Shown here: one piece after another, positions 1 through 64,000 of the stretch
Layout of the letters: every line of letters begins with the position of its first letter
Numbering within the stretch: position 1 is the first letter of the stretch
Assembly: GCA_965198225.1 (NCBI GenBank)
Contig: CBDAOY010000008.1
Location: 1,216,001 to 1,280,000 of the forward strand
Direction of reading: 5' to 3'
Source of the DNA: Terriglobia bacterium
GTDB lineage: Bacteria; Acidobacteriota; Terriglobia; 20CM-2-55-15
Length of the DNA: 64,000 nucleotides
The notes under the pieces: generated by a model
What the model was told of the DNA's origin: nothing
What the model saw: only the letters and a program-made list of their open reading frames with translations
Databases searched by the model: none
Translations under genes and position numbers: made by a program

Positions 1-389
1 CACTGGTCGAAGGATCGATGGAACAGGTCTGGAATGACTTCCACGAGAGACATCGCCTGGAGTACGGCCACAGTTTCCCATCCAACCCCATCGAAATCGT
101 CAACCTCCGCGTCACGGCCGCAGGTCTCATGCCCGAACTGGAGCAACCGGAGTTCAGGGACGGATCAGAAGCGGCCGAACCGGCCCGGATCAAGACCGGA
201 GAAACCTACTTCCGGATCGACGGCGTCCTTCAGAAGGTCGAGTCCGAGTTCTACGAACGCTCACTGCTGGGGGTCGGAGCGACCATCGACGGACCGGCCG
301 TGATCCTCCAGCACGACTCCACGACGGTACTACCGCCCGGCTCTGCGGCGCGGATCGAGAATTCGGGTAATATGATCATCGACACTTGA
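1..389 (+). CDS. Hydantoinase A / 5-oxoprolinase subunit, C-terminal part (5' end outside window)
   Basis: 'FHERHRLEYGHS..IEIVNLRV' and 'GPAVILQHDSTTVLPPG' are typical of the HyuA C-terminus; directly upstream of a HyuB gene. Confidence 0.88.
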   Translation, partial: LVEGSMEQVWNDFHERHRLEYGHSFPSNPIEIVNLRVTAAGLMPELEQPEFRDGSEAAEPARIKTGETYFRIDGVLQKVESEFYERSLLGVGATIDGPAVILQHDSTTVLPPGSAARIENSGNMIIDT

Positions 390-398
390 GGAGACAGC

Positions 399-2183
399 AT
401 GAGCACGACCGCCTTGCCCACGATCGATCCAGTTACGGCCCAGGTCGTCCGGGGCGCCCTGGAGCACATCGCCATCGAGATGGGACACAAGCTGACCCGG
501 ATGTCGTACTCGAGCATCATCCGGGAATCCGAAGACTTCGGCGCCGCGCTGGTCGACGTCAACTGCCAGCAGCTTTGCGAATCGGTGTTCAGCACACCGC
601 TCCAGCTGGGTCCCATTTCAGGCTACGTCCGCGGCATCCAGAGGATCTTCCAGATGCGTGGCGACGAGTTCTATCCCGGTGACGTCATCATCCACAATTC
701 GCCCTACTACGGAGCGTCCCATGGGCCGGACATCGCCTTCTGCGTCCCCGTCTTCAGCGACGGCGAACTGATCGGGTTTTCCCTCACCACGGCACATCAC
801 CTCGACATTGGCGCTCTCGTGCCGGGCAGTTGCGGCATCGTCGACGCGGTCGACGCATACGCCGAAGGTCTCCAGTTCAAGGGGATCAAGGTCTTCGAGC
901 GCGGTGTCCGCAATCAGCACTTCTGGAATTTCCTCTCCGACAACGTCCGTGCCGCCGACATGGTGCTCGGCGACATGGAGGCCCAGATCGCGGCCTGCCG
1001 GATCGGGGCCGATCGGTACCTCGACCTGGTCCGCGAATACGGGATGGATACCGTGCTGGCGGCCAGTGACGATCTGATGGAGTACTCGGAAAGAGTACTC
1101 CGCCAGGAAATCGAAAAACTCCAGGACGGAACCTACTACGCCGAGGGGTTCTTCGATGGATTCCTGGACAGCCCGGATCCGTCCAAGAAAGACCTGAAGA
1201 TTGCCGTCACGCTCAAGATCGACGGCAGCGACCTCTACATCGACCTGACCGGTTCCTCCCCCCAGATCGACGACCGGCCGATCAACATGCCGCTCGAAGG
1301 CACGGTGTGCGTCGCCGTGTATCTCATCGTACGTTCGATACTGCTCGACACCGAATACCACGAATACGTGCCGCAGAACTCCGGCCTCACCCGCCCGATA
1401 CATATCCACGCACCGAAAGGGTCGATCTGCAATCCGAAATTCCCCGCCCCGACGATCGCACGCTTCTGCCCCGGCAACGTCGTCGCCGACACGATCATGC
1501 GCGCCCTGACCCAGGTCGTCCCCGAACAGGTCGGGGCCGGCGTTGGAAACCTGAAGGTGATCGCATACAGCGGTCTGGTCGACGAAAACTACTGGGTCTA
1601 CATGGACATCACCGAAGGCGCTTACGGCGGTCGTTACGGTAAGGACGGCCTGGACTGCGTCGATACGCTGTACGCCAACACCCGGAACAATCCCATCGAA
1701 GACATCGAGTCGCACTACCCGCTGCGTGTAAACCGTTACGAACTGCGGGAAGACAAGTGTGGGGCCGGAAAGTGGCGGGGTGGACTGGGTTCGATCCGCG
1801 ACGTCATGTTCACGACCGACGGCAGGATGTCGCTCGAGGGGGACGGCCACAAGTTTGCGCCCTGGGGAATATTCGACGGGAAAGAAGGCACGCCGGGGGC
1901 GTTGATTCTGAATCCGGCCGGCGAAGAAACTTCGCTGCCGTCAAAGATCAGCGATCGACGGGCAAAGAAGGGAGACACGTTCCGCACGATCAGCCCCTGC
2001 GGCGGGGGTTACGGCAATCCGCTGGAGCGGGACGTGAGCGCGGTTCTCGACGACGTGCTCGACGGATTCATTTCACGCGAGAGCGCCCGAAAATACGGCG
2101 TGGTGATAACCGAGGACCTGAAGATCGATGAGGAGGGCACCGCAAGAATGCGGGCCCGGCCCCAACCTCCCCCGTCGGCCTGA
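399..2183 (+). CDS. Hydantoinase B / oxoprolinase family protein
   Basis: 'YSSIIRESEDF', 'NSPYYGASHGPD', 'HHLDIG', 'GAGKWRGG', 'GGGYGNP' motifs; RBS GAGGAG upstream. Confidence 0.93.
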   Translation: MSTTALPTIDPVTAQVVRGALEHIAIEMGHKLTRMSYSSIIRESEDFGAALVDVNCQQLCESVFSTPLQLGPISGYVRGIQRIFQMRGDEFYPGDVIIHNSPYYGASHGPDIAFCVPVFSDGELIGFSLTTAHHLDIGALVPGSCGIVDAVDAYAEGLQFKGIKVFERGVRNQHFWNFLSDNVRAADMVLGDMEAQIAACRIGADRYLDLVREYGMDTVLAASDDLMEYSERVLRQEIEKLQDGTYYAEGFFDGFLDSPDPSKKDLKIAVTLKIDGSDLYIDLTGSSPQIDDRPINMPLEGTVCVAVYLIVRSILLDTEYHEYVPQNSGLTRPIHIHAPKGSICNPKFPAPTIARFCPGNVVADTIMRALTQVVPEQVGAGVGNLKVIAYSGLVDENYWVYMDITEGAYGGRYGKDGLDCVDTLYANTRNNPIEDIESHYPLRVNRYELREDKCGAGKWRGGLGSIRDVMFTTDGRMSLEGDGHKFAPWGIFDGKEGTPGALILNPAGEETSLPSKISDRRAKKGDTFRTISPCGGGYGNPLERDVSAVLDDVLDGFISRESARKYGVVITEDLKIDEEGTARMRARPQPPPSA

Positions 2184-2220
2184 GGCGCTCGACCGGCAGG
2201 ATCTGGCGATCAGCTCAACC

Positions 2221-3006
2221 TTATCGCTCGCAACGGACCGAGACCATCTCCATCGAAGTAATGTCGATGCGTTCCCTGTTGGGCTGTCGGATGACGTAGC
2301 CCTTCGTCTGCATCTTCTGGCCCGAGTAGGAGTCGAGATCGAAGTCGGATCCGAGATAATCGACGTTCTGCAACCGGAACGTCTGATTTCCGAGTTCCCT
2401 CACCAATGCGTGGTCCAACTCTTTCGGGGTTGAGGTGTTCGACGTGTCCGTCCGGACCGGCTCACCAGCCGAGGCCAGTTTCCATCCGGCTCCATCCGGA
2501 GCAAGGCATCCGACGACCTGAATGAGCGCCCCGCTGGGGACCGGGCGAGGCCCATCCTTTCGCTCAATCTGAATGCTCTCGACAACATCCAAGGTGAGTT
2601 CCTCCTCGCCAGCCGGAAACAGATTCGACTTGAAGAGGTGGGCGACGATGTCGAGGTAGGCTTGATCGGTCAAGCTCCCGGGGTCACGTCGCGGCATGCT
2701 GGCTTTGATGAAGCTAAACAGGCTCTCCGCGTCATATTCGCGCCAACGTTCGAGAAAGGCGGGTCCGATCATGCGGGCATCCGGGTTGAGAACATCGACG
2801 TCCACGGTGTGGCAGCGAAGACAATTGGCATCGAATTCGGCCAGTCCGCGCGCCGCCTGAGTTTCGGTAAAGACAGAGCTCCAGACTGTTTTGTATTCGC
2901 CAGGCTTGAGGCCCGGGGCTGCCTGCGCTTCCAGAGTCGCCGGAAGAGCCAGGGTGCCAGCCAGAATCAACGGGGAAATCACGAGAATCGCAAATCTATT
3001 GCGCAT
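2221..3006 (-). CDS. Exported monoheme c-type cytochrome with an additional C-terminal domain
   Basis: Signal peptide from MRNRFAIL; one CxxCH (CLRCH); candidate distal Met in 'SMP'; start chosen at ATG 3006. Confidence 0.8.
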   Translation of the reverse strand: MRNRFAILVISPLILAGTLALPATLEAQAAPGLKPGEYKTVWSSVFTETQAARGLAEFDANCLRCHTVDVDVLNPDARMIGPAFLERWREYDAESLFSFIKASMPRRDPGSLTDQAYLDIVAHLFKSNLFPAGEEELTLDVVESIQIERKDGPRPVPSGALIQVVGCLAPDGAGWKLASAGEPVRTDTSNTSTPKELDHALVRELGNQTFRLQNVDYLGSDFDLDSYSGQKMQTKGYVIRQPNRERIDITSMEMVSVRCER

Positions 3007-3288
3007 GCTGCTCACACATCCTATTCGGTATCGGAGTCTCGACAAGCAGAGCGAGAACAAGGCCGCCGTTTTTTTCTCCCGACTCCAATCTGCGAAGCCG
3101 GACAGGCTAACAACTCTCCAGGCCCGCCGGGGTGTTCGGCTGTGGAACGTCGTTCCCACTACCGGACGCCTTCAGGCTTCGAAAAATCCCCCGCGCCCGC
3201 CTCAATCCACTTATATTCAATGGGTTATAACACGAACCGTTTTGGAAAGCGACGTGTTTACCATCGTACTTGGAACAAAGGGGGTTCT

Positions 3289-3582
3289 ATGGCCGTAAAC
3301 ACACCCGAAATGATTACCCTCCGGAGATCCGGTTATCGCACGGTTGCGCTCGGGCACGAGATTGGTGCCGGGGCAATCGAAGTCGGTACGGCCATCGAAA
3401 ACGCTGCTAAGGCATGGGCGGATGCCCGTCACCCGGGTTTCTACGACATCATCACGCCGGGCGGGTGCTATTACGTTCACATTTTTGAGCCGGGCCGGAC
3501 GATCTATGTCATCGCAGCCATCGGCAACGGCTGTCCGGAAAGAGCGTCCGGACTTCGCCCGGACCTCAGACTGGCTTCGTAG
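3289..3582 (+). CDS. Small hypothetical protein (97 aa)
   Basis: ATG after AAAGGGGG; protein-like composition; ends 27 nt before the permease start. Confidence 0.55.
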   Translation: MAVNTPEMITLRRSGYRTVALGHEIGAGAIEVGTAIENAAKAWADARHPGFYDIITPGGCYYVHIFEPGRTIYVIAAIGNGCPERASGLRPDLRLAS

Positions 3583-3609
3583 GTCAACAATCCGCAAGGA
3601 AAGTCAGGT

Positions 3610-6081
3610 ATGGAAAATTTTTACACGGACATTCGATACGGACTACGAACCCTGGCGAAGAGTCCCGGGTTCACGATCGTCGCCACGCTCATTCTAGCCC
3701 TCGGGATCGGAGCAACGACTGCCATCTTTACCCTCGTCAACGGCATTTTCCTGAAGCCGCTGCCGCTCCCGAACACAGAGGGGCTGACCTCCGTCTACAC
3801 GACCGACGAGAAGAACCCCGGTTTTCTGTCGGTCTCCGGGCAGAACTACCAGGACTTCCGGGACGAGAACGAAGTGTTTTCAAACCTGGTCGCCTACACC
3901 CAGATGATTTTCAACATCGGGACGCGGGACGAACCGGCTCAGGCGTTGGGTGAAATTGTTACAGGCAATTACTTTGAAACGCTCGACTTGACACCCGCAC
4001 TGGGACGGCTGATTCAGCCCGAAGACGACGAGATTCCTGGCGAGAGCCCCGTCGTCGTCTTGTCTTACAAGACATGGCAGAATCGGTTCGGCTCCGACCC
4101 CGGAGTCGTCGGCACCGAGATCAGGCTCAACGGGACCCCGCTCACGATCATCGGGGTCGCCGAACAGGGCTTCGAAGGGCTGGGTTTCGGTGTCAGTCAG
4201 GAGCTCTGGGTCCCCACGATGATGTATCAGCAGGTCCACCCGACGCCCGACCTCATCTGGGACGAGCGACGCGCGATCGTTTTCGCCGTAGTCGGGCGCC
4301 TGAAGCCGGGTGTGACGCTTCAACAGGCGGAATCGAACATGCAGGCGATCGCCTCCGCGCTCGAAGAGCAGTACCCGCTCCCGAACGAAGGCCGAAACGT
4401 GATCCTGGAACCTCTGTCCCGACTCAACCCCGGCTTCCGGCCAACGATGGCCCTGGCCGGGGGGTTGTTGATCGCCCTCTCCGGACTGGTTCTCGCGATC
4501 GCCTCGGCCAACATCGCAAACCTTCTCCTGGTTCGGGCGACCGCACGAAAGCGGGAGATCGCGGTGCGCCTTTCGCTCGGCGCGGGCCGCGTGCGACTCA
4601 TCCGTCAGCTCCTGACCGAGAGTTTCGTGCTGGCTGCGATCGGGGGCACGGGCGGCCTGCTGATCGCAGTGTGGGTGCGCGATCTCATCTTTTCGCTGAC
4701 GCCACCCCTGCCGTTCCAGCCGAGCATGGACATGAGCCTGGACGCACGGGTTCTCGGGTTCGCGGCGTTTATCTCGCTGTTGGGCGGGCTTTTCTTCGGC
4801 CTCGTCCCGGCGATCCAGGCATCCCGCCCGGATCTTTCGAGCGAGCTCAAGAGCGGCCAACAGAAGGAAGGTTCGATCCGGAAGTTCAGCCCGCGGAACA
4901 TCCTCGTCGTGGCTCAGGTTTCGCTGTCCTTGATCGCTCTCATCTCGGCCGGTCTCCTGATGCGCAGCTTCCAGAACACTCTGTTGATCGACCCCGGATT
5001 CCGCACCGACGACGTACTGACCGTCACTCTCGGAATGACAGACAACCGGTACCTGCAGGAGACCACCGGACAGGACTTCTACCGGCAACTGCAGGAAGAA
5101 GTCCGGGCAGTGCCCGGCGTCGTCACCGCAGATCTCGGGACCCACATGCCGATGTTCTTCGGCGGGTTCCGGCGGACGGTGTTCATCGACGGTCGGGATG
5201 CCGGCGAAGCGGAGGACGGAATACTCGTTGGTACGAGCACGGTCGGGCCGAAGTATCTCGAAGCGATGGGTATCTCGTTGCTACGAGGACGCGACTTCAG
5301 CCGTGTGCAACCGAAGGCGACAAGCAACAGCGTCGGTCCGGACTACGTGATTGTCAACGAGACGATGGCGGAGCGGTTCTGGCCCGGAGAAGAAGCATTG
5401 GGGCGACGCTTCACCTTCTACGGCGACGACGCGCCGGTGGAGATCATCGGCATCGCCGCCGACGCGAAGTACAACCAACTGGCGGAAGATGCGCAGCCTT
5501 ACGCCTACCTGCCCTTGCTGCAGAGCTACCGCGACGCAAAGGTCGTCATGAATCTGTTCGTGAACACCCAGGGCGCGCCGACCACCGTCGCCGGCGACGT
5601 CGGGACGGTCATCAGGCAGCTCGACCCGAATCTCCCGATCACGGGCGTCGCGCCCATGGAAGAGGTGCTCAACCGCTCGATGTGGCTCCCCCGGATAGGC
5701 GCCTGGCTCGTGGCGGTTTTCGGCGGCCTCGCGCTGTTCCTTGCCGGGATCGGCGTCTACGGAGTGATTTCGTTCTCGGTCAGCCAGCGCACGCACGAGA
5801 TCGGTCTGAGGATGGCCCTGGGCGCCCGATCCGCCGACGCGATGAAACTGGTCGTGAAACAGGGGCTGACCCTGTCGGTGATCGGTGTCGTGATCGGCGT
5901 GCTGGTGTCGATCGGAATCACGCGAGTGATGAGTACGTTCCTGGTCGGGGTGGACGCGCTCGACCCGACCGTGTTCGGGGGAGTGGCCCTGACCCTGGCC
6001 GCCGTTTCGATGCTGGCGTCCTACATCCCGGCGTTGCGGGCCACGAGAGTGGACCCCGTCACAGCGCTACGATTTGAGTGA
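3610..6081 (+). CDS. MacB/FtsX-type duplicated ABC permease (ADOP-like, no ATPase)
   Basis: '[28 protein letters not shown]', 'REIAVRLSLGAGR.RLIRQLLTES', 'RTHEIGLRMALGA', 'DPVTALRFE'. Confidence 0.93.
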   Translation: MENFYTDIRYGLRTLAKSPGFTIVATLILALGIGATTAIFTLVNGIFLKPLPLPNTEGLTSVYTTDEKNPGFLSVSGQNYQDFRDENEVFSNLVAYTQMIFNIGTRDEPAQALGEIVTGNYFETLDLTPALGRLIQPEDDEIPGESPVVVLSYKTWQNRFGSDPGVVGTEIRLNGTPLTIIGVAEQGFEGLGFGVSQELWVPTMMYQQVHPTPDLIWDERRAIVFAVVGRLKPGVTLQQAESNMQAIASALEEQYPLPNEGRNVILEPLSRLNPGFRPTMALAGGLLIALSGLVLAIASANIANLLLVRATARKREIAVRLSLGAGRVRLIRQLLTESFVLAAIGGTGGLLIAVWVRDLIFSLTPPLPFQPSMDMSLDARVLGFAAFISLLGGLFFGLVPAIQASRPDLSSELKSGQQKEGSIRKFSPRNILVVAQVSLSLIALISAGLLMRSFQNTLLIDPGFRTDDVLTVTLGMTDNRYLQETTGQDFYRQLQEEVRAVPGVVTADLGTHMPMFFGGFRRTVFIDGRDAGEAEDGILVGTSTVGPKYLEAMGISLLRGRDFSRVQPKATSNSVGPDYVIVNETMAERFWPGEEALGRRFTFYGDDAPVEIIGIAADAKYNQLAEDAQPYAYLPLLQSYRDAKVVMNLFVNTQGAPTTVAGDVGTVIRQLDPNLPITGVAPMEEVLNRSMWLPRIGAWLVAVFGGLALFLAGIGVYGVISFSVSQRTHEIGLRMALGARSADAMKLVVKQGLTLSVIGVVIGVLVSIGITRVMSTFLVGVDALDPTVFGGVALTLAAVSMLASYIPALRATRVDPVTALRFE

Positions 6082-6205
6082 CTGGGTTTCGGGCGCACGC
6101 ACCGAAAGCTCGTCTTAAAAGGCTGAAGGACTCGGAAAGTAACATTGCCTCACGGCATTCCGAGCTCACAGGGCCAACAATCCTCCTTAAGCGAGGCTGT
6201 CAGGA

Positions 6206-8678
6206 ATGGAAAACTTCTACAGGGATGTCCGATACGGACTACGAACCCTGGCCAAGAGCCCCGGGTTCACGATCGTCGCTGCGCTCATCCTGGCTCTCGG
6301 CATTGGCGCAACGACGGCCATCTTCACCCTCGTCAACGGGATTTTCCTGAAGCCGATGCCGGTCCAGGATGCCGAGGGCCTGATGTCGGTCTACACAACC
6401 GACGAAAAGAACCCCGGTTTTCGTCAGGTGTCCGGCGAGAACTACAAGGACTATCGCGATGAGAACGAGGTTTTCTCCGACCTCGCCCGCCTACACCCAA
6501 TTGCTGTACAACATGGGCAGCCTGGATGAGCCCACTCAGGTCCTGGGCGAACTCGTAACCGCCAACTACTTCGACGTACTGGGTGTCGGGCCTGCTCTGG
6601 GACGGCTGATCCTGCCCGAGGAGGACCAGACTCCGGGAACGCACCCCGTCGCCGTCCTCAGCCACAGAGCCTGGGAGAACCGTTTTGGATCTGATCCGGG
6701 CGTGATCGGCCAGGAGATCACGGTGAATGGAACGCCTCTGACGATCATAGGCGTGGCCGAAGAGGGGTTCGACGGGCTCACTCTGGCGATCAGCCAGGAA
6801 GTCTGGGTTCCCTATATGATGTTCGCTCAGGTCCACCCGACACCGGACCTGGTGGCCGACCGCCGGGCGATCCTCTTCAACGTCGTCGGTAAGCTGAAAC
6901 CAGGTGTCACGCGCGAGCAGGCCGAATCGAACATGCAGGCTATCGGTACGGCTCTCGCCGAGCAGTATCCCACCCCCAACGAAGGCCGCAACGTGACGTT
7001 GGATCCCCTCTCACGGCTGGGCCCGGCCTTCCGATCGACGCTTGCGCTCGCGGCGGGACTGCTGATTGCGATCTCGGGACTCGTCCTGGCCATCGCCTCG
7101 GCAAACATCGCGAATCTGCTCCTGGTTCGTGCGGCAGCCAGAAGAAGGGAGATTGCCGTACGGCTCTCTCTTGGGGCGGGTCGCATCCGCCTGATTCGCC
7201 AACTCCTGACCGAGAGTTTCGTCCTGGCCGCGATCGGAGGGATCGGCGGTCTGGTGCTTGCGCTCTGGACCCGAGACCTGCTTTGGTCTCTGGTCCCAGC
7301 CACCCCTCCGGTCCAGCTCACCCTCGATGCCAGTCTGGACGGCCGGGTCATCGGCTTCGCCGCGCTCGTCTCGCTCGCAGGTGGGCTCTTCTTCGGCCTC
7401 GTTCCGGCGATTCAATCTTCGAGGCCGGATCTTTCGACAGAACTCAAGAGCGGCCAGCAGAAAGAGGGATCGATCCGGAGATTCAGCCCGCGGAACATCC
7501 TCGTGATCGCACAGGTGTCACTATCGCTGGTCGCGTTGATTTCGGCGGGACTGCTGATGCGGAGCTTCCAGAACACTCTCGACATCGACCCCGGCTTCCG
7601 CACCGAAGACGTCCTGACAGTCTCGTTCAACCTGAACGATAATCGTTACCTGGAAGAAGCCATGGGCCAGGACCTCGTGCGCCGCCTCCGGGAGGAAGTG
7701 ACGTCTGTTCCGGGCGTGTTGAATGCCGACGTCGGCAGCGCGATGCCGATGTTTTTCCCGGGTATGGGCCGGACCGTTTTCATCGAGGGCAGGGATGCCG
7801 GTGAGGCCGAAGACGGCATTCTCGTCAGCACCAGTACCGTGGGGCCGAAGTACTTGGAGGCGATGGGCATAGAGCTCCTTCGAGGGCGGGATTTCAGTCG
7901 CGTCGAGGAAAAGGAGACCAGCTCGGACATCGGGCCCGACTACGCCATCATCAATGAAACGATGGCTGAACGGTTCTGGCCTGGTGAAGATGCGCTCGGA
8001 AGACACTTCAGGTTTTACGGGGATGATCACACCGTCGAGGTCATCGGTATTGCAGCGACCACGAAGTACCTCCAGCTGGCGGAGCAACCACAACCCTTTG
8101 CTTATCTTCCGATTCAGCAGAGCTTTCGTGACATGAGGTTCGCGGTGAATCTGTTTGTCCGCACTGCGGGCGGTCCCACCAGCGTCGCCGGAGACGTGCG
8201 GAGCGTCATCCGGGAACTCGATCCCAATATCCCGATTACCAGCGTCCTCCCGATGACCGAGGTCGTCCATCGATCGATGCTGTTGGCCCGCATCGGGGCA
8301 GTGCTGGTCGCTGCCTTCGGGGGCCTTGCGCTGTTTCTCGCGGCGATCGGGGTTTACGGAGTGATTTCGTTCTCGGTCAGCCAGCGCACCCACGAGATCG
8401 GATTAAGAATGGCGTTGGGAGCCCGGTCGGCCGACGCGATGAAACTGGTCGTCAAGCAGGGGCTGGCTCTGACCTTGATCGGAATCGTGATCGGGGTCGC
8501 GGTGTCGATCGGCATCACTCGTGTGATGGCAACCTTTCTGGTTGGCATCGACGCGCTCGATCCGACGGTGTTCGGAGGAGTGGCCCTCACTCTGGCGGCC
8601 GTTTCCGTGCTGGCGTGTTACATCCCGGCGCTGCGGGCCACGAAGGTGGATCCCGTCACCGCGCTGAAGTTTGAGTGA
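6206..8678 (+). CDS. ADOP-like permease, tandem paralog, +1 frameshift near 6487 (error or pseudogene)
   Basis: ORFs 6206-6529 and 6459-8678 together are colinear with 3610-6081; one extra C in 'ctcgcccgcctacacc' versus paralog 'ctggtcgcctacacc'. Confidence 0.88.
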
Positions 8679-8832
8679 ACAGGTCTTCGGTCACACCCGT
8701 CGAGGACCTGTCCCAAGAAGGCTGAAGGACTCGGAAAGCAACATCCCCCACACCATCCGGGGCCTTCGGCCTTTGTTGTTTTGAAGAAGTGACGGGTGAC
8801 AAGTGGCCAGTGACAAGTCGGATAGTGCTGGC

Positions 8833-8940
8833 GTTATGTTTCAGAGTTTCTGCAAAAAGGTCCTGAAATAGGAAAGGGCCAGGGTATCTCCGAAACAGAT
8901 GAACCGATGGCCCGACCTCAGATTAAGCGAAAGGGAGTGG
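8833..8940 (+). repeat. Internally deleted copy of the IS256 left end
   Basis: Matches 9007-~9145 (gttatgtttcagagtttctgcaaaaagg...atggcccgacctcagattaagcgaaagggagtgg) minus about 30 nt containing the RBS. Confidence 0.85.
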
Positions 8941-9005
8941 CCAGTGACAAGTTCGGATAGGAGCGCTTCGCTGTGAGCGATCGGCTCCTGGCTATCAGCT
9001 GGCAG

Positions 9006-10628
9006 GGTTATGTTTCAGAGTTTCTGCAAAAAGGTCCTGAAATAGGAAAGGGCCAGGGTATCTCCGAAAAGTTGGTAACGAATCAACTTTGAAACGAAGG
9101 AGATGAACCGATGGCCCGACCTCAGATTAAGCGAAAGGGAGTGGATTGGAAAGAACTGTTAGGAGAGGAAAAGGATTTGCTGAAAAGCGTCGTACAGGAG
9201 GTGGTTCAAGAGATTCTCGAGGCGGAGATGGACCAGGTCGTGGGCGCGGTCAAGAGTGAACGAACAGGGGGTCGCACCGGATATCGGAGTGGCTATTACG
9301 GACGGGACCTGGTCACACGGGTGGGCAAGCTGGAGTTGCGCGTGCCGCAGGACCGGGCCGGCCGGTTCAGTACGGAGGTGTTTGAACGCTACCAACGCAG
9401 CGAGAAAGCCTTGGTGGCCAGCTTGGCCGAGATGTACGTGCAGGGCGTGTCAACGCGCAAGGTGAAAGCCATCACCGAAGAACTATGCGGACATTCGTTT
9501 TCGGCCAGCACGATCAGCCGGATTAATCAGACTCTGGACAAGGAGCTGAAAAAGTTTGCAACGCGACGATTGGAGGAAGAATACCCGTACCTAATTTTGG
9601 ATGCGCGCTACGAGAAGGTGCGCGAAGACGGGGTCATCCGGAGCCGGGCGGTGCTGGTCGCGATCGGAATCAACTGGGACGGCCGGCGCGGTGTGTTGGC
9701 GGTGGAGCTGGCGGGACGGGAAAGCACGACCAGTTGGCGGCAACTGCTGCTGAGTTTAAAACAACGCGGCCTGTGCGGGGTGGAGTTCGTGGTGACCGAC
9801 GATCATCCGGGGTTGAAGAAAGCCATCGCGGAAGTCCTGACCGAAGCGATCTGGCAGCGCTGCTACGTGCACTTTCTCCGAAACGCATTGGATTATCTGC
9901 CGCGCAAAGGCGATGACGATTGCCTCCAGGAACTGCGTTGGCTCTACGATCGGCGGAACCTCCAGGAAGCGCGGCAGGACCTCGCGGCGTGGTTGAGCAA
10001 GTGGGGGCAGAAATATCCCAAACTCTGCGACTGGGTCGAAGACAACATCGACGAGACGCTGAGCTTCTACACGCTGCCGCTTCAGCATCACAAGCACATG
10101 AAATCCACCAATATGCTGGAACGGCTCAACGAAGAGATCAAGCGGCGAACGCGTGTGGTGCGGATATTCCCCAACGCGGCCAGCTGTCTGCGTTTGATTC
10201 GGGCACTGACCACCGAGATGCACGAGAACTGGATCGAAGCGATCCGTTATTTGAACATGGATCTGTTGAAGGAACACAAGAAGGACTGGCACCGTCAGAC
10301 GCCTGCCGCGTGAACGCGTCAAAACGGACCGACCCAAGGATCGGCTCGGAAGCCGATCGTCGATTACAGCGCATCCTGGAGCGAGGAATCTCTGTGGAAA
10401 ACTTTCAAAGGGCGAAAGAAAGAGAACCAAAAAAGAAAGAAAGGCAGAGGCCTGATGGAAATGACGCCTCAGAGGAAATCCGCAACAAGACGCGGATTCC
10501 CTCTGAGGCTTGGAAAAGCTTCGCCAAGAACGTTCAGCTTTCCCACATTCCCACAGGCCCGACGGCGATCAACACTCAAGAACTGACTTTTTCGGAAATA
10601 CTTTTTGCAGAACTTGACGCACACAACT
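9006..10628 (+). mobile_element. IS256-family insertion sequence
   Basis: Imperfect 28-bp terminal IRs (ggttatgtttcagagtttctgcaaaaag / ctttttgcagaacttgacgcacacaact); 8-bp direct repeat GCTGGCAG at 8998-9005 and 10629-10636. Confidence 0.92.
9111..10313 (+). CDS. IS256-family (Mutator-type) transposase
   Basis: 'MYVQGVSTRKV', 'LDARYEKVR', 'WQRCYVHFLRN', 'STNMLERLNEEIKRRTRVVRIFPN'. Confidence 0.96.
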   Translation: MARPQIKRKGVDWKELLGEEKDLLKSVVQEVVQEILEAEMDQVVGAVKSERTGGRTGYRSGYYGRDLVTRVGKLELRVPQDRAGRFSTEVFERYQRSEKALVASLAEMYVQGVSTRKVKAITEELCGHSFSASTISRINQTLDKELKKFATRRLEEEYPYLILDARYEKVREDGVIRSRAVLVAIGINWDGRRGVLAVELAGRESTTSWRQLLLSLKQRGLCGVEFVVTDDHPGLKKAIAEVLTEAIWQRCYVHFLRNALDYLPRKGDDDCLQELRWLYDRRNLQEARQDLAAWLSKWGQKYPKLCDWVEDNIDETLSFYTLPLQHHKHMKSTNMLERLNEEIKRRTRVVRIFPNAASCLRLIRALTTEMHENWIEAIRYLNMDLLKEHKKDWHRQTPAA

Positions 10629-10843
10629 GCTGGCAGCATTGCGTCCCGAACAGCGACTGTTCCGACTTGGCACTCGTCCACGCGTCTCCACGCAGGGGCC
10701 GCAGGCTCCGGTCCAGGGTCGAAAAACTCGCTCCCCTCAGGCCGAGCCTACCAGATCGAACAAGCCGGGACGACCGGGTTCAACCGTGGTATCTTTCTCC
10801 ATTCCGTCACGAAAATCCAGCAACTACGGCAGAAAGGCAAAGA

Positions 10844-11009
10844 AATCAACAAGTTGATTCAGTCCGTTATCGACTTGTTTAATCAAGGCGGTGGTCCTGT
10901 TGTGGGCATTCTGTGGATAAACTGAGAGTCGGAAGAAGCGGATCGGGTTCTCGTCCTTTTCCCATCTGTGGAGAATCCACTGGGATTTGCGCGCATCGCT
11001 TGTGGATAA
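10844..11009. promoter_or_regulatory. Cluster of DnaA-box matches plus IHF-consensus palindrome
   Basis: TGTGGATAA (reverse complement of TTATCCACA) at 10912-10920 and 11001-11009; 1-mismatch TGTGGAGAA at 10967-10975; AATCAACAAGTTGATT at 10844-10859 matches WATCAANNNNTTR on both strands. Confidence 0.5.
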
Positions 11010-11090
11010 TTTCCGATCTTCAAATATGCTCTTGCTGCATCAGGAGGCTGCTGTCGCAAGCTCCCACGAGATGAACGCGGCCTTCACACC

Positions 11091-11741
11091 ATGAATGTTT
11101 CTTGCTTGGGCAGCATGGGTACAGCCCTGAATTACTTCTGTAGCGGAGCCCACAATGGCCGCAGATCAACGACTGGACAAGCAATTCTCGCTGTGCTCGT
11201 CGTAGTCGCAATCGCACCTCCGGCCTTCGGACAGGCGGCCGGAGATCCGCCGGTCGGCCGAGTATTTGCCGGGTACTCCTTCGCGAGCCAGGGCCCGGTG
11301 ACGCTCCACGGCTGGCACGCATCCGTTTTCTCGCAGGTCCGCGAGCGAGTGGGCATATTGATGGACTTTTCGGGGCACTACGTTTCTTCCGACTCCTCCG
11401 TCCTGGACCTGCTGGACGAAGTGGATTTCGACGTGCCGGACAATGCAGATTTCGGGTTCTACACCTACCGGTTCGGGCCTCAAATAAAGATTTTCGAGGG
11501 GAGCGCCGTGACGACGTTCGCCCAGATTCTAGTCGGCGGGAATTACGTCCAGGCGCTTGGCGTGGATGAGTCCGCCGGCGTTCACGGGTTCGCGCTCGCC
11601 GCGGGCGGTGGCGCGGACTGGAACATCAGCGAGAGCCTCGCGTTTCGTATCCCGCAATTTGACTACAGCCTCGTGCGGGTCGCGGGCGGAACCCTGGGTG
11701 GTTTCCGGGTGTCGACCGGCCTGGTGTTTCGATTTCGGTGA
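11091..11741 (+). CDS. Small outer-membrane beta-barrel protein
   Basis: Signal peptide ending PAFG/Q; amphipathic beta strands; C-terminal 'STGLVFRFR'; true start uncertain. Confidence 0.75.
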   Translation: MNVSCLGSMGTALNYFCSGAHNGRRSTTGQAILAVLVVVAIAPPAFGQAAGDPPVGRVFAGYSFASQGPVTLHGWHASVFSQVRERVGILMDFSGHYVSSDSSVLDLLDEVDFDVPDNADFGFYTYRFGPQIKIFEGSAVTTFAQILVGGNYVQALGVDESAGVHGFALAAGGGADWNISESLAFRIPQFDYSLVRVAGGTLGGFRVSTGLVFRFR

Positions 11742-11751
11742 GAGAAGCGTC

Positions 11752-12747
11752 GTGAACCAGCTCTCGGTGCAGCCAAGGAGACCGGGCATCGTCCTGGCCA
11801 TGCTCCTGCCGCTTGCCGGCGCCTTCCACGGCCAGGGACCCGATCCCGACTCGGGAGAAGCGAAGGCCATCACCTACCTCAGCCGGGAGGTTCCCGCCTG
11901 GTTCAGGGAGGCCAACTGCTTTTCCTGCCACAACAACGGAGACGCGGCTCGCGCCCTCTTCCTGGCCCGTACTCTCTCATACACCGTCCCCGATGCGGCG
12001 CTCGTCGATACCCTCGGTTGGCTGGTCGATCCGGCCGAGTGGGAAAACAGTCCCGGAGACCCCATCTTCAGCGACAAGAAGCTGGCCCGCATCCAGTTCG
12101 CCGCGGCTCTCGCGGCAGCTGTCGATGCCGGAATCGTTCGAGACGATACTGCGCTCGAGGAAGCAGCGGAAACACTCCTCGAGGATCAGGAAGCCGACGG
12201 ATCGTGGCATGTGGAAGGAGACGACGCCACCATCGGGTCCCCGGCGACATACGGGGCGGTCCTGGCGACCTACATGACGCGCAAGACGCTGGAGGCGGCC
12301 GACACCGAACGTTTCAGTGAGGCGATCGGCAGAGCCGACGAATGGCTACTCACCGCACCGCTGGGTCCGATCATGGACACCGCGGCATTGGTGCTGGGTC
12401 TGGGCGACAGGGCCGCGCTTGAGGCTCGCGCCAAGGTCGCTGAGGCGTTGACCAGGCTGTTGGACAGCCAGTCCAGCGACGGCGGATGGGGGCCCTACCC
12501 GATGACGCCGTCCGAGCCGTTCGACACCGCGCTGGTTCTCCTGGCTCTGGCTTCCCTGGACGAATCGTGGGATCCCCAACGCGTCGGCGAGGCCATCTCG
12601 GCCGGCCGGGGCTTTCTCCTCGACACGCAGTTCGCCGATGGAGGCTGGATCGAGACTACACGCCCGTCCGGATCCCAGAGTTACGCCGAACACATTTCCA
12701 CGACCGGTTGGGCGACACTGGCGCTGCTGAGGACGCTTCCTGACTAA
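11752..12747 (+). CDS. Exported prenyltransferase/squalene-cyclase-repeat protein with CxxCH motif
   Basis: QW-like repeats 'QEADGSW', 'QSSDGGW', 'QFADGGW'; 'CFSCHNN' near the N-terminus; signal-like segment after GTG 11752. Confidence 0.72.
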   Translation: MNQLSVQPRRPGIVLAMLLPLAGAFHGQGPDPDSGEAKAITYLSREVPAWFREANCFSCHNNGDAARALFLARTLSYTVPDAALVDTLGWLVDPAEWENSPGDPIFSDKKLARIQFAAALAAAVDAGIVRDDTALEEAAETLLEDQEADGSWHVEGDDATIGSPATYGAVLATYMTRKTLEAADTERFSEAIGRADEWLLTAPLGPIMDTAALVLGLGDRAALEARAKVAEALTRLLDSQSSDGGWGPYPMTPSEPFDTALVLLALASLDESWDPQRVGEAISAGRGFLLDTQFADGGWIETTRPSGSQSYAEHISTTGWATLALLRTLPD

Positions 12748-12827
12748 TAGTCAGGAAGCTGTAGGCCGTAGGCCGTTATCCGTTGCGAGTTTCGTCACAT
12801 ACGGCCTACGAATAACGGCCTACGTCT

Positions 12828-14018
12828 TCAAGGCTCAATCGTAAACGGTATAGACTCCGTCTCGGTCACACTAGCGTCATCCACCTCGAACACATCCACC
12901 TCGAACAGGCCGTTGAGCGCATTGCCGGCGAGATCCTCGAGTTCGGTTCCGACGACGAGTTCATAGGCTCCGGCCCGCCATGGGACATCTGGAAAGAACC
13001 TCCAACGCGTTTCGCCGGCGTCGATCTCGATTCGGCCCATCACGCTGTTGCCTCCGGCGTCGATGACCGCGATCAGTCGGTCGAGCAGCCCGCGGTCCAT
13101 CGGTTCGGGAAACCGCACGGTGAAGGCGGCAAAGGTGTTCGACTCCGGAGGGGCCATCTTCCAGGTCTCGAGGTCGGGCGCGACGTCATCGAACGGACCG
13201 CCGGTGAAGGTTTTCCGGTGCTCCGTCATCAGCGGCAGACCTGTCGCATCCAGCCATTCCCGGTCGATGACCAGGCTGTAGGTCTTGCCCTTCTCGATCG
13301 CCCTTCCCGCTTCGATGTTGGGTACCAGGCCGGTCTTGATGCGACCCGGGTCGAACAGTATCGTGAACCGCGTGAAATCGCGGTTCCACAACTCCTGTTC
13401 CAATTCGAGGAACGGCAGGGCGACTTCCTCTCCCGTTTCGACATCGAGCAGGTGAATCCTTTCGTAGGCTTCACCACGACTCATCGGTGCCGAAAACTGC
13501 AGGTAGAGTTTGAGCTGGTTCTCGGGTAGGACGCTGCTGGTCGGGTAGACGTGGTCGACGATCGTCGACGATTCCGTTTCCAAGCGAGGGATCTCGAAGA
13601 ATGCCACTACCCTGTCATCCCGCTCGGACAATCCCAGCACTCTCGGGCTGAACGAGGCGCGATATTTCAGCCCTGGGGATAGAGGGAAGCGCGGTCGAAA
13701 CACGAGCGCGTCGTTTTCGACGGCGTACGAACCCAGGATCGGAGGCACACCCAATGCCGAGCCTTCCACGAAGACGGCAAGCAGCTCATGCCACTCCAGT
13801 GTGTCCAGGCTCGAAGCGCGGTTCGATTCGGACCAACCGACAACCCTGAAGACCGGAGCTCCGGCTTCGGTCTCGAGTCGGATTTCAACGCTGCTCGACG
13901 GAGATTGTCCTGAGGAAAAGGAAGGAAGTGTCCAGACGGACACGAGCGCCAGGGTGGCGAGGCAAACCCTGAGAGTGATGATCACGGTCAAAGGCACGAC
14001 AGGCGCGAGCCGGTTCAC
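12828..14018 (-). CDS. Exported hypothetical protein with Ig-like domains
   Basis: Hydrophobic N-terminus; 'FSAPMSRG', 'FPEPMDR', 'LEDLAGN' resemble bacterial Ig-like repeats. Confidence 0.7.
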   Translation of the reverse strand: MNRLAPVVPLTVIITLRVCLATLALVSVWTLPSFSSGQSPSSSVEIRLETEAGAPVFRVVGWSESNRASSLDTLEWHELLAVFVEGSALGVPPILGSYAVENDALVFRPRFPLSPGLKYRASFSPRVLGLSERDDRVVAFFEIPRLETESSTIVDHVYPTSSVLPENQLKLYLQFSAPMSRGEAYERIHLLDVETGEEVALPFLELEQELWNRDFTRFTILFDPGRIKTGLVPNIEAGRAIEKGKTYSLVIDREWLDATGLPLMTEHRKTFTGGPFDDVAPDLETWKMAPPESNTFAAFTVRFPEPMDRGLLDRLIAVIDAGGNSVMGRIEIDAGETRWRFFPDVPWRAGAYELVVGTELEDLAGNALNGLFEVDVFEVDDASVTETESIPFTIEP

Positions 14019-14055
14019 GGCTCGCGCACAGTCAGGAGAAAGTTTCTCGATCGAG

Positions 14056-15159
14056 CTACGGAAGCGCGATCGACATCAGATCCAGCGAGCCACTCTCGGC
14101 ACGAGACAGGATCAGCGCATGGCCATCGTCGAGACGGTCGAGCTGCTCCACGCCGCTCAACTCCAGCGTCTCGTAAGGAACCCCGGCCTTGTCGCCAATC
14201 CGGCTCTCGATGTGGTCATAGCCGTCCAGGTTCCTTGCGGGCATCTTCATGACGCCGCGGCTGCTGTTGCTCATCAGGATGTAATCCTGTCCGGCCTTGT
14301 TGTAGATGATCATGTCGAGCGGCCGGTTGCGGTTACCCAGTTCGGCGATCGTCCGTCCCAGGACCTTCTGGCCGGGCTGAAGATCCGATACCGGGAACGT
14401 CACCAGCGGTGTGCACGTGTATGCAGCCAGTATGTGGGGCTGGTTCTTGATGGTGTACGGCACGAAGGTCCGGACCGGAGAATTCGTTTCCAGCCGACCG
14501 TGGGCGCCGTGGTAGATCTCGATGCTGGTTCCGGCACCGGCGCTTGCGAAGGGGAATTCTACCGAACGCAGCTTCGATGAGAACTCTTCGTTCGAGAGCC
14601 CCGCGATAAACACTCGCCCGTCGACAAAAGCCATGTCCGTGATCGTCTGCAGACGGTTCTGGCCTCCGCGTCCGGAGCCCGGCGCCGGCGCATTCGACAG
14701 CGAGACTTTCGCGTGGTTCACTTTCTCGAGCGAAACCTCTTCCAACTTGCCCGCCGAGTCCATCCGCAGGATCATCGCCGCCGCATCCGGACCGCGACCG
14801 CGAGACACGGCCAGGTAGACTTTCTTCGAAATCGGGTTAACGGCCAGGTCGTTGATCAGAATCTGATCGGCAGCAGTACCCAGCATCCCAGCAACCTTTT
14901 CGTTGACGCCTTTGATGCTGACGTTGCCCGCTTTGCTCTCGACACGATCCATCGTGTCGATGGCATAAATCGCGGCGCCCATGGAATCGCCGATGAACAG
15001 GATGCCTTCGGGACCGAACGCCAGAGCTCCTGCCGACTGGATGTCGGCTTTGCCGGACTTCAGGCTGTCGGTGTAATCGCTGGCCATCGCCGCGGGTGCT
15101 GACAGCGCCACGACACACAGCACGCATACGATCGCGCGTAGTTTCATTTTCTCCTCCAT
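14056..15159 (-). CDS. Exported hypothetical protein, probable beta-propeller
   Basis: Signal peptide (AMA/S); 'ALAFGPEGILFIGD', 'DLAVNP..VYL', 'DMAFVDGRVFI' blade-like motifs; start may be 15147. Confidence 0.75.
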   Translation of the reverse strand: MEEKMKLRAIVCVLCVVALSAPAAMASDYTDSLKSGKADIQSAGALAFGPEGILFIGDSMGAAIYAIDTMDRVESKAGNVSIKGVNEKVAGMLGTAADQILINDLAVNPISKKVYLAVSRGRGPDAAAMILRMDSAGKLEEVSLEKVNHAKVSLSNAPAPGSGRGGQNRLQTITDMAFVDGRVFIAGLSNEEFSSKLRSVEFPFASAGAGTSIEIYHGAHGRLETNSPVRTFVPYTIKNQPHILAAYTCTPLVTFPVSDLQPGQKVLGRTIAELGNRNRPLDMIIYNKAGQDYILMSNSSRGVMKMPARNLDGYDHIESRIGDKAGVPYETLELSGVEQLDRLDDGHALILSRAESGSLDLMSIALP

Positions 15160-15301
15160 TCAGTGTTCGGAATAATGGCCGTTAAGAGTCACTAACGATG
15201 TCATCCGGGGGCGGGTGAGTCAAGCCGAAAGGCCTCGTTGACTTGGTAGGTAACGGGGCTTAAGATCACAGCAAAATCAGGGAAGCGAGAGGACGGATCA
15301 C

Positions 15302-16967
<1,666 letters not shown>

Positions 16968-16975
<8 letters not shown>

Positions 16976-18476
16976 CCCGCCCTTAACCCTGGCGCACCTG
17001 TACACGGACCTGGAATCTTCAGTCACGGCCGTCGCGGAGGATCCCGACAAGGCGCGCGGATCGCGTGAAATCATCGACAAGGCTCTCGAGCAAGACCGGC
17101 CGTATTACGGCATCAACACGGGACTCGGCATACTGGCGCAGGAGCGCATCGAGCCACACCAACTGAAGCAGCTTCAGCGGAACCTGGTCCTGAGCCACGC
17201 CGTGGGCGTGGGCGAGCCGGTGTCCAAGGACATCAGCCGGATCATCCTCGGACTGAAGATCCACTCTCTCGGCCTTGGATTCTCGGGGGTCTCTCTCGGA
17301 ACCCTCGATCGGCTGATTGCGTTGTGGCAGCGAGACCTGATTCCGGTCATGCCGAGCCGGGGGAGCGTGGGAGCATCCGGTGACCTGGCACCGCTCGCAC
17401 ACATGGCTCTGCCCCTGCTCGGTGAAGGGGCTGTCTGGGACAGTGCGGGAGAGGCCGCAATTCCAGCCGGCGACGCACTGGAAGCCTCCGCGCTGGAACC
17501 GGTGGAATTACAGCCGAAGGACGGCCTGGCGCTGGTCAACGGGACGCAGTTCATGAGCGCATACGGCGCGTACGTTCTCGAACGCGCGGCCAGGCTGGCA
17601 ACGATGGCCGACGTCATCGCGGCGATGAGCCTCGAGGCGCTCCAGGGCAGCGTCAAGCCATTTGACGCGCGGATTCACGACGCGCGACCCCACCCGGGCC
17701 AGATCGCGGTTGCCGACAACGTGCGGTCGCTGCTCGCTGGGAGTGAGATCCTCGAGTCCCACAGAGATTGCGGTAAGGTCCAGGACCCTTACTGTCTGAG
17801 GTGCGTTCCGCAGGTTCATGGCGCGAGCCGCGACGCATTGGACCACGCCGGCTCGATCGTCGAGCGGGAAATCAACTCGGCGACGGACAATCCACTGGTC
17901 TTCGACGACGGAACGATCATCAGCGGTGGTAATTTTCACGGCCAGCCTGTGGCCCTCGCGTTGGACTACAGCGCCATGGCGCTGGCCGAACTGGCCAACA
18001 TTTCCGAGCGGCGCACCTACCTTCTGCTCGAAGGCCATGACGGCCTGCCCCGCTTGCTGATGAAGGAGACGGGCATCAATTCCGGTTTCATGGTTCCGCA
18101 GTACACGGCCGCGGCACTCGTGTCGGAAAACAAGATCCTCTGCCATCCGGCAAGCGTCGATTCAATTCCGACGAGCCTCGGCCAGGAGGACCACGTCAGC
18201 ATGGGGAGCATCAGCGCCGTCAAACTTCTGGATGTCTACCACAATGTCGAAACGGTCCTGAGCATCGAACTCTTCACCGCCGCCCAGGCGCTGGAATACC
18301 GGAAGCCGCTCCGACCCGGGAAAGGGGTGGAACTCGCGCATGACTTCGTTCGCTCTGTGGTGCCGCACACCGAAGTGGATCGCCGATTCGGCGACGACCT
18401 CGCACAGTGTCGGAAGCTCCTGGCAGAAACATCCCTCCTCGACGCCGTTGGCCGAGAGTTCGGAAGCCTCCACTGA
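16968..18476 (+). CDS. hutH: Histidine ammonia-lyase
   Basis: MIO-forming 'GASGDLAPL', 'YGINTG', 'QDPYCLRC', 'GGNFHG', 'QEDHVSMG'; between hutU and hutI. Confidence 0.96.
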
Positions 18477-19726
18477 TGCCGGTCATCCGGAACGTCGGCG
18501 TTCTCGCCACCTGCCGTCGGGATGGCCCTCAGGACGAGCTTCACTCGATCCGGGACGCGGCAATGGCCTGGACCGACGACAGTATCCAGTGGGTTGGCGG
18601 CGATAGAGACCTTCCTACCCGTTTCGTCGATTGGAAAACGTGGCGCCTGCCTGCAAGCCTCGTCATCCCGGGCCTGGTCGACTGTCACACACATCTGGCT
18701 TTCGGAGGCTCGAGAGCCGACGAATTCGAAGCGCGCTCGCGCGGAACCAGCTACCTCGACATCGCTCGCGCCGGTGGTGGCATTCGTCGAACGGTCGGAC
18801 AGACGTGTGACAGCAGTTCCGAGGAGCTTTTCGATCGCTGCCTGAGGTTCCTGTCGGAGATGGGATCGCTCGGGGTAACGACGGTGGAATGCAAGAGCGG
18901 GTACGGGCTGAGCTGCGAAGACGAACTCAAACTGCTGGAGGTCTACCGCAGACTCGACGAGAGGCAACCACTCCGAGTGATCTCTACGTTCCTCGGCGCC
19001 CACACCCTACCTCTCGAGTACGAACAAGACCGAGTCGCTTACGTGGATCTCGTGCGGGAACAAATGATTCCGACGGTCGCCCAAGGCAACCTGGCTCGAT
19101 TCTGCGATGTCTTCGTCGAAGACTCCGCCTTCACGGTCGCAGAAGCGCGGGCAATCTTCCAGACAGCGGCTGAACATGGCCTCCGCCCGCGGCTTCACGC
19201 CGACCAATTGAGTGATGGTGGCGGGGCCGCCCTGGCTGCCGAGGTCGGTGCGGCTTCGGCGGATCACCTCGAGCACGCGTCCGACGCGGGAGTCGCTGCA
19301 CTCTCGCGGGCCGGCGTGGTCGCCGTCAGCCTGCCTCTCGCCTCGCTCTACCTGCGGCAGCCTCCCCTCGAAGCGCGACGGCTGATCGATGCCGGAGTAG
19401 CGGTCGCTGTTGCGACGGATTTCAACCCTGGATCCGCGCCGAGCTTCCACCTCCCCCTTGCGATGACGCTGGCCTGCACGACACAGGGAATGACGCCGGG
19501 CGAAGCGCTCAAAGGAGCGACGCTGATCGCGGCCCGCTCCCTGGACCTCGAGGAAAAGGTGGGATCGCTCGAGGTAGGCAAAGCTGCCGATTTCGCCGTG
19601 ATCGATGCGCCGGACGTCAATCACTGGCTGTGCCATTTCAGGGCGAATGCCTGCGAGGCGACCTTTGCCGGCGGCCGTCTGATTCACGGAAGCGAGAACA
19701 TGGACGAGGGAATCGCCGACGGCTGA
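18476..19726 (+). CDS. hutI: Imidazolonepropionase
   Basis: 'PGLVDCHTH', 'ECKSGYGL', 'HADQL', 'ATDFNPGS'; TGATG coupling with hutH. Confidence 0.96.
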   Translation: MPVIRNVGVLATCRRDGPQDELHSIRDAAMAWTDDSIQWVGGDRDLPTRFVDWKTWRLPASLVIPGLVDCHTHLAFGGSRADEFEARSRGTSYLDIARAGGGIRRTVGQTCDSSSEELFDRCLRFLSEMGSLGVTTVECKSGYGLSCEDELKLLEVYRRLDERQPLRVISTFLGAHTLPLEYEQDRVAYVDLVREQMIPTVAQGNLARFCDVFVEDSAFTVAEARAIFQTAAEHGLRPRLHADQLSDGGGAALAAEVGAASADHLEHASDAGVAALSRAGVVAVSLPLASLYLRQPPLEARRLIDAGVAVAVATDFNPGSAPSFHLPLAMTLACTTQGMTPGEALKGATLIAARSLDLEEKVGSLEVGKAADFAVIDAPDVNHWLCHFRANACEATFAGGRLIHGSENMDEGIADG

Positions 19727-20832
19727 ACCCGGCGCAACCAGAGGTTGAAGATCTCGCCGGCCTCCGGCTCGATCACCCTCAGGAGCGCAGATCCGGATTC
19801 CATGAAATCCACAACCATGAATCCGGTATGCAGGTGAGCAAACAGCGTGTCCTCCCCATGGCTGACCGGACTGGTCTTCGCCGCGGAGCCGCTGATCAGC
19901 ACATAGTCGACGAGTTCCCCCTCCAGCACCTGCAGGCTGTGTTCATGCCCCGCCGCGAAAAGCAGGAGCCCTTCACCCACCGGGCGTCGAGAGAAAGCGC
20001 TATTGATGTCATCGACCATGCGGCGGTAGGCCGAGGCGTTGAAGTCCTGATCACGCAGCGGCAACTTTCGGGAGAGGGCGATCACGGTGCCGATGATGGG
20101 TGGGAGCAGATGATCCTTCCAGTCGGAAAAACCGGAATGCCGGCCGTACCCGCCCAGTGGATGGTGGGCGGCAACGACAACGTCGAGGTCGGTGTCGAGC
20201 AGTTCGACGAGACGGTCGACGACGGCCTCGCGGTTCGGTTGCGGGCATTCGCTGGTCGGCTTCTCGCCTTTCTGGAGCCACCACTGGGTGTCGAGTGCGA
20301 TGATCCGCACACCCTGGAGGAGGTCGAGTAAGGCGGGTCCCGGACAACCGTTTTTCGGGAGGAAGTTGTCCATCCCCGGCATGTGCTGGTTGACGTACCG
20401 CGCCTGGGCGACGACGGCGTCGTAGCCCTCGTCTTCGTCACCACTGGCCCAGTCATGGTTTCCAGGAAGAAACACTCCACGAGCGCCGCTTTCGGTGACC
20501 GCTTCGATCTGGGGCAGCAGGCGGGCGTCGGCCTCCCCTCGACGCCGCTCGGTCATCCCTTCCGGATACATGTTGTCGCCCAGGTAGAGAACGATCGTTT
20601 TCTCCGGCGTGCGGGATGCCCACTCCGACACTTCGTCGAGGACGGGAGTGTCCGTTTCGCCCGCGTCCCCAACGAGTAGAATTCGATTTCGGATCGAATC
20701 CGTCGGGGAAGCCGGTCGAGTCTCAGCGGGAGACAGTGCGCCCGGGCGGAAGTACGGGTTCGTGTGGCTGCAGGCGGCCCCCGGGATGAAGCACGCCAGG
20801 ACAATTACACGAAGACGCGTGCGTTTACCCAT
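19684..20832 (-). CDS. Calcineurin-like metallophosphoesterase, probable lipoprotein
   Basis: 'VGDAG', 'LGDNMY', 'PGNHDW', 'HHP', 'AGHEHS'; lipobox-like 'GAAC'. Confidence 0.88.
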   Translation of the reverse strand: MGKRTRLRVIVLACFIPGAACSHTNPYFRPGALSPAETRPASPTDSIRNRILLVGDAGETDTPVLDEVSEWASRTPEKTIVLYLGDNMYPEGMTERRRGEADARLLPQIEAVTESGARGVFLPGNHDWASGDEDEGYDAVVAQARYVNQHMPGMDNFLPKNGCPGPALLDLLQGVRIIALDTQWWLQKGEKPTSECPQPNREAVVDRLVELLDTDLDVVVAAHHPLGGYGRHSGFSDWKDHLLPPIIGTVIALSRKLPLRDQDFNASAYRRMVDDINSAFSRRPVGEGLLLFAAGHEHSLQVLEGELVDYVLISGSAAKTSPVSHGEDTLFAHLHTGFMVVDFMESGSALLRVIEPEAGEIFNLWLRRVQPSAIPSSMFSLP

Positions 20833-21054
20833 ACCTGGAGTGTAGTGATAAGATCGGCGCGCGGTCAAACGCCCAACTTTACAGTCCGGGGGCAGGTTGG
20901 GTATTCTCGGACGCGGAGAGGCATCGGGATGACACAGATCCTCTACTGTCCTGTCGCAGGCTTTCGTTGACGGGTATTTCTTGGGTTTTCCGGACTATCG
21001 TTCACACTCTTAGTTCAGATACGGGTTAGGGCCAGAGATCCGCATAATCTCATC

Positions 21055-22381
21055 ATGAATCTCGGAACGCAGGATTGGCACGCCAGGGACGGAGGAGCGA
21101 TCCAGCAGGGGCAGACCACGCAGGCACAACTCAGGCGACGGTTGGTCGGGTCCGGCAGGCTCAGAGTGTTCGTTTTGTCGGTGCTACTGATTCTCCTGGG
21201 GATTCCCGCGATGCCTCCCCTGTATGCCCAGTCAACCCGCGCGGAAAAGATTCAGGCCGAACGCCGGGACAAGGCAGCCACATCCCAACCAGAGCGCGTT
21301 TCGAAAACCGAAGGTCGCCTGAACGCGATCAAAGACAAGAAGCTGTTGGAACGTCTCGCTTTCGGATACCACGGGCTGACCGTGGTGCTTGGCGGCCTGG
21401 GGACCGGACAGGGCTTCGCGTTGGGACCACAGTACCTCCGATCGGATCTGGGAGACGGCAGTCCTGATCCGGAGTTCAGCCCGCTATGCCTTCGCAGAGG
21501 CGTATCTCGCGGATGCGGTGCTGTCGATGCCACACCTGGCTAACGACAGGCTGTTTCTGGACTTCGCCGGTCAGCACCGGAACTACCCGCGCATCGACTA
21601 CTACGGTCCGGGTATGGATTCGAAAGAGTCTGATCGGACACACTTCCGTCTCGAAGACACGGCGCTCGACGCAACGGTCGGCGTACGGCCCGTCGGGCCG
21701 CTGAGTCTGGGCGCGACGGTTGGCGCCCTGTTCGTCAACACCGGTCCCGGGAACCTCGGCTCGTCCAGGCCGCGCACCGAGGACGTCTTCTCTCCCGCAG
21801 CAATCCCGGGACTCGCCGATCAGACCAACTTTCTGAGAGGGGCCGCCTTCATCCAGTTGGACTACCGGGATAATCCGGGAGGCCCCCGAACGGGCGGTAA
21901 TTACGTGGCCCGGTACACCTACTTCGATGATCGCGAACTCGAGCGTCACGATTTTCGGCGCCTGGACGTCGAGCTACAACAGTACGTTCCCTTCTTCAAC
22001 GGGCGACGGGTGATTGCCCTCCGTGCCCGTACGATCCTCACGTATCCGAACGGCGATGCCAGCGTGCCATTCTACATGCAGACGGTGCTCGGAGGCTCGG
22101 ACGACCTGAGAGGCTTCCGTCCATATCGTTTCTACGGCGATCATCAGATCCTTTTGAACGCCGAATACCGCTGGGAGTCGTTTACAGGTCTTGAGATGGC
22201 GGCTTTTTTTGATGCCGGGAAGGTCGTTCCAGAGCGTTCCGACATCAACTTCCGGGATCTTGAAACTTCGGCGGGCTTCGGCTTTCGTTTCAACGTGCGT
22301 AACAACACGTTCATACGCATCGACACCGGATTCAGCCGGGAGGGCTTCTTAGTATGGTTCAAGTTCGCGAATCCTTTTTGA
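21055..22381 (+). CDS. Omp85/BamA-TamA family beta-barrel protein, frameshifted near 21460
   Basis: 'LGGSDDLRGF' (VRGF-like loop 6), 'NAEYR', 'FFDAGKV', 'GFGFRF', C-terminal F; ORFs 21055-21543 and 21389-22381 join near 21460; start uncertain. Confidence 0.82.
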
Positions 22382-22394
22382 GAGGAATCATCGG

Positions 22395-23996
22395 ATGACA
22401 GGAATCCTGATAGCGCTCCTGGTGGGAGGCGGGTTGCTAACACAGAAGTTCTATCCGGACGATCCCCTGACGAGGGAGCCGGAGCCGATGCGGGTCGACG
22501 ACGCTGCGTTCCGCAAGCTCAACGACCAGTACGACCTCTTCATGCACACGCTCGGCAGTCCCGGAGAGCAACAACCGGAGAACGTGGAACCGATTCGTGC
22601 GTTGTCCATCAACACGCTGGACGAGGTTCCGGACAACCCGTGGTTCACGAACCGCATCGGATCACGAGACATGTCGATCGAGGAGGTTCGGCGGGGCCCC
22701 GGCAGCGACCAACCTCCTGATACCACGGGGCCCTGGAAGATCGTCGCGGGCAAGACCGAAGGTGTCACCCCGGGGTTCCGAATCGAGGACGTCCGTGGGG
22801 AGCAGTATCTGTTGAAGTTCGATCCCGAGACCAACCCTGAAATGGCTACGGGAGCGGATGTAATCGGATCGGTGCTGTTTCACGCGCTCGGTTACAACGT
22901 CCCCGAGAATTACCTGGTGACCTTCGATCGGGACCAACTCGTCATCGGCGAGGATGCGACGATACCCGTTCGGCTGGGGCAGGCACGGCCGATCTCGAGC
23001 ATGGACGTCAACACCGCCCTCGCACGGGTGCCGCGTAGCGAAGACGGCGGGATTCGGGCCATTGCCAGCCGACTGCTGCCGGGAAAGATCCTCGGCGAGT
23101 TTCGTTATCACGCCACACGAGCAGATGATCCCAATGACGTCGTCGCCCACGAGCATCGGCGGGAACTCCGAGGTCTCTTCGTTTTCTGCGCCTGGCTGAA
23201 CCACAACGATTCCCGTTCGATCAACACGCTCGACTCACTCGTGGATGAAGGCGATCTGAAGTACGTGCGGCACTATCTGATCGATTTCGGAGCGACCCTG
23301 GGCAGCGCCAGCGTGGTCTCGAACACGGCACGAGACGGGAACGCATATTTCTTCGAGTTCGGACAGGCCCTGGCCCAACTCATCAGTCTGGGAGCCTATG
23401 TCCCGGCATGGGCGAGGGCGAAGTATCTCAAGTCGGACGCGATCGGCATGATCAACCACGAGGACTTCGACCCGGAAAAGTGGAAGCCGAATTACTGGAA
23501 CCCGGCTTTTTCCAACCGACTTCCAGACGACACTTTCTGGGCCGCCAGGAAGGTCATGGCGTTCAGCGACGAACATATCCGGGCCGCCGTTGAGCAAGCC
23601 CGTTATTCCGACCCGGAGGACACGGCCGCTCTGACCGAGTACTTGATCGCGCGGAGGGACAAGATCGGGCAGGTCTATTTTGCTCGGGTGCTTCCCCTCG
23701 ACGAGTTTCGTCTCTCGGATGGGCAACTGGAGTTCGAAGACCTGGCCGTTAAACACGGATTCGTCCCAAACCGCGCCTACACGGTCGAATGGTTCCGGTT
23801 CAGCAATGAAACAGACACCCTCGAACGAATTGATGACGGAACCAGCTTTTCCATCCCGGATGAAGCGCGAGCCGCCTCACCGGGCTCGTATTTTGCTGCG
23901 ACGATCCGCGGCGAATCCGGGGAGCAGAGTGTGGTTATCTACATGCGCACGGAAGGCGAGGGACATCGAATAGTCGGCATCGAACGCACTTGGTAG
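22395..23996 (+). CDS. Exported protein with atypical kinase-like motifs
   Basis: Hydrophobic N-terminus; 'GKTEGVTPGF', 'YLLKFD', 'NHNDSRSIN', 'YLIDFG' in kinase order. Confidence 0.7.
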   Translation: MTGILIALLVGGGLLTQKFYPDDPLTREPEPMRVDDAAFRKLNDQYDLFMHTLGSPGEQQPENVEPIRALSINTLDEVPDNPWFTNRIGSRDMSIEEVRRGPGSDQPPDTTGPWKIVAGKTEGVTPGFRIEDVRGEQYLLKFDPETNPEMATGADVIGSVLFHALGYNVPENYLVTFDRDQLVIGEDATIPVRLGQARPISSMDVNTALARVPRSEDGGIRAIASRLLPGKILGEFRYHATRADDPNDVVAHEHRRELRGLFVFCAWLNHNDSRSINTLDSLVDEGDLKYVRHYLIDFGATLGSASVVSNTARDGNAYFFEFGQALAQLISLGAYVPAWARAKYLKSDAIGMINHEDFDPEKWKPNYWNPAFSNRLPDDTFWAARKVMAFSDEHIRAAVEQARYSDPEDTAALTEYLIARRDKIGQVYFARVLPLDEFRLSDGQLEFEDLAVKHGFVPNRAYTVEWFRFSNETDTLERIDDGTSFSIPDEARAASPGSYFAATIRGESGEQSVVIYMRTEGEGHRIVGIERTW

Positions 23997-24235
23997 GCGC
24001 ATCTCGGGATTGAGAGGGAGAAACGTTAGGATCGGGGGTAGGTGCGCTCTATGGGCGGAACCATCTATTAGCGTCGGGCCCACCGTCCCCCTCCCGACGA
24101 AAGACTGAGCGTTCGCGGTCCGAATTGCGGTGGGTAGGTTCACGGAGAAAGACAGTTGGTCCGGTCCCCCCACGCCATCCTTGCCCAGAACAGTGTGCGG
24201 TCATAGACGCACCTAAACCGCCCATCGTCGAGCGC

Positions 24236-25447
24236 CTAGCGCAGATTGAAGTTCACTTCGATATTCAAAGCGACGTCGACCGGGACGCCATTCCGCATTC
24301 CAGGTCTGAACTTCCACTCCTTCAGCGCCTTCATGGCGTTCTCGTCGAGGCCGAAGCCGAGGCTCCGGACGACCCGAAGGATCTCCACACTGCCATCCTT
24401 GCGCACAATCGCTTCGAGGACGACGGTGCCCTGATACTGCGCTTTGCGGGCCTCCTCGGCGTAGATCGGATCACGCTTGAACAGAATCGTCGGCGGAGTG
24501 ATTCCCCCGCCAACACGGAAGACGCCACCACCGAAGCCTCCACCTTGTCCCTGGCCCAGGCCCGGTCCGCTGCCCATACCGACACCTCTGCCCTGGCCGG
24601 TTCCGATCCCGGCACCGGTGCCGGGACCCGAGGACGGTGGCGCGGGAATGCCTTCGGGATCGCCCAGGTTGAACAGGTCCACTGAGGGGAGCATGCTCGC
24701 CAGTTGCGGGGCCACGATGGTGGGCTCGGCCACGAGGAGCGGGTTGGAATTCGGGGGCGGTTCGGGCGTCGGGGGCACCAGTTGCCGGTCCGAGGCTCGG
24801 GGCGGTTGCCCGAGAGAGGGCGCGGTCAGCGTTTCTCGCCCCCCACCGCCGCCGCCGCCGGAAGTGTCATCTTCCTCGGGCAGCAGGAGCAGGTCGGGTG
24901 GCAGGTAGAGGGGAATGAATGTCTCGGTCACCTGCACTGGGAATTCGGAGGAAGGGCTCCAGAATCCCGTAAAGACGAGCATGATCATGAAGGCGTGCGC
25001 GCCCCCGGACACGGCGACACGCTTCTTGACCTTCCACTCGGACCAGATCGGTTCGACCTCGACGGGCTCGGCGGTCGTTACAGCCGGTTGCGGATTCCTG
25101 ATGTCGTCGAAGATCGCCCGGGTCTGGCGGTAGATCGAGAGAAACGGCAACTGGGTTTCGATCAAACCTTCCAGGGCTCGAGGATCCGCGTGTGCCGTGA
25201 TCTTCGCTCGGGGAGTCGGATTGGCGGCCTCGGCGCGAAACTCCTGGATCTGTCTCCGCAAAGAGGCGAAAGACGTCGGACCCTCGACCAACTTGTCCAG
25301 GGCCTGCGGGTCCGGCTCGGCCGTGATCTTGGCCGGTGGTGGAGGATTCCTCCGTTCGTCCTCGAGCTCCCGGAGCTGCCGGACCAAGGAGAAGATCCAT
25401 TTTTCATTAGCGACTTCTCTGTAGCTAAAGGGCTTCTGGTTGCGCAT
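24236..25447 (-). CDS. TonB-family energy transducer with repetitive N-terminal extension
   Basis: TM helix with 'S...H', Pro/Gly-rich linker, TonB C-terminal domain 'PIYAEEARKAQYQGTVVL..WKFRPG..NGVPV'. Confidence 0.9.
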   Translation of the reverse strand: MRNQKPFSYREVANEKWIFSLVRQLRELEDERRNPPPPAKITAEPDPQALDKLVEGPTSFASLRRQIQEFRAEAANPTPRAKITAHADPRALEGLIETQLPFLSIYRQTRAIFDDIRNPQPAVTTAEPVEVEPIWSEWKVKKRVAVSGGAHAFMIMLVFTGFWSPSSEFPVQVTETFIPLYLPPDLLLLPEEDDTSGGGGGGGRETLTAPSLGQPPRASDRQLVPPTPEPPPNSNPLLVAEPTIVAPQLASMLPSVDLFNLGDPEGIPAPPSSGPGTGAGIGTGQGRGVGMGSGPGLGQGQGGGFGGGVFRVGGGITPPTILFKRDPIYAEEARKAQYQGTVVLEAIVRKDGSVEILRVVRSLGFGLDENAMKALKEWKFRPGMRNGVPVDVALNIEVNFNLR

Positions 25448-25622
25448 GAGGTCCCTGTCTCCCGATTCGAATCCACGCCCGTAAGTAGGCGTTAAGTGTA
25501 TAGACGGACGGGAGTTGGATACGTTTAGTGGAAAATTGATTCGTGAAAATGGACAAGTGAGGAGTGAAGAGTCGGAGGGAGGTGCCCGTCGGTTGATGCT
25601 GCGGTTTGACGAGCAGTCGAAG

Positions 25623-26957
25623 TCACGCAAGAATCCGCATGGATACCCGGCCGAACAGCGCATTCGATTGGTTCAAACCGGAAACGGCCCGTTTCACCAC
25701 TTCTTCAGACCGGCCGAGCTGCTGCTGATTCTGCCTCATTTTCGAAAAAGCGGCGCGAAGCCCTTCGCGTGCCGGCACGACGAAGCCGGCGGCACCGCCA
25801 CTCCGACCCAGACGGTCTCGCAACTCTGAAAAGATACCGTCTTTGCCATCGCGGCCACGGAGCAGCCCTTGCACATCTCGAAGGGAGGTCGCTAACGCCT
25901 TGTCCAGCTTCGACTTGTCCAAGGTCAACCGACCGGAGGCCGAACTGGAAATGCCGATGTCGGAGAGTTTCTTGTAGGTCCCGGTCGTGGTCGCTGAAAC
26001 AGACCGTCGCACCTCGCGAATGGTGTTCCGGAGTTCGGAGCTGGCGGCGATGCGATCTCTGGAATCGCGCTTTGTCGAGTCTGACGAAAGTCGGGCGTAG
26101 TCCTGCTCCAGGGCGTTGAATTCATCGACGAAACGACCGACGGAACGGCCCGTCGAGCCCGCGTCGGAAGCCACGCTGATCGTCGCCGTGCCCTTGCCGA
26201 CCAACGTCATCGATGTACCGGAGACGGCGTCGAGCACGGTGTTCGAAGTGCTGTTGAGCTGCTTGCCGTCCACCTTGATCTGGGCGTTCTGAGCGTTCTG
26301 GGTATTCCCGGAGACCGAACTCTGCCCGGTCGCGAATGCCAGCGCGGGCCCCCCGGAATTTGTCAGAGAGTTGTTGATCGTAAAGCCTTGGCCCTGTCCG
26401 GTCTCCCGGCTGGATATGACCAGCTTGTTGGAAACGGCATCGTTCGTGATCGAGGCCACGACCCCGGAGTTCTGGTTGTTGATCTGATCCTTGAGACTGG
26501 AAAGCGATGTTGCCGACCCCACGTTGATCGTTGTGGTCGTCCCACCGTTCACGGTGAACGAGATCGATCCGCCATCGGCCACGGTGTCGGTCGTGTTGGT
26601 GTAGCCTGTCGTAGACGTCGTGATCTGGCGTTTGGCCAGTTGGGTTACTTCCAGCGAAAACTCGCCCAGCGATGCCCCGGGCGAGGCCGAGACAGTCGCG
26701 ACAGTGGTTGCGGACGAGGAGGCCTTGGCGCCTGCAAAGCTTGCCTTGCCGCTGAGCTCCCGCACGGGGCCGTGGAAGTTCTGGAGTCGATCGGAGACGG
26801 AGGAAAGCGCGGAGCTCTTTCCGAAGCGGGCCTGGAGATCGGCGGAGCTCTTTCCGAAGCGGGCCTGGAGATCCGGTTTGGATCCGGCCGTCCGGTCGAA
26901 ATCGACAAACTTCACCGCGTCGAAGACGCTGTTGCCTGTGAAACTGATCGAAGCCAT
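25623..26957 (-). CDS. FliD-like flagellar cap protein, orphan and divergent
   Basis: 'LEVTQLAKRQ', 'LVISSRETG', 'QNAQNAQIKVDG..STSNT', 'LSDIGI..GRLTLDKSKL.KAL'. Confidence 0.75.
   Translation of the reverse strand: MASISFTGNSVFDAVKFVDFDRTAGSKPDLQARFGKSSADLQARFGKSSALSSVSDRLQNFHGPVRELSGKASFAGAKASSSATTVATVSASPGASLGEFSLEVTQLAKRQITTSTTGYTNTTDTVADGGSISFTVNGGTTTTINVGSATSLSSLKDQINNQNSGVVASITNDAVSNKLVISSRETGQGQGFTINNSLTNSGGPALAFATGQSSVSGNTQNAQNAQIKVDGKQLNSTSNTVLDAVSGTSMTLVGKGTATISVASDAGSTGRSVGRFVDEFNALEQDYARLSSDSTKRDSRDRIAASSELRNTIREVRRSVSATTTGTYKKLSDIGISSSASGRLTLDKSKLDKALATSLRDVQGLLRGRDGKDGIFSELRDRLGRSGGAAGFVVPAREGLRAAFSKMRQNQQQLGRSEEVVKRAVSGLNQSNALFGRVSMRILA
26809..26873. repeat. In-frame 33-bp tandem duplication (DLQARFGKSSA x2)
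   Basis: gcggagctctttccgaagcgggcctggagatc at 26809 and 26842. Confidence 0.95.
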
Positions 26958-27278
26958 CCGTCGTGCCTCTTTTTTTGAGAACGGCCTTCTGAGCTAATCA
27001 CCAGACGCGCTTCTGTCGCAGGCGCTTTCCGGTGCCAGGGACGGTAGATTTTCGCTCTCAGCCACCGCTCTTCAATTAGTCAAAATCCGGCTGATGTCCT
27101 CTTTATCGTCAAAACTGAAGAGCCCATTAGGGAAAACTCGAAGGCGCGGGCAAAAACTAGCAAGGTGACGAGCTCCTCTGGTCCAGAGGGAGGCTGCCAC
27201 ACACTGTGCTTGACTGCGCGACTCCCGTTTCCGTAAGCTCGCTCCGTGGTTTCGGTAGTGAGCGCCGTCGGAGGACAC

Positions 27279-27791
27279 ATGAAGCGAGCTTTCGGTCTGC
27301 TTGTTGCGACACTCTTGTCTCTTCCAGCGGCGGCCCAGGACGATCTGGCGTCGCTGCGCAATTTTCTCTGGGTGGAATCCGATTTCTGTACCGGCGCCCA
27401 GCCGTCGTTGGAACATCTGACCCGGCTCAAGGAAGAGGGCGTTCGAGGCATCCTCAACCTCCGGCGACCCCGCGAGCACGACTGGGCTTCAGAACAGGAG
27501 AAGGCCCAGGAACTCGGCTTAAAGTACTTCAACATCCCTGTCGCATCGAGGGATCCCAAGGATGTGCAGGTCACCCAGTTCCTGCGGCTAACGGACGATC
27601 CCGACCTCCGACCTCTCTTCATCCACTGCGCCGGGGCGGTACGGGTCGGCGCCTTCTGGATGATCCGCCGGGTGCTCCGAGAAGGATGGTCGATCGAACG
27701 GGCGGAGGAAGAGGCGGCTCGTATCGGGCTGCGACCCGGCTCCCGACTGAATGGTTTTGCCCGCGACTACATCGCGCGGCACCAGGACTAG
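27279..27791 (+). CDS. Exported phosphatase/sulfurtransferase-fold protein (DUF442-like)
   Basis: Signal peptide AAA/Q; 'GAQP', 'ILNLR', 'FIHCAGAVRVG' (CX4R loop). Confidence 0.8.
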   Translation: MKRAFGLLVATLLSLPAAAQDDLASLRNFLWVESDFCTGAQPSLEHLTRLKEEGVRGILNLRRPREHDWASEQEKAQELGLKYFNIPVASRDPKDVQVTQFLRLTDDPDLRPLFIHCAGAVRVGAFWMIRRVLREGWSIERAEEEAARIGLRPGSRLNGFARDYIARHQD

Positions 27792-28058
27792 TGACCTGTA
27801 ACAGTGCTATCGGTACCAGCGTTCGGCGGAACGGCGTCGGATTCTAGGAGTGACGCCCGAGCCAATGCTGTTTCATTGCGAGGGCGTTACGACACCGAAG
27901 ACGGCGCCGTTCCGCCGAACCCTTCGGGCCGATGGGGGTTGCGGGCGATCTCTTTGTCGGAAGCCGTCACCGATGAAAGAGCATCGCTTTCCGTCTCCCT
28001 CCTCGACCTCGCCCGCAAGACCCATCGGCGATGGTACCGATAGCATTGTTACAGGCCA
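27792..28058. mobile_element. MITE (non-autonomous element), 267 bp
   Basis: 34-bp IR with 3 mismatches including the flanking CTAG (27788-27821 vs 28029-28062); internal IR 27821-27840 / 27902-27920; no credible ORF. Confidence 0.82.
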
Positions 28059-28126
28059 CTAGACGCCCGAGGGCTGAAAGCTGAGGGCTGAGCGCTTACC
28101 CCAAAATTGCAAATTCTTGCGTAGCT

Positions 28127-29191
28127 TCAGCTCGAACTGGGCGCGGGCACACCCTCACGCGACTTGTCGAGCAGGACGGCGATCCAGCGCCAGTCCGGGC
28201 TGTTCTGGAGGAGAATCTTGACCACCATGGTCAGCGGAACCGACAGCAGCATCCCGACGCCCCCCCACACCCATCCCCAGAAGACAAGCGAGACGAACAC
28301 CACCAGCGTCGACAGGCCCAACCTCTGACCCATCAGGCGCGGCTCCATCACGTTCCCCATCGCCAGGTTGACGGTGATGTATCCGAGCGCGACGCCCAGT
28401 GCCACCCCAACCCCTCCGCCCGGTTGAATCAGCGCCAGCAGGACGGGCGGAACGGCCGCCATTATGGAGCCGATGTTCGGGATATAGTTGAGCAGGAACG
28501 CAAGCAGGCCCCAGAGAAACGGGAAGTCGACACCGAGAAACCACACCCAGGAGCCCAACAAGACTCCAGTCGTCAAGCTGATCGCGGTCTTGATGATCAG
28601 GTATCGATGCACCTGCGTCATTACCTTCGACACCTGCAGCACGCCCGACCCGGCGTCGCCGAACGCCGCCCGCACTTTGTTGGGAAAGCCCGCCGCCTCG
28701 GTCAGGATGAACACGGTCGTCAGAACGACGAGAAAGAAATTCGAGACGATTCCGGCCAGCCGCGACAACAGTCCGCCTGCGAGTTGGAAGATCTGACCCG
28801 GATTCACGATCTCCAGAACGGCCGAGATCGAAACTTCCAATCCCCACGACTCCAGCCGACGTTCGGCCAAATCCATCAACTCTGTGATGCGGGCCTGATA
28901 CTGAGGCAGAGCTTGGGTGAAGGAGTTGACCGAGCCCCCGACGACGACCCCGATTCCGACCAGGACGACGATCAGGCCGAGCATCACGAACAGAATCGCC
29001 AGCCACTGCGGCCAGCGATGTCCTGTCAGCCAGTTGATGAGTGGTATCCCCAGCATCGACAGGAACACGGACAGGAGGAACGGAACGACAACCGTCTCGG
29101 CCGCCCGAAGACCCGCAACCAGGATAATCAGGCACGCCAGGGTCAGCAGCACCCGGGAACCAACCTTGGGATGTTCCAGTTCCCTCATCAC
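28127..29191 (-). CDS. AI-2E family transporter
   Basis: Multiple TM helices; 'FLLNYIPNIGS', 'EPRLMGQRLGLS', 'GMLLSVPLT'. Confidence 0.92.
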   Translation of the reverse strand: MMRELEHPKVGSRVLLTLACLIILVAGLRAAETVVVPFLLSVFLSMLGIPLINWLTGHRWPQWLAILFVMLGLIVVLVGIGVVVGGSVNSFTQALPQYQARITELMDLAERRLESWGLEVSISAVLEIVNPGQIFQLAGGLLSRLAGIVSNFFLVVLTTVFILTEAAGFPNKVRAAFGDAGSGVLQVSKVMTQVHRYLIIKTAISLTTGVLLGSWVWFLGVDFPFLWGLLAFLLNYIPNIGSIMAAVPPVLLALIQPGGGVGVALGVALGYITVNLAMGNVMEPRLMGQRLGLSTLVVFVSLVFWGWVWGGVGMLLSVPLTMVVKILLQNSPDWRWIAVLLDKSREGVPAPSSS

Positions 29192-29293
29192 AACCGATTT
29201 GATTCTAACACCCGGGAATGGAAGCGTGTGTAGCCAGTCGGCTGCGGCCAGTGGTCAGTAGATCACTGAGCGAGAGGTCGGCGAGAGAACCAA

Positions 29294-29347
29294 TGTGAGG
29301 GGGACAGGGACCTGGTCCTGTCCCCGGGTGTTCGCTGAGCAGAAAAG
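29294..29347. repeat. REP-like intergenic palindrome GGGGACAGG-N-CCTGTCCCC
   Basis: Related copies at about 55119-55175 and 59883-59934, and a weaker one at 48231-48262. Confidence 0.75.
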
Positions 29348-29385
29348 CGGGTGTTTGATAAGCAGAAAAGTCGGTGAACGATGGA

Positions 29386-30837
29386 TCATTTCCGCCAGAA
29401 CGCCGGCGTCATGATCACGATCACCGTGTAGAACTCGAGTCGGCCTGCGATCATGTCCCCGGCCAGGACCCACTTGGCGAGCATCGGCAGGTGGGCGTAA
29501 TTTTCCGTCGGACCGACCGAACCCAGGGCCGGACCGATGTTGAACATCGACGCGGCGACGGCGGCGATCGCGGTGAGCACGTCCACTCCCATGGCCGCCA
29601 GCATCAGGCACGACGCAAAGTTGACCACGAAAGCCAGGTAGACCAGGTTGAGGAGGCTCTGGATCGTCGACTCGGAAATCACCTTCCCTCCCAGGCGAAC
29701 CGCAAAGACGCCGCGGCGTTCGACCATCCTTTTGAATTCGCGATCGACGACCTTGGCCAGCAAGAGAACCCTGGCAGTCTTCATGCCGCCCGCAGTCGAT
29801 CCCGTGCATCCTCCCACGAACATCAATGTCAGCAGGATCAACTGTGGCAACGGATGCCACACCTCGAAATTATCCGTTACGAAACCGGTCCCCGTGAGGA
29901 TGGCGCCGACCTGGAACAAGGCACTGCGAACCGCCTCGAGCAGGCCATACCCGTCGTTCCAGACGAGAATCCCCCCGATCAGGGTCGTCGTCGTCGCCGT
30001 GATCAACAGGTAATACCGCAACTCGACATCCTCAAAGAACCGGCGGGGGTTGCGCTCGACCCAGAGCCGATAGTGTTGGACGAAGCTAATTCCGGCGAGG
30101 AGCATGAACACGATGATGATGAGCTCGATGAGCGGGCTGTTGAAGCCGGCGATGCTGTCGGTCCTTGTCGAGAAGCCACCGGTTCCGAGCGTCGAGAACG
30201 TGTGGCACAGGGCTTCAAACCCGGTCATCCCCGCCAGCCTCAGCGCGAAGAACTCCGCAACCGTCAACGACGCGTAGATCTTCCACAACGAGAGGGCGGT
30301 CTCCGTGATTCGAGGCTTCAACCGCTCGGACTTGGCACCCGAGAACTCGGCGCGGTATAGCTGCATGCCGCCGTGTCCGACCAGGGGCAGGATCGCAATA
30401 CCGAGAAGGACAATGCCCATTCCGCCCAGCCAGTGGGAAAAGCATCGCCAGAACTGCAATGCGTCTGGAAGCACCTCGACTTCGGGAAGGACCGTGGCAC
30501 CAGTCGTCGAGAACCCGGACACCGCCTCGAAGAACGCGTCGGTGAATGTCGTGAAGTACGGCGACAGGTAGAACGGAAGGCTGCCGAACAGGCCGACGCT
30601 GACCCAGATTGAAACAACGAGCAGGAGGCCTTCCCGCTGGCTAAGCTCCCGACTCGGTCTCCGGAACAGGAACAGGGACAGGCTGCCGACCCCCAGCGTG
30701 ATTACCGCGGAGTATGCCAGCGGTTCCAGGCCCCCGCTACCGACCGCCCACCCGTAAGCGAACGGGATGAGCATCGTGCCGCCAAGGGCCAGGAGGAACT
30801 GGCCTAGGACGTAGCCGATCAGCTGAAACTGGATCAA
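29386..30837 (-). CDS. trkH: Trk potassium uptake membrane protein
   Basis: Pore motifs 'SGFSTTGA', 'LGTGGFS', 'GSTAGGMK', 'NIGP', 'GRLE'. Confidence 0.95.
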   Translation of the reverse strand: MIQFQLIGYVLGQFLLALGGTMLIPFAYGWAVGSGGLEPLAYSAVITLGVGSLSLFLFRRPSRELSQREGLLLVVSIWVSVGLFGSLPFYLSPYFTTFTDAFFEAVSGFSTTGATVLPEVEVLPDALQFWRCFSHWLGGMGIVLLGIAILPLVGHGGMQLYRAEFSGAKSERLKPRITETALSLWKIYASLTVAEFFALRLAGMTGFEALCHTFSTLGTGGFSTRTDSIAGFNSPLIELIIIVFMLLAGISFVQHYRLWVERNPRRFFEDVELRYYLLITATTTTLIGGILVWNDGYGLLEAVRSALFQVGAILTGTGFVTDNFEVWHPLPQLILLTLMFVGGCTGSTAGGMKTARVLLLAKVVDREFKRMVERRGVFAVRLGGKVISESTIQSLLNLVYLAFVVNFASCLMLAAMGVDVLTAIAAVAASMFNIGPALGSVGPTENYAHLPMLAKWVLAGDMIAGRLEFYTVIVIMTPAFWRK

Positions 30838-30848
30838 GGAGGATTCTC

Positions 30849-32204
30849 CTAAGCCAGAAAAACAGACTCCAGGTCTCGGACGGTACTCTCGAGCGCGAAG
30901 AAGATGACGCGATCGCCGGCTTCGATTATCGCGTTTCCCCGGGGTATGAGTACCTGCCCGTCGGGCCTGGCAATCGCCCCAACGATGGCGCCGCGCGGGA
31001 ACCGCAGCTCGTTCAGCGGCCGCCCCACATACCTGGAACCCTTCGAGGCGAGCAGCTCGATCGCTTCAGCCTCTTCTTCGCCGAACGTGGTGACCGACAG
31101 GACGCGACCTTTCCGAACGAACTGTAGAATTCGGTCGACTGCTTCCAGACGGGGACTGACGGTCGTGTTGATCCCCAGGCGCTGGACCATCGGCAGATAA
31201 CTCATCCGATTGATCAGAGCCACGACCTTCTTGACCCCAAGCCGACGCGCCAGCAGCGAGGCGATGATGTTGTCCTCGTCGTGATTCGTCAGGGCCAGAA
31301 ACGCATCGACTCCCTCGACGTTCTCCTCCAGCAAGGTCGCCTGATCGGTGCCGTCGCCGTGGATGACGATCGCCTTGTCCAGAATCGTCGATATCTTCTT
31401 GCAACGATCATGGTCGTTTTCGAACAGCTTCACCTGAACCCCGTGATCCTCGAGTATCTGGGCGACCTGGATGCCGATCTGTTTTCCTCCGACGACAAAA
31501 ACACGCTCCAGCTCGTTGTGGGTCTCGATCCCCATGAACTCGAGCACCTCTTCCAGGTTGTCGCGCGTCGCCATCCCGTAGATATGGTCGCCCGGCTGCA
31601 AGGTCTCTGCTCCGTGGGGGATGATTACCTGCTGCCCCCTGAAGATCATCGCGATCAAAGAATTCCGCGGTGGACCGGCTTTCTCGAGCTCCCCCAGGGT
31701 CTTGCCGGCCAGCCAGCTGTCGAGCTCGACATTCATCCCGAAGAGTCGGGCCTCACCCCTCGCGAACTCCAGGATGTCGGAAACCCCCGGGTAGTTGACG
31801 ACGCGCATGATCCGGTCGGAGACGTCGCTTTCCGGGTGGATGATCAAATCAATCTCCAAACCCGCCCGCTTCGTCAACCGTCGCCAGTGCTCCACCTCGT
31901 GGGTGCGCATCCTGGCAACCTTGATACTGGCCTTGGATTCGACCTGCGCGATGAGGCAGGCCAGAATATTGACCCCGTCGGAGTCCGTCGCCGCAATGAG
32001 CATCTCGGTTTCGGCGAGGCCGGCACGACGAAGGGTCAGGACACTGGCAGCATTGCCCTGAATGATCTTCGCGTCCAGGGTGTCCTCGAGATGCTCGCAC
32101 CGGGAGATGTCTTGCTCTACAAGGACGACTTCGTTGCCTTCTCGGATGAGGCGGCTCGCGATGAGGGCAGCGACGTCTCCGCCTCCGGCAATCAGAATTC
32201 GCAT
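30849..32204 (-). CDS. trkA: Trk potassium uptake regulatory subunit
   Basis: Two RCK N/C pairs; 'IAGGGDV', 'VVGGKQIG', 'GDGTD'; upstream of trkH. Confidence 0.95.
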   Translation of the reverse strand: MRILIAGGGDVAALIASRLIREGNEVVLVEQDISRCEHLEDTLDAKIIQGNAASVLTLRRAGLAETEMLIAATDSDGVNILACLIAQVESKASIKVARMRTHEVEHWRRLTKRAGLEIDLIIHPESDVSDRIMRVVNYPGVSDILEFARGEARLFGMNVELDSWLAGKTLGELEKAGPPRNSLIAMIFRGQQVIIPHGAETLQPGDHIYGMATRDNLEEVLEFMGIETHNELERVFVVGGKQIGIQVAQILEDHGVQVKLFENDHDRCKKISTILDKAIVIHGDGTDQATLLEENVEGVDAFLALTNHDEDNIIASLLARRLGVKKVVALINRMSYLPMVQRLGINTTVSPRLEAVDRILQFVRKGRVLSVTTFGEEEAEAIELLASKGSRYVGRPLNELRFPRGAIVGAIARPDGQVLIPRGNAIIEAGDRVIFFALESTVRDLESVFLA

Positions 32205-32480
32205 CGTTATCGGTTACTCACGTCGCTGGACGGACGAGCAGGCCGCATCATACTGCGTTCGTTCCGAGTCTGTACACGCCAATCCTCGTCGTATTTCGGT
32301 TCGAGCCTGGGTGATCCGGACTGTTCCGCCCTTTCGTTTCAAGTATCTCACGCCCGCGACGAATCGTCAGACAGGACTCGCCCTGCGAGGACCCGACGGT
32401 GCTTGGCGCCACCGCAGCTCCAACCCGAAGATCGTCTTTGAGTTGGTACAGTGGTACACTGGTACAAAGGAGGTGCGCCA

Positions 32481-32765
32481 ATGCCCAAGAAAGCCGGCAA
32501 GAAGCCCGGAGAACAAAGCTACAGGGTTATCCGCGTCCAGACGGGCGTCCGCATGGAAAAACGCCTGGTGAAGGTTCTCAAGGGTCTCGCCGAATACCTG
32601 GACATGACCATGGGGGACCTGCTGGAGGGCATCGTGCTTCATGCGTTTGATGGAAAACAACCCTTCAAGAAAGAAACCCTCGAGAAGGTCGCCGACCTGA
32701 AGCGGATCTACGGATTGGACCTGGACTCCAGTGCGAGTCACCGTATGAAGGAGGCCGAGCGATGA
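32481..32765 (+). CDS. Small basic protein, possible ribbon-helix-helix DNA binder
   Basis: RBS AAGGAGG; 'RVQTGVRMEKRLVKVLKGLAEYLDMTMGDLLE' strand-helix-helix pattern. Confidence 0.7.
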   Translation: MPKKAGKKPGEQSYRVIRVQTGVRMEKRLVKVLKGLAEYLDMTMGDLLEGIVLHAFDGKQPFKKETLEKVADLKRIYGLDLDSSASHRMKEAER

Positions 32766-33187
32766 ATGCCCTCGCCGCCTACGAGCCGACCGCGGAAGAA
32801 GCGACTTTTGTCGGTCGTTTCGAGGATTGCTCCCTGCCCAACGCGGTTTTTCGTCACGTCGATCACGTGAGACTGACCTGGTTGTACCTGCGGATGTATC
32901 CGATCCTGGAAGCGCTGGACCGCGTCGTCGTCGGCCTGAAGCAATTCGCGACTTCCACTGGTCACTCCAACCTCTACCACGAGACGATCACGTGGGCGTT
33001 CGTCATCATCGTCAACGAGCGCATCGAACGGTTTGGGAGGGATCACACGTGGCTGGAGTTCGAGGAACGCAACGCCGACTTGATCCGGGACGGCCGAGCG
33101 GTGCTTGGTGGGTTTTACTCTGCTGAAGTGATCGGGTCCGACCTTGCAAGACGCGTGTTCCTCATGCCCGATCACGCGTCCAATTGA
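32762..33187 (+). CDS. Hypothetical protein
   Basis: ATGA overlap with upstream gene; 'FRHVDHVRL', 'YHETIT' His motifs. Confidence 0.75.
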   Translation: MNALAAYEPTAEEATFVGRFEDCSLPNAVFRHVDHVRLTWLYLRMYPILEALDRVVVGLKQFATSTGHSNLYHETITWAFVIIVNERIERFGRDHTWLEFEERNADLIRDGRAVLGGFYSAEVIGSDLARRVFLMPDHASN

Positions 33188-33271
33188 TCAATCTCGCGAC
33201 GGGTCGTCCGGATCGTGAACTCTGGGCGAAAAGTTGACTTTCTGGATCACCTGCGCCCTTATACTGCCCGC

Positions 33272-34054
33272 ATGAGACTTCAAGGAAAGGTCGCGCTTAT
33301 TACGGGAGCCTCCCGCGGAATCGGACGGGCCACCGCTACTCTCTTCGGGCGGGAGGGTGCTTCCGTCATCGTCAACTATGCCACCCGGGCAGACGCCGCG
33401 GAGGAGGTCGTCCAGACGATTCAGGACGGCGGTGCCGAGGCCGTCGCCGTCAAGGCCGATGTGTCGGATCGGACCGATGTCGAGACCATGGTCGGCGAAT
33501 CGATCGACCGGTTCGGCAGCATCGACATCCTCGTCAACAACGCGGGCATCCTGCTGCACGGCAATGTGATGACGATGAACGAAGAAGAACTCGACCGCAT
33601 GATCGCCGTAAACGTCAAAGGCATCGTCAACTGTGTCCAGGTCGTCGCGCCGAAGATGGCGGATCAAGGTCACGGAAAGATCGTCAACATCAGTTCCCTG
33701 GCGGCTCTCGGTACGGCCGTCGGTGGGACTACTCCCTACGCGCTGACGAAAGCGGCAGTGATATCTCTGACGAAGCGAATGGCCTTCGAGCTGGGGCCGA
33801 AGGGCATCAATGTCAACGCGATCTGTCCGGGCTTCATCCAGACCGACATGCTGGCTTCGATCAGCGGCTCGGCTGAAGGCCTCGCCGACGCGCTGGCGAA
33901 ACCCGCCGCCAAGGCCGCACTGGGCCGTGTGGGGCAACCGGAAGACATCGCCGGCAGCGCGCTGTTTCTCTCCAGCGAAGAATCCAGCTTTATCACCGGG
34001 CAGGTCCTGACCGTCGACGGCGGACGCATGGATTTCCTGACGCATTCGGCGTGA
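33272..34054 (+). CDS. Short-chain dehydrogenase/reductase (FabG-like)
   Basis: 'TGASRGIG', 'NNAG', 'YALTK', 'VDGG'. Confidence 0.95.
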   Translation: MRLQGKVALITGASRGIGRATATLFGREGASVIVNYATRADAAEEVVQTIQDGGAEAVAVKADVSDRTDVETMVGESIDRFGSIDILVNNAGILLHGNVMTMNEEELDRMIAVNVKGIVNCVQVVAPKMADQGHGKIVNISSLAALGTAVGGTTPYALTKAAVISLTKRMAFELGPKGINVNAICPGFIQTDMLASISGSAEGLADALAKPAAKAALGRVGQPEDIAGSALFLSSEESSFITGQVLTVDGGRMDFLTHSA

Positions 34055-34073
34055 GGGCAAGTGTAGGTGCGGT

Positions 34074-34861
34074 CTATGACCGCACATTCGCATCCTGATG
34101 TCGGAGAGACACGATGTAGCTGTCGTCGCTCGGATCGTAGATGACAGCATTGGCGTGAGCCCAGTTTCGCGTTCCGTTGTCTGCCTCCGGGTATGCGAAA
34201 TTCCAACCCTCATCTAACGATCCGTATCCAAGACGGTATGGGTTGAGAATATCGATCAGCGAGTACCTCCTCGCTTCAGTCCCGTCCCTCGTGAACTCTA
34301 AAACGACATCTCCGATAACGTTAGCCGTTTCCCTTTCAGCTTGGGGATCAGTCTCGCTGGTCGGGTAGTTCTCGAGACGTCTCAATTCAGTACCCAGAGT
34401 GACGAAATTACCTGAAGGCATCTGAGAGAGTTCGTGATGAGGGTTCTCGATGTCTAGAGCCACACTCCCGGGCGCAGCATCACTTCTGTTCTTCGAATGC
34501 CACCTACGAACAACATTTCCGAGAAATTAGTTCTGAAGGCCAAGGGCTCCGACCAGGCGGCACGGTTTCCGTTACCGTCGACGACGCTCACTTCGACTGT
34601 GTAGTCCGCTCCCGGCGCCAGGCCAAGCAGGGAAAGCGAGTGGTTGCTGTCCATCTCGGCGAACTCGACGACCCGTTCCGCGCCGCCGGTCCGGATGTCA
34701 AGGATGATGGTGGACGGTTCGTCGGTAACAACTTCGACCAGGGCAGCCAGAGGTGTGGTCAGGTTGGGGTTCAGGCTGACGGTGGGAGAATCCACGAATT
34801 GAGGAGGCGAGGAATCCAGAACGCCGCAGCCCGCCGTTCCAGCAGGCATCAGGTTCCCCAT
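34074..34861 (-). pseudogene. Aryl-sulfate sulfotransferase remnant
   Basis: N-terminal 'NPNLTTPLAA'; catalytic-region 'HHELSQMPSGN' and 'WAHANAVIYDPSDDSYIVSLRHQ'; split into two frames, internally deleted and C-terminally truncated. Confidence 0.75.
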
Positions 34862-35056
34862 GGCGGTTGGTAAAATGTGTCATGGCACATATCACCGGTG
34901 AAGACCGTTCCCAGCTTCTGCTTCTGCCCGATACTGTGGACGACTATGCCAGAAGAACGGCGATCACGAAATAGTGGACGTGGTGATTCACGTGCCTCCG
35001 GAGGCCGTACACGGACGCTTGGGTCACGCGATCGCCGGCGGACCAGCAGCCCGTGA

Positions 35057-36506
35057 CTAAGCCTCTTTCACCTCGGCGATCAGCTTGTTGAGCGACGCCT
35101 TCGCGTCGCCGAAGAGCATGGCGGTCCTGGGATGGTAGAACAGCTCGTTGTCGATGCCGGCGAAGCCGGGATTCATGCTCCGCTTCATCACGATGACCTG
35201 CTGGGCGTTGTCCACGTCCAGAATCGGCATGCCGTAGATCGGGCTCGCCGGGTTGCTGCGCGCTGCAGGATTGACCACGTCGTTAGCGCCGATCACCACC
35301 GCGACGTCTGTTCGGTCGAACTCGGGATTGATCCGCTCCATTTCCCAGAGCTGATCGTAGGACACGTCCGCCTCTGCCAGGAGGACGTTCATGTGTCCCG
35401 GCATTCGGCCCGCCACGGGGTGGATCGCGTACTTGACGACGACATCACGCGCAACAATCCGCCTCGCGGTCCAGCAGCGAGGCCAACTCGCGGACCGCGT
35501 GCTGCGCCTGCGATACCGCCAGACCGTAGCCCGGCACGACGACAACCTGCTTCGCGTAGGCGAGCATCACGGCTGCGTCTTCGGCCGACACCTGACGCAC
35601 GGTCCCGCCCGTCGCGACCGCGGCCGCGCCGGGCGCTTCGGGCGCACCGGCACCGAACGCACCAAACAACACGTTGGCGAGCGACCGGTTCATTCCCTTA
35701 CACATGATCATCGTCAAGATGATTCCCGATGCCCCGACCAGGGCTCCGCTGATGATCAACCCGTTGTTGTCGATCACAAAACCCGTCGATGCCGCCGCGA
35801 TCCCGGAATAGGAGTTGAGCAGCGAAATCACAACGGGCATGTCGGCTCCGCCGATGGGGATGACGGTCAACACGCCGAGCACGAGCGACAAACCGACCAG
35901 TATCAACATGGGCCGTGCGACCGAATCGCCGAAGACACCGGCAAACTGTGCCGCGATGTCGCTTCCGGGCTGCGCGACGACCAAGTAGGTGGCGACCGCC
36001 AGGATCGCGAGCGCGAGAAGCGCGTTCAAAGGCTTCTGCAGGGGGTAGGTCACCGCCTGCCCCGTCACGAGTTCCTGTAGCTTGCCGAAAGCAATCAGAC
36101 TGCCTGAAAACGTCACGGCCCCCACCAGGACGCTGAACTGAACGCTGACCGCCACGTCGACCTCGGCTCCTCCTTGCGCACTCAAACGGAGGTATTCGGC
36201 GCTGGCGACGAGGACCGAAGCCCCACCCCCGAACCCGTTGAGCAGGGCGACCATCTGCGGCATCGCCGTCATCTGGATGGTGCGGGCGAGGATCGCCCCG
36301 GCGGATCCGCCGATGATGATGCCGATCAGGATGCCGGAGAACCCGACGATCCGCTGCTCGAGCAGGGTCACCAGGATCGCGATGAGCATCCCGAACGATG
36401 CGAGAGCGTTTCCCTTTCGGGCGGTCGCCGGCGATGACAACCACTTCAAGCCGAAGATGAAGAAAACAGCCGCCAGCAGGTAGGCAAGTTCCGACAACGC
36501 GTTCAT
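35057..36506 (-). CDS. pntB: NAD(P) transhydrogenase beta subunit, frameshifted near 35455
   Basis: '[13 protein letters not shown]', '[18 protein letters not shown]', '[18 protein letters not shown]' spread over two frames. Confidence 0.93.
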
Positions 36507-36799
36507 TTACGGTCCCTGCCCTTGTCCTTCTTGAACATCTGCAGCATGCGGTCGGTCACCATGAAGCCCCCGACGATGTTCGTCGTCGCGAACGCGACAG
36601 CAACGATGCCCAGTATGGCTCCGGCCTGGCTGTAGCCTTCTCCGGCGACGATCATCGCGCCGATGACCGTGATTCCGGAGATGGCGTTGGACCCGGACAT
36701 CAGCGGCGTATGCAGCGTGGGAGGCACTTTCGTGATGACCTCGAAACCCACGAACATCGCGAGCACAAGAATGACGATCTCTCCGATCAAGCTTTCCAT
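36503..36799 (-). CDS. pntAB: NAD(P) transhydrogenase alpha subunit part 2
   Basis: 'VPPTLHTPLMSGSNAISG', 'GGFMVTDRMLQMF'. Confidence 0.95.
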   Translation of the reverse strand: MESLIGEIVILVLAMFVGFEVITKVPPTLHTPLMSGSNAISGITVIGAMIVAGEGYSQAGAILGIVAVAFATTNIVGGFMVTDRMLQMFKKDKGRDRK

Positions 36800-37905
36800 C
36801 AGATCCTCAGCTCCCCCTCATGCGTGATTGTGCTCGGACCGACCACATCGTTTTCCAGATCGACCTTCAACTGACCCTCATGGATCATCTCTTCCAGCAG
36901 CGTGACCACGTTTCTGGAGTACATCTGGCTCGCGTTCACTGCGACGGTCGCCGGAAGGTTCAATTCGCCGATGATCGTCACCCCGTGTTTCACGACTTCC
37001 CGTCCCGGTTCTGTCAGTTCGCAGTTCCCCCCGGTTTCGGCTGCGAGATCCACGATCACCGATCCGGGTCTCATGTCGCGAACCATTTCCTCGGTGATCA
37101 AGCGAGGTGCCGGTTTGTCCGGAATCAGCGCGGTCGTAATGACGATGTCGACACTCTGCAGGGTCTTGTGCAGCAACTCCTGCTCCCGCCGGTGCGATTC
37201 TTCCGACAACTCCTTCGCGTATCCGCCGGCGGTCTCTGTCTCCTCCTCGACGAGTTCGACTTCGAGGAACTTGGCCCCGAGACTTTCAACCTGTTCTTTG
37301 ACTACCGGACGGACATCGAAAGCGGTCACGACAGCGCCAAGACGCCGGGCGGTCGCGATGGCCTGCAAGCCGGCCACACCGGCGCCCAGCACGAAAACGC
37401 TCGAAGGTCGAATCGTGCCCGCCGCCGTCACCAGCATGGGGAGGATCTTTCCGAGAGCCGTCGCGCCAACCAGCACCGCCTTGTAGCCCGCGATGTTCGA
37501 TTGAGAGGAAAGAGCATCCATCGTCTGGGCACGTGAAATCCGCGGGACGCGGTTCATGCTCACCGCGGTAACTCCTCGCGCGGCCAGCGCGTCGAGGATC
37601 GCACGGTCACGAACGGGCTGCAGGAAGCTCACCACGACGGCCCCTTCCTTCAGCAGCCCGACATCGGCCAACCGGGGAGGCTGAACGCTCAACACGACGT
37701 CGGTTGCGCCCAGAACTTCACCCGCGCTCCCCAAGACGGCCGCGCCGGCATCCCTGTAAAAGTCGTCTGTAAAGGAGGCACCCTCTCCCGCACCGGCCTC
37801 GACAACGACTTCGACGCCCCGATCGACCAGTTTCCTGACCACGTCGGGCACCAGAGCCACACGGAACTCGTGCTCAAGGGTCTCTTTCGGGACGCCTACC
37901 TTCAT
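36799..37905 (-). CDS. pntAA: NAD(P) transhydrogenase alpha subunit part 1
   Basis: 'RISRAQTMDALSSQ', 'GAGVAGLQAIATA', 'GGYAKE', 'GGNCELT'. Confidence 0.95.
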   Translation of the reverse strand: MKVGVPKETLEHEFRVALVPDVVRKLVDRGVEVVVEAGAGEGASFTDDFYRDAGAAVLGSAGEVLGATDVVLSVQPPRLADVGLLKEGAVVVSFLQPVRDRAILDALAARGVTAVSMNRVPRISRAQTMDALSSQSNIAGYKAVLVGATALGKILPMLVTAAGTIRPSSVFVLGAGVAGLQAIATARRLGAVVTAFDVRPVVKEQVESLGAKFLEVELVEEETETAGGYAKELSEESHRREQELLHKTLQSVDIVITTALIPDKPAPRLITEEMVRDMRPGSVIVDLAAETGGNCELTEPGREVVKHGVTIIGELNLPATVAVNASQMYSRNVVTLLEEMIHEGQLKVDLENDVVGPSTITHEGELRI

Positions 37906-38124
37906 TCAGTTTCCTCCGGGAGTTCCCTGACGTGACACCAGCCACCGAACACCGACAGTCGGCGCGCGGTCCGATGGCAAAACAGACGATTTTAAACGGT
38001 AGTGGGTGAGGCGCGCAAGGACCCCCGCCATTGGAGATTTCTTCATTCGAGTTTGGGAATTGGAGATTGCGGAATCACATCCCCAATCCTAAGTTTCCAA
38101 TCTGCAATCTCGAATTTCCAATAG

Positions 38125-39033
38125 CTAGGGGCCCGGCCGATTGACATAGGTCCCGTAACGTGTCGCCCGGCCGATGCGATTGAAGTAGTCGTAGGCGATG
38201 CGGGAGATCTCCGCCATCAGTTCGGACGCTTCGTTGCCCAGACCAAAATTCTCCATCACGACCACGATGTAGGGGCGTTCCGGCAGTTCTACGATCGCCC
38301 ACTCCGTTGAAACCCCGGCGATTCCGCCCGGCTTGAACGCGACAGGAACAGTCGCGGGAAGAACCGCATTGATCCCTCCACGCTTGCGCTTGCGAAGAAT
38401 CGAGAGGATGTCGTCGGAGGGTTCCCGGCCGAGAAACTCTCCCTGGTATAGCATCTCCATGATCCTTGCGGCTTCGGCGGGGGTGGACGTGTTCTCATCC
38501 CCTCGCGCCGACGCAGTCTGGTTGATCATCCGTCGACGCAGACGCGTGCGTTCAAACCCGAGCGACTGCAATGTCCGGTTGACGTTTTCCATCCCGACCA
38601 GATCGACCAGGATGTTCGTCGCGGTGTTGTCGCTGACGAGCACCATCAGAACGCAGAGGTCGCGGATCGACAGCTCGGACGTGCCGTCGCCGAGCTCTTT
38701 CAGGACACCGCTTCCCCCCACTTGCTGTGCCCGGCCGACTTCGAGCTTGTCTGTGAGTTCGAATCGACCTTCGCCGGCCTGCTTGTAAACCTCCATCAGG
38801 ATCGGGATCTTGATCGCGCTGCCCTGCGGAAAGACAAAATCGTCGCGGAAACCGAATCGCTCTCCGCTGGTCAAATCGAACACGACGACGCCTCCGACTC
38901 CCCGAGTGCTGTCGGCAACCTCGACGATCCGATCACGCGTCTTCCGGCTGATGACTTCCCAGTTCTCTTCTTGAGCCCATAGCGACGGCACTGTGAGCGT
39001 TACAAGGACAAACAGCAAGCCTGTCTCTCTCAT
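38125..39033 (-). CDS. Exported class A beta-lactamase-like serine hydrolase
   Basis: SxxK 'SAIK', 'SDN', 'KPG'; signal peptide. Beta-lactamase activity is not implied. Confidence 0.88.
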   Translation of the reverse strand: MRETGLLFVLVTLTVPSLWAQEENWEVISRKTRDRIVEVADSTRGVGGVVVFDLTSGERFGFRDDFVFPQGSAIKIPILMEVYKQAGEGRFELTDKLEVGRAQQVGGSGVLKELGDGTSELSIRDLCVLMVLVSDNTATNILVDLVGMENVNRTLQSLGFERTRLRRRMINQTASARGDENTSTPAEAARIMEMLYQGEFLGREPSDDILSILRKRKRGGINAVLPATVPVAFKPGGIAGVSTEWAIVELPERPYIVVVMENFGLGNEASELMAEISRIAYDYFNRIGRATRYGTYVNRPGP

Positions 39034-39343
39034 TGTTTCCTCCGACTCTCCGGGTTGCGCCCATTCCAAGCCAGCCGAGCCCACAAGTCAATCGCTTTCG
39101 TCCTGCACGAGTAACCCCCTCTGGAACAGCGTCTTGACTCTGCAGGTTGTTTCGACGCGGAGCCCCGCGGATTTTACGGAGTCAGGCCGTCCACCCCCGT
39201 TTCGCGCATTCTTCAACTGACTACTGACAACCGACAACTGACTACTTCCCCTTTACATCATTAACAATCATTTATAACCACCTTAACAACGGCTAGGAGT
39301 CTGCGCGGCAGAAGGACCGGAATTGGGCGGATAAAGATCGAAG

Positions 39344-40648
39344 CACTAGTGTCCGGAACACGGTGCAACAGCCGCCGGCAACTTATAGATGGACAGTGAG
39401 TTGAAGGGCATTCTACGATTTTTCGATTTGAACCTGCCGATCACACTTTTAGCAATATTACGGTAGCGGTGAGAGGGGTGATACCAATGGCGCATGAACT
39501 CAGGCCAAACCGTCTTCTCACAAGTCATGGATTACGCGCCCCGATACGAGTTTCAGAAGTGTGTCGCCCGCTATCGGGGCGATTACCAGCAGAAAGGGTT
39601 TTCCTGCTGGGATCAGTTCCTGGCGATGGCATTCGCCCAATTGACCTATCGTGAAAGCCTCCGCGACATCGAAGCCTGCTTACGCGCCCTCGGCAGAAAG
39701 CGTTACCACATGGGATTCCGAAGCAAGGTGGCGCGGACGACACTGGCCGACGCCAACGAGCGGCGCGACTGGCGGATCTATGCGGATTTCGCACAGGTCC
39801 TGATCGGCATGGCGCGGCCGTTATATGCCGAAGACCCCATCGGCGTCGAGTTGGATCAAGGTCTGTATGCCCTGGACTCGACCACCATTGACCTGTGTCT
39901 TTCACTATTCCCATGGGCCCGGTTTCGCCGGCACAAAGCCGCGGTCAAGATGCATACACTGCTGGATCTTCACGGCAACATTCCCGCGTTTATCCACGTC
40001 ACAGACGGGAAAGTCCATGACGTCAACGTTCTCGATGAGATCGCACCCGAAGCGGGTGCCTTCTACGTCATGGACCGCGCCTATATCGATTTTGAACGGC
40101 TCTTTCTCTTCTCCCTCTGTTCCGCTTTCTTTGTGGTGCGTGCTAAGAAGAACGTCGTCCTGCGGCGGCGGTACTCCCGTCGGGTGGACACGACCACGGG
40201 ATTGCGATCCGACCAGACGGTCATCCTCACAACGAACAAATCCGCCAAAACCTCCCGATCCGTTGCGGCGTATGCTACTTCGATGCCGGGACGAACAAGC
40301 GGTTGAAGTTCCTGACCAACAACTTCGCGTTGCCTGCACTCACCATCACTCAGATCTACAAGTCGCGATGGCAGGTGGAACTTTTCTTTAAATGGATCAA
40401 ACAACACCTTCGAATCAAGTCCTTCTACGGCACCAGCGAGAATGCGGTGAAGACCCAGATCTGGATCGCCATTTCGGTTTATGTTCTCGTCGCCATCATC
40501 CGGAAGCGCCTCGGCATCGATAGGAGACAGATTCTCAGCATTGCGATTCTTGAGAAACAGCCCAAGGCCTTTCACGCGCCTGATTCCCAATTCAATGAAT
40601 CTCCAAGATCCTAACCAGCTAGGATTCGACGGCTAACCGGACATAGTG
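39344..40648 (+). mobile_element. IS4-family element nested in the IS1182 leader
   Basis: IR cactagtgtccgg / ccggaca-tagtg; 9-bp direct repeat AGATCGAAG at 39335-39343 and 40649-40657. Confidence 0.9.
39494..40614 (+). pseudogene. IS4-family transposase (DUF4372 type) with frameshifts
   Basis: 'RESLRDIE', 'LDSTTIDL', 'MDRAYID', 'YKSRWQVELFFKWIKQHL'; small deletions at about 40250-40275. Confidence 0.88.
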
Positions 40649-40664
40649 AGATCGAAGATATGTC

Positions 40665-41990
40665 ATGGCACGAACCTATCGGACTTATAGCCCAGAACAA
40701 ACACTGCTGATGCCACCGTCGTTGAGAGATTGGTTGGCCGAAGATCACCTGTCGTACTTCATATCGGACGCGGTGGACGCGATGGATTTGAGCGCGTTCG
40801 AACAGCGGTATGGAACCGAGGGTCCGGGCAATCAGGCGTTTGATCCGCGGATGATGGTGAAGGTGCTGATTTATGGGTACGCGACCGGAGTGTTCTCGTC
40901 CAGGAAGATCGCGGCGAAGTTGACCGACGACGTAGCGTTCCGGATGTTGGGAGCGGAGAACTTTCCGGCGCACCGAACGATCTCGGATTTTCGCAAACTG
41001 CATCTTGAGGAGTTCGGAAACCTGTTTGTGCAAGTGGTGATGATGGCGCGGGAAGCGGGACTGGTGAAGATGGGAACCGTGGCGGTGGACGGGACCAAGA
41101 TGCGGGCGAATGCAAGCAAACGCAAAGCGATGAGCTACGAACGCATGAAAAAGCAGGAGACCGAATTGGGTGAACAGATTCGGGATCTGTTGAACCGGGC
41201 CGAGGCGACCGATGAGGACGAAGACGAGCGATACGGCAAGGACCGGCGCGGAGACGAACTGCCCGACGGGTTGGCCACGCGCAAGAAGCGCCTGGCCACG
41301 ATACAGGCGGCCATGAAGCGGCTCGAAGAACGTCAGATGGCCGCGGACAAGGAAGCGGGACGGAACACCAAAGATCACAAACCCGGATGCGGAAAGAAGC
41401 CATTCAAACGTCCCATGGGGGAACCTAAACCCACGGCCCAGGACAACTTCACCGACCCGGAAAGCCGGATGATGAAGACCTCCACCGAAGGGTTCCAGCA
41501 ATGCTACAACGCGCAAGCGGTGGTGGATTCCCAGGCCCGGATCATCGTGGCAACAACGGTGACTGACAATGCATCGGATGTGGGGCAGTTGGAACCCACG
41601 CTGGATGCGTTGAGCGACAATCTGGGGGAGCGTCCCGACCGCGTGCTGGCCGATGCGGGATATCGATCCGAGTCAAATCTGGGGATGTTGGAACAACGTC
41701 AGATTGACGGGTATGTTGCGATGGGTCGCGAGAAGGATCTCGCCCGTGCCCCACTCCCACCCAAAGACACCGCTGTTGGTCGGATGATGAGAAAGATGAA
41801 AACCAAGCGTGGGCGTGACCGCTACCGGGCCCGAAAGCACATTGGTGAGCCGCCCTTCGGGTGGATCAAGTCGGTGCTCGGATTCCGACAGTTCAGTCTA
41901 CGCGGTTTGGACAAAGTGACCGGGGAGTGGAATCTGGTCACTCTGGCGGTGAACTTACGACGGATGAACGGGAAGATCGAATGGGCATAA
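40665..41990 (+). CDS. IS1182-family transposase
   Basis: 'GVFSSRKI', 'PAHRTISDFR', 'VDGTKMRANAS', 'TDPESRMM', 'LADAGY', 'EPPFGWIK..GFRQFSLRG'. Confidence 0.95.
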   Translation: MARTYRTYSPEQTLLMPPSLRDWLAEDHLSYFISDAVDAMDLSAFEQRYGTEGPGNQAFDPRMMVKVLIYGYATGVFSSRKIAAKLTDDVAFRMLGAENFPAHRTISDFRKLHLEEFGNLFVQVVMMAREAGLVKMGTVAVDGTKMRANASKRKAMSYERMKKQETELGEQIRDLLNRAEATDEDEDERYGKDRRGDELPDGLATRKKRLATIQAAMKRLEERQMAADKEAGRNTKDHKPGCGKKPFKRPMGEPKPTAQDNFTDPESRMMKTSTEGFQQCYNAQAVVDSQARIIVATTVTDNASDVGQLEPTLDALSDNLGERPDRVLADAGYRSESNLGMLEQRQIDGYVAMGREKDLARAPLPPKDTAVGRMMRKMKTKRGRDRYRARKHIGEPPFGWIKSVLGFRQFSLRGLDKVTGEWNLVTLAVNLRRMNGKIEWA

Positions 41991-42243
41991 TCCGGAAAAC
42001 CGCAACCCGGCAGACCCGATACACGGCCAATTACGGGTGTCCGTACAACTCTGAACTCGTCGTATCGGAAGAATCGGTCGATTCTCCTCCGAAGACCCTC
42101 TCAAATCCCAATCAGTCCGAGTTCTTTGCGCTCTGCCGCGCAGACTCCTAGGCGATTGATTCGTCTATGCTTTACGATGTGTGGGACATTTCGCCACACA
42201 CGGCACGGCATCGCCTGTCGGCGCAACCCAACCGAGGTGAGTA

Positions 42244-45051
42244 GTGATGGAAACACTGTGGCAAGATTTTCAATACGGCGTCCGAATGCTGGTCAAGAAG
42301 CCAGCCTTCACTGTGGTCGCCGTACTCACTCTGGCCCTGGGGATCGGGGCCAACTCCGCGATATTCAGCGTCGTCAACTCGGTCCTGCTCCGGCCGCTTC
42401 CCTATAAGGATCCGGATCAGCTGGTCCGGTTCGTCATGGACCGGCCGCCGATCGCGGGTGAGGGCGGCCCCCGCCGGATACCCTCCATCACGACCGACGA
42501 CTTTCAGGAGTACCGTCTGCAGTCGGAAACACTCGAGCAGATCGGCATCTACTCGAGCCATTCGGCGACAATGACGAGCCTGGAGGAACCGGTGCGCCTC
42601 AGCGGAGGCCGCGTGTCTCCCGCGATGTTCGAGCTCCTGGGCGCCTCGCCGCTCATGGGCCGCGTTTTCGAGCAGCAGGAGGAGAGTCCGGGCAACGATC
42701 GTGTCGTCATTTTAGGCGAGATGGCCTGGGAGCGGTACTTCGGACGAGATCCCGACATCCTGAACCGGACCCTGATCCTCGACGACAATACGTATCCGGT
42801 GGTCGGGATCATGCCCGCTGATTTCGAGTTTCCCAATCCGGAAACGGAGTACTGGATTCCGGCGTCGGTTCGACCGGCCGTCCAACGCCAGGTCGGCCGA
42901 ATCGAAATCTCGGGCTCAACGCTGGCCCGACTGAAACAAGGTGTATCCCTGGAGACCGCGGTGGCCGAGGCCAACACGATCTTCGCCCGCCTCCATCCCG
43001 CCGGTTCGAGCTTCGACGGCACCGATTTCACACGGGCCCCAGAAGGCGGATCCGGAGAGCAGACATCGGGCCAGGAGCGACGTGGAATGAGGATCGGCCG
43101 ACCGAGTGAACAGGCCGGCGGCGGGGAACCTGTCCCCGAAGGCCAGGTGCAGCGCCGCGTCGTTCGGGGCGGCCCTGCAGGTGAACCGGGTGCGGGCGGG
43201 AACCGACAAGTCGTCCGCCGCGGCCCCGGTCCCGGCGGTGACGCGGGGGGTGGCCAGCGGGGCGTTCGGGGTGGCCCGGCCCCCGGCGGTGACGCGGCCG
43301 GCGAGCGACAAGTCGTCCGTGGTGGCCCGGGCCGCGGTGCTCCGGGCGGCAGCCCCCTCGCGGGTCAGGATCCTCTGGCGAATTCCACGATCGATCTCAT
43401 TCCGCTCCAGGAAGAGCTGGTCGCACCGGTCCGGCCGGCTCTGATGGTGCTGCTGGTGGCCGTCGGGTTCGTGCTCCTCATCGCCTGCGCCAACGTCGCG
43501 AACCTGCTGCTGACAAGGGCGAGCGGACGAGGGCTCGAAATCGCAATTCGAGCCGCCATGGGGGCGGGTCGCGTAAGGCTGGTGCGCCAGGTGTTGACCG
43601 AAAGCATCACCCTCGCCGTTCTCGGTGGGGGACTCGGATGCCTGCTGGCCTACTGGGGTGTGGGCGCGCTTAAGGCCCTGGAGCCGGGCACGATTCCCCG
43701 CATCGACGAAATCGGTATCGATCCGACCGTGCTGGCGTTCACCCTGTGCGTCTCCGTGTTGACCGGCCTCCTCTTCGGACTGGCACCTGCATTCCGAATG
43801 AGCAACAGCGAGCGGATGGAGAGCCTGAAGGAAGGGGGCACGTATGCGTCATCCGGTTTCGACCTGTTCCGACGTAACAAGACCCGCAGCCTGCTCGCGA
43901 TGGCGGAAGTCGCCCTGGCCGTCGTCCTGTTGGTCGGCGGGGGCTTGCTGATAAACAGCTTCACGAACCTGACCGGTGTCGATCCGGGCTACGACCCGAA
44001 AAACGTCCTGACCTTCCAGGTCAACCTGCCGAGGGCGCGCTACGCAGACGTCCCACAACGGCGGACCTTCTACGATCGGCTCCTCGGAAGCACCGACATG
44101 ATGAACGGCGTCGTTTCTGCCGGCGCGGTCAACATCCTGCCTCTGACCCAGAACAACATACGTATGGCTTTCATGCTCCCGGGAGAAGGCGACTACCAGC
44201 AGCGCGCCGCGGCGGACGTACGGATCATCAGCCCCGGCTACTTCGACGCGATGGGGATTCCGATCGTCGAAGGGCGCGGCTTCACAGACCAGGATCGCGA
44301 TGGGCAGCAGGGAGTGCTCCTGGTCAACCAGACTTTTGCGCGACGCTATTTCCCGGATGAATCCCCTGTGAACCGCGAGTTTCAACCCGGCCCGACAGGC
44401 TCGCAACGGATCGTCGGCATCGTCGGGGACGTCCGCCACCAGGGCCTCGATCGAGACGTCGAGCCGGAAGTGTATTTCACCTACCAGCAAGCCGCCCAAA
44501 CTTTCGGAAACCTGCCGATGACGTTCGCGATCCAGACTGCGGGCGACCCGATGGCGCTGGTGCCCGAAATACGCCGCAGCGTCCTGGATCTGGACTCCTC
44601 GCTGACCGTCGACAACATCCGGACGATGGAGGACCGCCTCTACTCATCGATCGCAGGTCCCCGGTTCTACGCGGTCCTACTGGGTGTATTCGCCGCGATC
44701 GCGCTGGTCCTGGCGTCGGTGGGCATCTACGGTGTGCTGGCCTATTCGGTGAGCCAGCGCACTCGGGAGATCGGAATCCGCATGGCCCTCGGTGCGGAAA
44801 AACAGAACGTCCTGAGATTGATTCTCAGCCAGGGCATGGTCTTAACCGCAATCGGCATCGTTGCCGGACTCGCCGGGGCGTTTGCCGTCACACGGTACCT
44901 GGAGAGCATGCTGTTCGGGCTGACAGCCCTGGATCCGACGACGTTCGTCGGAGTAACGGCACTCCTGATAGTGACGGCGGCGACCGCCTGTTACGTGCCG
45001 GCCCGTCGCGCCACCAAAGTCGACCCGATTGTGGCTTTACGCTACGAATAA
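42244..45051 (+). CDS. ADOP-like permease with Gly/Arg/Pro-rich insertion
   Basis: Same family motifs as 3610-6081; about 110 aa longer because of a low-complexity insert in the first periplasmic domain. Confidence 0.92.
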
Positions 45052-45060
45052 ACTAAAAAG

Positions 45061-45139
45061 GGGGGCAGAGCCCCCATTTCCCTAATTCGTTGTCACGTTA
45101 TTTCAGTCTTGAAATGAGGGAAATGGGGGCTCTGCCCCC
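45061..45139. terminator. 23-bp perfect inverted repeat between convergent genes (terminator or REP-like element)
   Basis: gggggcagagcccccatttccct (45061-45083) / agggaaatgggggctctgccccc (45117-45139). Confidence 0.7.
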
Positions 45140-45883
45140 TTATTTCTTCCACTTCTGCGGACGTGGCGGCAGTAATTCCCGCGGCACGTTCGTCTGGGCA
45201 CGCGGCTCACCGCGGTGACAGGTCCAGCAGGTCAGTACTTCCCTGCCGTCGAAGAAATCGTCCTGAAGGCCCGCACGAATCTCGATCATCCTCCGGGCCA
45301 TCAGCTTCTGGATCTGGTCGTCGCTGGACCAATCCCCCGGAGTATGGCAGTGCGTGCAGCAGACACCGAGTGAAGCGACGAACGTGTACATCACTTCGCG
45401 AAGCTCGTTGGCCGGGATGTCCCCGAGCTGGTGGAGGTTCTCGTAGACCTCGCCGGCCGGGCGTGTCTCATCCGAGAACGCTGTTGCCGGCATCGCCCGA
45501 ACCATCGCCATCATCTCGGGGTCGACCTCGGTCTCCGGCTTCGTCGAACCGCGGTGGCAGGTCCAGCAACTCGCGGCCTCGAAACCCTGGAAGTACTCCT
45601 CGCCCGCGACCGCAACCATGCGCATCATGTCCCGGGCCGTATGCTTCTCGGGCTTGTCGTCCAAATGCCAACCCGCCCGGTCGTGGCAGTGTTCGCAACG
45701 CACCCCCAGCGTCCGGCTCGTGACCTGCATGATGTAGCGGAGTTCGTCCCCGGGTATGTCGGTGAGGATCTGGACGTTCTGAAACGGCTCGGACTGCTCC
45801 TGTTGAGCCCTTGCGTGGGGCGCGGCCGGGACGATCGCCAGAATACCGGCAACCAGGATAATAAAGGTGGTGATGCGAAACAT
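45140..45883 (-). CDS. Exported tetraheme c-type cytochrome (reaction-centre cytochrome c-like repeats)
   Basis: CEHCH, CWTCH, CTHCH, CWTCH in two internal repeats with 'LGVxCxxCH' and 'ARxM'; signal peptide. Confidence 0.85.
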   Translation of the reverse strand: MFRITTFIILVAGILAIVPAAPHARAQQEQSEPFQNVQILTDIPGDELRYIMQVTSRTLGVRCEHCHDRAGWHLDDKPEKHTARDMMRMVAVAGEEYFQGFEAASCWTCHRGSTKPETEVDPEMMAMVRAMPATAFSDETRPAGEVYENLHQLGDIPANELREVMYTFVASLGVCCTHCHTPGDWSSDDQIQKLMARRMIEIRAGLQDDFFDGREVLTCWTCHRGEPRAQTNVPRELLPPRPQKWKK

Positions 45884-45934
45884 CCTGCCTATGTATCACC
45901 GGACAGGACTGATTTCAACGACAGGCGCGGATCT

Positions 45935-47494
45935 TTACGAACTGTCTCTCAGCTTGAAACGTTGAATCTTCCCTGCGGCAGTCTTCGGGAGGTCGTCGAC
46001 GAATTCGATCCGGCGAGGATACTTGTAGGGTGTCAGCCGCATCTTGACGAGGTCCTGTAGTTCACGGACGAGCGGCCCGTCGCCCTCGACGTCGGCCTTG
46101 AGCACGACATAGGCCTGCGGCTTGAGGAGCTTGTTGTCGTCCAGCCAGGGAACGACAGCCGACTCTAAAACCGTCTCGTGTTCCACCAGACAGTTTTCGA
46201 TCTCGATCGGCGACACCCACTGGCCCGAAACTTTGAACATGTCGTCCGAACGGCCTGCGTAGAAAAGAAAGCCGTCCGGATCCCTGTAGTACTTGTCGCC
46301 GCTGAAAAACCAGCCATCCTTCCACTTCTCCCTGTTCAACTCTTCCCTGTTCCAGTACGAAGGCGCGGTGCTGGGTCCCAGCACCCATAGATCCCCGACG
46401 GCACCGGCCTCCACCTCGTTACCGGATTCGTCGGAGATACGCACGTCATATCCGGCTATCGGCTGGCCCGTACTGCCCGGTTTGACGTTGCCCGGTCGCG
46501 ACGAAGCATACATGTGCAGAACCTCGGTCGACCCGATGGCGTCGAGGATCTCCAGCCCGAACCGTTCCTTCCAGCGGTTGAAGATGGCCGGCGGCAGCGG
46601 TTCCGCCGCCGAGACGCAATGGCGGACACTGGACAGGTCGTAGGGGTTCTGTGCGTCAGTGGAGGCCAGCATCGCGGCATAGAGCGTCGGAACGGAATAG
46701 AAAAGGGTAGGCCGCCGGTCGTGCGCCGTCTTCAGGATGACGTCGGGCGCCGGCCGCCCCGGGTAGAGGAGCGTGGTCGCTCCGACATGGAGTGGGAACA
46801 TCAACGCGTTGCCCAGTCCGTAGGCGTGAAAGAGCTTGGATGAGGAAAAGGTGATGTCGCCGGGTCCGATGTCGAGGATCCCCCGCGCGAAACACTCCGC
46901 ACAGTAGTTCCAGTCCCGATGACGATGCAGGGCCCCTTTCGGGAGTCCCGTACTGCCGGATGTCCACAGCCAGAAGGCGATGTCGTCCCTCGCGGTGTCG
47001 GCGGGGGTCAGTTCGGTGGACTGTTCGCCGATCCATTGTCCCCAGTTCAGATGCCCGCCTTCGATGTCGCCCCGGACGATGACATGTTCCAGGCTTTTGC
47101 GTTCGCCCAGCACCGGCTGGACCTCGGTCCAGAGAGCGGCATCGACGATCAGGGCTCGGGCCTCGCTCTCGTCGAGGAAATAAGCGTAGTCCGGCCCCCT
47201 CAACGCCGTGTTGGTGAGAACCGCAACCGCCCCACTCTTGACTGTTCCCAGGTATGCCGCGCCGAACTCCGCACAGTCGGGCAGAAGGATCAAGACCCGA
47301 TCGCCCGATAGGATCCCCAGTTGACCGAGACCGTTGCCGACGCGGTTGACCATCTCGTGGAACTGGAGGTACGTGATCTTCCGGCCCTCGGAAACGATCG
47401 CAACCTTGTCGCGGCGGCCCTCCGCGATGTGGCGGTCGACAAAATGGGTCGCCATGTTGTAGCGGTCCGGGATCTCGATGGCTGGCGTACTCAT
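45935..47494 (-). CDS. Benzoate-CoA ligase family AMP-binding enzyme
   Basis: 'WLWTSGSTGLPKG', 'KLFHAYGLGN', 'SAAEPLP', 'IGSTEVLH', 'LPKTAAGKIQRFKLR'. Confidence 0.88.
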   Translation of the reverse strand: MSTPAIEIPDRYNMATHFVDRHIAEGRRDKVAIVSEGRKITYLQFHEMVNRVGNGLGQLGILSGDRVLILLPDCAEFGAAYLGTVKSGAVAVLTNTALRGPDYAYFLDESEARALIVDAALWTEVQPVLGERKSLEHVIVRGDIEGGHLNWGQWIGEQSTELTPADTARDDIAFWLWTSGSTGLPKGALHRHRDWNYCAECFARGILDIGPGDITFSSSKLFHAYGLGNALMFPLHVGATTLLYPGRPAPDVILKTAHDRRPTLFYSVPTLYAAMLASTDAQNPYDLSSVRHCVSAAEPLPPAIFNRWKERFGLEILDAIGSTEVLHMYASSRPGNVKPGSTGQPIAGYDVRISDESGNEVEAGAVGDLWVLGPSTAPSYWNREELNREKWKDGWFFSGDKYYRDPDGFLFYAGRSDDMFKVSGQWVSPIEIENCLVEHETVLESAVVPWLDDNKLLKPQAYVVLKADVEGDGPLVRELQDLVKMRLTPYKYPRRIEFVDDLPKTAAGKIQRFKLRDSS

Positions 47495-47602
47495 GGTCGA
47501 AAGATGCGGGCTCGAGGGGACAGTCTAGTCGAACGTCGCAACAGGGTCCAGGGCGGCGCAGAGGCATCGCTGTGTGGTTCAATACATGCTACCGGAGACG
47601 AC

Positions 47603-48181
47603 ATGTCGGACAGACCATGGATTAGAGTCATCGATGAAGACTCGCCCGAGCTGACGCCCAAGCTGCGGGAGATGTACAACGAAATGGCGGACCCGCGCGG
47701 GCCGGTCGACAATATCCTCAAGATCCACAGTCTCCACCCGGAGTCCCTCCGGATCCACTGGTGCTTCTACCGCATGGTCATGTACGGCCCGTCAAAGCTT
47801 TCGCGCGTGCGGCGGGAGATGCTCGCCGTGGCGATCTCGGCGGCCAACGATTGCCACTACTGAATTCTCCATCACGCAGCGGGACTGCGTCGGCTGACCA
47901 AGGATGCCCCCTGGGTGGATGAGTTGGTGGAGGACTACCGGAAGGTTGACCTGGAGCCATCGGACCGCGCCATGCTCGATTACGCGATCAAACTGACGCT
48001 GGAACCGGCTAGGATGGTCGAGCAAGACGTCACCCGCCTGCGGGAGGCCGGCTTCGAAGACCGGACCATCCTCGACATCAACCTGATCACCGGGTACTAC
48101 GCCTTCGTCAACCGCCTCGCCGACGGCCTGGGCGTCGGGTTGGAAGACTTCTGGCTGGCACAGGAGCCCCGCAGAGAGTAG
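47603..48181 (+). CDS. AhpD/CMD-family peroxidase-related protein with in-frame TGA (probable selenocysteine, CxxU)
   Basis: 'REMLAVAISAANDCHY*ILHH' continues in the same frame into 'LDYAIKLT..YYAFVNRLADGLGV'; TGA at 47861-47863; 192 aa with readthrough. Confidence 0.88.
47874..47890 (+). promoter_or_regulatory. Candidate bacterial SECIS hairpin
   Basis: ACGCAG-CGGGA-CTGCGT stem-loop starting at position +11 after the TGA. Confidence 0.72.
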
Positions 48182-48282
48182 GAATAGACGCCTCAGCAGC
48201 TACTTTATCAACAACATTTTAAACCACTTAAAATGGGGGACACGGGAGTCTGTCCCCTATTTCAGGAGTGACGCTTATTGGG

Positions 48283-48345
48283 TGCTAAAAAAATAGCATT
48301 TTTTGTTTGACCGGTCGCCAAGAGTGATGCTAGTTTTTTAGCATC
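48283..48345 (+). promoter_or_regulatory. Promoter with twin TGCTA-N6-TAGCA operators
   Basis: Palindromes at 48283-48298 and 48328-48343; -35 TTGACC at 48307-48312; TGn-TAGTTT extended -10 inside the second palindrome. Confidence 0.75.
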
Positions 48346-48368
48346 GCTTCAGGAAGGAGCTTTAATCG

Positions 48369-48758
48369 ATGGTGAAATCCGTTCATTCCAACCTGAGCCG
48401 GCGCGAACGTCAGATTATGGATGTTCTGTTCAAAAGGGGACAGGCGACCGCGGCGGACATCATGGAAAACATCCCGGAGCCGCCTAGCTATTCGGCCGTG
48501 CGCGCGATGCTGCGTGTCCTGGAAGACAAGGGTCACGTCCGCCACGAGCAGGATGGCCCCCGCTACGTATTCATCCCGACCGTCACGCGGGACAAGGCGA
48601 AACGGTCGGCGATGCAACACATGCTGGACACGTTTTTCGAAGGCTCGACAGCACAGGCTGTCGCAACGCTGTTGGACGAATCCGGCTCCAAGCTGTCCGA
48701 CGACGAACTGGAACGGCTGTCCGGTCTCATCGACAAGGCCCGGAAGGAGGGCGCATGA
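48369..48758 (+). CDS. BlaI/MecI/CopY family transcriptional repressor
   Basis: 'LSRRERQIMDVL', 'YSAVRAMLRVLEDKG', 'FFEGS'. Confidence 0.93.
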   Translation: MVKSVHSNLSRRERQIMDVLFKRGQATAADIMENIPEPPSYSAVRAMLRVLEDKGHVRHEQDGPRYVFIPTVTRDKAKRSAMQHMLDTFFEGSTAQAVATLLDESGSKLSDDELERLSGLIDKARKEGA

Positions 48759-51220
48759 GAGCCCTGGCACTGGCCCTACAGCCGGCACTGATCGGCATCC
48801 TGGTCAAGGGGACCCTGGTCCTTCTTGTGGCCGCAGCCGCCAGTCTCCTGCTTCGGCGAGGGTCCGCCGCCGGTCGCTATTTGATCTGGAGTTCCGCTCT
48901 CGTTGTCCTGATCGCTCTCCCGATTCTGCTGGTTGCGTTACCTTCATGGAATCTACCTTTTGATACAAGTCTCTTAAACCTCGACTTAACAGCACCCGAA
49001 CCGGTCTCTCAGCCGGTCGTGGGACAGGAGTCCCCAGTCGCGGAAACGGAGGCCGTTGACAGGTTCGACGCCCAAAGGCCGGGCTCGCTGGAGGCAGCCG
49101 GGACAATGCCTGAGGCAGGCCCGCCTGACACGAGCAGGGACGATGTTGCCGCCCCGCCGCGTCTCTCGCCCGCCATGTCGAGGATCAGCCGGGCGAACAC
49201 GGCGGCCTTTGTCATCTGGATCGTCGGAAGCTTCTGCGTCCTGGGCCGCTTGTTGTTCGGGTTTGTGGGAATCTGGTGGCTCGCGCGCCACGCCCGACCG
49301 GTCATGGATCGCGAGCTCCTCGACCTTGCCCGCAAGCTGTCGGACGACATCGGTCTCAAGACCCCCGTCCGTCTGCTCCAAAGCGATCGGTCGATCACGC
49401 CGATGACCTGGGGCATCACATGGCCCGCGATCCTCTTGCCGAAAGACGCCACCGAATGGTCCGATGAACGCCGGCGGATGATCCTGCTTCACGAGCTGGC
49501 ACACGTGAAGCGCCGCGACTGCCTCGTTCAGTTCGTCGTCTGGCTGGCCTGCAGCCTCTACTGGATGAATCCTTTGGTCTGGATCGCGGTCCGGAAGATG
49601 CACATCGAACGGGAGCGAGCCTGTGACGACCTGGTCCTCGATTCCGGATTCCAGGGAAGCGATTACGCCGAGCATCTGCTCGAAATCGCCAAGTCCCTGC
49701 GGACGGCGCCGCTATCGGCGCTCACGACTGTGGCCATGGCCCACCGCTCACACTTCGAGACCCGACTCCTGGCGATACTGGATCCCCGCCTGCGCCGCCG
49801 CGAATGGAGCCGAGTCGCCTCGATCGCCTTCGTCATGGTCGCAGTCCTTGGTGCGACCGCTCTCGCAACGGTGCAGACGAGCAGTTCTGAAACGGCGGAA
49901 CCCGCCCCGGAGGAACGACTCGTCGCTGGAGTCGACCCGTCCCCGGCACCTGGCCCCGAGCCTATGCCGAGCCCCGGACCTGCGCTCGAGCCGGGACCGA
50001 TGCCGAATCCAGTTCCTCCCCAGTTGACCCAGGCCCTGGAGAACGCGAGAACACAGCTCCTCCCAAGGCTCGAGTTATCCGTGCGCCCCCTGCTCGAGCA
50101 GACCCTCCCGGATGTGGAGGACATGGTCCGTTCGGCCGAGTTCAGGTTCCGTCAATCCCAAGCCGCGTCCCAACTCACGGAAGAGGAGCGGGAAAGCCTT
50201 CGCGCATCGCTGGCCGTCACGCTGCAGGACGAAGATCCGGGCGTCCGGCAGGCCGCCGCGCTGGCTTTGGCCCAACTCGGGGACGAACGAGCGACCGACG
50301 CTCTGATTGGCGCATTGTCGGATGAGGATCCAGACGTCCGGCGCGACGCAGCTTATGCTCTGGGCGAAATCGAGGACTTGCGAGCGCTCCAGCCGATCCT
50401 GGCGCTGCTATCGGACTCCGCATCGGACGTCCGGCGAGCCGCCGCCTGGGTACTTGGCGAACTGGACGACCCGCAGGCGGTAGAGCCGCTGATCACCTCG
50501 CTCAGAGACGACAATTCCGAAGTTCGGCGCGCCGCTGTCTTGGCGCTGGCCGAGATCGAGGACGCCCGGGCGCTGGACTCTTTGATCGATGCCATGAGCG
50601 ACCCGACCGCCGAAGTGCGACGACACGCCGCGTGGGCGCTGGGCGAATTCGATGACCCGCGTGCGTTCGACCCATTGATCGAGGCGCTCGACGATACCAA
50701 TGCAGAGGTCCGGAGATTCGCCGCGGCCGCACTGGGCGAAATCGACGACCCGCGGGCCGTCGAACCACTAATCGCCGCGCTCGGTGACGAATACCCTGAA
50801 GTTCGAAGATCCGCCGCCATGGCGCTCGGTGAACTGGATGAGCCCCGCGCCGTTGAACCACTGATCGCGGCGCTGAACGACACCTACTCGGAAGTGCGAA
50901 GGTTCGCTGCGGCCGCGCTCGGCGAACTGGATGATCCTCGTGCTCTGGATGCTTTGATCGTCGCTCTCGAAGACGAGAACGCCGACGTCCGAAGATTCGC
51001 CGCCGGGGCCCTTGGCGAGCTCAGCGACGAGCGGTCGGTCGATGCGTTGATGTCGATCCTCGACGACGAAAACGCCGAGGTACGCCGTTTCGCGTTGTAC
51101 GCTCTGGCGGAGATCGGCGATCTCCGCGCCCTGGGCCCCATCCGCGCAGCTCTTACAGATGCGAATGCCGAGGTACGCCGGGCCGCGGCGCACGCAATCC
51201 AGGAGATCCTCGACAACTAA
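48755..51220 (+). CDS. M56 (BlaR1/MecR1-like) metallopeptidase with C-terminal HEAT repeats
   Basis: TM helices, 'HELAHVKRRD', 'ERERACDD'; Pro-rich linker; 11 repeats of 31 aa ('D...VRR.AA.ALGE..D.RA...LI.AL', last one partial). Confidence 0.92.
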   Translation: MRALALALQPALIGILVKGTLVLLVAAAASLLLRRGSAAGRYLIWSSALVVLIALPILLVALPSWNLPFDTSLLNLDLTAPEPVSQPVVGQESPVAETEAVDRFDAQRPGSLEAAGTMPEAGPPDTSRDDVAAPPRLSPAMSRISRANTAAFVIWIVGSFCVLGRLLFGFVGIWWLARHARPVMDRELLDLARKLSDDIGLKTPVRLLQSDRSITPMTWGITWPAILLPKDATEWSDERRRMILLHELAHVKRRDCLVQFVVWLACSLYWMNPLVWIAVRKMHIERERACDDLVLDSGFQGSDYAEHLLEIAKSLRTAPLSALTTVAMAHRSHFETRLLAILDPRLRRREWSRVASIAFVMVAVLGATALATVQTSSSETAEPAPEERLVAGVDPSPAPGPEPMPSPGPALEPGPMPNPVPPQLTQALENARTQLLPRLELSVRPLLEQTLPDVEDMVRSAEFRFRQSQAASQLTEEERESLRASLAVTLQDEDPGVRQAAALALAQLGDERATDALIGALSDEDPDVRRDAAYALGEIEDLRALQPILALLSDSASDVRRAAAWVLGELDDPQAVEPLITSLRDDNSEVRRAAVLALAEIEDARALDSLIDAMSDPTAEVRRHAAWALGEFDDPRAFDPLIEALDDTNAEVRRFAAAALGEIDDPRAVEPLIAALGDEYPEVRRSAAMALGELDEPRAVEPLIAALNDTYSEVRRFAAAALGELDDPRALDALIVALEDENADVRRFAAGALGELSDERSVDALMSILDDENAEVRRFALYALAEIGDLRALGPIRAALTDANAEVRRAAAHAIQEILDN

Positions 51221-51261
51221 GCGCAGCCGGTCGAGAGCGCAAACAGGTGGAGTGTGTCCGA

Positions 51262-53688
51262 ATGGAAAACATTCTGAAGAACCTCCGATATGCAATGCGT
51301 CTGATGGCAAGGGAACCTTTGTTTACCGCGGGCGTCGTCATCACACTGGCGCTCGGGATCGGCGCGAACACGGCCGTGTTCACCGTGGTCAACTCCATCC
51401 TGTTGCGCCCGCTTCCGTACGACGAGCCCGAACGGCTGGTCCGGGTCTGGGAAAACGATCGCATCCGGGGAACCACGCGGGAATGGGCATCTATCCCGGA
51501 TTACTTCGATTTCAAGGAACGGAGCCGCTCGTTCGAGGACATGGGAGGCTACACCGCCGCCGGTATCACCTTCACCGGTCCCGAAGACCTGCCCGAGAGG
51601 ATCGTCAGCTATTCCGTCACGCACAACCTGTTCCCTCTCCTCGGGGTCGCACCGATCGCAGGTCGAGTGTTCCTGGAAGAAGAAGATGTGCCGAGCGGTC
51701 CCCGGGTCGTGATCCTGAGCGAGCACGTCTGGAACCGACGATTCGGGGGCGACATGAACCTGATCGGAAACACCGTGGAAATCGACGGGGCCCAATCCAC
51801 CGTCGTCGGTGTCATGCCCGAAGACTTCGACTTCCCGTTGCCCACGGTCGACGCCTGGATTCCAGTTCAGACGAGTCCCACGACGTCGATCCGAGGGCAA
51901 CACGGCTTCCGGATCTACGGCCGCCTCCGGCCGGGCGTCTCACTCGAGGCGGCACAGGCGGAAATGACGGCAATCGCGGGGCAACTCGAGGAAGAGTACC
52001 CGAACGACAACCTCGGCCGCGGCGTCGACGTCGTGTCGATGCAGGAAGACATCACGGGCAACGTCCGCCCGGCCTTGCTGCTCTTCCTCGCCGCAGTCGG
52101 ATTTGTGTTGCTGATCGCCACCGCCAACGTGGCCAACCTGCTGCTGGCACGTTCAGCAGGCCGGACGAGAGAGGTGGCGATTCGAAGGGCGCTCGGCGCG
52201 CGTGCCTCGCAGCTCGTGACGCAGTTGTTGACCGAGAGCGTGATCCTCTCGCTCATCGGCGCGCTCGTGGGCACCGCGTTCGCCTACGCGGCGCTGCGCC
52301 TGCTTGTCACCTTCGATGTCGGTAACCTTCCTCGGCTGCAGGAGCTGGCGCTGGACGGGCGCATCCTGATTTTCACGCTGCTCGTGTCGCTGGCGACTGG
52401 CCTCCTGTTCGGGCTCGCACCGGCCCTGAACGCGGCTCGGGGCCGGACCAGCGAGGCGCTCAAAGAACGCGGCCGGGGCTCGGACGGCGCCGGGCCCGGA
52501 CGCGGGCGGATACGCCACCTCCTCGTCGTCGGTGAGATCGCTCTGGCGGTGCTCCTCGTCATCGGGGCGGGACTGCTCATCCGGAGTTTTTGGAGTCTTC
52601 TGGAAGTGGATCCCGGCTTCAACCCGGACAGACTCGTCAAGTTTCAGTTTCAACTGCCCGCCAACCGGTACCCCCAGGACTTTGGAAACTTCCCAAACTG
52701 GGAAACCATCATCGCATTCCAAAACGAGTTGACCGATCGCGTCCGGCCGCTGCCAGGCGTCGACTCCATGGCGCAGGGCTACAGCCATCCTCTGGATTCG
52801 GGTTTCACGACCCGGTTCTCAGTGGAAGGGCAGCCGCCGGTCCCACCCGGTGAGCAGGAAGAGGTCCGCGTTCGGGCCGTCAGCGCCGACTACCTCCGAA
52901 CCGTGGGAATACCGTTGATCCGGGGCAGGCAGTTCGACGGACGGGATCATCCCGACGCCGTTCGCGTGGCGATGATCAACGATGCATTCCGCCGACGCTA
53001 CATCCCCGACGAAGACCCAATCGGCAAGAACATCCAGATATTCGGCCGCCCCTACCAGCTCGTCGGGATCGTGGGCGACGTCAAATTCCTAGGACTCGGT
53101 AACGCGGTTGCTCCCGCGCTCTACCCTCACATCGACCAGTTCCCTTTCGGTTTCTCCAGCCTCCTGATTCGAACGGGGATGGAACCGGCGCAACTGATTC
53201 CTTCCGTGCAGGCCCAGGTTCGGGAAATAGACCCACAGTTGGCCGTCTACCAGATCCAGACGATGGACGAACTCCTGTCCGGCTCCATCGCCCGGCCGCG
53301 GTTCAACATGTGGCTGCTTGCAACCTTTGCCGCCGTCACCCTGGCCCTGGCTGGCGTGGGCGTCTACGGGGTTATGGCGTATTCAGTCGCCCGGCGGACT
53401 CATGAGATCGGAGTTCGGATGGCGCTCGGAGCGGCTCGGCGGGACGTCGTCGGAATGGTGCTGAAACAGGGGTTGGGTCTGACGGCTGTAGGAACGGCAC
53501 TGGGATTGGCCGGTGCTTACGGCCTGACCCGGCTGATGTCGAGCCTGCTCTTCGGCGTCGAAGCAACCGATCCCCGAACGTTCATGGCGGTGGCTCTCGT
53601 CCTGGCACTGGTTGCGCTCATCGCCAGCTACGTTCCGGCACACCGCGCGATGCGGGTCGATCCCATGGTCGCGCTGCGATACGAATAG
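51262..53688 (+). CDS. ADOP-like permease
   Basis: '[12 protein letters not shown]', '[10 protein letters not shown]', 'RTHEIGVRMALGA', 'VDPMVALRYE'. Confidence 0.93.
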   Translation: MENILKNLRYAMRLMAREPLFTAGVVITLALGIGANTAVFTVVNSILLRPLPYDEPERLVRVWENDRIRGTTREWASIPDYFDFKERSRSFEDMGGYTAAGITFTGPEDLPERIVSYSVTHNLFPLLGVAPIAGRVFLEEEDVPSGPRVVILSEHVWNRRFGGDMNLIGNTVEIDGAQSTVVGVMPEDFDFPLPTVDAWIPVQTSPTTSIRGQHGFRIYGRLRPGVSLEAAQAEMTAIAGQLEEEYPNDNLGRGVDVVSMQEDITGNVRPALLLFLAAVGFVLLIATANVANLLLARSAGRTREVAIRRALGARASQLVTQLLTESVILSLIGALVGTAFAYAALRLLVTFDVGNLPRLQELALDGRILIFTLLVSLATGLLFGLAPALNAARGRTSEALKERGRGSDGAGPGRGRIRHLLVVGEIALAVLLVIGAGLLIRSFWSLLEVDPGFNPDRLVKFQFQLPANRYPQDFGNFPNWETIIAFQNELTDRVRPLPGVDSMAQGYSHPLDSGFTTRFSVEGQPPVPPGEQEEVRVRAVSADYLRTVGIPLIRGRQFDGRDHPDAVRVAMINDAFRRRYIPDEDPIGKNIQIFGRPYQLVGIVGDVKFLGLGNAVAPALYPHIDQFPFGFSSLLIRTGMEPAQLIPSVQAQVREIDPQLAVYQIQTMDELLSGSIARPRFNMWLLATFAAVTLALAGVGVYGVMAYSVARRTHEIGVRMALGAARRDVVGMVLKQGLGLTAVGTALGLAGAYGLTRLMSSLLFGVEATDPRTFMAVALVLALVALIASYVPAHRAMRVDPMVALRYE

Positions 53689-53697
53689 GAGGTTCCG

Positions 53698-53886
53698 TTG
53701 AACGGTCTTCTGCAGGACATTCGATACGGCGCTAAGAATCCGGGCTTCGCGGCGGTCGCACTGCTGGCTCTCGCCCTGGGCATCGGCGCCAACACTGCGA
53801 TCTTCACACTCGTCCACGCTGTTCTCAGGGGCTGCTGCTCGCCGTGGCAGGCGTGGGAGTTGGTCTGGTCGCCGCCTTCTTGTTAA
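53698..53886 (+). pseudogene. Collapsed remnant of an ADOP-like permease
   Basis: N-terminal '[24 protein letters not shown]' joined to a C-terminal-type segment '[18 protein letters not shown]' in another frame. Confidence 0.78.
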
Positions 53887-55052
53887 TGAGAACACCGAAA
53901 ATCATTGCCGGAATGTTCCTGGTGGCCACTCTGACGGTGACTGCCTGTTCACCCGACAACAGGGTGGCCTCCCTTCCAGGGCCGGACGAGAGACTTCAGG
54001 GGGTTGACCGAGCGGTATCAGCCTATATGGCCGAGCAGCAGGTGCCCGGCTTATCCCTGGCGATTGTCGACAACAACGAAATCATCTTCAATTCCGGATT
54101 CGGAAAGGCAGATCTGGAAAGCGGTTCCAACGTCGATACCGCTACGGTTTTCCGAGTCGCTTCCCTTACGAAGGCGATGACGGCAACGGCAATACTGCTG
54201 CTATCAAATGACGGCGAGCTCGATCTCGACGCCCCCGTCCAGGAGTATTGCGCGACCTTCGGTCAAAAGCGCTGGCCCGTGACGGCCCGACTGCTCCTCT
54301 CCCACCTCGGCGGCGTCCGCCACTACGCGGACGGCTCCAATGAGTTCCGCAACACCACTCACTTCACCAGCGTCGGAGAAGCGCTCGACGTGTTCAAGGA
54401 TGATCCCCTTCTGCACGAACCCGGCACGGCTTTCGAATACTCCAGCTTCGGTTACGACCTCCTCGGATGCGCCATCGAAGGCGCTTCGGGGCTTAGCTTT
54501 TCCGAGTATCTGGACGAGCACGTCTTCAGCCCGGCCGGAATGACCCGCACGATGCCCGACAACATCTACCAGGTGATACCCAACCGGACGCGAGGCTACA
54601 TGTCGATGAGCGATGCCTCGGCCCAGTTCTGGCCGGATCGCTACAAGGAATTCATGACCCCAGGCGAGATACATCACGCCGACCTCTACGACGCCAGCAT
54701 CAACTACGCCGGCGGTGGCCTGCTGTCGACCTCTGGTGACCTGGCCCGGTTCGTCCTAGCCTATCAGTCCGGCCGACTCGTCAGCGATGAAACGCGGCAT
54801 GAAATGTGGACCGTTCAGGAAACGACGGCGGGCGAAGCAACCACCTGGGGTCTTGGTTGGATCATCGCGGACATGAACGGCGAGGAACAGATACCGAGAC
54901 TGTCGGGCAGCAACTCGGGCGTCTCCTCCGGAATGGTCCTGCTTCCGGAGCAGGACTTTGCCGTGGTCGTTCTGACCAACCTGGAATTCATCGACACCTA
55001 CCCGCTGATCGTCACCATCGGACGCCTCTTCGGACATTTTCCTGAAGAATAA
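53886..55052 (+). CDS. Serine hydrolase (class C beta-lactamase/esterase-like), probable lipoprotein
   Basis: 'FRVASLTK', 'LLSHLGG', 'PGTAFEYSS', 'AGGGLLST', 'VVVLTN'; lipobox 'VTAC'. Confidence 0.9.
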   Translation: MRTPKIIAGMFLVATLTVTACSPDNRVASLPGPDERLQGVDRAVSAYMAEQQVPGLSLAIVDNNEIIFNSGFGKADLESGSNVDTATVFRVASLTKAMTATAILLLSNDGELDLDAPVQEYCATFGQKRWPVTARLLLSHLGGVRHYADGSNEFRNTTHFTSVGEALDVFKDDPLLHEPGTAFEYSSFGYDLLGCAIEGASGLSFSEYLDEHVFSPAGMTRTMPDNIYQVIPNRTRGYMSMSDASAQFWPDRYKEFMTPGEIHHADLYDASINYAGGGLLSTSGDLARFVLAYQSGRLVSDETRHEMWTVQETTAGEATTWGLGWIIADMNGEEQIPRLSGSNSGVSSGMVLLPEQDFAVVVLTNLEFIDTYPLIVTIGRLFGHFPEE

Positions 55053-55094
55053 GAAGATTACCCGCGGAGGCACACCACGGAGAACAAGTCGCTA

Positions 55095-55253
55095 AGCGGA
55101 ATGGTCCGTCAGAGAGCCACTGTGGGGGAGACAGGGGCCTGGCCCTGGCCCCGGGCGTTCGCTTAAGCGGAAAAATCGACGGGCGCCGCCACATTTTCGT
55201 CCCCACTCTCATTCTCGCAGGACATTCCGGTGGATCTTGCCGCTGACTGTCTT
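55095..55253. repeat. Diverged direct repeat of 59857-60022 (3' end and downstream region of the acyl-CoA synthetase gene)
   Basis: Shared blocks agcggaatgg.ccgt.agagagccactgtg, the REP-like hairpin, and cgcaggacattccgg.ggatcttgccgctgac. Confidence 0.85.
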
Positions 55254-55329
55254 TAGACTAACCGGAGATTCGACTCTTATAGGATAATCCAGCTACCCTC
55301 ACGCAGCACTTTTGACCCCATGATGCGAA

Positions 55330-55520
55330 AAGACGGTGGCTGTTTTTCTGACTTCAATCTGAATGCGGGAGTGGGCCTGCGCAAGCTGAAACGCAACGGG
55401 GGCCGCGTTCTGGCGCAGGACGAAGCCAGCAGCGTCGTATTCGGCTTCCTGGCGAGACGGTGGCGCAGCGCCTGGCCGACCAGATGATACCCCTGACAAG
55501 ATACCGCAGACCCTGACAGC
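55330..55520 (+). pseudogene. CheB methylesterase C-terminal remnant
   Basis: From 55371: 'VGLRKLKRNGGRVLAQDEASSVVFG', then after a frameshift 'PGETVAQRLADQMIPL'. Confidence 0.75.
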
Positions 55521-55678
55521 CCCGGTAAACGACTCGTCCCGGCCGGTGGGGTGGAAGGTAGGGCTGAATGCGGAACTGCTTCCGGTGGGCTCCATTGGCC
55601 GGTGACAACCAACGGTGACGGGCTGAACCCCGGATCTGCAAACATATGCACGTGACGCCGTAAAAGGGAGTCGATGAG

Positions 55679-56977
55679 ATGCCGAAGATAACGCGTCCGA
55701 AAGAGGCCCCGAAAGCGGCGGTAGTCCGCAACCTCGAGCGGGAAATGATTGAGGTGCAAGGCACCGGTACCTTTGAGGAGGCGCTGCACCTCCTTGCCCT
55801 CCAAGCCAGGCTGATCGTTGGCGCACACCAGTCCGCTCTGAGTTATATCCCCGATGGAAACTTCAAAGCCGCCACGCATACGCACTCTTTTTCCGATAAA
55901 TACAGAAAATACGACACCTATGACGTGATGCCGACGGGCGGAGGGATCTGGGGGCTGATTGTAGAAAATCGCATCCCTGTGAGAATGACCCAAGAGGAAC
56001 TCATTTCTCATCCAAGTTGGAAGGAGTTCAGCGGCCTGAAGGACGAACGAGGTCTGGAACATCCTGCAATGCGCGGGTGGCTGGCAGTGCCCATCCTTCG
56101 GCAAGATGGAGGTTTTATCGGAGTTCTCCAGTTAAGCGATAAGCTTGAAGGAGATTTTACTGAAGATGACCAGGAGGAACTGCGCCGTCTCGGGGACCTG
56201 GTCAGACCGACGTTTGAACTCCGGTATCTGAATGAGGAGCTCCAGAAGCATGCAGCCGAACTGGAGTTTAGCAACAAAGAACTGGAAGCTTTCACTTATT
56301 CCGTATCTCACGACCTGCGAGCCCCCCTCCGGCACATTCACGGATATACCAAGATCCTCGTAGACGAATATGGCGCGAACCTCCCGGATGAAGGATTACA
56401 GTTTCTCGAGCAAATCCGAAACAGCGCGTTACGGATGGACGGGCTCATAGGGGATCTGCTCGACCTGTCCCGCATCGGAAGGGAGAAGCCGAGCCTCCAA
56501 GCAACTGGATTGAATACACTGGTAGAGGAAGCTTTGTCCGAGCTGAGGGACGCAACCGAAGGGCGACGGATCGAATGGAAGGTTGCTAGCTTGCCGTTTC
56601 TGGTATGTGATCCCGGCTTGATGCGACAGGTTTTTCGGAACCTGTTGTCGAACGCCGTTAAGTTCACGCGCCCACATGAGACGGCAACGATTCAAGTTGG
56701 GATGGAAATCCTGAACGAGGAGCAAGTCTTCTTCGTACGTGACGACGGCGTGGGATTCGACATGAGGTTCGCCGACAAGCTGTTCGGGGTTTTCCAACGG
56801 CTTCACCGTCAGGAAGATTTTGAAGGGACGGGAATCGGACTGGCCATCGTCGGGCGTATCATCCACAACCACGGTGGCCGAGTGTGGGCTGAGGCTGAGC
56901 TGAACCGAGGGGCCACTGTTTACTTTACATGCGGACCACCAGGGAACCAGCAGACATCGCGGGGAGAGGGCTTATGA
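55679..56977 (+). CDS. GAF-domain sensor histidine kinase
   Basis: GAF ('WLAVPI..GVLQL'); H-box 'YSVSHDLRAPLR'; 'NLLSNAVKF', 'DDGVGFD', 'GTGIGLA'. Confidence 0.93.
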   Translation: MPKITRPKEAPKAAVVRNLEREMIEVQGTGTFEEALHLLALQARLIVGAHQSALSYIPDGNFKAATHTHSFSDKYRKYDTYDVMPTGGGIWGLIVENRIPVRMTQEELISHPSWKEFSGLKDERGLEHPAMRGWLAVPILRQDGGFIGVLQLSDKLEGDFTEDDQEELRRLGDLVRPTFELRYLNEELQKHAAELEFSNKELEAFTYSVSHDLRAPLRHIHGYTKILVDEYGANLPDEGLQFLEQIRNSALRMDGLIGDLLDLSRIGREKPSLQATGLNTLVEEALSELRDATEGRRIEWKVASLPFLVCDPGLMRQVFRNLLSNAVKFTRPHETATIQVGMEILNEEQVFFVRDDGVGFDMRFADKLFGVFQRLHRQEDFEGTGIGLAIVGRIIHNHGGRVWAEAELNRGATVYFTCGPPGNQQTSRGEGL

Positions 56978-57417
56978 GAGAAGAAGGCAGGGTTGTTTTA
57001 GTCGAGGACAATCCCAACGACATCGAGTTGACCTTACGAAGCTGGAGTCGGCACCCGCGGACGTATCCTGTGCATGTCTTGAGAGACGGCCAGGAAGCCC
57101 TCGATTTTCTGTTCCGCGAAGGGCAGCACGAAGGGCGGGCCGCTGGGGAGCCTCCCAAACTGATCCTGCTGGACCTGAAACTCCCGAAGGTGGATGGTCT
57201 GGAAGTGCTTCGTCGGATCAAGGAAGATCCCCGGACTCGGATGATTCCCGTGGTGGTTTTCTCATCGTCGAACCAAGAAGCCGACCTACTCGAGAGCTAC
57301 AAGCTCGGAGTCAATAGTTTTGTTCAAAAGCCGATCGATTTTACGGCCTTTCAGGCAGTCGTGAAACAGTTGCAACCTTACTGGATGGAAACAAACCAGG
57401 TTGCCTCGAACCACTGA
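56974..57417 (+). CDS. Single-domain response regulator (Rcp1-like)
   Basis: 'LVEDNPND', 'LILLDLKLPKVDG', 'NSFVQKP'. Confidence 0.93.
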   Translation: MREEGRVVLVEDNPNDIELTLRSWSRHPRTYPVHVLRDGQEALDFLFREGQHEGRAAGEPPKLILLDLKLPKVDGLEVLRRIKEDPRTRMIPVVVFSSSNQEADLLESYKLGVNSFVQKPIDFTAFQAVVKQLQPYWMETNQVASNH

Positions 57418-57435
57418 GTGTTTGACTCAGGTGCC

Positions 57436-59752
57436 ATGACGGAACAAATCCCTGGATCACCCTTGGAAGGGTCCGAACCTCAAGCGGTCCCCATCCGTAT
57501 CCTCTGGGTGGAGGACTCCCCAACCGACATCGATCTGGGGGAGCGGGAATTGAAGAAAGCGGGCATCGAGGTGGAGAGCGAGGTCGTCGAAACGCTGGAC
57601 GATCTTGTGGCACACCTCGAGGCAGCAACCTACGATGTCATCTTGTCGGACCACGGGCTCCCCGGATGGACGGGGATGGAGGCTCTCGAGCAGGTCCGAC
57701 AGGCCGGCAAGGACATCCCCTTCATTGTGGTGACGGGGGCCCTAGGCGATGAGGCGGCGGTGGACTACATCAGGAAAGGGGCCTCGAACTATGTTCTCAA
57801 AAAGAATCTACAGCGTCTGCCCCTGGCCGTTCGCCAGACCTTGATCGAGCAATCCCTGCGCCGGGCCCGGGCCCGTGCACAGGAGGCGCTGCGGATCAGT
57901 GAGGAGCGTTTCCGCCTGCTGGCCGAAAACGCACGCGACACCATTTACCGCTACCGGATCAAGCCGAACCCCGGGCTGGACTACGTCACTCGGTAGTGAT
58001 GCTGACGGGCTACACTCGGAGGAATACTATGCGAACCCCGGGCTGGCGTACAGGCTGGTGCATCCAGACGATCGAGGGCTGCTTGAACAGGCCCCGGAAG
58101 AATCGGCGGGGAAATCCGTCACTCTGAGATGGCGCCGGAAAGACGGACGATTTATCTGGGCCGAGCAACGAAACGGGGCGGTCTATGACAAGTCCGGAAC
58201 TCTTGTGGCGATCGAGGGCATCATCCGGGACACCACCGAACGCAAGGGACTGCTGGACAAAGCGCATCGACTGGCTGCCATTGTCGAAGCATCCGAGGAC
58301 GCCATCATTGGTCTGGCGCGAGATGGCACGATCACCACGTGGAATCCAGGCGCCGAGAAAATGTTTGGCTATAAGGCCGCGGAACTGGAAAGACGCTCTA
58401 TCGCGTTGTTGGCGCCATCGGACCTGAAACAGGAACGATTCCGGCTGGCCCGAAAGATGATCGGGGGTGAACAAGTCGTCCAACATGAAATGAGAGGGAC
58501 CCGAAAAGACGGCGAAGAAGTCTGGCTGTCGTTAAGCGCCTCACCTATCCGGGGGGAAGACGGCAGGATTGAGAGCTTTTCGGTAACGGCCCGCGACATT
58601 ACCGCACACAGACTGGTGGAGCAGCAGCTTCGACAGGCTCAAAAGATGGAGGCGGTGGGACGACTCGTCGGCGGAGTCGCCCACGATTTCAACAATCGAC
58701 TGACTGTGATAATCGGCGTTCTTCAGATGCTCGAACGGACCGATGAAGAAGGTGCGCAGTGGGTTCGAACTGCTGCGCGGGCGGCGGCGGGCGGCGCGGA
58801 ACTCATCAGTAGGCTCCTCGCCTTCTCAAGGCAGCAGGTGTTGGAACCCAAGGTGATTGTTTTCGAAGAGGCCTTGGAGGAGATTTGCGAGCTCCTTCGA
58901 AGAACCATCGGGGAAAACGTCGAGCTGAAAACCGCGTGGAGCGATGAGGCATGGAAAATCCGCGTGGATGGTGCTCAGTTTGAAGCCGCTATACTCAACC
59001 TGGCCCTCAATGCCAAGGATGCCATGCCAAAAGGCGGCCGATTGACGATTGAAACGGCCGAGGTCCACCTGAATGAGGACTACGCGCGGGCAAATGCGGA
59101 AATGGCACCCGGTTCCTACGTGATCGTGGCGGTCCGTGATACTGGAAAAGGCATTGCCCCCGAGCATCTGGGCCAAGTCTTCGAGCCGTTTTTTACGACC
59201 AAGGAAACCGGCGAAGGAACCGGCCTGGGGCTCAGCATGGTCCATGGCTTCATCAAACAATCTCGCGGCCATGTCGAGATTTGCAGCGAGCCGGGAGAGG
59301 GTACGGAAGTTAAGCTCTATTTTCCCAGATCTAGGGAGCCTGTCGATCCGAAGGAGAAAGCAACTGGCTCGACCATGCCTCGTGGCGAAGAAACCATCCT
59401 GGTAGTGGAGGACGACTCTGACGTACGCGAAACCGTCGTCAAGTCTCTGAAAGATCTCGGTTATGCGGTTCTGGAAGCCAATGATGGGGAATCGGCGATC
59501 GAAATCGTCAACGGCGATCGCCAGATAGATTTGCTCTTCACCGACGTCGTCCTGTCAGGACAGATGGACGGGTTCACGCTGGCGCGAGAGGCGCAGGAAG
59601 TGAGATCGGGGCTCAAGGTTTTGTACACATCAGGATATGTAAGGAGTGACTTTTTCGAAGAAATAGAATCTGAAGGACGGTCCGCCCTGCTCGTCAAGCC
59701 ATATCGGGAGGAGGCTCTGGCAGCTAGGGTCCGTGAAGCTCTCGACGTCTGA
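57436..59752 (+). CDS. Hybrid REC-PAS-PAS-HisKA-HATPase-REC kinase, frameshifted at about 57990-58020
   Basis: ORF 57418-57996 (REC) and 57875-59752 (PAS, 'AHDFNN', 'FEPFFTTK', REC) are linked through a third-frame segment 'VMLTGYT'. Confidence 0.87.
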
Positions 59753-59962
59753 CCGCGGCACGGAGATACACAGCCCGGTGAAGGCCAGTCAGTGCTAATC
59801 AGATTCAGGACCTCGTCTAGTGGCCTCTAACAGTGCCTGTCCCTATTTTTTTCACGAGCGGAATGGCCCGTAAGAGAGCCACTGTGAGGGGGACAGGGCC
59901 TGGCCCTGTCCCCGGGTGTTGACTAAGCAGAAAGGTCGACGATCGCAGACCGCGCTACATTC

Positions 59963-61585
59963 TCACTTCCCCCACTCTCTCTGCCGCAGGACATTCCGGC
60001 GGATCTTGCCGCTGACGGTCTTGGGCAGTGTGTCGACGAATTCGATCTTTCTGGGGTACTTGTAGGGCGCGGTGTGTTCCTTCACGAATTCCTGCAGTTG
60101 GGCCGCCAGCGCCTCGCCGGGTTCCCACCCGGCGGTAAGGACGACGAATGCTTTGACGACTTCGCCACGAACTTCGTCCGGGCTGGATACGACGGCCGAC
60201 TCGGCCACGGCGTCGTGTTCGAGCAGCGCGCTCTCGACTTCGAACGGACCGATCCGGTAACCGGCCGACAGGATCACGTCGTCCGCCCGCCCGACAAACC
60301 ACAGGTAGCCTTCACGGTCGCGGCAGGCTCGATCGCCGGTGACGTACCAGTCGCCTCGGTAGACTGCCGCTGTTCGTTCCGGGGCTTTCCAGTATTCCTT
60401 GAAGAGACCAGCCGGCCGATCCGGCTTCACCCGGACGGCGATGTCGCCTTCCTGGTCGTCGGGGACGATTTCACCCTGGTCATCGATGACCTGGACGTCG
60501 AAACCAGGTACGGGCTTCCCCATCGAGCCTGGGCGCATCTCCATGCATTTGTAGTTTCCGACGAGGATGACCGTTTCGGTCTGGCCGTACCCGTCACAGA
60601 TCCCGATACCCGTCGCCCGGCGCCACTCATCGATGACCTCGGGGTTCAGAGGTTCCCCGGCAGCGACGCAGTGTCTGAGGGAGGGAAACCGCAACCGGGA
60701 AAGATCTTCCTGGACGAACAGCCGGTAGTGCGTGGGTGCGGCGCAGAAGGTCGTTATCGGATACCGACTGAGCACTTCGAGAGTCCTTTGGGGTTCGAAC
60801 CGTGCTGTGTGGTGGACGAAGATCGCCGCGCCCGTCACCCAGGGGCCAAACAGGGAACTGTAGGCCGCCTTCGCCCAGCCCGTGTCGCTCAGATTCCAGT
60901 GCAGGTCGTCTTCCGTGAGGTCGAGCCAAAACTGCCCCGTAATGCGGTGTGCGAGTGGATAGGATGTATGCGTATGCACGGTCATCTTGGGAGGGCCGGT
61001 CGTTCCCGAGGTGAAGTAGAGGATCGCAACCTCGCCAGCCTCTGTGTCTGCAGCCGGATACTCATCGGAAGCCCCGGCAACAGCATCATCGAAGCTCAAC
61101 CACCCGTCTCGCCGGTCACCGACTATGATTCGTCGCACCGAAGGCGGTTCGATCCCCGACGCGTCGGTCTTGACCGCCCCCTCAACATCCGTGATGACGG
61201 CTTTCGCCTCGGCCGTCTCGACTCGGTATCGGATGTCCTTGCCCGTCAGTTGCGTCGTCCCCGGGCTGATGACCGCTCCCATCCGAAGACAAGCGATGTT
61301 GATCAGCCACCATTCGATCAGGCGGGGGAGCATGACGATGACGACGTCCCCGCGACCGATGCCGGCGTCGGCAAGGGCGCTGGCCACCTTCTGAGACTCC
61401 AGGCTGAGCTCGCGGTATGTCCTCCGGACCTCGCGGCTCGAGTCGTCGTCGACCCAGAGCATCGCCAGCTTGTTCTCGTCCTCGGCCCATCGATCCAGGA
61501 CGTCCCGCACGAAGTTGAACCTCTCTGGAACCTCCAGTCGGAAAGATTGGTACGCGTCCTCGTAGTCGGTCATGTTGGAAGACAT
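59963..61585 (-). CDS. Medium-chain acyl-CoA synthetase (ACSM-like)
   Basis: 'YFTSGTTGPPK', 'SDTGWAK', 'YGQTET', 'GYRIGPFEVES', 'PKTVSGKIRR'; RBS GAGGAG before ATG 61585. Confidence 0.92.
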   Translation of the reverse strand: MSSNMTDYEDAYQSFRLEVPERFNFVRDVLDRWAEDENKLAMLWVDDDSSREVRRTYRELSLESQKVASALADAGIGRGDVVIVMLPRLIEWWLINIACLRMGAVISPGTTQLTGKDIRYRVETAEAKAVITDVEGAVKTDASGIEPPSVRRIIVGDRRDGWLSFDDAVAGASDEYPAADTEAGEVAILYFTSGTTGPPKMTVHTHTSYPLAHRITGQFWLDLTEDDLHWNLSDTGWAKAAYSSLFGPWVTGAAIFVHHTARFEPQRTLEVLSRYPITTFCAAPTHYRLFVQEDLSRLRFPSLRHCVAAGEPLNPEVIDEWRRATGIGICDGYGQTETVILVGNYKCMEMRPGSMGKPVPGFDVQVIDDQGEIVPDDQEGDIAVRVKPDRPAGLFKEYWKAPERTAAVYRGDWYVTGDRACRDREGYLWFVGRADDVILSAGYRIGPFEVESALLEHDAVAESAVVSSPDEVRGEVVKAFVVLTAGWEPGEALAAQLQEFVKEHTAPYKYPRKIEFVDTLPKTVSGKIRRNVLRQREWGK

Positions 61586-61875
61586 ACGTTCTCCTCGAAG
61601 GCACGGCGGCGGTTCAGAGGACTTATGCCACGGGGAAGGCATCAGCGCAACTCCGGCGGCGGGTTTTTGCGGCAGAAGTGACCGGCATCGGAACAAGCGT
61701 TCCCGATTCTTCGCGCTTAACATTCGGAAATTTCTGTCGCCTCGCGCTATTGACGAGAGTCGCTGATTTTTCGAACGCTCTTGGAGAAAACGGATAAATC
61801 GTAGAAAATATAACGACTTCGATCAAGGCTGGCTTCGCCAGAACCTGCAAAAGAGGGGAGACAAAGAAGAAAACG

Positions 61876-63741
61876 ATGAGTTCGATAGCGCGCGGAAACG
61901 GAAACTCGAATTCGCAGCATCAAGACGTCCATACTATCCGACGTTCTTCAGAGGCGGGAGGCAATGGTTCGGGTCGGGTCCCTGCAGGGGGAAAGTTGAT
62001 CGTCATCACGGCCCCCCTGACCGAGTCCATCGACCATGCCGGCTATTTCATACAGATGGCAATGGCGTCGCTTCCGATCTGGCTGGAATGGATTCTGGAC
62101 AAGAAGTATCCCACGTGGCGCGACGTCGAGTATCACGACGACGGGAGCGCGAAGTACATGCCGGCCGGCGTGGGTGTTCTCGAAAAGTCGCTCCTACGTG
62201 ACTTTCCTAGAGAGGACGTGGTTGCATGCTATCCGGACACCCTGGAACAGTTCATCGGACCCCGCACCCGGGTTGTCGCCGTGTCGACCCACAACCCGCT
62301 GGGCGTAACGTTTGCCGCGGGAGTCTACACGTCCATCTTCGGATCGTCGAAGATGCCGATCAACTCCCACTACGCGCGGCAGATGTTCGCCAACATCAAG
62401 TCCAGCCTATACCGCGACAGCTTCCAGGTGATCGTCGGAGGATCCGGCGGCTGGCAGATCACACAGACCGATACGTTCGAAGAGCTCGGCGTGGACTGCG
62501 TGGTCGACGGCCGGAGCGAATCCCTCGACACGATGGAGTTGTTCCATCGTGCAGTACGTGCTGAAACGCTCGAGCGCGAAGTCTCCGTCAACCACCCGCG
62601 TGATCGAGCCGCGATCCTGTTTCCGGACCGACGGACCAGCTTCGGCGTTGTCGAGATGACGACCGGCTGCGGACGCCGGTGTAATTTCTGTGTCCCGGAT
62701 CTGAACCCGCAAATCGATCTCCCGAAAGACAAGATCATGAGTGCGGTCCGCGCCAACGTCGAAAACGGAAACAAGCAGATCTCACTGGCGACGGAAGACA
62801 TGTTCATCTGGGGTCAGGTGAAGACCGACATTCCGTTCTTCTTCCCCAACCGCGAGGCGCTCGTCGATCTCTACAAAGAAACGTCTGAAGTCCCCGGCGT
62901 CGAACAGGTCGGGCTGTCGCACTCGACGATGGCGCCGGCGGTGGTCGACCCGATCCTGATCAAACAGCTTTCGGATGTCATGCTGGATAAGAGCCCGATC
63001 CACTTGCCGTCCGTCAGCCAGCATCCCAGGAAGAAGGTGCTGACGCCCCTGATCGGCTTGGAAACAGGATCGGTTCGGCTTGCCAAGAAGATCATGCCGA
63101 GCAAGGGTGTTCCGTTCTCGATCGACGACTGGCCGAGCGTGTTTCTCGAAGGCCTGCGGATCATGAACGAGAACTGCTGGTACCCGATGCTGACGCTGAT
63201 GATAGGCAACCCCGGCGAAACCGACGAGGACGTGAAGGCCACGCTGGACCTGGTCTACGAGATGGAACGGCGGAAGCTGTTCGGCTTTCTCGTGCCGTCG
63301 GTCTTTACGCCCCTGCACGACACGCGGATGCAGGATGAACGGGGCGTGACCGAAACCAAGAAGCTCACGCCTCTGCAGTGGCAGCTCATCATGAAGTGCT
63401 GGAAGAACAACCTTCGGCCCGGCCAGTACAGCTGGTGGGGACCCTCGGCCTGGCGGATCGGCTCCCTCGTAATGTGGTTGACGAAGCTGCGCCGCACGAA
63501 CGGGCGGAACTTCACCTGGCCGCTCTTCATGTTCGCAAGCCTGATGCCCGAGCAATGGATGAATCGGATGGGCAAAATCTACGTCGGCAAACCGATGAAG
63601 ACCAAGACGCGGAAGGAACTGCTGGAATCGATTCGGCCTGGCTACTGGAAGTACCTGCGCGAAGACTGCGGCGACCTCCCTGAAGGCTGGCCCGGCCCGG
63701 AATCGAAGTCTCGGGACCTCAAGGTCCTGGCGACGAAATAG
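61876..63741 (+). CDS. Radical SAM protein with N-terminal Rossmann-like (possibly B12-binding) domain
   Basis: CxxxCxxC 'CGRRCNFC'; 'GLETGS'; 'IGNPGET'; N-terminal 'VAVSTHNPLG..VIVGGSG'. Confidence 0.88.
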   Translation: MSSIARGNGNSNSQHQDVHTIRRSSEAGGNGSGRVPAGGKLIVITAPLTESIDHAGYFIQMAMASLPIWLEWILDKKYPTWRDVEYHDDGSAKYMPAGVGVLEKSLLRDFPREDVVACYPDTLEQFIGPRTRVVAVSTHNPLGVTFAAGVYTSIFGSSKMPINSHYARQMFANIKSSLYRDSFQVIVGGSGGWQITQTDTFEELGVDCVVDGRSESLDTMELFHRAVRAETLEREVSVNHPRDRAAILFPDRRTSFGVVEMTTGCGRRCNFCVPDLNPQIDLPKDKIMSAVRANVENGNKQISLATEDMFIWGQVKTDIPFFFPNREALVDLYKETSEVPGVEQVGLSHSTMAPAVVDPILIKQLSDVMLDKSPIHLPSVSQHPRKKVLTPLIGLETGSVRLAKKIMPSKGVPFSIDDWPSVFLEGLRIMNENCWYPMLTLMIGNPGETDEDVKATLDLVYEMERRKLFGFLVPSVFTPLHDTRMQDERGVTETKKLTPLQWQLIMKCWKNNLRPGQYSWWGPSAWRIGSLVMWLTKLRRTNGRNFTWPLFMFASLMPEQWMNRMGKIYVGKPMKTKTRKELLESIRPGYWKYLREDCGDLPEGWPGPESKSRDLKVLATK

Positions 63742-63838
63742 CTGAAAGTCACCGGGAGGATTCCTCATCCTCTCGAGCCAAGTCGAGTTTCTTCCGACCG
63801 GCTGCTTCCTGCCCCGGCCGGGAGTCCTGGAGGATCCA

Positions 63839-64000
63839 ATGTCATCTCTGCTGCTCATGATGGCGTTCCTGCTGGCACCCCAGCTGAGCGACCGGCCCTT
63901 CTATCCCGGCGGTACCTACAACCCGGACATCCCCTCTCCGGAGGAGGAACTCGGTTACGGTATCGGGGAGCGTTTCACGCTCTACTCCAACCTCGAGAAC
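63839..64000 (+). CDS. N-terminus of an exported protein, probably an M14 zinc carboxypeptidase (runs off window)
   Basis: RBS GGAGG; signal peptide; 'YNPDIPSPEEELGYGIGERFT'; catalytic motifs lie outside the window. Confidence 0.55.
   Translation, partial: MSSLLLMMAFLLAPQLSDRPFYPGGTYNPDIPSPEEELGYGIGERFTLYSNLEN

Follow-up and report, generated by a model that had tools for sequence, protein, structure and literature searches.

The gene at positions 47603-48181 of the window (the whole stretch of 64,000 nucleotides that was analysed) very probably encodes a 192-residue AhpD-like selenoprotein of the carboxymuconolactone-decarboxylase superfamily, with selenocysteine (Sec) at codon 87. A preliminary description of this DNA had proposed a single 192-aa CxxU selenoprotein of this kind that gene callers split in two, and the proposal is supported by the homologues, by the selenocysteine machinery of the genome, by assembled contigs and by a conserved hairpin. 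The reading frame contains exactly one internal stop, the TGA at 47861-47863. The list of open reading frames under translation table 11 breaks the frame into the pieces 47321..47863 and 47915..48181, which lie in the same frame, are parted by this one TGA and have the coordinates first given for them. The peptide around the TGA reads A-N82-D-C84-H-Y86-U87-I-L-H90-H91. Alignments with orthologues begin at residue 4-6, so that the ATG at 47603 is likely to be the start codon, rather than the TTG upstream at 47321. The coding sequence and the signal in front of it are:

47603-48181, + strand: predicted coding sequence of the AhpD-like (TIGR01926) selenoprotein, 192 codons followed by TAG (48179-48181), translated with TGA as U
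47594-47597, + strand: GGAG, Shine-Dalgarno-like, 5 nt before the ATG at 47603, as read from the sequence

Profile searches were performed with the query written with Cys in place of Sec. The protein matches TIGR01926, "peroxidase-related enzyme", at 152.7 bits (cut-off 81.8) over profile positions 1-173 of 178, and the Pfam family CMD (PF02627) at 48.4 bits (cut-off 23). TIGR01926 is a model that we take to fall within COG2128. The canonical AhpD model TIGR00777 was not passed (18.3 bits, cut-off 191.95), and neither was NF041238, the AhpD_rel_CFYUT (seleno)protein model, which reached 37.6 bits against a cut-off of 175 over profile positions 215-339 of 357 only. Among solved structures, PDB 3C1L (Mlr4105) is matched with an E-value of 5.9e-34 over residues 8-180, and nearly end-to-end matches were obtained for 2PFX (3.5e-30), 2PRR (7.6e-27), 6K40 (9.2e-26) and 2OYO (6.3e-22). 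All five show full-length similarity and carry Cys where the window protein has Sec; the C-x-Y-C-x3-H core is the same in 3C1L and 2PFX, the two alignments inspected. These solved relatives are mostly labelled "uncharacterized", with 2OYO entered as "uncharacterized peroxidase-related protein" and 6K40 as "alkyl hydroperoxide reductase AhpD".

The residues of the AhpD-type relay, Glu-x11-Cys-x-(His/Tyr)-Cys-x3-His, are present in the window protein, with U87 standing for the second Cys. E72, C84, Y86 and H91 are invariant in an alignment of 22 sequences. The codons concerned are:

47816-47818, + strand: Glu72, first residue of the AhpD-type proton relay, invariant, spacing E-x11-C
47852-47854, + strand: Cys84, first residue of CxxU, invariant in the 22-sequence alignment and in all 80 loci read as DNA
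47861-47863, + strand: TGA of the predicted Sec87, second position of CxxU, TGA in 76 of the 80 loci and TGT or TGC in four
47873-47875, + strand: His91, last relay residue (C-x-Y-U-x3-H), invariant in the 22-sequence alignment

Two characterized proteins provide the comparison for this arrangement. According to PMC3141380, Pseudomonas aeruginosa PA0269 (PDB 2O4D) is an AhpD-like protein with weak peroxidase activity and a relay of Glu36, Cys48, Tyr50, Cys51 and His55. The spacing is identical to that of Glu72, Cys84, Tyr86, Sec87 and His91 in the window protein, His91 corresponding to His55; PA0269 differs in having CxxC instead of CxxU and a different chain length, and was not among the solved-structure sequence matches. 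The same source gives the relay of Mycobacterium tuberculosis AhpD, the adaptor that reduces AhpC, as Glu118, Cys130, His132, Cys133 and His137 within a two-helix motif. Its catalytic logic is the same and its His137 corresponds to His91, but it has His132 between the redox residues where the window protein has Tyr86, and the window gene has no adjoining ahpC-type gene. Because the relay spacing equals that of both proteins, the predicted Sec87 is placed at the second redox cysteine of CxxC.

The column of the TGA was examined across homologues. A scan of public genomes, with one genome per species, yielded 583 relatives, the best 80 of which were analysed as DNA. TGA stands at the CxxU column in 76 of these 80 loci, TGT in two and TGC in two; TGG was found in none of the 80. 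The best 80 of the 583 relatives belong to Acidobacteriota, Chloroflexota, Gemmatimonadota, Marinimicrobia, Planctomycetota, Calditrichaceae, Acidimicrobiia, Bacteroidetes and others. Nearer to the window, a six-frame search of 40 related genomes returned 28 matches in 22 genomes, 21 with exactly one TGA and seven without. The TGA was placed at the CxxU column in all 17 of the relatives' loci that were inspected, a set that leaves out four further TGA-bearing matches without a locus. Members of the same genus and family are 70-77% identical to the window protein across residues 4-185, a range that spans the TGA, and the closest relatives (72-77% identity) all have TGA. Close relatives also contain a second TGA-bearing paralogue with 35-39% identity (G003:C1:2026482, G002:C1:1435547, G012:C7:890305 and G020:C43:215735). 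In the genome of the window itself, a search with the window protein as query revealed no second copy of the gene.

The protein database presents the same column in a different form. Among the 120 matches listed, the residue is C in 22, W in 27, G in seven, S in two, R in one and L in one; 59 are pieces of about 105-137 aa that start right after the Sec column, and in one (P0118), a longer protein, the alignment starts only at residue 98. P0004-P0026 are among the entries with W at the column or a start right after it. The W entries, seen as protein records, most likely represent TGA translated under another table, since no TGG occurs in the 80 loci read as DNA. The preliminary description had pointed to this column as the place where homologues should have Cys or TGA, and both are found there, Cys in the database (22 of the 120 matches listed) and both forms in the DNA (TGA 76/80, TGT or TGC 4/80). 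The splitting by gene callers that it had anticipated is visible in the 59 half-length pieces among the 120 matches listed.

Directly downstream of the TGA lies the hairpin that was originally noted:

47874-47890, + strand: SECIS-like hairpin, 6-bp stem ACGCAG/CTGCGT with the 5-nt loop CGGGA, first base the 11th after the TGA

Its sequence and position are as claimed, and it is kept in homologues with compensatory changes. For 47861-47895 the fold of lowest energy is this hairpin, at -8.4 kcal/mol. Compared with shuffled sequences it is not thermodynamically unusual in that 35-nt segment (z -0.26); in a 66-nt context (z -0.15) a different minimum-energy fold wins, and the bare 17-mer alone stands out (z -2.47). 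Among all 42-nt segments of this gene, the one that follows the UGA has a rank of 0.59. In 76 Sec genes the post-UGA segments of this length are only modestly more stable than other segments of the same genes, with a mean of -10.5 as against -8.4 kcal/mol and a median rank of 0.30. A permissive Rfam search of 47500-48400 gave no match to a SECIS-type family.

Covariation was analysed in an ungapped 57-column alignment of 90 sequences (89 distinct), which comprised the window's own sequence, those of 14 relatives and those of 75 TGA loci, the 76th (L079) being dropped because it contains an N. The six stem pairs are formed in 79.4% of cells, a share that falls to 29-53% once the 3' arm is shifted by 1-3 columns. 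None of 500 shuffles reached the observed paired share or covariation score, counts that overstate independence because the compared sequences are related. The number of double-change pairs and the number of further pair types were not above those of the shuffles. At pair 26-36, 47 sequences have G-C, 15 have C-G and six have G-U; at pair 24-38 the counts are 52 for C-G, nine for U-G and four for U-A. Column 26 falls on the second position of an Ala/Gly codon and column 36 on the third position of a Leu codon; because the two columns covary, the synonymous choice of Leu codon tracks an amino-acid change four codons upstream.

The position of the hairpin was also compared with that of hairpins elsewhere in the same genes. 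Hairpins that have a stem of 6 bp or more and a loop of 3-7 nt, and that start 8-14 nt after the codon, follow 57 of 77 Sec codons and 1127 of 12413 other codons of the same genes (9.1%), an enrichment of about eight-fold that the relatedness of the sequences likewise inflates as a count of independent cases. Such a hairpin follows none of the four Cys forms, and a 6-bp hairpin in this register is absent from 20 of the 77 Sec genes. The loops nearly always contain G, examples being CGGGU, CGGGA and GGG. Such loops agree with what PMC1088965 gives as a feature of bacterial SECIS elements, a stem-loop directly downstream of the UGA with G in a small apical loop. The support for the hairpin as a putative SECIS element is comparative, not thermodynamic.

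One subclade of Chloroflexota/Anaerolineae with the peptide HHARNLRQLT (loci L098, L102, L106, L108, L109, L110, L117 and L120) has no hairpin at +11 and carries a 6-7-bp hairpin with the loop AGUU about 11 nt further downstream. This is a shifted SECIS position inside one protein family.

The genome to which the window belongs (6.4 Mb in nine contigs, 97% complete) encodes the components of selenocysteine insertion. The preliminary description had named selA, selB, selC and selD as the genes to search for, and all four are present: selA at 537 bits, selB at 387 bits, selD at 373 bits and tRNA-Sec at 72.9 bits, each above its curated cut-off, the tRNA also being called by ARAGORN as SeC with the anticodon TCA. 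The selD gene (G000:C9:419380-420303, locus L010) has one in-frame TGA within it, and selenophosphate synthetase is probably a selenoprotein itself. Among related genomes, selB is above cut-off in all 17 that carry the TGA form and is present in 36 of the 40 sampled. The four genomes without a selB match (E 1e-60) are 91, 83, 68 and 100% complete and have no TGA form; two of them contain stop-free matches only and two contain no match. Selenocysteine use looks common in the sampled Terriglobia.

TGA is also the commonest stop in the window, where it ends 29 of 52 open reading frames of at least 300 codons, and no internal TGA was seen in the 13 other large genes checked in the window. The genome is consequently not a recoded one. 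The codon itself, which was to be confirmed in raw reads, was compared with contigs (not raw reads) of four runs, each from a different study. These cover 47861-47863 and show no difference there, although contigs drop rare variants and one of the runs may be the source sample.

Three other explanations of the TGA were weighed against selenocysteine. That it is a true stop, leaving either a pseudogene or two small genes (an N-terminal piece of 86 aa and a piece of 88 aa from the GTG at 47915), is extremely improbable. The table 11 listing does split the frame there, and 59 of the 120 database matches listed are of half length; those pieces, however, begin exactly one codon after the TGA, a hallmark of selenoproteins that have been mis-called, and no conserved independent start signal accompanies them. 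Termination would moreover cost the protein the catalytic His90 and His91 together with its whole C-terminal half, whereas 76 of the best 80 of 583 loci, across phyla, retain the TGA with protein conservation on both sides of it. An assembly or sequencing error for TGC or TGT, in an ordinary CxxC protein, is barely conceivable. Cys forms do exist in four of the best 80 loci and in 22 of the 120 matches listed, but the contigs of the four runs agree on TGA with no variant listed, the nearest relatives at 72-77% identity all have TGA, and the SECIS-type hairpin that is present here is absent from the four Cys forms.

The third explanation is that near-cognate suppression or an alternative genetic code puts one of the standard amino acids (Trp, Cys or Gly) at the UGA. 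It is suggested by the W and G residues that 27 and seven of the 120 matches listed have at this column, and is nevertheless highly improbable. In the DNA of the 80 loci this column holds TGA, TGT or TGC, with no case of TGG; TGA is the commonest normal stop of the window; the full Sec machinery is present and co-occurs with the TGA forms; and the position is that of the redox-active Cys of the motif.

The genome is that of a soil-type member of the Terriglobia (Acidobacteriota), and under the selenocysteine reading its Sec system would be a working one. By the established bacterial mechanism, the UGA at codon 87 would be read as selenocysteine during translation, SelB and Sec-tRNA(Sec) presumably being recruited by the mRNA hairpin 11 nt downstream with its apical-loop guanosines. 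As the AhpD literature suggests, Sec87 and Cys84 may cycle between the selenol/thiol and selenenyl-sulfide states, aided by Glu72, Tyr86 and His91. This would make the protein a thiol-dependent oxidoreductase which either reduces hydroperoxides directly or re-reduces a peroxiredoxin-type partner. No ahpC-type gene or peroxiredoxin was seen next to the gene among the neighbours at the loci.

The genes and elements that surround the selenoprotein gene in the window are:

45140-47494, - strand: benzoate-CoA ligase family gene, then a 247-aa multihaem c-type cytochrome, upstream and divergent
48236-48257, placed on the - strand by the site scan: terminator-like strong GC hairpin, 55 nt past the stop
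48369-48758, downstream: blaI-like repressor gene (Penicillinase_R, 105 bits)
48369-51220, downstream: the blaI-like gene together with a BlaR1-type M56 peptidase gene, the blaI stop overlapping the peptidase start

The GC hairpin stands between the selenoprotein gene and the blaI-like gene and is strong in its 46-nt fold (-21.3 kcal/mol, z -3.43). The M56 peptidase is 821 aa long and has a very long HEAT-repeat tail (HEAT_2, 523 bits, 10 stretches). Just upstream of the blaI-like gene, at 48279-48347, is an AT-rich long inverted repeat, possibly the operator of the BlaI-like repressor; two Rfam microRNA matches on it (E 0.029 and 0.65) were attributed to chance. On the other side, the family of the divergent neighbour, named earlier as a benzoate-CoA ligase, is confirmed by TIGR02262 (595 bits, cut-off 375), and the cytochrome is of the non-photosynthetic PufC-like kind (NF033196, 128 bits).

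Five window neighbours were compared by tblastn with 94 loci, among which L042 and L043 repeat the places of L025 and L026; five of the loci contain the ligase and seven the blaI/blaR pair. These loci belong to the same genus or a sister genus only. Clustering of the open reading frames of the 80 loci showed no recurrent flanking family beyond 7/80, the gene itself and alternative-frame shadows being set aside. The selenoprotein gene appears to be singly transcribed and stand-alone, with no conserved adjoining partner gene. A redox role tied to aromatic acid metabolism, which had been suggested from the divergent arrangement, is unsupported, the ligase linkage being confined to five of 94 loci in close kin. 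It is very unlikely that, in this Terriglobia lineage, the Sec protein is functionally tied to the divergent ligase and c-type cytochrome; if it were, the protein could, for example, support the activation of aromatic acids as a selenol-based reductant or by guarding it against peroxide, and would share with them the 108-bp intergenic control region. The arrangement with the ligase is kept in the same and the sister genus, and collinearity among close kin explains this equally well.

Selenoproteins of this kind have been described before. Zhang, Fomenko and Gladyshev reported in 2005 an AhpD-like (COG2128) CxxU family from the Sargasso Sea, with 27 sequences and predicted SECIS elements (PMC1088965), and the preliminary description was correct in referring to CxxU AhpD-like selenoproteins as already known. 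Members in sequenced genomes are reported for 2006 (PMC1794560). In the marine metagenomes treated in PMC2398784, AhpD-like 1 is among the most abundant selenoprotein families, the GOS data containing 299 selenoproteins and 902 Cys homologues of it. BSepDB 2026 presents AhpD-like selenoproteins as a browsable family (PMC13326102).

The window protein shares with the 2005 family, as characterized in that report, the CMD/AhpD-type domain, Sec as the second residue of CxxU, many Cys homologues, and, directly downstream, a bacterial SECIS whose small apical loop contains guanosine. Nothing is different in kind; the present copy is from a Terriglobia genome.

The gene adds one more member to a selenoprotein family that is already well described, and offers little for discovery. 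Its value for annotation is that 47603-48181 should be called as one selenoprotein of 192 aa. To judge by the halves (59/120) and the W entries (27/120) among the matches listed, mis-calling of the family, by mistranslation or by splitting, seems to be widespread in public protein sets. The Sec form marks the catalytic residue of the TIGR01926 branch, and could in this way guide an assay.
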